DNA of 64,000 nt from Calcarisporiella thermophila CBS 279.70. Lineage: Eukaryota > Fungi > Calcarisporiellomycota. Every line of letters begins with the position of its first letter. The stretch's first letter is position 1. Positions 1-64,000 of this stretch are shown here, one piece after another. The stretch lies in contig NW_027192206.1 in assembly GCF_041956535.1 (NCBI RefSeq), positions 1 through 64,000 of the forward strand, written 5' to 3'. The position numbers were made by a program, and so were the translations under genes. The notes under the pieces were generated by a model. That model saw only the letters and a program-made list of their open reading frames with translations. It had not been told where the DNA came from and made no database searches.

Positions 1-390
1 TCTAGGAAATTGGGCATCAACATCCATCTTAGATCTTTTCTACAGAAGAAATCGAGTGTTCAATGCAGATATCACCAGTGTGATCCTCTCGACCAACCGC
101 GAGAACACACAGTAGGGCCCTCTTATCTTGAGTTAGTCAACTTTGTCAAGTATATTCATGACATAAAGTGCTTATTAAGAGAACCACGAACGATAATCTT
201 ACTATATACTACAATTTTACTTAGAATGAAAAATTTTTCTCACGTCCTAATGATTCATCTGCTACTTTCCATATTCCAGAAAAGAGTTTATCACGGATTA
301 CTCATTATACTTTTGGATATTCATATATAAATACCCTGCCTGTAGGTTTCAATCTCGAAAATTAACTTAGTTCTCTCACAAAAAAAAACC

Positions 391-606
391 ATGAAGACAA
401 TCAGTGCTGTCGCTGTCCTTATTCTGTCGTGCTTCATTGCCCTCTCAAATGGGGCTCCCTTGGTTGAGCAAGTTCTTGACAATGCTCCTGTCCAATCTGA
501 AGCGAATTTTCTGACCAAGAGAGGTTGCCATATTACTCGAATTTGCATGGAAGAGTGTAGGAATTCTGGATACCCCAACAGTAAATGCAGAGAAATTTGC
601 TGCTAA
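391..606 (+). CDS. Secreted defensin-like (CS-alpha/beta-type) prepropeptide, 71 aa; predicted 27-aa mature peptide with 6 Cys
   Basis: Hydrophobic signal peptide (MKTISAVAVLILSCFIALSNG), then an acidic pro-region ending in KR (Kex2 site), then GCHITRICMEECRNSGYPNSKCREICC with spacing C-x5-C-x3-C-x9-C-x3-CC. TATA-like TATATAAA about 60 nt upstream. Confidence 0.8.
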   Translation: MKTISAVAVLILSCFIALSNGAPLVEQVLDNAPVQSEANFLTKRGCHITRICMEECRNSGYPNSKCREICC

Positions 607-2014
607 TCAGCTCTAAAATGATTCATGTCCATTTGTAATTGAAAATTTTGACTTTGTGTTGTAGCAGGAAAATAAATACATCCTATCTACCATAGTTTAG
701 CGTAAATAACGAGAATATAAATCAAATATCTCCTGCGCTAAGTTAAACACGTTAAAAATTAATGAATATTATGACTGAAATTATTTGCTTCTTGGCAACC
801 CTTTGTAGTACAAAAACGTGACCCTCGAAAATAATGAGAAATAAATGCAAATAAAATTTTCGTCAGGATGTTTGTCTGGCTTGGTTCATTTATAGTTTAT
901 TTCAGAAAAGTTGTACATCTTGAATAAAGCAGATGTCGAAGGTGATCACCGGGAATGATGATGAGTGTTCACCGAAGTTTGAAGAGTAATTAATAGGTGA
1001 TTGGTCGTAAAAGCAGTATCATCCAACTTTATATTGTACTCCGTATTACATCAATAGAAACTGAATACTATTTATCCAAGCCGTAACCCTGTATAATGCA
1101 GATGCTTATACAATCGCACTAATATAATTGTAATAAGCACAAGTAGGGTTCGACATATACTAATGTTTATTACACTAAAATAAGTTCGTAAAAAGACGTA
1201 AAGTCAATTCGTAAAAAATTCGGTTAAAGATTCGGTGAAGACGTAATTAAGTTCTACAAGTGGTTTTATACGTAAAGTTAAAATATCCGAGATCGATTGT
1301 CGATAAATTAAACATATATTAGTTATTGTACTTGTTACAATAATACTGTAAATAGATACGAGAGAAATATGCACATATTATTTGCAAAACTTCAATTTGG
1401 AAACATTCTGTTCAAAAAGATATTAATATTCATTCATTTATACCGAAATATTATATCTACTTTACAATATATCTTGCTTTGTTAATCTAGATTATCTTTT
1501 TAATGCTACATCTCCAATTACAGTACATAATTCAGCATCGACATTAATAAATGTTTATACTCTCTTTTCTTTGGTAGAGCGTTTCATCCAAACCGATTTT
1601 CCTTATAGTTTCATTGGAACCTTCAATCCTAACCGGTCATAGAGAAAGATAGTTGTTGAGTGTCAAGTGATATTGATGTAGAGATCATTGAATTAAATTT
1701 CTAAAGTTGAAGCTAAATGAGAGCCCCAAATACGAGGACCCCTTATTTTTGTTTTATGTACTGTGGATACACGCAGCTTTCTTTCTTTGGCGTGCGACTG
1801 TTTAAATGGATGGTTAATTTTCACTGAAGTTATATTGCAATACAAAGGATGTGGTCGCAAAGTACAATATATGGAATATTCTAAGCTTGATCAGATGTAC
1901 TGAATTTAGAAATTAGGGAAATAAAATTTCAGGAACAACTGCAACAGTTAATTTATTACCATGTATAATATCATTATTAATTGGTCGAAAAGGAATTAAA
2001 AAGGAGATAATTTA

Positions 2015-2896
2015 TTACAATAAAGAAACCGTGGGGGACATAAGTAGGTTCAAGTTTAACCAAGATATAAAGTAAACTTCATAGGCAGTTTTTACATCAA
2101 CATCCAAGACGAGCTTTAAAAATATCATTCCAAATATAAAGATATTGATTACTAGGTAAATAAGTGAAGGAACTGTCCTAGCAATTGGATGGAGAAGTTC
2201 TTCAACAATGACAGAAAATAATATCAAAAGTGAAGTAAGAGCATGGGCGATCCTTGTATATTTCATTCCGAATCGTATGGGAAGGGTAGTTCTTCCAACC
2301 TTTCGGTCACCTTCGACATCTCTAAGGTCTTGAATAGGGATTAATAGAGTCAGCTGCGTGGCGATGAATAATATCCATCGATATATTATTGGATCTTTCC
2401 TGACGTCTACCTGATTCATAATACTCATATCGACTACGATTATTACGTATACGCCAGGAAATAATAGTAAGTTCTTCATAAATCCATCCTTCCCAAAGAA
2501 TTCCGTGAAGTTTAATAGAATTGAGCAACCGATCCATACTGTGGTTTCCGTCAGATACCCTAGGTGATACCCCCAAAGCATATAGATTATAATTGATATA
2601 ATCAGGTGTCCCCAAGCTCTTTGTATAGTAGTGAGTCCAGAAGGAAGTGGTCTATTTGGCTTGTTGATTTTGTCTTCCTCTATTCCCGCAATGTGATTAC
2701 CTACATTGAATTGATACAGATAAAAAAGCTGATAAATGATCGTTCGCATAATTCTTCCAAAGAGTATGGACATTGGCACATGACGAAGATGCCAAGCTTG
2801 TGAAAGCCCAATAGATAATCCTGGAATCAGAGCAGCTCCAAGATTGCTCTTCGCAAAATGATAGATTTCCTTTTCTAAAGTAGTAATAAATATCAT
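2015..2896 (-). CDS. UbiA-superfamily membrane protein, UbiA-type terpene cyclase-like (293 aa, intronless CDS)
   Basis: Multiple TM segments. Motifs NHIAGIEEDKINKPNRPLPSG (NxxxGxxxD..NKPxRP) and QDLRDVEGDRKVGRTTLP (QDxxDxxGD). Confidence 0.85.
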   Translation of the reverse strand: MIFITTLEKEIYHFAKSNLGAALIPGLSIGLSQAWHLRHVPMSILFGRIMRTIIYQLFYLYQFNVGNHIAGIEEDKINKPNRPLPSGLTTIQRAWGHLIISIIIYMLWGYHLGYLTETTVWIGCSILLNFTEFFGKDGFMKNLLLFPGVYVIIVVDMSIMNQVDVRKDPIIYRWILFIATQLTLLIPIQDLRDVEGDRKVGRTTLPIRFGMKYTRIAHALTSLLILFSVIVEELLHPIARTVPSLIYLVINIFIFGMIFLKLVLDVDVKTAYEVYFISWLNLNLLMSPTVSLL

Positions 2897-4885
2897 AAGC
2901 AGATCTAATATCTATAGAAAAAGTGGATAAATCAATTTAGAAATGGAAAATTAAGCAAATTTCAGAAATTGTTTCAGAAATTGATCTGGCATATTACTTT
3001 TGATTTAGATATCTAACTGTTGATAGAAGAACGATTCTTAAGCAGAAAAAATATCCAAGTCATGAAAAATCAGTGAAAGTGAAACATACATTTGGGATCA
3101 TTTTATATTCTATAAGAATAAAGCACCCTCCTAAACATATTTCAGATTTTTTACTTAATTTACATACCATTAGAGTTTAATTGACCTTGAATATAAAAAC
3201 GAGATTTTAACTGTCCAATCCAAACAGGATTAAAAAATAATACAATCCCAAGTTAAATCCAGAAAGTAATAAAATAAATTGCTTTATATTTCAAAAATAG
3301 AGTTCGTGGATTTATTGGAGAGAAAACTGGTGTTTTAATGTACGAACTTGGCTTTGTATAATAAGAAAAATCCTGAGTGCTTTGTTATAGTTCATAAAAA
3401 ATAGTCTAATGGAAATCGTAGCTACAAATTGTATTAGAACCTCAACATTATAATAACTTTGGCAGGAGAAAGACGTAAAAGTCAGTTAACTACATCCCCT
3501 AAACTGATTTCATGGATACATATTATTCCTATTAAAGTAATAAACTGGAGACATCGGAGTCTTGATTTTGAATAAAGAAAATATATTTCTACATTTTGCA
3601 GATTTTTTGTTATAGGTACAATGTTATAAATTTGATGCTCATCGCAAATCAAAATGTCTCTTAAAAGTTTCTCGACAACTTATTATTTTTTAAATTCAAC
3701 CTAAAGATTCCTTCACAAACATATCTAATATATAAAACATTTATATTGTTGAATGGATCACTCGCATCATCGTTCTTATGATAATCCCATATGCAATGAA
3801 AATATCATTTCTAACTTTCAATACGAAAAATAATAGTTTATTATAGAAAATTTCATTTTTTATAAATTGAAAATACTATGATTACAACATTTTATTCTTT
3901 TTCTCTACAGACTCATCATAACAAATGATCAGGATAAAGAAGAGTAAAGTACAAGTTGACCACCATTAGTACATCCTTCGACTTTAATAAGATCTTAAAT
4001 CTGAAATATTTCTTGCTTGCTAAGATTTTACCACTGGAGTGGCGCTATAAAATTAATCAGCAAGATATACGGATAAAGTTCGGAATCGAGACTTCCTATA
4101 ATATGGCGTGCGAAATCAATGCAGTGAGAAGTTACCCAATTTAACAGGGCACGTTTTGCAACAAGCAAATATAGCATATTTCAACCTCTATGTAATATTC
4201 GTTTATTATATATGCTTTTTATATATTTATTGTTATTAAGTTTATTCAAATATGTATAATGTTTTCATTACAATGCATTCTAATAAAATACTAGATCTCT
4301 TTTATTTTTATTGTTCCTCACTTTGCCCGTCACTACAATAATAATGATTTCGTCTAAAGGAAAAAACCATGTATCATTTAATTTAATGAATTAAAAAAGA
4401 TTTTAAGATAAATCATTGTTATTTGCGAAGAGAGTTACATGAGGGTATTCTATTATATACTGGGGAGCATCAATGTGAGTAGTTTTATTAATAGTATAAA
4501 CATTTTGTAAATCGGAATTTATAGCCTAGAATTATATAAATTTTAACAATAATAAGCTATCACAATATTTTTAGTTGAGATGCAATTTTGATGGGGATAT
4601 TACCAAGTCAAATGACTATCCATTCTGTGATATTAATTCAGCCAAGTATTTCATGCAATTGTGTTGCTTTGATTTAAAAAAGAATTTCAGCCACAGCCCA
4701 CGTCATATACCTGCTGAAAATGGGAAAAAGGTTAGATTCCGAAAGGTCAAAAGATTAATTTAATTTTGCCAAGTCATCACATTCTGAAGCTTGGCAGATA
4801 TATGGTATAAAATAGTCTGGAAATTGTACAATCTCTCCCACTCAATAATTTCTTAATCATCCAGTAAGTGTCCTGCAACTATATA

Positions 4886-6058
4886 ATGGATATTTCGAAG
4901 TTGTTTAGTGTCAAGGGAAAAGTGGTACTTATAACCGGTGGAAGTCGTGGGTAACTATAACTTGATATTATTTTATTGTGGTCTCAGGATTTTAAGTTAT
5001 AATTGACCTTTTTATGTCTAGTATTGGAGAAATGATTGCTACTGTAAGAATTTTTCCTTAAATTCAGTCGGATGTTCTCAAGCTGAATTCTATTCAACTA
5101 TCTTTTTCAATATTGCTGGTATAGGGCTTCGTTTCAAATGGAGCTAAAGTCTACATCGCAAGTAGGTCAGTTGATGTGTGCAATCAGGTAATGCGATAAG
5201 CTGCTTGTCAATGCTTTCACTTATAGCTTACGAGTTATTACAATTTTTTCTAACCCTTCAATTTATTATATCATGCTTAAGGTCGCTGCCAGATTAAATG
5301 GACAAGGACCGGGCCAATGCATAAGCATTCCTGCTGATTTGAAGCATCTTGATGGAATATCTCAACTAGTGGAAAATTTGACGAATCGGGAAAATCACCT
5401 CGATATTCTAGTGAATAATGCAGGAGTGACCAATAACCAAGAATTCGACACCTATACCGAGGAGAGTTGGAACGATATTTTTGACGTCAACTTGAAAGCC
5501 CCTTATTTTTTGACCAAGGCGTAAGTAGGGATTTTGATATTGAGAGTAAAGAAATGAATCTTTGAAATAAGCGTTCTATGCGACCTATCTACTTAAACAG
5601 TATACTGATGCATAGCTTACTACATTTTGTTTCTTTTTATTGACAGCCTTATTCCTCTGCTAACTGCTAAATGTACACAAGAAGATCCGAGTCGCGTAAT
5701 TATGATAGGCTCTATTGCTGCAATGATCAACTCACCCATGCCGAGTTATGTGTACAGTGCTTCTAAGGCCGGTCTTCACCGTATGACAGAAGCGCTTGCT
5801 CCTCTGCTGGGCCGTCGCCATATTACCGTGAATTCAATTGCACCAGGAGTTTTCCCATCTGAAATGACAAAAGACATAATCTCAGAAGAAAATGAAGCCT
5901 TTTTGAGTGAACTTAAAAAAGCAATTCCAGCTGGGCGCATTGGTGAATCTGAAGATATTGCGGGAACATGCATTTATCTAGCATCGCGCGCTGGCGCATA
6001 CACGAATGAAGCGACCATTGTGGTCGATGGTTGTGTCACATATGCTAACAAGAGTTAA
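4886..6058 (+). CDS. Classical short-chain dehydrogenase/reductase (RhlG/FabG-like), multi-exon
   Basis: Spliced reading MDISKLFSVKGKVVLITGGSRG|IGEMIAT|GFVSNGAKVYIASRS..., with TGxxxGIG, NNAG, YSASK catalytic motif, NSIAPG and VDG. GT-AG introns including a micro-exon near 5022-5043. Confidence 0.92.
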
Positions 6059-7565
6059 CTATCGTAATGGATGATGTTGCTTGATAAGAAGAAAATCAAC
6101 TGTCTGTGAAACCTAAGCCTATATGAAAATAATGTTAAAACTTAGGTATAAGATCTTGAAATTCCTGAACATTTACGAGTTATTTTACTTATTTTCTATA
6201 TAATTCCATCTGATTTATTTTATTGCTTGTCTCATATTATTTCTATTAAAATTTCTCTGTCTTCCAGCCGAATCGCATTGCAAATGACCATAATAGCAAT
6301 ATTGGTTTCATTATAAAAACCTTTTCTTATTTTTTTATCGCTACTTCAACCTCGTTACAATATTTCATAAAAATAATAAATGCATATTCTAATCGTGGAT
6401 ATTTTATAGAGAATTTTATTTTTGGGTACTTTTATGTATTTATAGATCAACAATATTCGCGTACAAGTAAGCCTTGTCCGAGATTTTCCCTGGAACAATT
6501 CGATAAATCATTATAGTGCATTCTCGACATCTTTTACTTTATACTTCGATAATGGATGATTTTTCCCTCTCACAACCTTTGCAAAACTCCTCTTATGAAA
6601 AATACTCTTCCTGTAGATCTTTAAGTCCACAAATCGTAATCTCTCAACAACAGCATTTCGCATACTCTTCGTGTAATACGACTCCTCAGTATTATATTAA
6701 TATCATTCTACTGACATAATACGAACAAACTTATTCATGTGAGTGATTTTATTTTCGAGCAGCTTGCTACAAACCCTTTCAAAATGTTTCATCAGATAGA
6801 GACTATTTACAATACAGTCATTGTCAGGTTCCGTTATCTATTACTGGGAAATTGTATAATCACAAAATGTCTCGTTTTCTTCGATTCATTTAACTCGTTT
6901 ATGACTATTGTTTGATAATACAAACAAACCTCAACAAACTAATCCAGAATTATCTCTCAAAGCAGGTTTCATTTCTAAACCTCTCTTCCACGATGATTGA
7001 TCATCACATAATCGCAGCAGAAATATTACTCATCTCTAATTAACAATAAACAATCAAATGACACTTTTGTAGGCTAGTTTTCTGCAATAAGATTAATTTA
7101 TCATTTTCTTTAAAATTATAAGAAGAATAATACCGTAGTATACCCGATGATCTTGGTCACAAATCATTTAAATTACTAAGAAAAGAATTTACCATTTTTG
7201 ATAAAATATTGGAAATGCCATTCCAAATGAAGCTAAAACACGTGACAATTCTCAGTAACAACATGAATCTCACCCTGATTGAAAATGGATTATGAAGCAA
7301 AAAGTGTTCGTCTTAAGACACTTGAACTCGCGATACCAATGGGGCTGCAAGTTTGAAACACACGGACTACTTAAGTAGATCGCGATCTAATCAATGTACA
7401 AATTTAGGAAAGCAACACGAATGTGAACTCGAAGAGATATCAAAATTTTTGAATAATAAAATTGTCACAGTTAAGTGGGTGGCTGAGTTAGGGAGGCATA
7501 ATTCAAATTTCAACTCAAGGCTAATCAGAATCTAACAACGTGAAAAACCCCAATATGTCATGTTA

Positions 7566-7577
7566 GATAAGCTTATC
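7566..7577. promoter_or_regulatory. Palindromic double GATA element (GATAAGCTTATC) upstream of the acyltransferase
   Basis: Perfect 12-bp palindrome holding two inverted GATAAG sites, about 30 nt before TATATAAA (~7608) and about 90 nt before the ATG at 7664. Confidence 0.35.
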
Positions 7578-7663
7578 CTATTGGGGACATTTAAACCCAG
7601 CAATCCTTATATAAATATCGAGATTTCATTAAACCTCGAAAATTTCGACTCATTTAATTAGTT

Positions 7664-8977
7664 ATGGTCACTTCTCAGGTTTCCGAGCAAAAACTCCATG
7701 CTCTGAGCAATCTGGACCACATTGCAACACCAGTATATGTTACAATCTATCTGTTGTACCCGAATACAAGTGATATCGCTTCTGTTATGAATGATGATTC
7801 AATGAAAGCATCATTGGCAAAATTGTTGGCTCTCAACCCCATTCTGGCCGGTCGCCTAGAAATACATGGTAACTCGCCTAAGGACAAACGAATTTTCGTC
7901 AACTACAGTGAGCCATTTACGGTTGATGAAATGTATAAATCTCAAAATTTCGATGCTTGCTATTCAGAGCTGGAGCAAAATGGGTTTAACTTGGATCATG
8001 AGAAAATTCAATTTCATCGAGCACCAGAGCCCGGTAGCATGTCGCAGCCGCTTATTCAAGCGCAGTTAACGCGCTTCCGCGACGGTGGTATCCTTCTTGC
8101 CGTTAGCATTTCACATTTAATTGCTGACGGGAAGGCAATGGCCAACATCGTGAGAGTATGGAGCGAAATTAATCGAGGAAAATCTGCCCGACATTTTGTG
8201 TTTGAAAATGCTAATCTCGCGCCAACTTGTGATGCACCGACATTAGATCATACTGAATTTGGGCCAGTTCCCACTATCTCAAAAGGCGATCAATTCCAAA
8301 AGCGTTCCGTGTATCTCCGTTTGACTCGCGCTCAGCAGCTAAGTATCAAGGCGGATATACAGGCCCTGCGGTCTGCGGACGACAAAGGTTGGATATCGAC
8401 GCATGATGCCCTGTCCGCAATATTATGGCGCGCGTACGCACGAGCGCTTGGGCTTTCCAAATCGACAGACATATTACGTCTTGTTGTTGTGAAAAATTTG
8501 CGAGCTGATGCCGGATTACCAGTTGAGAGTATGGGAAACCTTTTAGGCATATTTATGGCTTCAGCCACTGGTGACGTGGTAACTGATGCTGCTCAACTCT
8601 GGCACTTGGCGCGCATCTCCTGGAAGGCTAAGCGACGATATGACGCGGCTATCTACCTGCAATCACTATCGAATGCTATCGAACAGCTGCCTGATAAGTG
8701 TTTCACTCACGTAGTATGTGCCGATCTCGGTATGAATGATATTGGTATCAACGACTGGGCCTCACTGGGTTTCGATTTGGCCGATTTCGGTACCGGTACA
8801 CCGCAACGGGTACGTTTGCCCGACACAATTGGTCCGCCGTTCCTTTTACCGGTACCAGGGTCGGACGGCGACATAGAAGTACGGTTGTCAAATATGACTT
8901 CCATCGTCGATGCAATGGTGAAAGATGAGTACGTGAGCAAATATTTGACCGGCAACAATGCTCCGGCGGCTGTCTAA
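7664..8977 (+). CDS. BAHD/transferase-family CoA-dependent acyltransferase (437 aa, intronless)
   Basis: PILAGRL, QLTRFRDGG, catalytic HxxxD (SHLIADG), STHDALSA and C-terminal DFGxG (ADFGTG). Confidence 0.92.
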   Translation: MVTSQVSEQKLHALSNLDHIATPVYVTIYLLYPNTSDIASVMNDDSMKASLAKLLALNPILAGRLEIHGNSPKDKRIFVNYSEPFTVDEMYKSQNFDACYSELEQNGFNLDHEKIQFHRAPEPGSMSQPLIQAQLTRFRDGGILLAVSISHLIADGKAMANIVRVWSEINRGKSARHFVFENANLAPTCDAPTLDHTEFGPVPTISKGDQFQKRSVYLRLTRAQQLSIKADIQALRSADDKGWISTHDALSAILWRAYARALGLSKSTDILRLVVVKNLRADAGLPVESMGNLLGIFMASATGDVVTDAAQLWHLARISWKAKRRYDAAIYLQSLSNAIEQLPDKCFTHVVCADLGMNDIGINDWASLGFDLADFGTGTPQRVRLPDTIGPPFLLPVPGSDGDIEVRLSNMTSIVDAMVKDEYVSKYLTGNNAPAAV

Positions 8978-11900
8978 GCTCTGACAGAGGACAGGGCCTT
9001 TTTCCCATAGCCAAGGATAGTATTGCCCCTTATTTATTATGCTACTCTTCATTTGTAATGATCATTTAAACTGCATATTATTTTGTACGATATATTACAA
9101 GATGATTGAGGGTGTGATTATCATATAATGACCTCCTCCATTGCTCTAATTTACTTTCTCTTATATACATTTTTTTTACTTAATTATTTCTATTTAAGTT
9201 GAACTCTTGTGATCTTTGATACTGATAAATGAATCCCAAGCGCAATACCATTCAATGCAGCCCTAACTCTAGCTATTCTCTCTAAAACAATTTATATCTC
9301 ATTGCTGTTCACGAAGGCAAAGATATATATGATATGACTTCTCATCATATAAACTAATTATTGGCAGCTTCATCTAGCTGATAAAGTTGAAATAGCCGAG
9401 AACTCACTACTAATGACAAACGAGCGAGCATGCTGATGTACGATATCGAAAACATGAGGATTAGCTGCAAGAGATGTACTACATGAATTTCCAACCATAC
9501 TCCAAACAAAACGATAACAATATTAAATCAAATTTTTTTCAAGCTTTCGATTGAATGCTTATACCGAGCATAACATTTCCAAGCAGTGTCCACATTGAAG
9601 CTAGATGCACCAACGCTCTTTCCCCCGCCCCAGTTAGAAAGGTGCATCTTTTCGAGATGACAGGCTCGCATATAAGCAGTGAACTCTTCCATGTGCTCGG
9701 CGATTACTCCGCAGCTTTACTGCCAATGAGCTACAGTGGTTCTACGGGAACAATTTTGTACATCATATACCAGTATCGGCTAAAGAATAGATAGTGGAGA
9801 AATTGCTAAGAGTGATTCCGACACGATGCTGGTAGAGAGTAGTGAGAACAGCTATCTAGTATCTCCACAGGACCCAATCAGACCTTAAAGTCTCTACTCT
9901 AAACCGTGAGATAGAACGGCCCTTGCAAAAATTTAAGCTAGATTTTTTGTCAGGGCGCCCAAACTCCATCAGATGCTAGAGATACTTATCAGCACCCTAA
10001 GAATTTGAATTTCACCCAACTAGAAAAGTGAAATAAACATTAGAGATAATTCAATTTACGGGTCATTAATTGTATATAATGGATCAATAACGCAATGTGA
10101 AAGAGAATGTCTCACCTCTCCCATGCTCCACGACTTGGCACTAACTTTTGATGGTAAACCAGGTCTATTTGGTTCTTTTGATATCTTCTGGTTCATCTTA
10201 AATGAGGCTACCAGCGATATCTTTTTATGATCAGAATGGATCTATGCTTTTCACCGACTACTACGAATGTTTTCATATTGGATAGAATCGCTCTTGATTT
10301 GGCGATAATTCTTAGTTACACTTTCAATCGATTTTTCTCGCTTGCCCAAACCCCCCCCTTTCCGGCTTCACCACATTGCTGCCTTAATCGCTCTCTCTTA
10401 TCCCTAGCATCCAGCTTTATTCGTTCTCGTGATTGGCGGGCTAAATTAGTGATGCGCTCATGCGTCAACAGTATTCTCACCAATGGCGTGCACTTTTTTC
10501 CTTTGCTCTATTTAAATTCTCGAATATTTCAGTAGCGTTGCTTTTTAATCCAACCATGAGGTATGGAATAGAAACGACATGGAACACCGTATATATCGGA
10601 TAAAGATCGCGGTTTAACCAGTAACACCATCAGATGTATGGTGAAGCATAGGGGTTGACCATAAGCATATCATATTACAACACTTGATCAGCCCATCTCT
10701 CTTCATTAAGTCCAATCACAACTGAACTCGGGGGATACGCCACTTTTGTAATAATGGAAGAGAAGTGCCCCGCGGTGTTGCAAGAATTCAAGCCCTTTTT
10801 TGCAACGACCGCCACCGGGAAATCAATTAAAATGTCGCCCGAAATTTGAATACCTCGGCAGATAAGTCGCCTGCGGTCAACCTATTCTCTAATTGGTTGA
10901 CTAACTTTGGAAGCAAGGTCGGCAGGACCTTTATATTCCCCAGGGCTGCGGAGCAATCGCCGGATTCCGATTCTGTATTGAGCCATAACGATCGCAATCA
11001 CCTGATAAGCACCCTAGGGGGACCCATCGGGACACCATACTGGTAGGCTTGTGCTCTGAAGATTTGAGCCAAGCTATATACATGTATTTGGGAAAACACA
11101 TTCCTACTTTAGGTCAGCGCTGCAGGATCCAGGTCTCAGAACAATTTGCCAGTTTACGAGGTCTTTCTTATAAATTGACCTCCTTGGTTTCCTTTACGTG
11201 CTGCCACAAATTGCTTCTCTACATAATGGGTACATCATAGCATTTTTTTGGGATATATTTGATTTTCAAGTACAATTTTGACGATGCCAAAAAGATTAAA
11301 CTAGTGATACTACTTCAAGAAAGTTTGTGGCTTTGAGCACCGTCAAATTCCAAGGCTCACAGATGGTCCATCCACAGTTTTCTGATTTTGACTCATTACA
11401 ATTGCGATTTTGATTGCTCTTTAATATTGCAAGCTAACACGTTAAACCAAGATCGCGTTAGAAGAAACCTTTGACTCATATATAGGAACTACTTTTGTCG
11501 TTCAGAAGCAAACATTCACACCTAATGAAAGCATATATGGGAGGAGATAAGTCTTGCTAGAGGGATCTTTATTCTCGAGAGAATAGTTGAACCTTGGTTC
11601 ACTGCTTAAGGTGCAAAGAGTTATAACTCTCATTTTAAAAACCATTAGGCTCTCAAAATGTCCATATCTGAAAAAGGTATTGGATCCAACCTGGATAATA
11701 AGAGCATGCGATTAATGCTGAAGCAGTAAACTAGAGTACAATGCCTTGACTAAATGTAATTGTTGCCAGATTATTGATTACGTTTGTACTTAATCTGCTC
11801 TTTCCGAAAGAGGCTTCTCTATGGGGTAATTGGAAGCAATCCACCTCAACTGAAACACGTACACGACGCTTGGAATATTTGAGTGGGAGATTCAAGATTG

Positions 11901-13456
11901 AAATTATAGGAGTTCCACATCTCTAGAAACCCTAAATCATTTCACTTCTACTTCATTTTCAAAATGGCTTCGATACATTCATTTTAACCTCTCGGCTCCG
12001 CGGTGAAGATGCAGAAATCAACTCATCTCTTTCCGCAGGAAAGTTCACCTCCTACGATGAGATTAAAAGTATTCAAATCCAGGGGAATGCAATTGGAGAA
12101 CATTTAATCCTCAACAGCACTTCATACAATAATGGGTAGCCTAACTAAGGGATAGTTGAATCCTGAAGCTTATTGACAATTAGCAACAGATAATTGTGAA
12201 TTCTTATGTCATTCCGCCATTTGATCTCTCTCACCATCTGATTCATCGATTTCAACAACTCTTTTCCACTATTTCCATTATTAGTTTGACTTGCATTTCT
12301 TCACTTCCTGTTCACACTACAACCCAATCTTTTGCTATCGAATGCAATCTATGAAATTTACTCTCATGTCTCTGAAAATTCAAGAGAGAATCGTTTAAAC
12401 GCTCAAAATTTCTTGAGTTGGTAGAAAGATTTTTTCTTTCGAACGTGACAGATTGCCGCTTGCTAACGAATATGTTAGCTTCCCTGTTCCTTGCAAGACT
12501 GCAAATATACCAGCGAGTATTCCAAATGTTTTAAGAGGATGGTATGGCAACATAAACTAATGAAGATGTATTATCAACCGAGGGCCATGTTATCTTGATT
12601 ATCTAGTGGAATTGCCATGTGCCTAAGTTAGTAAGGGGTTCGGATGCGGATAATTTTTCCAATTTTTCTAGCATTATTAAGTTATTCTAGAAATTTACTT
12701 CTCTACCTTGGTTTGGGAAACCAACCAACTCATTAAAAATTTTGGGGTAATATGTTCAAGTATCAAGAGTCGGATATCCCGAGTATTTCTTTATTCATCA
12801 TAAAAATTTAAAGGACTGACTCAGCCAGTACACGTTGAATACAGGCTAGTAAAGAACAAATGCGATAAAACAAAGGGGAAGCATATTTAACAATAGAGCG
12901 ATTCCTACATATTTTGCTTTTTTTGCCAAGCTCTTTTTTCTCGCCTCTTCCAAGACATATTTTGACATTACGTAGAAACGTTATAGCATAAAAACCTTAT
13001 TTGGATGGCGTTGGAAAGAAAACAGAAAAATGGAAAATAAATATACAAGCGAGTAGTATATTTGAGATAAAATAGCAAAAGCACTCACCTCTTGGATATT
13101 CGAAGCCTATTGCCAAGTCCGAATGATTCATTTTTGTGTTATACGGTATTCTTAAGTTCTTTTTCTTGGTTTTTTTTTTCTATAGCTAAAATTTCTCTGC
13201 AAGTTCACCCTGCGCCCTACAATCTTATCTGAGTGCGATAAATATGGTCAATATACAGTATCTTCAATGAAAATGAAAGCCGCAAAAAAACTATTTTCCT
13301 ATTTCAGATAGTATAGAAATTTAGAAAGAATTCCTTACGAAAGCTTGAAGATATAAAAGCCCGTTTTTTCTTGATAACCGCAATACCTTTAACAATATCT
13401 TAGCATTAACTACATAAGTTTCAGTAATCAAACTTTTATCCTAGACACGATAAAAA

Positions 13457-13816
13457 ATGAATCTTCGCACTCTTATTGTTGCTGCTCTTCTAGCCGCCAC
13501 TTCTGTCCAGGCCTTCCCTTTTATCCGCCGCGACGAATGCTCTCTTGAATCATGTCATGGTATGACAGAGCTCCTACGTAAGTGTGTCCCTAAGGCGGCT
13601 GACAATAAAGACGATGGCAAGTTTTATGAAGGTGAGATATACATTCGATATCGATCATTTCCCTCTCTAACGTCAATACTCTTAGAAATCTTCAAGTGCT
13701 ACTGCAATGACTCTACTTTCTTGGACTCCTATGGTGAATGCATTGACGCCTGCGGAAAATATGCCAAGAATGCCCCTAGCGTTAATCAAATGGAAAAATG
13801 GTGCAAGCTCATCTAA
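13457..13816 (+). CDS. Small secreted 8-Cys protein, paralog A (101 aa after splicing; intron 13632-13685)
   Basis: Signal peptide, RR processing site and 8 Cys. 54-nt GT-AG intron at the same position as in the paralog at 35380. Confidence 0.88.
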   Translation: MNLRTLIVAALLAATSVQAFPFIRRDECSLESCHGMTELLRKCVPKAADNKDDGKFYEGEIYIRYRSFPSLTSILLEIFKCYCNDSTFLDSYGECIDACGKYAKNAPSVNQMEKWCKLI

Positions 13817-15263
13817 GCGCCACTAATATTTGAAACATTTATTTACAGTATAAAGTAAATCACTGAAGTTAGGTTCCGTTCTACAATACCAACTTTACCA
13901 ATATATCTCCCTATGTATTATCAGTAGTATAAAATAAACAATGATAATGATAAAATTACTGGCAACGATGAATGAATTTTAACCTATCTCGCTGACGACG
14001 TGTGTCCTGCTCTCCCTGCCTCTTTAATTGCTCAGATGATCCAATTTTGGGACAGCTATTGTTTGAATGCGTGATTTAAAAAATATGCTTCATTTAATGA
14101 TCAAGCATTACATATTGATGGCCCTTGTGTTAAAAGAACCAGTTTTTACCATCTGCAAAGTTTATTGTCGTACATCCGTTCGTTAATTTTTTAGATCCAG
14201 AAGCGAAATTCCACCCCGCATTGTCATGAAGGGATATGGTTGTATTAACCAAAATAAAAGTTGGCGTAGCGTAGGTTACATTATCTCGCTTTCAAATTCA
14301 GAAAACTTTACCAGGACTCGCATGATGCAGATAAATCAGGAAGAAAGCAAAAGTTCTATTAAAGTTCAAGTGTAAATACTAAGAGATTACTTGCAAATCC
14401 CTTTTCTAAAAGATGAAAAAACAGGAGTTTTGATCGTTCAGCTTTGAAATGCAATCATTGAGATGATAAGGTTGGAGATGGGCTGAAAAATTTTGGACAA
14501 ATGGCGAAGCATTTTTCAGAAATATTTTTCATCCAGGTGCTATTCTTTACACAATTCATTAAACCTACTAGCCCCTTTGAATAATTTTCTTGCATGCCAT
14601 GTTTCCTTTATGTAGAGCAATTTGAATAAATATCTATCGGAGAATAACTAACGGAATAGTCCCGGCTCTGAGATATAAAATTTTTTAAAAACCTGATTGA
14701 AGGTTTTACTCTGCGGCGACGGAGAGATATGCGTAATTGGTTGCAGACAAGCAGTGATACTCAAAATTTATTCGACCTGAAGTATCAAGCGGAAGTTATC
14801 TAATTGTCATTTATGTTCGATTGAAAATCATATTGAATGAAGGCGTAAATGCATCCAATAACAATAACAGTTTCTTGGATTTGTATGATCTTCACAACCT
14901 GTTTCAGTATAAGCATAAAATTTGGGGAATCAATTTCGGTCTCATCATAATTTATTCGCATTTGATGCGTTTGCCACGAACCATTTGCCAAATTTGGGAA
15001 TTTTTCTGTATCTTGGTTATCCAATTTCAACATTATTATATAGTATATTTGGCGTGAGGCTTTCCCCTTTTAACTTATTAGCTGATGTGTATCGCATGGT
15101 CAGTATTCTTCCACGGCTGTCTGATAATCCGGGGTCTAATAATATTTAAAACAGAGTCAAAAATTGCGCAAATTGAAAACGAATTTTCTATTTAATCGAA
15201 ATTTTCGTATTACAATTTTCTTCCTCATAGTTTCCAAGCTCTAGGTGGAAGAAGATATCAAGT

Positions 15264-17634
15264 ATGAAGGGCAAGGTTGTGGCAAACGACCTTAGGGTTC
15301 TTTGCCCCATACAGCAAGTGAAGCAACATGAAGAAGCAAGGCTAAAATCAGATATTGCTGTAGCACATCGTGCACTTGACTTATTCTGCAATTCTCGAAT
15401 GAATGATGCAGAAGCGTTGTTGTTAAAAGGGCACAAAAAGACTCTCTACTCGACCCATGGTTATAGTGTACTCCTCACCTTCCGCGCTCTGCTAACTTTC
15501 AAACCAGATGAAATTGATATAGCTGTTATGGCTTTGGAAACCACAATTAAAGTAGCTTCCCGATATCGGAGATCGAGGGGAACCATGATTAGTGATATTA
15601 TACTAGGTGGGCCGTCAGTAAATGAGTTCAAAAATATGACAGGATGCCAAAGGCATGCGGTTAGTTGCAAAACTAATTTTTACAAGATTTACTACCGGTT
15701 AGAAATTGATCTATATATATTTTAGGAACTTGTAGTTGCTGAGGCCAATTTGTTACTATTTATGCTGGTGTTTATTCAACGTAGTAATCAACCTCTAATC
15801 AAGGCAGCCCTCTATGTCAAGCGTTGTCAAACTCTCTACAGCGCGATACGAAAATTTGTAGTGGCTATCGAAAAAGAAAGCGAGAATGGAATTGACATTA
15901 CTGGTTACAATATTGACGTGGATTTTTACTCGGGTATCACATTTGGTCCTGCAATACTAGCAATCGGTATATCTTACATTAATATGCTCCACCGTTATAA
16001 CGCCTTTCTTCTCCGGGTTGCCGGCTTTAAGGGGAATCGTGAATATGGTCTTACTCTCCTTAAGGCTACAGGCGGGTGGCAACAAGAAACAAATTCCAGC
16101 TACTACGAGCGTGCAGCTCTACGGGGACGCAGCGGATTGCGGCAACTATTCTGTGATGTTGTCATTTCTATTTTTCAGGTAGTGGTGAGTGGCTTCTTGA
16201 TGAACCCTAGTTATGATCTCACCACCGCTGTCAAAATCTCCAATTTTCTCGTGACACGATATGAGCATAGCATCATTTTTCTCTATATATCTGGCGTGAC
16301 CCAAATGGTCTCCTCTAATATTGATGCGGCAATTAGTATATTTGAATTTGCAACACATACACGACAAGAGTGGAGACAAATACTCCACTGTTCATGCTGG
16401 TACCTGTTCCTCTGCTACTGCATAGTGCTTGATTGGGAAAAAGCTTTAAACTCGATTAATATCCTCGCAATGGAGAGTATGTGGTCCAAGGCGACATATT
16501 GCTATCATAGAGCTGTGGCCATGTATATACTCGGAGACAAAGTTAATTCGAATGAGGTGATTATTGCAATGGCAGATATAAACCGCCAGGTGTATCGCTT
16601 CGGTAGAAAATGTTTGCCTATAGAGGTAATTATCATGATTATATGACGACTGTTCTCTCAAGAACACAACTATATCTGAACTCTGCCACTAGAAATTTGT
16701 AGCAAGGAAAGCACGTAAATTTTTTGCACAAGGAAATCGACTCTTCCTACCTATGTTTGAACTCATGTATATCTGGAACTGCTACAACTATATGAACATG
16801 TCACAGATGATCAACTGCTTAACTTCTATTTCAATGGATCTAGCGAATCTTGAACTACTTGAGAAAACTGTAACCCATATAGATGTCACCGAGCAGTGTT
16901 TGAGTCCAAATCGTAGACCACATGGAAAAACTCAGTATCCATCAAAATCGATGTCAAATGCCGCTCCCTCATCCAGCGTAGGCTCAATCAATCCCAATTC
17001 CATGGAATATGCGAACTACTGGGATGATTACTGTCTCGGTTACATGCTTAAAGGTGTCATTGCCTCAAAACTGGCCTTTTACGAAAGTTGCTCAGCATCG
17101 TATCCACATGAAGAATATGTTAAACTTGCATTAACATGTTTTGACACCGTTATCAATCACAGCTCCAAAATCGCACTTGATCATTACATATTTTATTTCA
17201 CTCGTTTCGAACGAGCTCGAATGCGAATGTATTTGGGCGAATTACAAGAGGCTCGTAGAGAACTTGATGCATTAATAAGCGAAAGTACGAGGCCACTGGA
17301 GAAAGGTCATTACAGCTTTAGGAGCATCTTAATTATACAAATAGAACATATACTTGAGGATTTGAAGCGAGCAGAAGATTCCCTAGCCAACAAAACTAGA
17401 AATGATCACCCAACCACGCCAGAGCATGATTTACCAGAGAGCATTGCGATAGTACCACATACACAGGAAAGATCAAGTTCAATTGGAAATAATATTCATT
17501 CAACTAATAACAATTGTATCGAATTTTTCCGTGAGTTGAAAAGAAAACGAGAAATCTCTGCAGTCAATATACTTGACCATAATCTGATATGTGAAAAATA
17601 TGTAGCTTATGAGCGAAGCTATATGGGAGTATAG
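15264..17634 (+). CDS. IML2/TTC39-family TPR protein (exons 15264-15659, 15726-16625, 16693-17634)
   Basis: Family-typical segments RHAELVVAEA, VAGFKGNREYGL, ESMWSKATYCY and KCLPIEKFVARKARKF...ELMYIWN. Splicing keeps the frame. Confidence 0.85.
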
Positions 17635-18126
17635 TTTTTTTTTAATGATAATCGATACTATTTTAGTATTTTCACTTGTATATTTCACAAAAAGTATACT
17701 ATTACCGGCGTTATAATACTGAATTTTCTCTGTGAAATGTACATAATTTGTATGAATACCTAGCGATGTTCATTCTTTTTGTAATATTTTATTATGATGT
17801 TCACATATAGCGTACCAAAAGCTCCATTATGTCATGGTGCTCTACTGTATATTGCAATAAGAATAATAGCAAACTAATATAGTAAAACCTTAGCTTTTCT
17901 TGAAACAATTGTTTTTTTGTAAATTTTGATATATAAACTGCTTCACCAACCCAAATCATAAATTTCTGATCGAATGCTCAGTCTATAATTTACTTTAAAT
18001 AAAGCATGATTTGGGATTATGTAGTTGAATCGGAGTATGGTGGCCTTTATTTAAATTTAGGTATAACAAATTATTGAGTAAACCTAAAGCCTTCCTAATT
18101 TTTCTTTGGTATTTTCTCGGATTATT

Positions 18127-18411
18127 TTAACAACTGCACGTACCGCCACAGTCCAGATCACTATTGTTGCAGTTGTCATCATTGGAGCAGGTGGCCCATC
18201 TGCCAGCACCTTTGCCCCAGGCAAGCCAGCACCAACGACCCACAGAGTCACAAGTCTTCCAGCAATAACCGTCGGTGCAAGTGGGCCCAGTACCAGGATA
18301 GCATTTATCAATTTTGACCTGGCCATCTAGAGGGTGTTTTCTGCCCGGTACTGCGGCCATTGACGTAGCGGCAAAGAGCATGACGCAAAGCATAGAAAGA
18401 TTGAGCTTCAT
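18127..18411 (-). CDS. Small secreted Cys/Trp-rich protein (94 aa, 10 Cys in the mature region)
   Basis: ATG at 18411. Signal peptide MKLNLSMLCVMLFAATSMA, then pattern C..C.xGYCWKxC....WCW.....G.W..C..D..C......CGG.CSC. Confidence 0.85.
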   Translation of the reverse strand: MKLNLSMLCVMLFAATSMAAVPGRKHPLDGQVKIDKCYPGTGPTCTDGYCWKTCDSVGRWCWLAWGKGAGRWATCSNDDNCNNSDLDCGGTCSC

Positions 18412-20852
18412 GGTGTTAGCTATAGTTGTCAATTCTTTTCTCGTCCAGAAATTGATTTTGCAATGATCGTAAGTAAAGAGTCAGGCAAATATTTATTTTC
18501 TTCTAATTTATACATCTTTTGAACATGGCTTTGATTTGATACCCCATTTCATTTTTCCGAACCATAATAAATTAAAAAAATTTCGGGCTTCACAGGAAAA
18601 AGCTTAATACAGCTTCTCAGTTAAAATAACCAATTGAAACCTTTATCTAAGGTCGAAAGGGGAAGTGAGAATATTTCCAAAGAGTTTAAATTCAAAACGG
18701 ACTCCTGCCGTTAAAGATGTTCTATTTTAAAATTGGCAAACGTCTTGCCTAGTAGGTTATGATGGCTTAGTTGAATGTTGTCGAGACCCTAAATCTTTTT
18801 CTTAGTTTGCATCATCTTGTGTATGCGAGAAATTCTTGTTTCTAAGCAATATCCGTAATGATTACGACCATCTCATTTCAGGATGTGAGAGAACAGCAAC
18901 ATCGTTAACTTGCTTGCGACAATGGGTATTTTCCTCATGCTATATAGTAGAATTTTTATAAAGAGTTTTGAATGAACAACTATCCTTGCCACTTATATTC
19001 TTTGATTTTCTTCATCTTATCACCCGCATTATGATATTGGATATTTATTTCAAGTTGATGATTTAATGTATGCTCACGTTTTCTCCGGAGCTAATTCGTA
19101 TTTGCATCCAGGTTAAATTCGCCAAATACTATGGATAAAAGAGTATAAACTCGGCCATTTGAAAGCATTTTATTACCCATGCGAAACTTCTGCGAAAATA
19201 AGTATCAGGACATTCCATTTACTTATATATTTTCACGTTTCTTTGTATTCTCAGGATGACAAAGAACTAAAGTTTACTAAATGCATTGTATATTCGCAAT
19301 ATTATTTTTAGACATAATGCAAAATACATTATCCAGATATATGCTCTTGGTTCAAATGCAAAGAAAAAATTAACTCTAAATATGTGATTCCCAATGCTCT
19401 TTAATCACATCCTTAATTTTAAATTTAATATCTTCTAATAAACTATTCCAAAGTGTGAACTCTGAGAACATAAAGCGCTAAGCTTTAGCTGTCCTCTGGT
19501 TTCAGAGCGAAATCTGCTCTTAAATTAAATTATTATGATTTATTAATTGGTGCTGTACAAAGTTATATACACAAACCTTAGATGGAAGAAGCATGAAATA
19601 GCCCCAACTACTACGATACTATATCGGATATACCGTATTGGCAAATTTCGCAATAAGCTTTATTTGAGTATCGACAATATTATCAAAGGTTACCGGAGAG
19701 AGCCGAGACTTGAACATAAAAGCTATCGATATCAGGAACTTCGTAGCTATACCCGATGATTATACAAAAATTTCAAGAAGCTGCTTACCTTTCTATCTTT
19801 TCTCGTTTGAAAAACTGGCAAGCTGCTATAACCCAGTATTTTGGCCTCAATATCTTGTCAATAACAAAAAATTAGAGTAGTGTCTAATTAACTCTATCGA
19901 ACTTGGGCCTCTGTTGTGGCTAAGATGGAATAGAAATGTTTCCATCGTCCCCATTAAATGAACCTTTCTGGTAAATAAATAAATTATCAGCCTCTACTGA
20001 AGACAGTGTGGTTACAATTTAAGTTCGAATACCTTCAAATTAGCTGCTAAAAAATCTATAGTGAATAAATTGAAACTGGGGCGAATAAAAGACTAGCAGA
20101 ATCATTAGTAAGCTACTTAAATGACCAAAGCAAATACAATGGAGACTAGTACAAAATGTTGCTCGTGGGAGACAAATACAAACTAAATGTAAGTACAATA
20201 CAGATCTGAATCTCGTTTAAACTCGTTTCTCTTGATTGAGCACTTGAGCGGCCTTGCTTGTTTTTCAAGTATCCAGGATATTTGGCAACTCTTATTAATA
20301 GACCAACCTTCAACGAATAACATCTCCATTATCCTACAATATACAATAAATACCAAGAATAAGCACGAGGCTTGTAAATGTGCGCACCATTTTATCAGTA
20401 AGGTTGAGAATGCAGTAGCATTATAATGAAACCGTCGTCAAAATTCATTGCTGGACTTATCAAACAATATTAACATGAAAGATGTTTTAATATGCTAAAT
20501 GTGTAGCTCTTGATATTTAGAAAATATTGGGATTTATTAAAAAATATTTTTGAGAATTTAATACTTTTTTCAAAAAATTCAATACCAAATATTAGTGTTC
20601 TAATTTTGTACAGTATATTGCGATCGAAATTACATTATTGAAACTAATAAAATTTATTCAAAAACGATTATTATTATGGAATGCAAAAGGTAGAACATTA
20701 TTCATCATTCCTCATAAATATAAAAATATATCACGTATTAATTAACAACTCCTGCTAATAATCTACAACCACCTAGCTATTCCTTTCACATAATTTCTGT
20801 TCTTGTAATCCTTTTACACGCTTTCACATATGTAATAAATTTAGATTTGCCC

Positions 20853-21737
20853 TCAAACTTTTGTGGTGGCCACAGCTTGATATCCCGGGGCGGGATGAGA
20901 CAAAAAGGGCGAATTTCCTCCCTCCCCGAGATCATCTTTTTCACGTAGTTGACGATGATAGCTGATAATCACAAACGTGAAGTAGGCCTGTTTAAAAAAG
21001 TGTGTATAATAATAGTATTAGTTGAAAAAATCGCTTGGAATGAAGCAAATGAACTTACTTGTACTGCAATTACCAGGAAGGCAGAAAAGCCGATAATGAA
21101 TGGAAACATATTAATCATACTAAGACAACCTTCAGTTGGTGGTTGATCAGGATGGCGCTTATCGTTACATATGTCTTTATCAGGCCATTCAAATTTGTCT
21201 GAGCCTAATCCCAGAAGTAGACTTAGAATATTGAATGTTGATAGCAGTAGGCTGATTTGGTTGTAGATAGAGAATATTAACACAGAAAACGTGTGTTGCT
21301 AGAATAAAAATAAAAAATAGATATACGAAGAAAAAGAAAGATGAGAAATAAAATTACAATGCCAAAATTGGTTCTTGAAATATCCTCTTTTTGCACTTTT
21401 AAATATAATACTGACATAGAAAAAATACTCTACTGCTATTATAGATATTTGCCTCAAAAGTGCAACAATGCAGTATTTTTACTCTTTTTTACTATTGCAT
21501 TTCAAAATAATCTGCTTCCCATCTCTACCTTATGCTTACCTTAATAGCTCCAACTACCCCAAACAAGGAACAGATAGCGGCGATAATGGACCATGATAGA
21601 GTCCAAGATACTGTACTATCTGGCCTAGTAGCGAATCGCATCGATAAAGCGGCATTCGCAATTAATATATACAATGCCAATAGTAGAGTTCCCGCCCGAA
21701 GCGAAAAACAAAAACAACACCCTGTTAGTTTAGGCAT
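20853..21737 (-). CDS. Four-TM membrane protein with N-terminal CCFCFSLRxG motif (LAPTM/tetraspanin-like); exons 21737-21540, 21298-21059, 20987-20853
   Basis: In-frame GT-AG splicing gives four hydrophobic helices, a Cys-containing lumenal loop and a short C-terminal tail. Confidence 0.75.
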
Positions 21738-22929
21738 AGTTGATTTCTTATGAAGAGGTCAGATATTACATATATTGCTTTATATATAAGTAGGAGATAT
21801 GGTTAAGGTGTTTCAAATCAGCTGATTTGCTACTAAGGTTTAAATAAGGTGTCCCCAATCAGAAGTGTACTAAAAGGTGGAAGCCGAATTTTCTTCGTTC
21901 CTATACCATTTTGAAAACTCTCTCCTCACGGCAAACTTGTGAATGTAGACTTCGCTGATCTAAGTCTTTAGTTTACCTAGGCTCACAATCACCCAGGTGT
22001 CCCGATTTGTGACTGATACCTTGTAGAGAATGTAGCAGAGATAAGTTAACTGCAATGCTGGCTTTGCTAAATGAACGGATATAAACTTCTTTCAATAAAA
22101 GTTTGTGCTCGCGAAACTTTTCCATGGAAATCAAACTCTGTTCACCCAATAGTTACTTCTAGGCTTGGAGGGCTTAGGAGAATTTTAACGAGACTTTCGT
22201 CCAATCATGATTACAGGCATCTTAGGATTTCTGGATATGACGTAGAGACGTATTGATAAAATACGTGGTAACAAGTAGCACAATTGATTTAATATAGTAA
22301 ACACGGCAGACATGTATATACTGTATGCCTAGCTCGACTTCTCAACTTGAACATACGGCTTTTCCAAGCCATAGGTTTAAGATGGAGCCGAACTTGATCG
22401 GAAAATATTGAAAAATGTGGCAAATACAGCTCTACTCACACTACAAGCGATTTAGCACAGAATTAATGTTTCTCTATCCAAGTTTATATTTTACGAAAGC
22501 TCGGGAAGCAAATATTTATCAGCTGATGAATTCTTGTAGTCATGTTGGATAGCGTTTAATATTGTGGCATTCATATTAAAAGCGAATCGATATCGGTAAA
22601 ATAACTATAGACTATTCGCATAGGAGCCAGCCTCTTTGCATTTTCTGGCAAAACTAAAGAGGATCGACTTTAGGATGGGTATATGCTGAGGATAATGGGA
22701 TTTGACCCGCTCTAAATAGTGGGAGGGCGGGCTACTCAACCATAATCTCCGGCGTGGTTTATTCTCAGCACTTGGCAAAATATTACTCTGTACAAATCAG
22801 CATATAATGCAAAGGGTTGGAGATTCTTTCAAGTGATATGTGATCCAAAATCACTACAATTCATAGTGCAGTGGAGATAGCCAATTAATTTCGCGGAGTG
22901 AATTTTCTTTAAAATCTTCTTCGTGCATA

Positions 22930-25349
22930 ATGCCCAAATCTGAAAAGGTTTTGGATTCTTCTCGGGTGAAGAGGGCATGCGACCAGTGCAGAAGTAAAAA
23001 AATAAAATGCGATGGTTTAGCCCCTGTTTGCGGCAGTTGCCAATGCATTGGTTGCACGTGTACCTATGCTGCTGTTTTCCGGAAGCGAGGTCCGCCAAAG
23101 GGATATGTCGAAGCCATCGAGACTCGCCTGAATCGCGTACATGAGATGCTTTTGGAATTCTTTGGTGATGACCCGAGACTTGAATCAGTTTTGGCAGAGC
23201 TAACTGCACCTATAGAAACGTCATCTGGGGACTTTATCACTCTCCGATTCCAATCTCCTAATGATAACAAATCAAAAGTTGACCCTTCACGCTCGTTCGA
23301 AGTTGCGGAAAATCAATTAAATTTATTTTCAGGAGATCTCACTATATATGAGGAGATCGAGGATTTTCGTTTCCATGGAAATGCCAGTGGCGTATACTTG
23401 ATGCGCAATAGCGCTCTCCACAACAGCGGGTATTTAAATCTAGGGGCGAATCAAACTCTACATCGTAGAAGTAACTGGCAACAGTTAGATGTAAATCCTT
23501 ATGATGTTCCTCCATCAGATCTCTCTGATCACCTGATCCATCTATACTTTGACAATTTCCACCCACTATTTCCGGTAATAGACAGACCCGAATTTCTTCG
23601 CTCCTTGCGCACAACACAACCTCCTCTCTTGCTACTGAATGCAATCTATGGAATTGCGGCGCGTATCTCTGATGACCCGAGAATAAAGTCATTTACATAC
23701 TCAAAGTGCCCTGAGCTAGTGGGTGGAATTTTCTTCGAACGTGCCAAACTCCTTCTGGATTGTGAGTACGACACCCCCAACCTATCCACCGTCCAAGCGG
23801 CCCTGCTCTTAGCCTATTACCAGCCAGGAGCCCCTCGGCCAAGTCGCTCTTGGATATTCGGCGGAATAGTAAGTAGCCATTGCACTTGAAGTATCGTGAA
23901 TTGCTGATTTACACTTCATTCCCAAATTCCCATCGATAGGCGATCAGGATTGCGCTTGAATTAGGGCTTAATCGCTATTTTTTTTCCATGCCCCGCAGGG
24001 ATCGAAAATTACGAAAACGCGTGTATTGGTGCTGCTTTGTGTTGGACCGTCTACTTGCAGTTAGGCATGGTAGACCGATTTCGCTTGACGAGCGCGAATG
24101 CAATGTGCCTAGCTTCCAAGCAGAAGACGAGGAGGAGCCGTGGCCCGTTGCAAATGCAAATCATTGCCAAGTTATATCCAATTTTGGCTATTTAGTGCAA
24201 CTCTATCAGATACTCGGCCGCATACTTAATAATATCTATTCCATCAGCTCGGAAAGAAGCGTTGTTCTTTCCAGGAGCCCAAACATCTTAGTCAATTCTT
24301 TGCATCATGCCCTACTTTCTTGGTTTCACAAGTTGCCTCTGCATTTACGGCTACCCATTTCCAAACAAACGCCACATCTCTCAGCTGTCTCCTCGAATAT
24401 GCATATTATATATCACACCTGCGTGATTTTACTTCACCGACCCTTTTTACCTCTCTCGTGCCAAGAACCTACTCCAGATCTACTTGCTTCGACAAAGGCC
24501 TGCAGTGAATCCGCCGATACCATCATTGATTTGGTCTATAGCCGCTATAACTGCGGTGGAGTAATGCACATAGTAGAGCCCAATCTCTATTCGATTTTTA
24601 ACGCAACCACTTTCCATTTGTGCTATAATACTGGCATAGATTTACGTGGTATTAAACTAAACACTTTAAAGGGCTTGAAAGTATTGCAAGCGTTGGAGCC
24701 AGTATGGTTTATGTCGAAGATGCTTGGAGCAATGATTCGTAATATTGCTTTCATACGTAAAATTGGTCTGGAGGACAATGATTTGGACAGTTTTGAAACT
24801 CCCAAACCACGCTCTCCGAAAGGATTTTATAATAATGGGATGACAACAGAGGCTGAGGGAAGCGGATCCCGTAACGAGATTAATCCAAGCATTGGTAAAT
24901 TCACACTTACAGCAGATATGTTATCGAGCTATTAACTTAATCTCTATTCACTAGTTGACCCGGAACTTTTGAACTTTTTTGGAGCGAACCCGGATACTAT
25001 GCAACCGATTAATCCATCCGATTTTTCGCTCCTCCCTGCATCCTCTATCCCCCACCCTGATAGTTTTTTGCTGGATTCGCTCTGGCTTCTACAAAAACAA
25101 CATCAAATGGACGCACAGACAGTTTCCAATCCGATCACCACTACAAACGATATTAATACAGAATCCCCTACACCTTCTTGGGATGATAATTCGAAGGCCT
25201 CACTCTCGCAGACAAGCCAAGCCTTGCCCTCTCTACTCCTCCAAATGCTCTCTTCTCAAACAAGTTTCGAATCAACTGAGCCGTTGAACTTTGGGACGCG
25301 TATGCCAATGGACGAGGATGAGTGGGGCATATTCATGATGCGGCAATAG
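22930..25349 (+). CDS. Zn(II)2Cys6 transcription factor with Fungal_trans domain (introns 23869-23939, 24895-24954)
   Basis: ACDQCRSKKIKCDGLAPVCGSCQCIGCTCTY; RKRGP; YFDNFHPLFPVID; AIRIALELGLNR; RKRVYWCCFVLDR..GRP; ILLHRPF. Confidence 0.95.
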
Positions 25350-26526
25350 ACTTAATTCAATTTGTTAATAAATGTGTATACTTGCTATTACTTCCTCACT
25401 GAATACTATATAATGAACCAGATACCCTATTGTTAAGTTATTTTTACCGGTTGCTATGTTTGAGTTTCTCTATATGCTCTTTTGATTTATATCTATCAAA
25501 AAATTTTTCATGCAATGTCCTAGACGAGCCCCATCATTCTAATGACCACTTTATATCTAAGGAGAATGTCGCATTTGAATATTCTATTTAATTTATTGCT
25601 ACCTACAATACATGTCTTTCAAATTGTCAAATGGCTTAAAATTCGCGTAGTAAGAAGTTATATAAAAAATGTAGTCTTACAATTTCCGATGAATAGTGCA
25701 ATGCCATTATATTATTCGCTTCAGACTCTCGTAATTACACTCTACTATATTAGTATACGTCTATTACTCAAACAGAGCACGTTTTCCGCCTGAGAGAAAT
25801 CAAAGCCTATAGAAGAATCGAATCGATAACACCTGTATCACGATGGAATCTATCGAAATGCATTTAGCACAATATTATGGAAAATAGCTTATTTAATTAA
25901 TAGATAAAATGCTTCCTCTATAATACGTGATTTGCCACAAATTAAAACGCTCGCCCTATTATCTATTTGACTCAGAGTGGTTTAAACGGAGCTTTTTGGG
26001 ATCTCAAGTCTCGACTCTCTGGGGATGGAGCCTTTGTGCCGGAATCGATCCGGGGAAGCTTCGAAGGAGCGAATTTCTTATGATTTAACGGCCACAATAC
26101 CCTTAACTATTGGATGGCTAAAATTTATCCGTGGCAATTTTGCTTGAGATGGTTTGACTGGTCGATGTCACAAACAAAAATTTTCTCTAGCGGTGCCTCG
26201 AATATTTCACCAAGCATAATGATTAATAGCTCATATTTCCATTGCTAGTTTAGACTAAACAGAACCAACAGTGCAGTTTAAACTTGATCAAAAGAACTCA
26301 TGTATTCGGTATTTGTGTTAAATACACCTTCAGTTATAAAAGGGCATTCCTCAATTACCCCCCTGAGTCTATTCTCTATAATACATAACTAGCCGCAACT
26401 TTTCCTCTGGATTTTTCGGTTAAATTTTACTTGGTATGTATTACTAGTTAATCTTGCATTCTCTTGACACGATATGTTGAAAACATTCACCTCTGCTATT
26501 TCTTCATAATTTCAGATCTTACCAAA

Positions 26527-26853
26527 ATGGTCCTCAAGAAATTCATTTTCATATGCCTTTTATCTGCCTTGACTGTTAACGCTTCTCATTACACCTGTTC
26601 TTGCAGAGACTATTACAACAAAGTAGTTGGCCAAGGGCCGACCTATGTTTGTGGGCAACATTTGGGAGGAGACAAAAGATATAGTGGAAGCACTAAAGAA
26701 TGGACATTTGAAACAGCCAAAGTAGCCAAGCAGTTTTTGGAATGCTGTGTGAGCGGCAAGAAAGGTCCTAAGAGAAACGGATATTGCGATAATGGGTTAC
26801 CTCCAGGCAGCGATTTGTATAGATGCGTTAAAGGTGGCAATAGCTGTGTTTAA
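26527..26853 (+). CDS. Small secreted Cys-rich protein (108 aa), QGPTYxCG family member 1
   Basis: ATG at 26527 after a 5'-UTR intron (26434-26515). Signal peptide and 8 Cys in the mature part. Homologous to 28006-28290. Confidence 0.85.
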   Translation: MVLKKFIFICLLSALTVNASHYTCSCRDYYNKVVGQGPTYVCGQHLGGDKRYSGSTKEWTFETAKVAKQFLECCVSGKKGPKRNGYCDNGLPPGSDLYRCVKGGNSCV

Positions 26854-28005
26854 ATCGACACCATTTAAGATTTATCCAACTGTGACACTAGACAAACACT
26901 AATGAATTAATAGATAATATAATGAGTGATATAGACAAAGTTGGATTTTTAACGTTTAATCTATGAAATGAACAAAGATTTTAACCTTATATTTTTCGTT
27001 ATTAAAATCAACCACTCCATGCCACAACTAATGCTGAAAACATTTAACTAAAGAGAGCATATGTGGTATATTTATTTCAGTATATTTCTCTCTGTTGAGT
27101 ACAAGAGCGTATTAAGTATTAATGTGAATCGTAAATCTTTCAAGGCACTCCTTCCTAAACTTATGAAACCATTATGAAGTTGACGATATCTTATGGGAAA
27201 TTGTAACAGACATTATATTTATTACATGTTCCATTCTCTTGATGGTATTGGTTTTTGGCTTCATACGACCTCAGACCACTGATAATGTATCCTCCGACTC
27301 AGTTTTTGATAATTCTAGCAAATAGTTTCGCAAAGAACCAAATATTCCGTCTCAGGCAAATCCTTTGTGGCTTCAAACTCACTAATAGCTGGATAGGTTG
27401 CGTTAAATTATCATTTTTCCCCATATGTTGCGTTAAATAATCTTCTCGTGATAGGGGTATTTTGTCCTTTATAAATATTTTTCGTACCTACTAAGTACGA
27501 AAGTATGAACCAGAATCCATAATTGAAAGGCACAGTCATGTTTAGTCCTAGGATCCTGTAGAAAATACGCTCGCAGGCAATGCCAGTTATCAGATGAGTA
27601 CTTAGCATTTAATTATATAATATCTATTTATTTTTATGGATAAGCTTGCGTGACACGTTTGCGGCTATTCGCGGCTAATCAGCTCTATCAGCTCTTTGGG
27701 AGAGATCTCAAATAAGTCTCTCACAAAATGGGGATTTTCAGGTGTAGTGCTGATTAGACTTGCTTGTTAGAATTACTTACTGGTTCCATATGGGAATGAA
27801 TTGGAGGGGGATCCATTCTTGAACTTAAGCTCACTAACTAGACCTAGGAAAATAATTCATAGAGCACCTTTTAAATATAATCATCCCAAGAATTCTTATT
27901 TTTTAAGATCTAATGTTAATATTCTTCCATTTTCTTTATTATTTTTTATAACAGCCTTATTACAGAATGATATTTTATAAATAAAAAATAGGAACTCATC
28001 TAGAA

Positions 28006-28290
28006 TTAATTATCGAACCACTTATCGCAATTTCTTCCAATGTCCACTCGGCACTGAGTCTTAGGTCCTAATTTGCCACTCTCACAGCAATCGCAAAAGG
28101 CCTTCTCTTGCTTGGAGCTAAATTTACACCACATCTTCTTGTTGCTGTTGTAGTGACCAGCATTCAACTTATCACCACAGGCATATGTAGGTCCTTGGCA
28201 ACCTCTATCTTTTTCGCAGCACACGCTATTGATAGCTGCTGTAAGTTGAAAAATAACCAAGAGTAGAAGAGAGGCGAAGATGTTTTTCAT
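28006..28290 (-). CDS. Small secreted Cys-rich protein (94 aa), QGPTYxCG family member 2
   Basis: Signal peptide and 10 Cys. Shares QGPTYxCG..L....Y....K.W and F..CC.SGK.GPK with the 26527 gene. 5'-UTR intron 28391-28307. Confidence 0.87.
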   Translation of the reverse strand: MKNIFASLLLLVIFQLTAAINSVCCEKDRGCQGPTYACGDKLNAGHYNSNKKMWCKFSSKQEKAFCDCCESGKLGPKTQCRVDIGRNCDKWFDN

Positions 28291-30224
28291 GATTTACAAC
28301 CCGCACCTATATCGGTATGAGAGACATTAGAACATGAGTTATGGATTCATAGATAGAGATTGTAACATGAATATGAATGTAAATGACGTACCGAATTATA
28401 TCAGTCTTGTTAGGTAAATTGGAAGAATAATAGCGGAAGAGCCCAAAAAAAAAGGATACCGTAACAAGCAAAATAAACGGTAGGCTTCCCCAAACAGAGG
28501 ACCTATATATCTGTGGAGAAGGCTCTAAAAAAATTTGCCGAAATCTAAGATTGATTAGCGGAGCCTATAACTCGGGGCCGTAGAGAATATACCGCTGGAG
28601 ATTAGAGGCTAGTTAATTTAACCAATCGAGCTACGAGCATCCAATTGAACAAATATAGCTGTGGCGTTGCACACTGCCATCTTAATGTCATTGGCTGAAT
28701 AATTTTGGAGAAGGATGAGTCAGAGGCTTGAAGGCAATGATGTCGAAGACTTTCCAATGGATCCATTCGGAGAGAAATATGCTTTTCCATTCTCTAATTA
28801 ATTCGCATAACTTTACGTGCCACTATCATAGGTCCCGATGAAAATGCAGTCCCGATTATATATACCAGTTAAATTATATAATTCGTCCTTCGCTTTACTT
28901 TATCTTAATGTACTGTAAGTAAGCTATATCGTCGGAGAATCTAAATTCAAACAAGGTAAAGGCTAGCAAGAAAACTTGAAAAAAGACTTTTGGAATAGTC
29001 CTTTTAATCGTATCACAATGTTCGATTAAATATTCTGTATATATTTTTGAATTTGTGAATAAAGCGTCGTTTGATTAAGAAAATGTCAATAGTAAAAAAG
29101 TTCACAAAAGTGTCTCTTGTGGAGTAACAAAGTTTAATTACATAGCCTTTAAGAGAAACGTTTTTATTGCCAAAGGCTAATGTACAAGTTAAAGTTGCAG
29201 GATGAGACCACAAGAAGCTTGACTATCCAAATCGGCGGTCCAGTTCATTGACGTGCTATGGCCTTGTGTAATTTGCAGGCGTTAGTTGACAAAAATCATC
29301 CGGGATCTCGCCGTTAATATCCTGAGACTTGATTTGCTGTAAAACAGCACTCTAAAAGATCTGGAAGCATCCATCTCTATATATCCTAAGGAGCCGTAAA
29401 AATAGCATTTGAGAGTTTGTAAAATATGGTTGGTTCATTAAGACAATATGCTTTTTCAAACTTCAAAGACAGAGTTCTTAGTGTAAGGAAGTCGATAACA
29501 CTGTTCTTTCAATCTTAAAGAGAGTTATAGTACATGATCAATGGCTTTTTTATTATACTCTTGTTTTTTCGAATTGATTCCTCAAGTACCGTTTTTATTC
29601 AAGCTATACGCAACTCTAAAAGGATGATATTACTACTTAGCACTGAGCAGGATACTTTCAGTTGCATTAATACCAGTAAGCTGATTCTAGAGAGAATGCA
29701 TTTGCATGGGTCGGAAAGGTGTCGTCCCGTTAGCGCGAAGATTTATGCCGATTTGAAAAGATGTGGGGAAATCAAGAAGCAGAACTAATGAATTTCTAGC
29801 TTTCATATGGAAGCCGCACTGGAATAGTATGGTGGGCACCTGAAGATTATCCCTACCATATCTATCGGATATAAATTTAACTAAATGATGCTTGTAGCTG
29901 TTGTTACACCGGCTTTATATTATAGAGTTTGAATATTATTTATGATTGTGTAAGGTTATTTGAGCCTACTTGTTGCCTTAATTGGAAACACCTCCTAGGC
30001 TCCTTACTATTTTCGTAACAATTTTTTGTGCTCCCGGCTTATTATTTCAGTAATGTAAGCTGATAGGGGGCTTTCTATCAGCCGAGTCATTAGTAGGCAT
30101 AAGTAGAATGAATTGAAATAGTTCCTAACATAGATGCCCAGCATGCAGATATCAATTCATTATAAAAGGTCTTCTCACACGCGACAAGGCAATGAATTAT
30201 TCACCATAGCATAGATAGTGAAAG

Positions 30225-32204
30225 ATGAGTCAAAAAAAATTTGCATCCGTGAAGTCAAATGGAAAGCCTCTTCACGAAAAATTTCCAAACGAATCTGATT
30301 CAGGCGCTAGGCGTTTTTCCTCTGTAAAAAGCAATGAAGATATAACAGTTGAACTCGAGATAGAAGAAAATAAAACCAGCGAGGCGGATATCTCACAGAT
30401 AGACTCCTGGCGTGCTTGGTTGGTGACGCTAGGAGGGTTCTTGATCGTCTTTAATAATTTTGGTATCACATACACGTGGGGCATATACCAGGTATAGTCC
30501 ATTTTAATTTTTAATTTAATTCTTTACTTATTTCAGGTTGCTAGGAGGTGTATCTCACAAAAGAATTCGTTGGTCAAGCCACAGATCAGGCTATATCTTA
30601 TATCGGCACATCTTCAAATGCTTTAATGTTTCTCCTCGGTCCTATGTTTATCATCGTATCTCAACGGATTGGATTCCGTATTTGCATGATGTTTGGCGCC
30701 GTTTTGTGCCCATTAGCCCTTCTTCTTGCAAGTTTCAATACACATGTAAAGACAATCCAAAAACAGTAGCAAGAGACATAAAGTGTTTACATTTTTATAT
30801 TATTATAATAGCTGTGGCAACTTTATATTACCCAAGGCATCATGTTCGGAATCGGCTTCGCTTGCCTGTTTTTTCCTTCTATTCTTCTACCAAATCAATG
30901 GTTCAAGAAACACCTGGGCTTAGTAAGTAATGTTCTTAATTGTTTATATTGAAATTTACCTATAATATTATAGCTTTTTTTTTTCAAATATAGGCAACGG
31001 GCATTACGGTATCTGGATCTGGTATCGGCGGACTTTGCCTATCGCCGTTGGTAAGATATATTATAGGTATTATCCCTTTATTACTATTTTAAACATAGAT
31101 ATGATTAATTGTTTTTCAATCCAGATCAATACGGATACCGTTGGTCACTCCGCATTTCAGCGATTATCAGTTTAATTCTTCTAGTTGTTGGATCAATCCT
31201 TTGTCGCCCTCGAATTCCATTAAAAAGTACTCAAAAAAAAGTACTATTTAAACCTGATATTTTTACAAATCGTTTAGCAGCTCTATTTTGCTTTGGAATC
31301 TTTGCAAGCTTCGGGTAAAGATATTAGCTTCAGAAATAGATTATATTATATCCTTGCTTATTTATTACGGCCCAGATATCTTCCACCTTTTCTTATGCTT
31401 CCAAGTAAGGTATCAATTGCTTTCATTGGGATGGCTACGATATCTCACTCAGCTTATAATTAGGATACGCAAGCACGATCAATATTGACCAACCCACAGC
31501 TGCGATTCTCGTAGGTGTTATGAGCGGAATAAATAGCTTGGGTCGTGTAGTGATTGGGGCATCAGCAGATTTGTTGTAAGTCAGTGTTGACAAACTCCAA
31601 CAGTTAATGATTTTACCTAGTTCCAAATACTAGTGGTCGCTTAAACGCTTTGCTCTGGTGCACATTAATAGCAGGGTTGTCTACGATGGCCATTTGGCCT
31701 TTTGCAAAAAGTCTCGGTGTGCTGATAATCTATGTGGTAAATATCCAATTCACTGTAATTCTATTGCGGGTGATTGACCTCCTAATTTTTCCTCCAGTTA
31801 ATTTATGGCTTCACTGCAGGAGGCTTCATTTCCTTGTTCCCCGTCGTAGTAGCGACAATTGTAAAGGCAGAGGATTTGGATTTTGCAATGGGCATAATAT
31901 CGATTTCTCAATTTTTTGGAATGTTGTTTGGAACTCCAGCAAGGTAAAAAAAAATCCTTTACCAATTAATTAGGGCCAATCTTTAAATATTCTTTGTATT
32001 TTGCAGTGGAGCATTACTGGATGCAGCAGGACATAATTATTTTACTCCTTTAATAGAATTTACCGGAGGTAAAGGCTACAGTTAATTCAGATAAGTAATT
32101 ATTAGCTAATATTTCAGGGACGAATAGCTTGCACTGTCATGGCAGCCTTAATCGTTGCGTACTTGCGATTCACAGCCAGCACAAAATTCTTTGCTAAAAT
32201 TTGA
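30225..32204 (+). CDS. MFS transporter, monocarboxylate porter (MCT/Mch-like) family, multi-exon
   Basis: DSWRAWLVTLGGF..FGITYTWGIYQ; WQLYITQGIMFGIG; NQWFKKHLGLATGI.VSGSGIGG; GYRWSLR; GRVVIG. Many short introns. Confidence 0.9.
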
Positions 32205-33372
32205 GAATTCTTACAAGTAGCTACTTTTCTGATAACTCTATAAACAAAGAGTGGTTTAGGTTTTATATGATATAGCAAAATAAATAATTCCTTTACTAAT
32301 TGTGCCTTAATTAAAATCAATTCAATAAAGAACCGCATTTAAATATCAACTTATGGTTAAGCTTTTACTTTGGCTTGGTTTTTCTGAATAGGAGCGCAAC
32401 ATATCATTAATTGCTTATATCCAGGGAGAACTATTCAAACTGGCTGATTTGTTGGTTTGCAATATAGCAATCGATGAATCTAATATTAACGAATTGACTA
32501 TTAAATACTATTTCTTGCGAATAAACAATGGATTGACCCTATATTAACAATTTTAACTGAATAGATATAATATATATTCACATCTTCCATATTGATCGTT
32601 TACTTTTTTACAATTTAGATTGGTTAATTCTTACATGTTAGATGATGATTTTTTCCTATGCCATAATATGTAAGATCGCAATTTACCCTATATGAGATAC
32701 TATTGCTTATCATAGCAAGTAGGCTCTCATGTCAGAATTATCGATATATTAAAGCTATTGAATGCTGTAGCACCACGAATATGGTGATGAAGAGGCATAG
32801 TGATTACCTTATATTAAATTATTGTGTAGAGGTTTCTAGGCTTGTTGTATGAAAAATTGAATTAGGGTTGCTCCCATTACAAGTAAATTTCATCTATTTC
32901 GTGAATAAACAGATATTATCCATTTTCGGCCGGCACAAATACTAGCGTTAATCAATAAAGTGCCTAAGATTTAATCTCTTTAAAAAATTTCACTCTTCTA
33001 AATCAGGTCTTTTAACAGGTTTCTAGAAGATACCGTATATGCCTTCTATTTGTCATTTATATCTCTCAGATGACCCAACTTGAAGGAAAGAATTCTTCCG
33101 AAGCCAATCAAACTTGTGAAAACTCACCAGCTAGTATAGTCACAGCTAACATTCCCAACACCCCCGCAAAAATGAATTTAGGAAGACCGACCGTTGTAAG
33201 AATGAATACTCGATGCACCCTGATTGGCTAAAATATCATCTGCCCACTTTTAACCTAACCTACGACAAATTGGAATTCGCTTTAAGGGCGGAACATTCGA
33301 TATTTTTTTACTATTTCTCGAGCCTTTCCTCTAGCCAATTTGCCTTTTGAAATTTGGCTTCACATTCCGAAA

Positions 33373-34603
33373 ATGAATGCCACTCTTAACGCCGGTGACC
33401 TCAACTTCATTGAGAGACAATGGGTAGCCTTATATGAGGGCCGCAATCCTGCCGTTGTCACTGCAATTGTTGCTTTCGTTACTCACGAAGTCGCGTACTT
33501 TGGAAGATATGTTCCATTTTGGATTGCGGACTATATCCCGGCCCTTCAAAAATATAAGCTGCAGCCTGTAACGTGTTTCCTTTGCTATACCTTTAGATAG
33601 ACTCATCGAGTGATGCTCATCCTTACATTTCAAATTATATCATCTGTTTTCTTAGGATAAGTACCCGACTCGAGAACAATGGTTGAAATGCTTAAGAGGC
33701 GTGCTATTCCTACATATTTTCGTGGAACTCCCAATGGTCGCTTTGACATTTCATCCTTTAGCTGAATATCTGGGAATGAAAATTACAGAAGTACCGTTGC
33801 CTAGTTGGTGAGCACTATTTCATCTGAATGTCATTGTAATAATAATCATTCAAGCTCATATTTTTGAAACTTTTCTTCCGTAGGCAAGCAATTTGTCTTC
33901 AAATTGCATTTTTCCTTGTCATTGAAGATGCTTATAATTACTGGGGACATAGAGCTTTACATACTCCTTATCTTTACAAGCATATTCATAAAGTGCATCA
34001 CGAATATGCTGCACCTTTTGGCATGGTAATTTTGACTTGTTCGAAATGGGCTTCTGCTGTTTCCTTAATTTTTCGTATTCACACCTATAATATTCCAGGC
34101 TGCCGAGTACACATCTTGGATGGAAACTCTTATTTTAGGACTTGGCACCATGTTGGGACCGCTCATCTACTGCTCGTTCGCTAATGACTTCCATCTCTTT
34201 ACCTTCTTGTTGTGGCTGATCGTGCGGATGGCTCAAGCTGTGGATTCGCACTCAGGATATGGTACGAATTGACCTGTCTTAGTTGTTTTTATTTCTTTTT
34301 ATTCACGCTGGGCCATTTAACATTGCTCAATAGATTTCCCTTGGTCTCTCCACAATTTCATCCCTTTCTGGGCAGGTGGGACTTATCATTTTTACACTTG
34401 TTATTCCTCCAATTGCTCACTCCAGTTTATCGTATCTAGGAGCCGAGCACCACGATTACCATCACCTTGCTTTCGTCAACAACTATGGCTCCCAGTTCAG
34501 ATTCTGGGACTACTTCTGTAAGACAGATACTAGATATCGTGCATTCCGGAAGCAACAAAGATTAGAGAAAGAACTGGCTAAAAAGAATAAGAAGAAATTA
34601 TAA
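33373..34603 (+). CDS. ERG25: C-4 methylsterol oxidase, multi-exon
   Basis: [64 protein letters not shown] and GAEHHDYHH (His boxes). Confidence 0.93.
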
Positions 34604-35379
34604 AATGATGCACTGTGTTCTGTTGAAATTTTGTTCCCTTTTATTAAGCTTATCCATTAATCGCGTTTCTCTATGAAAAAAAAAAAAACTATATCCAGAA
34701 TAATTTATTACTATATAATTCATAATTCATACGAGTTGACCCAATACTGTTCTGCGCCCATAGTGTATCCTATATCATTTCTTTTTTTTTTCTCTTTTAG
34801 ATAAAGTTTTTAAGATGTCACACATTCTATAATATATTTTCTATATACTATATTTTAGAGAAATAATTTAAATGCTTCTCAACTATTTGATGGTCTTTAT
34901 GAGTAACTTAATTATTGCCTCAAGTGTCTCATAAATTATCTCGTACTGAATTTGCGTCATATGATTCGATCACTGTCCAAGCATCAAACTATTCTATGGA
35001 GCATATGGAATTCAGTGTAGTGGAGCCAAGATCGTTTTCCGCTCAAACAATATAAGAGCCTTCTTAAGAAAATGCTAGAAAATTCACTCGGCTGATTTGC
35101 CAAGCATAAATGATTTCATTTCTGTGAGGCTGTGGTCTTCTTTAGTTCATTTGCTTAGTGTTTTTCTTGGTATCGAAAAATGGCTGAAATATGAAAGAGA
35201 AAGTCATTAAAATGGAAATGCCTTATAGAACTACCGTAGAAAATTAGAATTATCTTTTTATGCAGCTCGAATCTATATAAGTTCTTCATCTCTCCACTCT
35301 TGCTAAAGATAATAATATATTATTCACATCAAATTCATTGGTTATAACAGCTAAATCATTGAACTAGATACACTTAGCG

Positions 35380-35745
35380 ATGAAGCTCAGCACTCTTATT
35401 GTCGTCGCTGTTTTAGCATCTACCTCTGTCCAAGCTTTTCCCTTCATTCGTCGTGAAGAATGCTCGCTTGAAGCTTGCCATGGGATGACAGAACTCTTGC
35501 GCAAATGTGTCCCTAAAGCGGCCAGCAATAAAGATGATGGAGAGTTCTACAAAGGTAAAATGTTGGCTGAACCAATTCCTTAATTCAATCGTCCATTCTA
35601 ATTTTCTCTATTAGACATCTTTGAATGTTACTGTGATGATTCCACGTTCTTGGACTCTTATGGTAAATGCATCGACGCTTGCGGGAAATATGCCAAGGAT
35701 GCTCCTAGTGTTAATCAAATGGAAAAATATTGCAAACTTATCTGA
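35380..35745 (+). CDS. Small secreted 8-Cys protein, paralog B (101 aa; intron 35555-35614)
   Basis: 85/101 aa identical to the 13457 protein by manual alignment, with identical exon lengths (175+131 nt). Confidence 0.88.
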
Positions 35746-36383
35746 GCTCCTTTATAATGAGATCCAAGTATTATAAATAGTTCTTTAACTTTATGACCAT
35801 AGGGTGCTAATTTGCTTGTCAATTTCTTTGAATAATATCGGTAGTTTGGAATAAATACTAGGTTACACGTGCACTATATACTTTATTCGCAACAGCTGGA
35901 AATGAAATGAATGATAAAATGTATCAAGATTTAGGGAGAAAGTGAGAAAATGTATAAAAATTTACTGCTGATAAACTAGCGGTTTGCTGCTGTTCCTGAG
36001 AATTATATACCACTTTGGGTGAAGGCCTGAGATTTTTTTCTCGTCATTTGGATGATGACTATAAAAATAATGGTAAAATCCATCTGTTCTATTTCAAAAC
36101 GAAAACTTTATTTTGTTAAAATTTGCACTAGTTGAGGCGATGTAGCCTTTACATGTTTATAATGTCTTTGCTCATCAATTCTCCATTTACAATAATTTTT
36201 GCATTTTGCAGATACGTATGCTCTGAAGCAAGCTCGATAAATTTGGACTATTGTAAAAAATGTATCATTTTGTGCTTAGGAAACGCAAATGATTGTAATT
36301 TGGCACGAAATCAAACAAGCGTATTTATAAAATACATTGAGGCATATTTTCTTTTTTAAAGGCCAAATAATAAATTAACAAGC

Positions 36384-37722
36384 CTATTTCTCACTCTCCG
36401 CCTTTACAGTCTGAAAGAATAACCGTAATGCCTCAGGGTCCACAGTTGGCAAAATTCCATGGCCAAGATTCGCAATATATCTTCCCTTTCCGCCACCGAA
36501 TCCGCGGACCATTTCTGTTGCCTTGTGACGAATTGCTTTTTCCCCTCCATAGAGCACACATGGATCCATGTTTCCTTGCAACGTAACCCTTCCTCTTGCA
36601 ATCTTTCGCGCAGACTCCGGATCAATTGTCCAGTCGATAGAAACGACGTCATAACCAGAGTCGCACAAGTCATCGAGAGCAAACCAAGCACCTTTAGCAA
36701 AAATAGTCATTGGAACTTGATTATCTCCGAGCTTCTGCTTAACACATTTGGAAATTTGACGGAGGTAGGGGAGCGAGAAGACAGCGAAGTCTTGTGGGCT
36801 GAGTTCACCAGCCCAAGACTCAAATATTTGGAGCATCTATAATCGAAACCATGATAAATAACGATGTGTGTGCAAGAAAAAAGCGAAGAAGGGTCACAAA
36901 ATATGTGAATATTACATTACCTGAGCACCTGCTTGAACTTGACCCACCAAAAAATCTACCACCACATCAGTTACCCGTTGCAGAAGATCGTGACTTTCTG
37001 AGGGGTGCATAAATAGCCATGTCTTAGCCTTTGACAATGTTTTGCTACCTCCACCCTCGATCATGTAGGCCATAAGGGTCCATGGCGCACCCGCAAATCC
37101 GAGTAGAGGCACACGGCCGTTGAGTCGATGCCGTGTCAAAGTGATAGCATCATACACATATTTTAACACCGTATGCGTATCGACATCCTTGGTCAGCCGA
37201 GCAACATCCGCAGGAGTATCGAGTGGATTGGGGAAATGAGGCCCTTTTCCAGGGAGCATCTCGACCTCGAGACCTAATGCCTGTGGTACGACAAGAATGT
37301 CGGAGAAAATGATGGCCGCATCGAGGAGATCGGAATAACGGTCAATGGGCTGGAGGGTCACTTCACAGGCAAGTTCGGGAGTACGGCAAATAGTGAAAAA
37401 ATCGTTACGTTCACGAGCTTGACGGAATTCTTATCGTATGATTAAAATTAGAAAGATGAATACTAATATAATTTGCAGTGTGCATATAGTACATATAGTA
37501 AAACAAATAGCTTACCAGGTAGATATCTTCCTGCCTGTCGCATTACCCAAACAGGAGCGCGTTCGGTGGGCTCGCCTATAGATAGAGAGTGAGAAAAGAT
37601 ATAGAACCATACTACCTAATGCTCGGAGAAGTCATATAAAATTCGAAAATAGGTTGTAAAGTACCTCGAGCAGCGCGTAAAATTAAATCATTTTTCAGAA
37701 GAGGAAATTCAGCTGTGGCCAT
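36384..37722 (-). CDS. HEM12: Uroporphyrinogen decarboxylase
   Basis: [57 protein letters not shown] and IANLGHG. Confidence 0.97.
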
Positions 37723-37916
37723 GTTTACAAGTCAGGAAAGAAGAGGACAAGGAAATTGTATCCGAGTGTATTTTTTTATCAATAATTGAATCGGAATAAA
37801 TAGACCATCGTCGATTTCGCGTATTTGAAGTCTTTGAGAGGCGCAGCTTTTCCTTGGGTGTATAAAATAGTTCTACTTAGATCTAACATCTGAAAATAGA
37901 TCTCAAGTGGAGCATT

Positions 37917-38445
37917 ATGGCAGAGATACCTCGCGATCGCAAACAGCTGCGTGCTTGCATGCTGTGCTGTCTGATCAAGGTTAGTATATTACATATTTTT
38001 CTTACCCAGTATTGCAATCTGAGTTTGCTTTAGAACGTAGATCAGTTCAAAAGAAGCGGATGTGATAATTGTGAAGACATTTTAGAACTTAGAGGCAATA
38101 TTGATAGAGTGATGGAGTGCACAAGTTCAAAAATTTGAGGGGTTAGAACCAGGGAATTAAAATCATTTATGTACAAAGATTTATATAATTTTTGATCTAG
38201 ATTTATTGCAATGATGGGCCCAGGAGACAGCTGGGTGTCTCGATGGCAAAGAATTGGTAATTCTCTTTTTATCTTAGTATATTACAACTGTGATTCCATC
38301 GATTTTATTTGCGAAATCATTAGATGGCTATGCAAAAGGGGTTTATGCTACCGCAGTGCACGGTCGTATCCCGGAATATGTTGAAGATGAGTTAGAGCGA
38401 CGTGGTATACAATATCGTCCCAGAGATGGGTCAGCATTGGAATGA
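37917..38445 (+). CDS. SPT4: Transcription elongation factor Spt4 (4 exons; apparent +1 frameshift in an A-run)
   Basis: [42 protein letters not shown] and YRPRDG. Confidence 0.92.
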
Positions 38446-38649
38446 CGGTTTATAATTCTAATGAACATCTTACCAGCACTCTTCAGCCTATTCTTTTCAT
38501 TTAACTACGTTCTTTATGTAAATAATTGATTCCTTTTTTCATTTCGGTAATAAAATTCTATATTTTAATATTACGAAAGAAATACAGGATGATATATATT
38601 AAAGATGCGTAAATCAACAAGAAAATAATAATTATTAGATAAAGAAATG

Positions 38650-39489
38650 TTACCAGCAACAGCTCGCTCGCTCTGATGGCCGCTGCGTCCGATGACCTAT
38701 AGACATCACATCGCTCTCTGTCATGTCGAAATCCATTACAGGAACTTTTACTATTCTTGCAATATGTGTAAACGCTTCTTCCACATTTGTTCCATCTTTG
38801 GCGCTTGCTTCAAAGTGAGATATTTGCTGCTGCCGACCTGAATAACGCTGTGCGAATGCTTTGGCCTGTCTTCGGGATACCACTCGATCATCAATATCGA
38901 TTTTATTTCCAATAAGTATGAATGGGAATTCTGTGGGATCGTGGATGGCGGCCTGTTTGATGAACTCGGATCGCCAGCGTTCAAGATGTTCAAAGGAAAG
39001 ATAGTCTGTGACATCGTAAACGAGGATGCAGGCATCTGCACCGCGATAAAACGCTACACCGAGGGATTGAAAGCGCTCTTGTCCTTAGTAGAGAAAATAA
39101 GACAATGGATTGCTAGAACCAATTTAAGTCTCTTGTACCTGCTGTGTCCCATATTTGCAGGGTCACTGATCGCTCTCCCAAGAAGACCTGCTTCGTGATA
39201 AAATCTGCCCCGATAGTTGCTTTATACTGATTTGTGAAGCGCCTATGAATGAACTTTAGAGAAAAGGCAAAAATTCGATAAAGTACTTAAGCAATAGTAA
39301 AATAAAATCAATCTCTACGCTTGTAATTACCTGATTGCGAAGAGAAGTCTGTGCGATTATACACGAGAATAGATGAGGATACATCGCAAGAGAATGAAAA
39401 TGGAGATTATTAAAGATAATTCATAAGTTACTTACTTTTCCGACACCACCATCTCCTATAATCACCACTTTTAGTATTTCCTTGGGCAT
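38650..39489 (-). CDS. Rab7/Ypt7-like small GTPase (divergent paralog)
   Basis: [39 protein letters not shown] and C-terminal CCW prenylation motif. Confidence 0.9.
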
Positions 39490-40168
39490 GGAACAAGCGG
39501 ATAGGCGTGAGCAATGGTTTGGATAGAGCGACAATCTATTGAAGGTGTTGAATCAGCGGATAACTCAAAGAAAGCTTTGTTCCTTGATAGAGCGTATTAT
39601 TTTAAAATTCAGTCACTCGCTTTTAAGTGAATGCAATTTCTACTGCATCTCTAGGCTTGGTATCACAAAATACAGCAGAGATTAGGGCTGAATTTCTATG
39701 TGGCGGGTGAACCTGAAGTAGAACTCCAAAAAACCCGAACCATTAAGCCATTTATTAAGCTCGTTTTGTAGAAGTTAAAAAAAAGTATAATTAACTTGGA
39801 TGCTAATAGCTTAACTCTACTTGTTGTTCCGGCTCTCATTCTTATCTACACTTTAGATTCTCAATCGTTTTTCAAATTTGCCCATAAGCTGGTAAATCGT
39901 ATTTGCAGACCATTCCGTCTATGAATGCGTCAATACAGGCCAATAGGTCATGTACCATATGGGGCATTTTACAAGTTGGCATTGATGAAGGTTGAGAATA
40001 AGATTGGGATGCAACCGGAAAAGATATAAAACTAAGAATTTTGCAAGGTATGCTGGAGGCCAAATGCAAAATGAAGCAGATTCCACAAGAGCTGCGACGA
40101 AAAAATAGATCTACATAGATTGAAGTTGATCGTATTTTATTCATATTTACAGATAGGGCCATTATTAT

Positions 40169-41074
40169 CTATATTGTTTGTTCAGCTATTGGATTGGCAT
40201 GGATGGTTATACTTCGAATACGGACATCTTGGATCGGACGATATTTTTCATCGACAGGCACCTTTTCAATAGCATCCAAGGTAGTATCGGCACCATCAAT
40301 TACCCTGAAAAAATAAACAAAAGTTAGTGAAAAGAGGTTAGATCCATGTTGACCCTGAATAGATTAGACGGTTCTTACTTTCCAAATATAGTGTATTTTC
40401 CATCGAGATGGGGCTGCTTGCCATAGGTGATGAAAAATTGAGATCCTAATGAAAAATATGAAAATTTCCTTCATATATATTCTAAGAATCTTTCAAACAC
40501 ACTCATTGATATTTACCATTGGTATCCGGACCTGAATTGGCCATCGATACGATGCCTCTAGCATTATGCTAACAGTGCATTAAAATAGTTAATATCGAGT
40601 TAAAGACAAATTTCAGTGTATATTCTGCAAAAACCTTTAGTGTAGACCGTATTTCATCTGCAAATTTCCGCCCCCATATTGAAGTTCCACCTTTGCCTGT
40701 TCCCGTAGGATCGCCTGTCTGCACCATAAACCCGGCAATATTACTGTGATTATGAAATGTAAACAATAATAAAAAAGGTAAAGGGAATGCTCGCATCGAG
40801 GAAAATTTATTTAATCTTTACCGATGAAAAAGGGTGTTGTCATAATACCCACTTGCACATAATGCAAGAAAATTCTATTTTGTACAATACGAGAGGAGAA
40901 TCAACGAGATCCATAATTTAATTTAATAAATATAAATACCTCAGCTGTTCTTGGAACTGCCTCACAAAATACCTCTATTTTGAGCTCACCAAGATCTGTA
41001 TTTAGTGTGACCGACTAGTACAGTATGTCATTAGAGAGAATGAGTAATATTGGCAAGTTAGCTGAACATACCAT
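40169..41074 (-). CDS. PPIL3: Cyclophilin-type PPIase, PPIL3/Cyp10-like, multi-exon
   Basis: [37 protein letters not shown]; [16 protein letters not shown]; [15 protein letters not shown]; [10 protein letters not shown]; TIHANP. Confidence 0.92.
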
Positions 41075-41289
41075 TTCACGCACTTCGTTAAAAATTGCAA
41101 TGGGTAATGTCTCGGTAAAGAAGCATTGGAAATAAGCCACGAAAAATTTTGTAACTCCGATTAATATTTGTTACACCCCTGATCTCTAAAATTCCCATCT
41201 ATAAGTTTATTATTTCCCCCTGTTTGTTCTGATTGCAAAACAGTTCGCTCTATTTTTTTTTCTCTCTCTCTCGCTCAGCTAGCTTCTGG

Positions 41290-41408
41290 TCGCGTAATTA
41301 TAAAATTAAAGGTAACCATTACATTTTGATCTACATTTTGACCTGTGATTTTGACCTTTTTTATGAGAGCGGTACAAATTACGCGTTTAATCCATAATAC
41401 TAACGCGT
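41290..41408. promoter_or_regulatory. Cluster of MCB-like elements (ACGCGT at 41381 and 41403, TCGCGT at 41290)
   Basis: Repeated CGCGT cores in an AT-rich divergent promoter, 50-170 nt upstream of the HMG-box ATG. Confidence 0.45.
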
Positions 41409-41455
41409 AGTTTCTTTCTATTCATCAATTCAAGCACCGGTTTAATCGTTAACTG

Positions 41456-42232
41456 ATGTCGCAACTCTCATACCAAGAAAGGAGTAATCTCGTAAAGTCG
41501 CTGAAAAAGAAGACTTTGAATGTAATTATACGCTTAAAAAGCGCGTTAAACACGTTTGATTTTTGCTAAATTATTTTTTTAACTCTCATTTAGGCTGTTG
41601 CAGCACTTCGGACTGTCGCTGACTTTCTTGAGGAGACAAACAATATTTTACCACAGATATTCAATTATTTGTATGAAGATGCTCATGCTGTTGCCCCAAA
41701 ACGCAAGCGCGATATCGATCCAAACGCCCCTAAGAAGCCAAACACGGCCTATATTCTTTTTAGCAACGAAGTGCGTCCTAAGATCAAAGCCGAATTTCCT
41801 GATGCAGATCAAAAACAAATCGTAACGATTATCGGGGAAAGGTGGAAGCAACTTCCTCAAGAGCAGAGGAAAGTATTTGAGAAAAAATACATGGAGGGAA
41901 AGGAGCGCTATGATGCCGAGAGAAAAATGTATTTAGCGAATCAAGAGGCGGAAAAGCACCCACATGAGTTAGAGGAGGAGGAAGAAGAGGAGGAAGAAGA
42001 GGAGATATCTGCTCAACCACCACCTTCAAAGAAGCATAAAGCGGATAACGTGAGCCAGAAATTGGCTTCCCATGAAAATATCGAACCAGAATCTTCTAAA
42101 GGTGAAGAGAAGAAAAAGAAAAAGAGAGGTAAAAAAGGGGGTGCGGATGTTAATGGTAAATCGCACACTGAAGAAGGAGTGAAGGGTAAAGAAGAAGGCG
42201 GGAAGAAGAAGAAGAAGAAACAAAAGCAGTAG
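41456..42232 (+). CDS. HMGB-type HMG-box chromatin protein with acidic tract and Lys-rich tail (Hmo1/Nhp6-like)
   Basis: Exon 1 MSQLSYQERSNLVKSLKKKTLN, one intron, then DPNAPKKPNTAYILF...IGERWKQL...KERY, a poly-E tract and a poly-K tail. Confidence 0.88.
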
Positions 42233-42906
42233 CGATTACATAGTTAATTTTAATATGAGTGTTAGTTTTTTTTTTGTATCTCTAATAATTAATAATAATT
42301 TTGTTTGCTTGGAGTGTGAGATTGTCAATTATTTTGATATATACCCTTAAAGCACTCTTAATTGTGGACTGGAAAAATGAAACTAGTATTAAATGTAGGG
42401 CTCGAAAGGCTTTCGGCTGAGAAGTTGAAGATCATATTTGCCCTCACCAGGGTTTCTGCGAAGCTGCTGTGATTGAAACTAAAGTTATATTGTGTTTTTT
42501 ATATTGCATGAAATATTCGAGACGCTAGAAATAATACGTGAAAAGAAGAGCCAGGGCTGTTAATCGATCGAATTATGAAATTATAGACATATAGATAGAA
42601 CGAATGCCTACGAAACTCTAATGCAAAATATGTCAATGAATGCTCTTGGCATCTATGGTGAATTCTTTTATTTTAAACTGCTTCCAAGCAATTAGTGCCT
42701 AGAGTCCCCAAATCATATCTCGACATCTGTCCTAATTTGCAAGCCACATGTCATTTTAAGATCTTGGATAGTCTGAGATATTATTGGGATAGTTCTCTTT
42801 TCTTTCGCAGCGAAATTTTCTTGTTTCGTCCTCGTCTTGCCCTTGTTATTTTTTCGTGTTTTTTCTTTTTTTTTTTTTGGAGGATATAAATTTATAGGGT
42901 GCCAAA

Positions 42907-45900
42907 ATGCAGATGTTAACAAAGGTGAATGTCACAATCATGCTTGAGGTTTTCGATAGAATCCATCATCCCCTTTATTTTTTGCGTTAAAAAGTTTTTT
43001 CTATCCATTTTCTTTTTTTATTGCTTCGGATGAGCAAACCAGAGATCTATATATATATATTCATGTATTAACCACCATTCTTCCTAATAGTTTGAGTCAA
43101 AGAGCAATAGGGTGAAAGGGATTGCGTTTCATCCGAAGCGGCCATGGATACTGGCTGCACTTCATAATGGGTGCATTCAGCTGTGGGATTATCGGATGGG
43201 GACCCTTTTAGAACGTTTTGATGAACACGATGGTGAGTAATTAAATACTAATTTTTAATTCGTTAACCCCCAAACTTAACTTAATATCTGGGCTCTATTC
43301 TGCCTCTTCTATCTTTTAATTCTTACTTATACTCACTCTGCTTTTTTATTTTTATATCTCACAGGCCCAGTTCGTGGAATTGCCTTCCATCCTACACAGC
43401 CTCTTTTTGTCTCAGGTGGCGATGATTACAAAATTAAAGTATGGAACTACAAGACACGCCGCTGCCTATTCACATTGAATGGCCATCTTGACTACGTACG
43501 CACAGTCTTCTTCCATCACGAGTGCCCGTGGATAGTTAGTGCATCAGATGACCAGACTGTTCGCATCTGGAACTGGCAATCTCGATCGTGTATCGCTATT
43601 TTGACGGGGCACAATCACTATGTTATGTGCGCGCAATTTCATCCTAAAGAAGATCTTGTAGTGTCGGCATCACTCGATCAGACAGTGCGTGTGTGGGATG
43701 TCTCTGGGTTGCGGAAAAAAGGATCCTCGCCTGGATTAATGCAGTACGAAGATGCTTTCCAGCGTGCAGGTGCTCCACCCGAATTATTTGGTAGCCTGGA
43801 CGTTGTGGTGAAATATGTGCTTGAAGGTCACGACCGGGGCGTGAACTGGGCCGCATTCCATCCCTCTCTGCCACTAATTGCCTCATGTGGTGATGACCGC
43901 CAAGTGAAGCTGTGGAGAATGAATGGTTCGTACTAAATTTATTATACCCCGTGCTTGGAATCAATGAGTAATGGACATTGTTTTTATAGACTCAAAAGCA
44001 TGGGAAGTCGATTCATGTCGTGGTCACTTCAATAATGTTTCCTGCGTACTCTTCCACCCACGCCAGGATTTGATCATCTCCAATGGTGAAGATAAAACGA
44101 TCAGAGTGTGGGATATGTCCAAGCGTACCGCTGTTCAGACATTCCGTCGCGAACACGATCGTTTCTGGGTTATGGCTGTTCATCCGGAATTAAATTTGTT
44201 TGCTGCTGGTAAACCTGGTGTTTCATTATTCCCTCAACTCCTTTTCGTGACATTTCGCCTCTTTTTTTTTAGGGCATGACAATGGTTTGATCGTATTTAA
44301 GCTAGAGAGAGAACGGCCTGCATACGCCGTACACCAAAACAGTCTTTTCTACATCAAAGACAAATATTTGCACGTACACGATTTTAGCAATGGGTCTGAT
44401 AATTCGGTTCTTTCTGTTCGACGCTTAGGAAATCAGTATACGCAGCCGCGCTCTCTTTCGTATAACCCTGCTGAGCGTGCAGTACTCGTGACAACGGTGT
44501 GTTATTCACATTTTGCCACACTTTCAGGAACGATTTCTAATAGGCTCTTTGTAATTTTATCGTTTTGGCAAATATAGTCGGCAGAGGGTGGACTTTATGA
44601 ACTCTTTAACCTTCCTCGTGATTTTGCTTCCGGTGAGCCGCGCGAACCCTCTGATGACCAAAAACGGGGGCCCGGTTCCTCTGCGATTTTCATTGCACGT
44701 AATAGATTTGCGGTGCTTGATAAAATCAATCAGGTATTTTAATTGCTGGCTATTTCCACTTGTAGGCCATACTTTAAACATTATGTTCATCTTTTACATA
44801 GCAAATACATATTAAAGACCTTTCCAACGCTACGACTAAGAGTGTGAAGCCTCCGGCTCAAGTGAATGAGATATTCTACGCAGGCACCGGTAATTTGCTT
44901 TTGAGCACGCCCAACTCGGTAATCCTCTATGATATCCAACAGCGTAAGACCCTTGCGGAATTGTCCACACCGCCTGTGAAATATGTGGTTTGGTCAGCAG
45001 ATATGAATATGGTGGCATTGCTTAGCAAGCACAGTAAGTTATTTATTTTTGAGATATGATAAGCATGATAATTCATTTTTTTTATTTTACTTTAAGCTAT
45101 TACCATTGCAAACAAACTCCTGGAACAAAGTAGCCTCATCCATGAGACAATCCGTATCAAGAGCGGTGCTTGGGATGACGTGGGCATCTTCGTTTATTCC
45201 ACGCTTAATCATATTAAATATGCTCTTCCCCAGGGGTAATATATACCGTTTTTTTCATTTATTTTGGAATTTGGCTGATCTCTTGGATATGATTTATTTA
45301 GTGACCACGGAATCATCCGCACGCTTGAGCACCCTGTATATCTCACTCGTGTCAAAGGAAAATCGGTGCATATCCTCGATCGGGATGCTAATGCCCGTGT
45401 GATCACGATCGACCCAACTGAGTATCGCTTCAAACTTGCCCTCATTAAACGTAATTATGACGAGGTGCTCTATATCATTCGTAACTCGAACCTTGTTGGT
45501 CAAGCGATCATTGCCTATTTACAAAAGAAAGGCTACCCTGAGGTTTGCTCTTTTCGAGGACAACATTGGTTATGCTTATAGGTTAATTTTTTTTTTCACC
45601 CTATATAGATTGCTCTGCACTTCGTACGAGATGATAAGACGCGCTTTGATTTGGCGCTAGAATGTGGCAACTTGGAAGTTGCCCTTGAGACCGCGAAGGC
45701 CATGGACCGTGAGGACTGCTGGAGCCGTCTTGCAAAAGAGGCCCTAAGGCAAGGCAATTTCCAGGTAATATGGCCCACCCTTTTTTTTTCAATAATTGCC
45801 GGCTAATTCTCGATATCCTCCTCTCAGATCGTGGAAAAAGCCTACCAGCGTACCAAGAGTTTTGATCGTCTTTCATTCCTCTACTTAATTTCGGGAAGTA

Positions 45901-47512
45901 CGGACAAGTTGCGTAAGATGATGAAGATTGCAGAATTGCATGGCGACCAAATGCTACGATTCCATAATGCCCTCTATCTTGGGGACGTGGAGGAGCGTTT
46001 ACGTCTGCTTAAAGAAGTTGGCCAGCGTGCGTATTCACTGTTTGCATTCCTCTTCCTTTTCAGCTGTATTCACCTTTTTATCTGGAATTAGTTCCTCTTG
46101 CTTATCTGACTGCTAAAGCACATGGAATGGCTGAAGAAGCCGAGTCGATTCTTGCTACCGCGGATCTTACGCCCGAGGATGTAGAGGATTATGGTGGTCG
46201 TGGCGATCAGCTTGTGCCTCCCGAACCCGTTGTACGCTTGGAGGATAATAACTGGCCCCTGTTGTCCGTCCCCGGTGGATCTCTGGCTAACGCTTTCGCT
46301 GCAGCAGCAGAGAATCAGCCCCCAGTGCAAGGAGTTGGTGTTCCTCAAGCTGCAGCAGCTATGCTCGAGAATGTGGAGGATGCCTGGGGCGCAGAAGAGG
46401 ACCTCATTATTTCTGGTGGTGTCCAACTCGTCACTTCGGTTGGTGGTGAGCCCGCAGGCATGGGTGAAGAGGCCCTTGACGTGGATGCTGGATGGGGCTT
46501 CGATCCCGATCTCAAGGTACAGTTGGAGGCAGAAGCCATCAATGGCGCAGCACAAGAAGCCGCGGGCGACTTCGTGGCCCCTACCCCTGGCCAGCCGGAA
46601 TCCGCACTCTGGGTGCAGAACTCTCCACTGGCGGCCGACCACGTTGCTGCGGGATCTTTCGAGACCGCTATGCAAATCCTAAATCGACAGGTTGGAGCCG
46701 TGAACTTCACCCCCCTCAAGCCGCACTTCATGGCGATGTATCAGGCCACACGTGCCGCCATTCCAGGCAATATCTCGATGCCTCCTCTTGTCGTGCCCAT
46801 TCGGAGAAATCCCGACGAACAAGAGGTGCGGCGCTCACTCCCCGCCCAAATCAACTCTCTCCAGCGAATTGTGTCCCAAGACTTGCAGTCGGCGTATGCG
46901 CTCACCAAGGCCGGAAAATTCCAGGATGCCACCGTCACGTTCAAGAAGATCCTGCATTCGCTTTTGCTGCTTGTCACCGAGGCCGACAAGGTCGACGAGG
47001 TGCACCAGCTGGTCAACGAGTGCCGGGAATATTTGGTGGGTTTAGCCATTGTGCAAGAGCAGCGTAGCCTCCCGCCGGAAGAGACAAAGCGCGCGCTTGA
47101 GCTTGCCGCTCTCTTCACACACTGCCAGCTGAAGCCTGCCCATATGCTCCTCAGCTTACGGAACGCATCCACTGCCTGCTTCAAAGCCAAGAACTTTGCC
47201 ACCGCTTCTCTCTTCGCTCGCAGACTCCTCGAACTCAATCCGCCTCCCAACGTCTCCACCCAAATCCGCCAAATGCTTGCCGTATGCGAGCGTACCCCGC
47301 GAGACATCATCCCTCTTGACTACGATCAGCACGCAGCCTTTGTTATCTCCGCAGGATCACACACCGCCCTTCTACGGGGCGCAAGCGGCGATATCGTACA
47401 CTGCCCCTATTGTCGCGCAAATTACGAAGTGAGCTACAACGGAAGTTTGTGTCAAGTGTGTGAGATTGCCCAGGTGGGGGCGAATTCTACTGGGCTGAAG
47501 GTGTCGCTGTAA
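42907..47512 (+). CDS. COP1: Coatomer subunit alpha
   Basis: [16 protein letters not shown]40 repeats ([28 protein letters not shown]), GYPEIALHFV and C-terminal [14 protein letters not shown]...CPYC...CQVC. Confidence 0.97.
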
Positions 47513-48150
47513 TTGTGTAGTTGTGTGGGGAGGAGAAAAAAAAAATCCTTTTTCATTCCATTGATCACTTTCTATTCTATTTCTATTTTCTTTTCTTTCT
47601 TCCTGGGAGTGTATCATTCCTTTTTTATTAGAAGTATTTTTTTTTTGTTGTATGGGAGTTTTTTTTTGTTCCGTTTCTTTTCTTTTTACCACAAAAGAAT
47701 ACGAGTTAAGACAAATAAATGGGAATATATTTTACATTTACTCAGACTACGGATGTCACGGATAAAATAACAGGAAAATAGACAAAAAATAAAGAGTGGA
47801 GAAAGTTTAAAACCATATCGGGGATGGACATAGATTAGATGAACCAAGTCAGACCTCAAAGAATCACCACGATTGAGATTAAGACCCATCCACCACTTTG
47901 GATTGACTCCCAGTTCGTTGCAAGAAAATGATAGCAACAAAACAATCTATTCCGCACTCGGGTGCCAGAAAAATCAATAGGAAAACAAGCCTTTATATAT
48001 ATAAATATATATATATTTGCTATATATATATATTTATATCTAAACCGCAAGCGAAAATAAACCAAGAGCTGTAGAAATGAAAATAAAAAAAAAAAATAAG
48101 AGAAACAGGGAAAAAGAAAATGAAAAAGAAAACAAACAGGAGTGCTAATT

Positions 48151-50413
48151 TTACATATCTTTCTGCAGCCGATTCATCCGTTCCGTATCCACCCAACTAC
48201 GAAGAGAAATGGGTCAGTGCAACAGAGAAGAGTGAAAAGCAAAAACCTCAAAGGAGAGCTTACATGCGAACCGATTTATCATCACTCGCGGATGCAAACA
48301 TCAAAGGATCTGCGGGGTTCCAGGCCACGCTGTTGACCACAGACGTATGCCCTTTGAGCACCTCGATCAGTGTTCCGTGATCCCGGTGCCACACGTAAAC
48401 GCACGAATCCTCGCTTCCGCTCACAACAAACTGTTGATCCCGCCCGCCAAAACATGCACGAATAATGTAGTCTGCTTGTCGATGCCCCGTGTATTTACGC
48501 TCTAGTGTGCGGTCCTCTAAGTTCCAGAGATGGAGCCCAGAGGGCTGCAGGCTCACTAACAGGAGCTTGCCGTCCGGTGATAGGCACACTGAACTTATAC
48601 TCGTGCTCTCTTGAATGCACCTGTTTTTAATAAAACGCTCAGCCAACCATGTGGTTCGACAAAGAGTTGAATGAAACAAAGCAAAACTAGAATAGCATAC
48701 ACTTCTTCTGTCCAATTTTCTAAGTTGTACTTCCGAATCCGATGCTCATTGCAAACCCCTATCAGAAAACGTCCCGCAGGATCTACGATTAAATCCCGTG
48801 TGCGCTGAGTCTTCCATCGGTGAATTAGTGTCCCATCCACATTCTAGCAATTGTATAGATCCAGTTGTAGGTGAAAGTCCCATCTGCAACACAATGGTGT
48901 TTGTGTAGAATATGCATTACCCATAGATATACGCTGAAATCAAAACCAGCAGTGGCGAACCGTTCCCCATCCGGCAGCCACACACACGCAGATATCTGCT
49001 CAGTGTGCTTCTGCACCGTACGAATGCACTCTCCATCCTTGTATCACAACAGAGGAGGTAGGGGTTATTAGGATAATAATTTTCAAAAGAGTGTGTGGGT
49101 AGCGAAAATAGATGGTATCGTGATATTTTACCTCAACCCGCCAAATCTTGACTCCGTCTGCAAAATCAAATGAACACGACAGGAGCATGGTGTCATCAGG
49201 CGACCAAGACACATACGATACAGATTTTGTATGTCCCCTTAGTGTTCGAATAGATTTGCCCTCCTAATAAAGTGTAGTAAGACATTAGCGTCAGAGATGG
49301 AACCCCTGTCTACAAAGCAATAGTGGCGTTGTGCTCTACCTCGACATCCCAGATGATGACCGTCATATCTTTTGAAGCAGATGCCAAGAGGCGTCCAGAG
49401 TTGGAAAATGCTACAAACCAAACCTCATCGGTGTGCTGCTCAAGAATATGCCGTGTCACGCATGGGAATTTGGCACGAGTGCATTGATGATCCGTGTAAA
49501 GACATAGAGTGTCGTCATCGGTGTCATGATATAGGCAACGAGCACGCTGGTACTCGTTTGCCTGCAATAGCAGCGTCTCTAGTCTTCTTGCTGGAACCAT
49601 GATAGACGAAGAAATATATTCTAAGAATTGCAAAACCATTTAGAGATTAGCTGAAACCATCCCTCCCTTTTCCAATAAAAAAACTTCATATACGTTGGAG
49701 ATCTAATAGAAGTTTCTCGCGGGAAACACCACCCGCCCCATCCCATTCTGCTCTCCTCCTCAAATTTTCCGGATTTGAACACATCATATAGCTAAATGCA
49801 AAAAAAAAAAATCAGCATCACGTGTCATACCAATTAAGACGTGCGCGCCAACCTAGAGAGAGAATGTAATCGCTCAGGTGCTGAACTTAGGGGTGTCAAT
49901 TCATTTCGCAATACGTGTAATGCCCGTTTGAGTTGCTGAGCTTCAAGCAATTCGAGATATTTTTGCTGAGAAATTAGGAATTTGACTTTCTATTGGCAAG
50001 CAAAAGAATACATTAAGACAATGTCATTTCCCCCTGCGATTCATTCGACGCTGGAAAACCTACCTGCAGGTCTTCTCCTTCATTTAACCCCAGCCCTGTC
50101 AAAAGGCCTTCAGCCTCTGACCAATCTCCCGCCATTACTGCACTCCGAAATCTCGCAACCTCTGTTGATTCCAACATATATCCCGATTCTTGCTCTAATA
50201 CCGACGCCGATTCGCTAAACAATCAAAGTTGATTTAGTAATCTTCCATCGGAATGATAATGGTCGTTCCTATGAATTAAGGGCTTTCATACTTGTAACCT
50301 AGATCTTGCAGCGCCTGGACGATTAAGCGAACTAGCTCTTGGGGCTGGAAACGGGTTCGTGGCATGTGGCCATTGAGCCCATTCACCCCATTGGGCTCTT
50401 CTTGAGTAGTCAT
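48151..50413 (-). CDS. WDR26: WD repeat protein 26 / Gid7 (LisH-CTLH-WD40), multi-exon
   Basis: ELVRLIVQALQDLGY (LisH), FRSAVMAGDW (CTLH), QQKYLELLE, MVPARRLETLL, HTDEVWFVAFS and YTGHRQADYIIRACFGG...SGSED. Confidence 0.9.
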
Positions 50414-51164
50414 GGTTCTAGTTTACCCTCACGCTGAGATTAGGCTCCTGAAACGCGGATAATATTTTGAGATAAGAATATGACAAAAGCTAATTCCCCC
50501 AAAAAATTATTAAAGAAAAGAAATAAGATCCAAGGGAAGAGAAGAAATGCTCAGACAACCGCAGCCACTGTGGAGTATGGGAAAATGGGTGAATTGGAAG
50601 AGGGCGGTAATTGAAAACGGCAAAGATGGGGTTAAGAGAACAAGGGGAAAAGTGAAGGGAAAATTAATAGATAGCCTCCACTGGTGGAGATGGAGGAGCT
50701 ATTGCGTGACTTGTCATGTAATTAAGTCACATTCGGCATAAATGCTTTGAGAAGATGACTCTAGTTTCGAGCCATCATTCTGATCTATGGCTTCATCCCA
50801 CCCCACCACTTTTTCCAGTGTTTACTTGTTAAAGGCTTGTCAAGTTATCACCGCCCTATCTGCATATATTTAGTGAGCTGTTTTAAGAGAGGGAGAAGGA
50901 AGCGACGCATCCAGGCACTACTAGTTTTATGTCGTAATTATTCTAACACTATCATGGCCATCCAATGAATACATTAACTCTTTAATATCGAAAAAAAATA
51001 AGACCATAAGGTTACTTCACACGTATATATATGTAACATAAATCGGAAATATCCTCAAATCAAACAAAAAAAAGGAAAATCGAAATAATGATATATTAAG
51101 TATAAAGCATTTATATTTTGAGAGTAAAAGAGTATAAAAGATCTGAAGTGAATTTGATTTGCAA

Positions 51165-52076
51165 TTAGTTCACCTGAGTGCATTCGCGGGAGATATGACC
51201 CTCTTGTTGGCACTTGTAGCATTTTTTGGCTATGAAGAAGACGGATTGATCCAATTATTTTACTTCCCTTGTACTGGTCATTCACTCAAGAAAGAGGCCT
51301 ACCTTGTTGAGGACTAGGGCAATCGCGGGAAACATGGCCGAAGTTGCCACAGTTATAGCATTTTGATCCCTGCCTACAATCGCGCGACATGTGGCCCGTC
51401 CGACCGCAGGTATAGCAGCTCATCGGCCGTCCATAGCCTCCTTGTTGACCTCTGTTTTCAGGGCAGTTTCGGCTAATGTGGCCAGTGTTACCGCACTAAA
51501 GAAACATTAAATTTCAGAGATGAAAGGCTAGATAGCGCGCATTCTGATACATACCTTGTAACATGACTGAGTGCTGCTCTCCTGATTAGAGTTTGGGCAA
51601 TCTCGGGACTGTTTAAACGCAGTGGGTCAGATTAATATAGAAGGATGCATTATCTGCCCATTGCTTACAAGATGACCAGTTTCATTGCATCGATAGCAGG
51701 TTTTCTCCGCACGCTCATTAGTGCAATCTTTGCTCAGATGACCCTGCTGGTTGCAGTTATAGCTGAGTGGTTGAGGGAAAACACGATGAGAAAAATAAAG
51801 TATAGAATTATCCATGCTAGGTCAGATCATTTACCACACGGGCGAGTTCTTTGTGCAATCACGAGCCTGATGACCAGCTACAACAACAAAACACAAACAT
51901 CATTAACCCCAACCCTCCCCCAGAAGAACATTCAAGTCGTTCCAAAAAATTCAAGATGCCCATAAAGAATCATCTTATATTGGAAATATTCCAGTTCCAA
52001 TGGATAAAAATAAAGAATAGAGAATTTGTCATTTACATTCGCCACAGTTGTAACAGGGTTTTCCACGGAACGACAT
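51165..52076 (-). CDS. CCHC zinc-knuckle RNA-binding protein (CNBP/Gis2/Byr3-like)
   Basis: Repeated CYxCxxxGHxxxxC knuckles across several exons, from [13 protein letters not shown] to [18 protein letters not shown]. Confidence 0.9.
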
Positions 52077-52298
52077 TTTTGCTTATGAAATGGAGGAGAT
52101 GAAAGGAATAATTAATACGTCAATTCCACGCTAGAGAAGAAAAAAAGGGTGAAAAAATAAACAAAAACATTTTGCTGCCGTCTCGAGTGCACGTGCCTGT
52201 GGCTTAGACATCTCTATTGCCAAGAGAGAAAGATAATGGTGGCGGCTGACATCTCCCCCTCCCATATCTACACCAGATATTTGCTCACAAGCATTTTC

Positions 52299-53694
52299 AT
52301 GACGAATTACGAAGATCTACGAAAGGTGGTTCCTGTATCCAACGCGGGATCCACCATCATTGTAAAATGCCGATGTGCCACCGAAATCAGGCGTATCCCC
52401 ATCCTTAACATCCCCACTTATGACGAGTAGAGTATTTTTTTTCTTATCCATGCTCGACATTAAATTGACTCGACCACATGAAATTCTCCTCCCTCTGTAG
52501 ATTATGTTTCATGATGCAACGTTTGTTCCGGCCCAAGCTCTCTGGAAATCTGGACAATTTGGTGCTGAGATACACTGATGAAGGTGACTTGACTATTTGC
52601 TGATGAAGAAGGGCATGATCGTAACCGGCATTGTATCATTCATCTCTTAGATGGCGATCTTGTATGCCTCACAGATGACACTGACATAGCTCATGCTGTG
52701 AGTAGCAATAACGTTTTAAAAGTATCGGTGTTTGGTAAATATTGTGTCTCATTTTCACATCGAGGTTGAATGCCCATCTAACACGTCATTGGGTTATCTT
52801 AGATAAAGAAACTCTACCACTTCCTGTTGCCGATACAGACACGCTTTACAGCAAGTTCCGTCATTTGGCGCTCTCATCTTCCAGTCTAACCTCCCTAAAA
52901 CATGTAATTTTGCATTTTGCTTACTGCCCGTTTTTTTTTCACCATGGCTAACGGTGTCATCTCGATATCCCACGTATAGGAGCTATCGAACTTGCGCGAC
53001 ACTATAGGAAGGATACTAGAGGCACTACCTGACAATTCACACGAAGAAGAGCAAGAGGTGAAGCGACCAGCATCGGCAATAAAGCCCTTGTCTACTCAAG
53101 ATATGGGTAAATACAAAGTTGAAGTGATTTATTATTTTCATGCTGGGCTCATTTTTTTATTCTGTGATAGCTGAGCTTCTCGACTCAAAACACCAACAAT
53201 CTCAAAGTGTATCCTCCGCCACCACCGAGCAACCTATTGCCAGCGCTCCGCCCTACTCTCCTTCGGCACAAAGACCTCCCCAGCGAATGTCCACCGGTCC
53301 TTACCCTAGCTACCCATCCCCACACATGCAATCCCAGCAGATACCACAACAACCCCCTGTGCATCCTTCCCATCCTCAACCATCGCAGCCGCAGCCACCA
53401 CAGCAACCCAGTCAGCCCCAAGATGTACAGCCGCAGCAACCACCTTCCCAAGCTAGCTACGCGTCCCCCCCTGTCTCCTATAATTACCCGCCGCCTCCTA
53501 AAACAAGTAATTACTACTCATCCCCCCCACCCCCCCCAACGCAGCCTGGCATCTACCCACCCCAGGCTCCACCGGTTAACTCCAATTATCCTTACCAGCA
53601 GCAGCCGCCGTCGGGAGCCGCACCACAGCCTGCGCCGCCCTCTGGCCCTGGACCTTATGGATACAACCCCCCGCAGGGATATGGCCGTTACTAA
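52299..53694 (+). CDS. TFG: TFG (TRK-fused gene)-like protein: PB1 domain, coiled coil, Pro/Gln-rich tail (alternative in-frame ATG at 52236)
   Basis: IIVKC..EIRRIPILNIPTYDELCFMMQRLFR..L...LRYTDEDGDLV..D..DIAHA closely matches the TFG PB1 domain. The tail ends PPSGPGPYGYNPPQGYGRY. Confidence 0.8.
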
Positions 53695-54190
53695 AAGGCG
53701 AGCTACGGCGGAGTCGCCGTGAAATCCACTTAGACACTTGGAATAGTTGTTTTCCTCTATCCACTTTAAGTGCTTGGTTATACATCTATTTTTTTTATGC
53801 AACCTTGTTAAGCATATATAAGGGCCAGCCATGATAATAAAAGGCCGTTGACCATCCAATGGATGAAAATGAGCTCTGTCCATCTTGTGTACCGCCCTAG
53901 CCCATGGGTCACTGGAGAGAGAGAGAGCACTGGCATCACCGCCAGATGAGCACATAGTCGGAAAGTTTATTTCCGATGCCGTAACAAAGTGTCATTGAAC
54001 AAAAAAAAAAAAGAAAAACTAAAACAAACTATCCCAATAATGTTAACTTACATCTACCCTGCAAGTAGTGACTTGTGAATAAATAATGTCCAAGAAATAG
54101 GAGTGCACAAATAAATAGGAAATAGGAATGAAAGGGGTTGTGGTGTCTCCCGAGGTTAGCTTAGTATTTTTCTCTTTCCTCAGGTAGCTG

Positions 54191-56611
54191 TTACTCGTAT
54201 AAACTAGGCGTATCTATGGAAAGCATCTGCATCACCTCTCCGCCATCGAAATGCTTCCTACACGAGGCTATTTCGTCCTGATCGAAACCCCCCACTGGGG
54301 TGATGGGAGTGATGGGAGTGATGGGAGTGATGGGAGTGTTGGGAGGGAGAGTAGAAGGAGACCTTTCCTTTGGGGCGATATCTAAAGAAAGGAGAGTAGT
54401 AAGTACTAGGGCTTTAGCGCACAAGTCGAAAAAACAAGAGCCAACACGAGTATACCTGTGGTGCCCGGTTGCGATGCGACGAGGGAAAACTCGTCGAGGA
54501 TAGCCGTTACCATTTCCTCCGACCACCCCTCCAGTTCCCGCTGAGACCGAAATTTCTCAGCCGATGGCTTTTCCATCCGCGCGGACACCCCTATGGCGAC
54601 CAGGTGCACGGAAGCAGGCGCAACTTGGTTGGCCGATTGTACTTTAGCGATGGGGGTCAAACTAACACGAGGAATGACCACAGAGACCAGCGGCTGGCTC
54701 TCATCGTCGGTGCCAGAGGGCGATGGAGAGAGTTCGTAGATGAAGTCCTGCCTCGAACGAGCCAGCACGTCTTCAAGCGTCCGTATTAAATTAATATCGC
54801 GGATGCCGAGGTGTTTGCTCTTCAATAAGTGCAGTGTCCTGCTCAGATACAACAGCGACTCCTCGCGGGCCTCACTGGGTCCGGACTCCGCCAGGAGAAG
54901 ATGCACACAGGCGCTTGTGTTCAGCCCGAACACGACCATGGTGTGCAGCATTTGGTTGTCGGGGAAATCAAGTACAAATTTGGCCAAATTCACAATGGTT
55001 GCGGCGGGGATAGTACACTCCGCAATGGACGTGTCCTCAAAGAAGAGGAACAAGTCGCCCCTTCTCTTTGGGAAGTAAGTGTGAATGCGAAGAATGTTGA
55101 GATAGAGCAATAGTTCAGCCGCGTTGATGGGATTCAAGTTATGTGGAATCAAGTTCATCAATCGATCTAGATTGAAACGGAGCGATGTTTCGAGCGACCC
55201 TGTGGGGAGCTCGTTGTCGCCGGCAGGAACCGCATTCTCGGGATCTATCATGGATCGAAATTCGGACATGGGGACAATACGAAGCCACACTTCCGACAAG
55301 ACAACCGATAGGTAGGCCGAGTTGTAGAAGGAACGGATTGAGTAGGCGTGCTCTTCCAGGGGCGACACATTCCCATGGGCCTTGTCGTAAGCATACAAGA
55401 GGGATTCGGTCTCGTCCTTCACCGGCAATCGCATATTCGTCACCACCATATCCTTGTCAATCCTTGACCCGATCTGGAAATAAGCCCAGGTGAAAGCGAT
55501 GCGCATCGCCCACCAGATGTTGTTTCGGAGCTCCCGCTCTAGAGGATCGAGCTTCTCCCGGAATTGGTCCGAGTCCTGCTCCGGTATCCGCAGCTCGGTG
55601 GCCATTTTCCATGCCGTTGCTAGCAGGGCCATTCCTTTGTCCGTCTCGGACACGTAGATCAAATGGCATCCCAGGATGAAGAGGCCCTGAATTTTCTCAA
55701 GGGAAGCCTTGTAGGGCTCGCTCTCAAGCAGCGAGAGGGCATATTCCGCAAAAACCGAACCCGGTCGCCCATTCTTTGTTTGATTGAAGATAGGGATGCA
55801 GGTCATGTTTAATGCTGAGGCGAAAATGGCCGAGAAGAGGATGGGGTCGATACGATGCTCGTTATAATTTCGGTAAATGATGGTGCGATTAAGAATGTTC
55901 GGGAAAAAATGCATACGAAAAAAAGCATGGATGAGTAGAAGGGCTTGGTCATCGGTGATGGCTTTAAGAGGATCTCTATGTTGAAACATGGGGATGGATG
56001 GATCAGCGCCGTCGTCGCTGGAAATCAGCTTTGGGAAATTCTTCTGAACCGTTTCGCCAACGCTCAATGAGCTCATTTTCTCGATCAAGATGCCGAGCAT
56101 TTCATTGATCAATATCCTGGTGCCTGGCGAGTGGCCGAAATGCATCCCTTGTGCCCAGCGCCACACCGACACGATATCCAGTGTGGTGGAAGGCATTGAT
56201 TTTATCTATGAAAAAATAAGACGCGTCAATTGAGATCCTCATCCGAGCCATGGCATATGCCCCGGGACTGCTCACCCCCATCCCGCTGATGATATAGTCG
56301 AGTTTATTGAGAAGCATTTGGAATTTCCCAAACAACGTCCCCTGCTCTCGCATGCGGAGCAGCAGCTGGTGGTTGATGGAGAAAAGGATCCGCTCGTTGG
56401 GGATGACGTTGCGATTGGGGCGGCCTCGACGCGCGCTCTTCTCCTGGTACCGACACTCGATTCCATTCTTCTTGCAGCGAGAGCAGCCCCCCAGATTCCC
56501 GTCGCATTTCTGCTTCCGCTGGTGGCAAGCTTGGCAAGCCTCCTGGATGCGGCGCTTCTTGTCTTTCGCAGGCTCCTGGAGGAGCAGGGGCCGTGCTGAG
56601 CTTGGCGGCAT
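54191..56611 (-). CDS. Zn(II)2Cys6 transcription factor with Fungal_trans-like region (exons about 56611-56276, 56205-54456, 54381-54191)
   Basis: ACQACHQRKQKCDGNLGGCSRCKKNGIECRY..RRGRP; IQGLFILG; AWKMATELRI; LERELRNNIWW. Confidence 0.9.
54300..54344. repeat. 9-bp coding tandem repeat (GTGATGGGA)x4 plus one variant copy
   Basis: Directly visible. Encodes (TPI)n in the last exon of the minus-strand TF. Confidence 0.9.
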
Positions 56612-58551
56612 TGATGGATTTGCAGTGCGCTACAGCCGTCGAATGGCTTCGCCGTGAGGCATTTCAAGGCGGATGGTGGAAAACACGGGGCGAAAAGACC
56701 AGCTCTGATTCATATATCCTAACGCTTGAGTTTTGCATCTCCAATTTCCCGTTTTCAGAACTCCGCCGCCCCGCATCCCCCCAACACTGTTTTCCAAACC
56801 TTGGCCTTCTCCCGCCCATCCGCTCGGCGGCCATAGTCCCCTCGTCGGGACTCGGATCGCAGCCCGGCTTTGGCAGGATTCTCGCGGCAGCGCCTGTGGC
56901 CCCACTGGGCCTCTTCTCCGCTTCGTCCTGTCGCGTGCCGCTCTTCTTAAACTTGGAGAGGCGGTCTTAAATCTGCCAGCGCGGCCTATGTGATGCAACC
57001 TTGCTCCTCTCCTAAGCGGAATACTGCATATCGCATTTAAGTTGCAACCCGTCCCTCTCCCCCTTAAGCCATTGGTATACCGGTGCTCTTCCTTGTTCCA
57101 CGCCCTGTTCCATCCCCCCTCAGTCCTCCTATTTAGCAAATAAGGGTGTGCACGGCTGAATGGTGAGCGGATGGTGGCTGATCATAAATCAATAATGTCA
57201 AGAGCCAGCCCTCCCCACTGTAAGCTCACCACCCCCTCTCGCTACCGCGGAGAGGCCGGTCCTTTTCCCACGACAGAGGATCGCGCCCACACGGCCCCTT
57301 GGAATGCAGACCGGGACATCCCGCTGGCTGTACTGCACGGCTTCGGTAATTCCTCTCAGCATGGGAGTTTTTTGTAAGTTGTTGGTTTGTTTTGGCTGTC
57401 GACTGAAATTAAACTCGACGGTCCGCAAGCTTTACAAAAACTCGGAGGAAATGAGTGGCGCGCTTCTTGGCCAAATCCTCAAGACGCGCCAATGCGGCCA
57501 AATATCCAGCTGGGAAGACCCGTCAGCATTGAGGCAAATTTGCCAGTCCTGGCCAAGAAGCAGACCCGAAGCCCATCTCTATACCTCGCACATTACATAT
57601 ATTACATAAACTGGTTACCGTTGGGGCTCCTTGGGAAGCTAAGCGGCAATTGAATTACAGGAGGTTTCTAGTATATGCATGTCTCTTGCAGAACTGTGTA
57701 TTAGGGCAAAGCTAGCCTCCTGGTTGCATCTGCTGTTGCCATGCGAGAGTCATGTTTCGAAAAATCCCGGGTGTAAGCCGGACCAATTCCTCTAAAGAAA
57801 TGTTCTTTTTTTTTATTGATGCTTTTTTAAGCTTCAAAGGTTTCGTAGAAGTCAATACAGGGTTTTGTTTAAGCTCATCAAGCGTTGAATGCCGCATTCA
57901 CCCGTTCAATTCATAAGATATATCAACGCGTCAACCGAAATTGAACGTGTGTAACAGCGTGAGCAAGACTTTTTTCATTTGGTATGGCCGTGCGCTGCAT
58001 TTAGTGTGGAGGGAATCGACATTTTACCTGTATTTCTCCGAGAAATACAGGTCTATCGCAGCCATCCTGAAGAGCTAGTTGAAGTCAGAATAATGACAGC
58101 AGAGATGGCCAAACAACATTGGATGACTACGATGTTATGGATTTTGCAGCTGGGTCGATTTACGGCTCAAATAGACAACAGGCAGTTGAGGCCGCCTGTT
58201 ACCAGAGTAGCACACCGACGTTTGAATAATCAGTATGAAAAGTATCCTTCTTGGGGAACATGCGCAAACACGCCATCGAAGCGTTCTCAATATATGAAAT
58301 TCTACCACAGGTGGGGAGTAGAGCCAGTATTAACGATATTGTCAATCGAAAAGTTGGCCATGGAACCAGCTATCGAGTTTAAACGATCATATCTTGTCGT
58401 TCACTAGGTCATGCTGCATAGTCTTGCAGAGAAAAAGTAGAAGAGGCTGTTGAATTTACCCCAGGCATACTTTTGAAAATGCTTAGGAAACCCAGCCCCC
58501 CCAAAAGTAATGCGAGACTACTTCATGTCTAAAGTCTCCGAAACATTATGA

Positions 58552-58589
58552 ATCTCAATGAGTTTCACAACTGTGAAACTCATTGAGAT
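58552..58589. repeat. Perfect 18-bp inverted repeat with 2-nt spacer
   Basis: ATCTCAATGAGTTTCACA-ac-TGTGAAACTCATTGAGAT. Confidence 0.9.
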
Positions 58590-58820
58590 AGTTCCTCGCT
58601 CATTGACCAGAGAACTTGATGGAGCGCACTAACTCTCGCAAGCTGCCCTTTTTTACCCTTTTTTTTTCTATAATCGCTAAATGCACGGACCGTTTACCAC
58701 TTGTCACTGCCAAAAAAGTCGAAACCTTCGACCCGGATTACTTTCAGTGGCGCAGCTATTCTCCAATCTAGACGTCTCCAAGGTCGAAAATAACTACGCA
58801 TCTAGAGAGTCCAAGACAGA

Positions 58821-59680
58821 ATGGAAGATCTACTCCGTGCAAATTTCGTGACATCAACTCTAATAGTTGCAACCACTGCATTTTTTGTCGGATATTTTCT
58901 GGGATCCAGAAATTTTGCGGCGCAAAAGCGTGATTCCTTCAACGATGATGATTGGGAAGATTTGAGTGAGCAGGAAGATGAGGGAATCGATGTATATAAT
59001 GACGATTATAAGATGGTATACCGCCAAGTTTCGTAATGTATCGTATGGTCAGTGGATTTCTCAATAATTTCTTTTACCACAGGTACTCGTAGTTAGAACT
59101 GATCTTGGAATGACAAAAGGAAAAGTTGCCGCGCAGGTGCATCATTATTAATTACGATCTTTATTGCTGCTCTGGTAGTGACCTCATTTTTCTCCTGAAT
59201 AGTGCTCTCACGCTACATTAGCTTGCTATCGTGAAGCTACACGGAAATGTCCTAAGGTGAGTGATGTTGAATTCGGACTAGTTAATGGCTCTTTCACCTA
59301 TTTTTTTTTCTGCTCAACCAAGATTTTGAGAGCATGGGAAAGATCTGGCCAGGCCAAGGTCACCCTTAAAGTGGAGAGCGAGCAAGCAATGTATATACAA
59401 TAAGTTTTCAGACCTAACTTAGAGACTAACTTCCCTGGCTTCGATGTACAGGCTCGACTTGCAGAGTAAAGCGAGACAATTGGGTTTATGTGCTCAGAGT
59501 ATTCGGGATGCGGGCCGAACGCAGATAGCCGCTGGATCACGTACTGTGCTGGCAGTTGGACCTGGTAAACTTCCCTTTTGTAACTGTTATCATATTCTAT
59601 CGGTTTAACGTGAACCTCCTACATCACCAGGTCCAATATCCGCAATTGATCGGGTTACAGGGAATTTGAAGCTCTATTGA
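58821..59680 (+). CDS. PTH2: Peptidyl-tRNA hydrolase 2 with N-terminal TM anchor
   Basis: [64 protein letters not shown] and VTGNLKLY. Confidence 0.95.
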
Positions 59681-59903
59681 ACTTCTATAGAACCAGGCTT
59701 TAATAATTTATATACTTGTATATCAGGAATACATCTTCAAGATAATACCAATAATAAAATAGGGCAAAACCATCTAAACATAGTCATTGTGATCATAAAA
59801 ATATATAGCGTTACAAAAATGCACAGAGAAATATAGAGTGTGGATATATATACATTTAGGGAGTGGAATTCTAGACATAAACTAACCCCTTCCAAGTCCA
59901 AAA

Positions 59904-63175
<3,272 letters not shown>

Positions 63176-63429
63176 TCTGTTAATATCCAGGTATATGAAA
63201 AGGGTATGCAAGAGGGCGTATGTATATGTTTTAAGGCATTAAAATTGTGTTAATTTTTCCCTTAGCATTTGAACGAAAAGTGGCCAGTTAACGGCCCTCC
63301 AAGTTAAGGGCTAGTCATGAGAGTAGTCATCTTAATTGCTTGAAATTATTAGATTCGTGACTAGTTTTTTTTTATTTCTTTCGTGCGTTTGCGCTAATTC
63401 GAGCTTAATTCATCGCAGATGAAATTATA

Positions 63430-64000
63430 ATGGATGTGAAAAGAGTAGTTGTCACGTGTGAGTAATGAAACATTCCCTCGTTTTTAATATGTTTTATCGA
63501 TGCATATAATTTCTGCTAGATTATGATGAATATGGCCTGTGGCCACAGATCGCAGACGAACTTTCATCGCGCATCCCACTAAAAAATTTGCACTGGAATT
63601 CGGCCCAGCATCCTGCTCGTACCATCCATTCGCTAGAGATAGATTTAAAACGATTCACGCCCGACACATCTCCTCAGCATATGCTGCATATCCAATACCC
63701 ATATTTGAATTTATATTTTGTAGCTTGTGATGTAAGTAATGACATGAATTAATTATATTTAAAAAAATGGATCCATGATTTTGCTTATTTTTATTTTTCA
63801 CGCGTTATAGGACAGTGAGACATATCGTAATAACGTTCGGAAACAGATAAAGGATTGGTTAGATACAGTGACGTCCAAAAAGAATCAAGAATGGCTAATA
63901 GTGTATGTTGCTGGCCAAATATCGGCAAAGAACTCCGCAAGTTTCCTTCGAATGCGTAGCTCTGTTTATGACAAGATAAAGGCTGATTTCAACACACCGA
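63430..64000 (+). CDS. TRS130: TRAPP II subunit Trs130/TRAPPC10, 5' part (runs off the window end)
   Basis: RIPLKNLHW, PYLNLYFVACDDSETYRNNVRKQIKDW, QEWLIVYV and SVYDKIKADFN. Confidence 0.85.

Follow-up and report, generated by a model that had tools for sequence, protein, structure and literature searches.

At the start of a 736,877-b contig from Calcarisporiella thermophila CBS 279.70, a 64-kb stretch, here called the window, carries a UbiA-family gene beside genes for a short-chain dehydrogenase/reductase (SDR) and a BAHD-type acyltransferase. The locus raises two questions: whether the UbiA protein is a terpene synthase, and whether the three neighbours act in one pathway. The gene of the UbiA-type terpene synthase (UTS) family is a single exon on the reverse strand (2015–2896; 293 aa), the classical SDR gene has five exons on the forward strand (4886–6058; 266 aa) and the BAHD-type gene is intronless on the same strand (7664–8977; 437 aa). 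All three families were found by Pfam, and the trio spans 6963 bp in total, with 1605 bp between the SDR stop codon (6058) and the BAHD ATG (7664). The layout described in the first-pass annotation, a UbiA–SDR divergence across some 2 kb followed by the BAHD gene within 7 kb, was therefore borne out; the two divergent ATGs, at 2896 and 4886, are separated by 1989 bp of DNA with 28% GC (2897–4885). GC content near the trio is 31–35%, versus 44–53% at 44–58 kb, and gene by gene it is 37% for UbiA, 42–45% for the SDR and 47% for BAHD. No telomere repeat was visible at the contig start. The premise that this is an early-diverging fungus also held, as a cobalamin-dependent MetH is present and no CotH, HET or flagellar radial spoke 3 family match was found.

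The Pfam UbiA family (PF01040) matched the reverse-strand frame at 2015–2896 with E 1.6e-19, and 1199 relatives of the protein were retrieved at E<=1e-3, the best of them 39% identical. Motif I, NHIAGIEED (2672–2698, reverse strand; residues 67–75), fits the NxxxG/AxxxD of characterised UTSs, and motif II, QDLRDVEGD (2306–2332, reverse strand; residues 189–197), fits their QDxxDxxxD (PMC9835599). No match to the NDxxDxxxD of aromatic prenyltransferases (UbiA/COQ2/MenA) was found in the protein, which has Gly at the second Asp position of that motif, as in characterised cyclases (PMC9835599). The motif pair proposed at first pass, NxxxGxxED with QDxxDxxGD and without NDxxDxxxD, is thus present. 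The stricter published form of motif I is NQxxG/AxxED (PMC13483135), from which the protein departs by His for Gln; this Gln occupies position 68 in 98% of 41 aligned relatives. Within motif II, D190, R192, D193, G196 and D197 are invariant across 42 sequences, and the three Asp of QDxxDxxxD are essential in Tps1A (PMC9835599). Every invariant family residue is kept in the window protein (N67, D75, R82, D190, R192, D193, G196, D197, R202, T204 and G210). Among 154 retrieved proteins, motif I occurs in 116 and motif II in 137. These motifs are not strictly diagnostic of UTSs, for the active Laurencia enzymes (LsUTS/LpUTS), unlike the window protein, retain the canonical prenyltransferase motifs NxxxDxxxD and DxxxD (bioRxiv 10.64898/2026.10.28.762581).

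The AlphaFold model of the protein is all-helical and confident (pLDDT 90.1, pTM 0.87), and Foldseek matched it with probability 1.00 to 6M31, 4TQ4 and 4OD5 (TM 0.65–0.69). The best PDB folds were DGGGPS (6M31) and AfUbiA (4TQ4), the same best matches as for LsUTS-2, an experimentally active Laurencia enzyme (bioRxiv 10.64898/2026.10.28.762581). By sequence, too, the closest solved relative is DGGGPS 6M31 (E 4.6e-9). This affinity is one ground for reading the protein as a prenyltransferase and not as a cyclase, its acceptor being either a small molecule or, as for DGGGPS, the head group of a lipid. Many family members are indeed labelled "4-hydroxybenzoate polyprenyltransferase" or "UbiA family prenyltransferase" in databases, although these labels are automatic. 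The closest solved structures (DGGGPS 6M31 and the archaeal UbiA homologues 4TQ3/4TQ4 and 4OD5) are those of true prenyltransferases, which are at most about 20% identical to the window protein and fall outside its clade.

In a maximum likelihood tree, the window protein was placed inside a 41-row UTS-like clade with support of 97/95, apart from DGGGPS-like proteins, proteins annotated as 4-HB prenyltransferases and the COX10 of the same genome; the members of this clade share the motifs, and, as the tree was built without the characterised UTSs such as Fma-TC, EriG and Tps1A, it is motifs and literature that connect the clade to experiment. The genome also encodes a COQ2-like protein (contig C10), and together with COX10 this gene already covers the primary prenyltransferase roles. 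The absent NDxxDxxxD, with Gly at its second Asp position, the separation from DGGGPS-like sequences and the automatic origin of the labels all argue against an acceptor prenyltransferase, which is considered improbable, even with the protein in an uncharacterised subclade that diverges at several conserved positions. The first-pass call of a UbiA-type terpene cyclase is upheld by the agreement of its motifs with published UTS motifs and by the tree, and membership of the known UTS enzyme family is supported at the level of sequence.

Within this family, the window protein appears to be only distantly related to the Dikarya members. The Dikarya enzymes Fma-TC (beta-trans-bergamotene, Aspergillus fumigatus), EriG (cyathadiene, Hericium) and Tps1A/Tps2A (alpha-bisabolene, Antrodia) share with it motifs I and II, a membrane UbiA fold and a length of ~300 aa, whereas the window protein comes from a non-Dikarya host, has His for the motif I Gln and lies in a separate subclade. 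This subclade (support 100/97) contains sequences from a Mucorales fungus, a bdelloid rotifer and Naegleria and has no characterised member, and the protein is outside the clades with Aspergillus, Zasmidium or Mycena sequences. The UTS-like family as a whole is spread patchily across kingdoms. Outside fungi, sponge AcUbiA1 (PMC13483135), the Laurencia enzymes and bacterial UTSs (Yang et al. 2017 and Alsup et al. 2025, both cited in PMC13483135) belong to the same clade of the superfamily in published trees, and the sponge and bacterial enzymes have NQxxG/AxxED and DxxDxxxD motifs. In one Streptomyces and one Myxococcota genome, a polyprenyl synthase gene immediately precedes the gene of a family member, and the Streptomyces locus has a P450 too. 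Bacterial members can thus share operons with a polyprenyl synthase, whereas no such gene lies near the window UbiA gene; the three polyprenyl synthase loci of this genome are on contigs C1, C25 and C13.

A family member need not be a working one, and the window gene could be an inactive or decaying accessory gene that makes nothing, like the sole other UbiA copy in the genome. That copy, on contig C18, is a pseudogene that has lost its 5' end and contains frameshifts and stops. The window gene also sits in AT-rich contig-end DNA, and of 41 positions that are well conserved in the family, 9 differ from the consensus in its protein, Q68H, W138G, W157M and D271A among them. The motif I His is found in the C18 pseudogene as well, and several of the deviations recur in close subclade relatives, for instance a His at position 97 and, in P0007, a missing D271, which marks them as lineage traits, not decay. 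Since the 293-codon frame is full length, is maintained within DNA of 37% GC, keeps every invariant family residue and yields a confident structure model, decay is regarded as very improbable.

The SDR gene is likewise intact. Its exons (4886–4950, 5022–5043, 5125–5187, 5282–5520 and 5647–6058) are separated by introns that are all GT..AG and join into a coding sequence of 801 nt with one terminal stop. Similarity searches were carried out exon by exon, and the joined translation was used for frame and motifs. The Pfam families adh_short and adh_short_C2 match the two largest exons, and the five-exon model contains TGGSRGIG, NNAG and YSASK, which correspond to the classical TGxxxGxG, NNAG and YxxxK. 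Among proteins of solved structure, RhlG (2B4Q, E 1.7e-24) is the closest in sequence. At least 10 paralogues with 53–82% amino acid identity are present in the genome. The gene is 77% identical at the nucleotide level, introns included, to C19:656582–658126, with 81–95% identity exon by exon; the homology is limited to 4750–6271 of the window, so that only the gene body is common to both loci.

On C19 the SDR copy lies in what is apparently a triterpenoid cluster, together with a BAHD gene, an additional copy of the oxidosqualene cyclase gene and four P450s. The helvolic acid cluster, with an oxidosqualene cyclase, P450s, an SDR and an acyltransferase, is of this triterpenoid type. At C19 as in the window, an SDR and an acyltransferase of PF02458 are neighbours close to the end of a contig, but the window locus differs from such clusters in having a UbiA-type synthase in place of the oxidosqualene cyclase and in having neither a P450 nor a transporter. 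Because the closest paralogue of the window SDR adjoins a BAHD gene on C19, the combination of SDR and BAHD as a terpenoid tailoring set has a precedent in this genome.

The third gene matches the Transferase family (PF02458) at 7664–8977 on the forward strand with E 1.5e-35. It encodes an HxxxD motif, HLIAD (8114–8128, forward; residue 151), and a DFGWG-type motif, DFGTG (8783–8797, forward; residue 374). Among proteins of solved structure, plant hydroxycinnamoyl transferases come closest and Tri101 next. A word search recovered a single relative from outside the genome, at 26% identity; paralogues within the genome are 23–29% identical, several of them intronless, and the C19 BAHD protein is ~21–29% identical to that of the window.

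The trio could be a working minimal cluster: the synthase would capture water and release a terpene alcohol, the SDR would alter an oxidation state, and the BAHD enzyme would acylate a hydroxyl to form a terpenoid ester. Three intact genes with their catalytic motifs kept, a 2-kb divergent promoter region common to UbiA and the SDR, and 7 kb uninterrupted by other recognisable genes are consistent with this scheme. Its one piece of indirect support is the C19 duplicate of the SDR, set beside BAHD, P450 and oxidosqualene-cyclase genes. A UTS also occurs together with an acyltransferase in the fumagillin cluster. Set against this, an SDR or PF02458 neighbour was found at 0 of 11 related UTS loci, a sample outside which the genomes of close fungal relatives lie. 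Joint duplication of the trio was not found either: UbiA and the SDR were each duplicated alone, their C18 and C19 copies ending at the gene edges. Homology to C18 is limited to 2032–2698, and no SDR or BAHD match occurs in C18:14001–54000 (~19–20 kb on each side of the UbiA copy). Promoter words common to the UbiA/SDR intergenic region and the region upstream of BAHD did not exceed the shuffled expectation, and no CGG-N-CCG pair is shared by these promoter regions. A Zn2Cys6 regulator occurs no nearer than 14 kb, with other genes between.

The earlier statement that the window lacks a P450 proved correct, the nearest match on the contig being at 172.7 kb, and no oxygenase was found within 160 kb of the trio. 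A hidden P450 or other gene was not found in the gaps between the three genes or at 9–13 kb, and the open reading frames there, like those of the UbiA/SDR intergenic region, are without a Pfam family. With no oxygenase in this range, the hydroxyl of the scheme would have to come from the cyclase. The proposal that the three neighbours carry out one pathway of cyclisation, oxidation or reduction, and acylation thus gains no support from synteny, joint duplication or promoter words; adjacency alone links the trio, the cluster claim is weak and unproven, and a working minimal cluster is viewed as doubtful. A joint horizontal origin of the three genes was rejected, as eukaryotes are prominent in the UbiA subclade, several intronless paralogues of the BAHD gene occur in the genome, and the SDR gene is a local duplicate that carries introns.

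A joint reading, in which the UbiA gene encodes a UTS and the adjacency of the SDR and BAHD genes arose by independent single-gene arrival, is held with roughly even confidence. The UbiA product would be an intramembrane terpene synthase in which, by analogy with characterised family members, D75 and D190/D193/D197 may position Mg2+ at the diphosphate group of the prenyl substrate (FPP or GGPP). The allylic cation formed on ionisation could then be cyclised in a cavity within the membrane, an aromatic acceptor playing no part. The SDR and BAHD genes would be intact members of accessory families that are multiplied in the genome, often near contig ends, and most likely came to lie beside the synthase as single genes arriving independently in an AT-rich contig-end region. 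Independent arrival is suggested by the restriction of C18 and C19 homology to single genes and by the differing GC contents of the three. An established three-step pathway is less likely than independent arrival, and a young, minimal trio cluster is a sizeable minority possibility. In its fuller form, a young working terpenoid-ester cluster built on a synthase of the uncharacterised, eukaryote-rich UTS subclade, with the SDR recruited as a duplicate from the C19 cluster, is judged unlikely; there, the enzyme would quench the cation with water, so that no P450 would be needed.

The apparent triterpenoid cluster on C19 may be the more useful natural-product lead, and the UbiA gene of the window, which is intact and intronless, is a candidate for expression. 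Characterised UTSs come from Dikarya, bacteria, a sponge and red algae, according to PMC9835599, PMC13483135 and bioRxiv 10.64898/2026.10.28.762581, and a literature search found none characterised from zygomycete-grade fungi. Uncharacterised database homologues of the window gene occur in Lichtheimia and Dentiscutata and, taken together with it, would extend the UTS family to those lineages.

Pfam searches confirmed all three genes of the trio at 2015-8977 of the window, which is the initial 64 kb of a contig (C16) of 736,877 b in an assembly of 28.2 Mb and 116 contigs. The UbiA-family ORF (2015-2896, minus strand) encodes 293 amino acids (PF01040, E = 1.6e-19), and the BAHD-type acyltransferase ORF (PF02458, "Transferase", E = 1.5e-35; 7664-8977, plus strand) encodes 437, with HLIAD and DFGTG retained. 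A five-exon splice model of the short-chain dehydrogenase (SDR) gene on the plus strand (4886-4950, 5022-5043, 5125-5187, 5282-5520, and 5647-6058), with four GT..AG introns of 71-126 nt, gives a coding sequence of 801 nt that has a single stop at its end and encodes TGGSRGIG, NNAG, and YSASK; homology searches were carried out with single exons, and the joined protein was translated for the frame and motif check only. The first-pass annotation was thus correct in each detail of the layout, down to the 1989-bp divergent spacer and both UbiA motifs. Its remark that no P450 was visible was also upheld, as no P450 match was found across the window and the closest on the contig lies at 172.7 kb. 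No Pfam family was found among the small ORFs of both intergenic gaps or of the 9-13 kb region. Composition is unequal across the trio, with a GC content of 37% for the UbiA gene, 42-45% for the SDR gene, and 47% for the BAHD gene.

The UbiA protein carries NHIAGIEED at residues 67-75 (motif I) and QDLRDVEGD at residues 189-197 (motif II). An exhaustive profile-free search returned 1199 relatives at E ≤ 1e-3, the closest 39% identical. Among 154 relatives retrieved, 116 contain NxxxG/AxxxD and 137 contain QDxxDxxxD, with NDxxDxxxD present in 1. In an alignment of 42 sequences, eleven columns are invariant, and the window protein conforms at every one of them. The same motif pair has been reported for the UbiA-type terpene synthases (UTSs) Tps1A/2A, Fma-TC, and EriG, together with mutagenesis that showed the Asp residues to be essential (PMC9835599), and NQxxG/AxxED is the motif of sponge and bacterial UTSs (PMC13483135); the pair NxxxGxxED and QDxxDxxGD that was initially read as that of a terpene cyclase therefore equals the published motifs of characterized enzymes. 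An AlphaFold model built on the 42-sequence alignment was confident (pLDDT 90.1, pTM 0.87), with the DGGGPS structure 6M31 and AfUbiA 4TQ4 as closest PDB matches; none of the matches from sequence and fold searches was a UTS structure. These two are also the nearest structures for the experimentally active LsUTS-2 from Laurencia, and work on the Laurencia enzymes indicates that motifs alone do not settle function either way (bioRxiv 10.64898/2026.10.28.762581). The protein is probably a terpene synthase that uses a prenyl diphosphate as substrate. Elsewhere in the genome, the only UbiA-family genes are COX10 (C5), a gene resembling COQ2 (C10), and a single copy of the window gene, which has decayed.

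A maximum likelihood tree of 48 rows (LG+C20 PMSF) places the window protein inside a 41-row motif-bearing clade (97/95), separate from DGGGPS-like sequences, annotated 4-HB prenyltransferases, and the COX10 of the same genome. Since characterized UTSs are not among the rows, it is through motifs and published work that the protein is tied to experimental data. The remaining members of the protein's own subclade (100/97) are environmental sequences and a protein from the rotifer Adineta; the next branch outward is a group with a fragment from Lichtheimia hyalospora (98/86), followed by Naegleria (95/97), and the Dikarya members (Aspergillus, Zasmidium, and Mycena) are found elsewhere in the tree. 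Of 41 positions conserved in the family, the window protein deviates from the consensus at 9, among them Q68H (motif I) and D271A. These departures look like lineage traits rather than decay, because several are common to subclade relatives and the motif I His also occurs in the decayed copy. The motif-bearing family is scattered across many bacteria and distant eukaryotes, namely Adineta steineri (retrieved proteins P0008/P0183), Naegleria lovaniensis (P0098), Calypogeia fissa (P0138), Ostreobium (P0019), and Dentiscutata erythropus (P0139). The A. steineri gene is flanked by ordinary animal genes (T-box and G-patch).

The decayed UbiA copy (C18:33214-33901; loci L003, L004, and L017) is 68% identical to the window gene over the whole aligned gene and 73% over its best stretch of 668 nt, with the match confined to window 2032-2698. 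It lacks about 190 nt at the 5' end and contains several frameshifting indels and stops, one of them inside motif II, yet motif I still begins with the unusual Asn-His. The surrounding C18:14001-54000, about 19-20 kb on each side, gave no match to the SDR or BAHD gene. The SDR family has at least ten copies in the genome (53-82% amino acid identity in the last exon), which besides the window lie on C19, C14, C49, C38, C11, C8 (a tandem pair), C4, and C17; several copies are close to contig ends, lying no more than about 30 kb from a contig start. The closest, at C19:656582-658126, is 77% identical over 1554 nt, introns included, across the gene body only (window 4750-6271). Both the UbiA and SDR paralogue homologies end at gene edges.

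This SDR copy (minus strand, about 656.6-658.1 kb) adjoins another PF02458 gene (653974-655440, plus) in an apparent triterpenoid cluster at C19:633500-664100 (L030-L033), no more than 40 kb from the end of the contig. The cluster also contains an intronless SQHop_cyclase N+C protein of 731 amino acids of the oxidosqualene/squalene-hopene type (641382-643577, minus), four P450s (633528-635228, 645414-647228, and 648791-650125, minus; 651342-652922, plus), a second SDR (647392-648168, plus), and an MFS transporter (662521-664026, plus). The clustered cyclase is an extra copy, since cyclase-like loci also occur at two other places, C19:50.4-50.9 kb and C38:85.1-85.7 kb. We take the layout to recall the helvolic acid/fusidane type. 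Two nongenic stretches of the window match sequence near this cluster, 1121-1339 (90.6% over 233 nt, C19:660375-660607) and 9284-9750 (69% over 479 nt, C19:664907-665378), and probably represent repeats that are dispersed over contig-end regions.

The C19 pairing gives the genome a precedent for SDR and BAHD proteins as terpenoid tailoring enzymes, which speaks for a cluster at the window trio. With no oxygenase nearby, acylation in the trio would need an alcohol from the synthase itself. Words shared by the UbiA/SDR and BAHD upstream regions were not above shuffled expectation, and no CGG/CCG pair was common to both. The closest Zn2Cys6/Fungal_trans gene (22930-24935, its two ORFs separated by an intron) lies 14 kb downstream of the acyltransferase. 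A check of the trio for synteny, proposed at first pass, came out negative, with an SDR or PF02458 neighbour at none of eleven inspected family loci (from a eukaryotic metagenome contig, Adineta, Aspergillus carbonarius, a public sequencing-run contig, Chitinophaga, Streptomyces, Myxococcota, Dentiscutata, Mycena, Nostocaceae, and two further environmental contigs). P450 neighbours were seen at four of these and polyprenyl synthases at two; the Streptomyces and Myxococcota members directly follow the polyprenyl synthase gene, and the Streptomyces locus also has a P450. Neither synteny, joint inheritance, shared upstream words, nor GC composition thus spoke for a cluster, and it is doubtful that the trio forms a functional three-gene pathway. 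At the A. carbonarius locus (L022; KV907493.1, 130971-151987), the Dikarya family member adjoins a DIT1_PvcA gene (isocyanide synthase type) and a P450, which suggests a terpene-isocyanide locus.

Three Zn2Cys6/Fungal_trans genes in the window, including one at 54406-56196, indicate a fungal host. Cobalamin-dependent methionine synthase is kept outside Dikarya and is not known to persist within it, and an intron-bearing gene with its Met_synt_B12 domain is present at C2:1490983-1491958. Genome searches returned no match for CotH, nor for the HET domain and the flagellar radial spoke 3 family, both searched without a positive control. Together these place the genome among non-flagellated, non-Dikarya fungi, so that the premise of an early-diverging fungus stands. 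The CotH result fits the report that Calcarisporiella thermophila is one of two Mucoromycotina without CotH (PMC10079182).

Database homologues were already present for Lichtheimia and Dentiscutata, and literature searches turned up no characterized UTS from zygomycete-grade fungi. The enzyme family is thus already known and the cluster unproven, and the window gene adds a member in an uncharacterized subclade.
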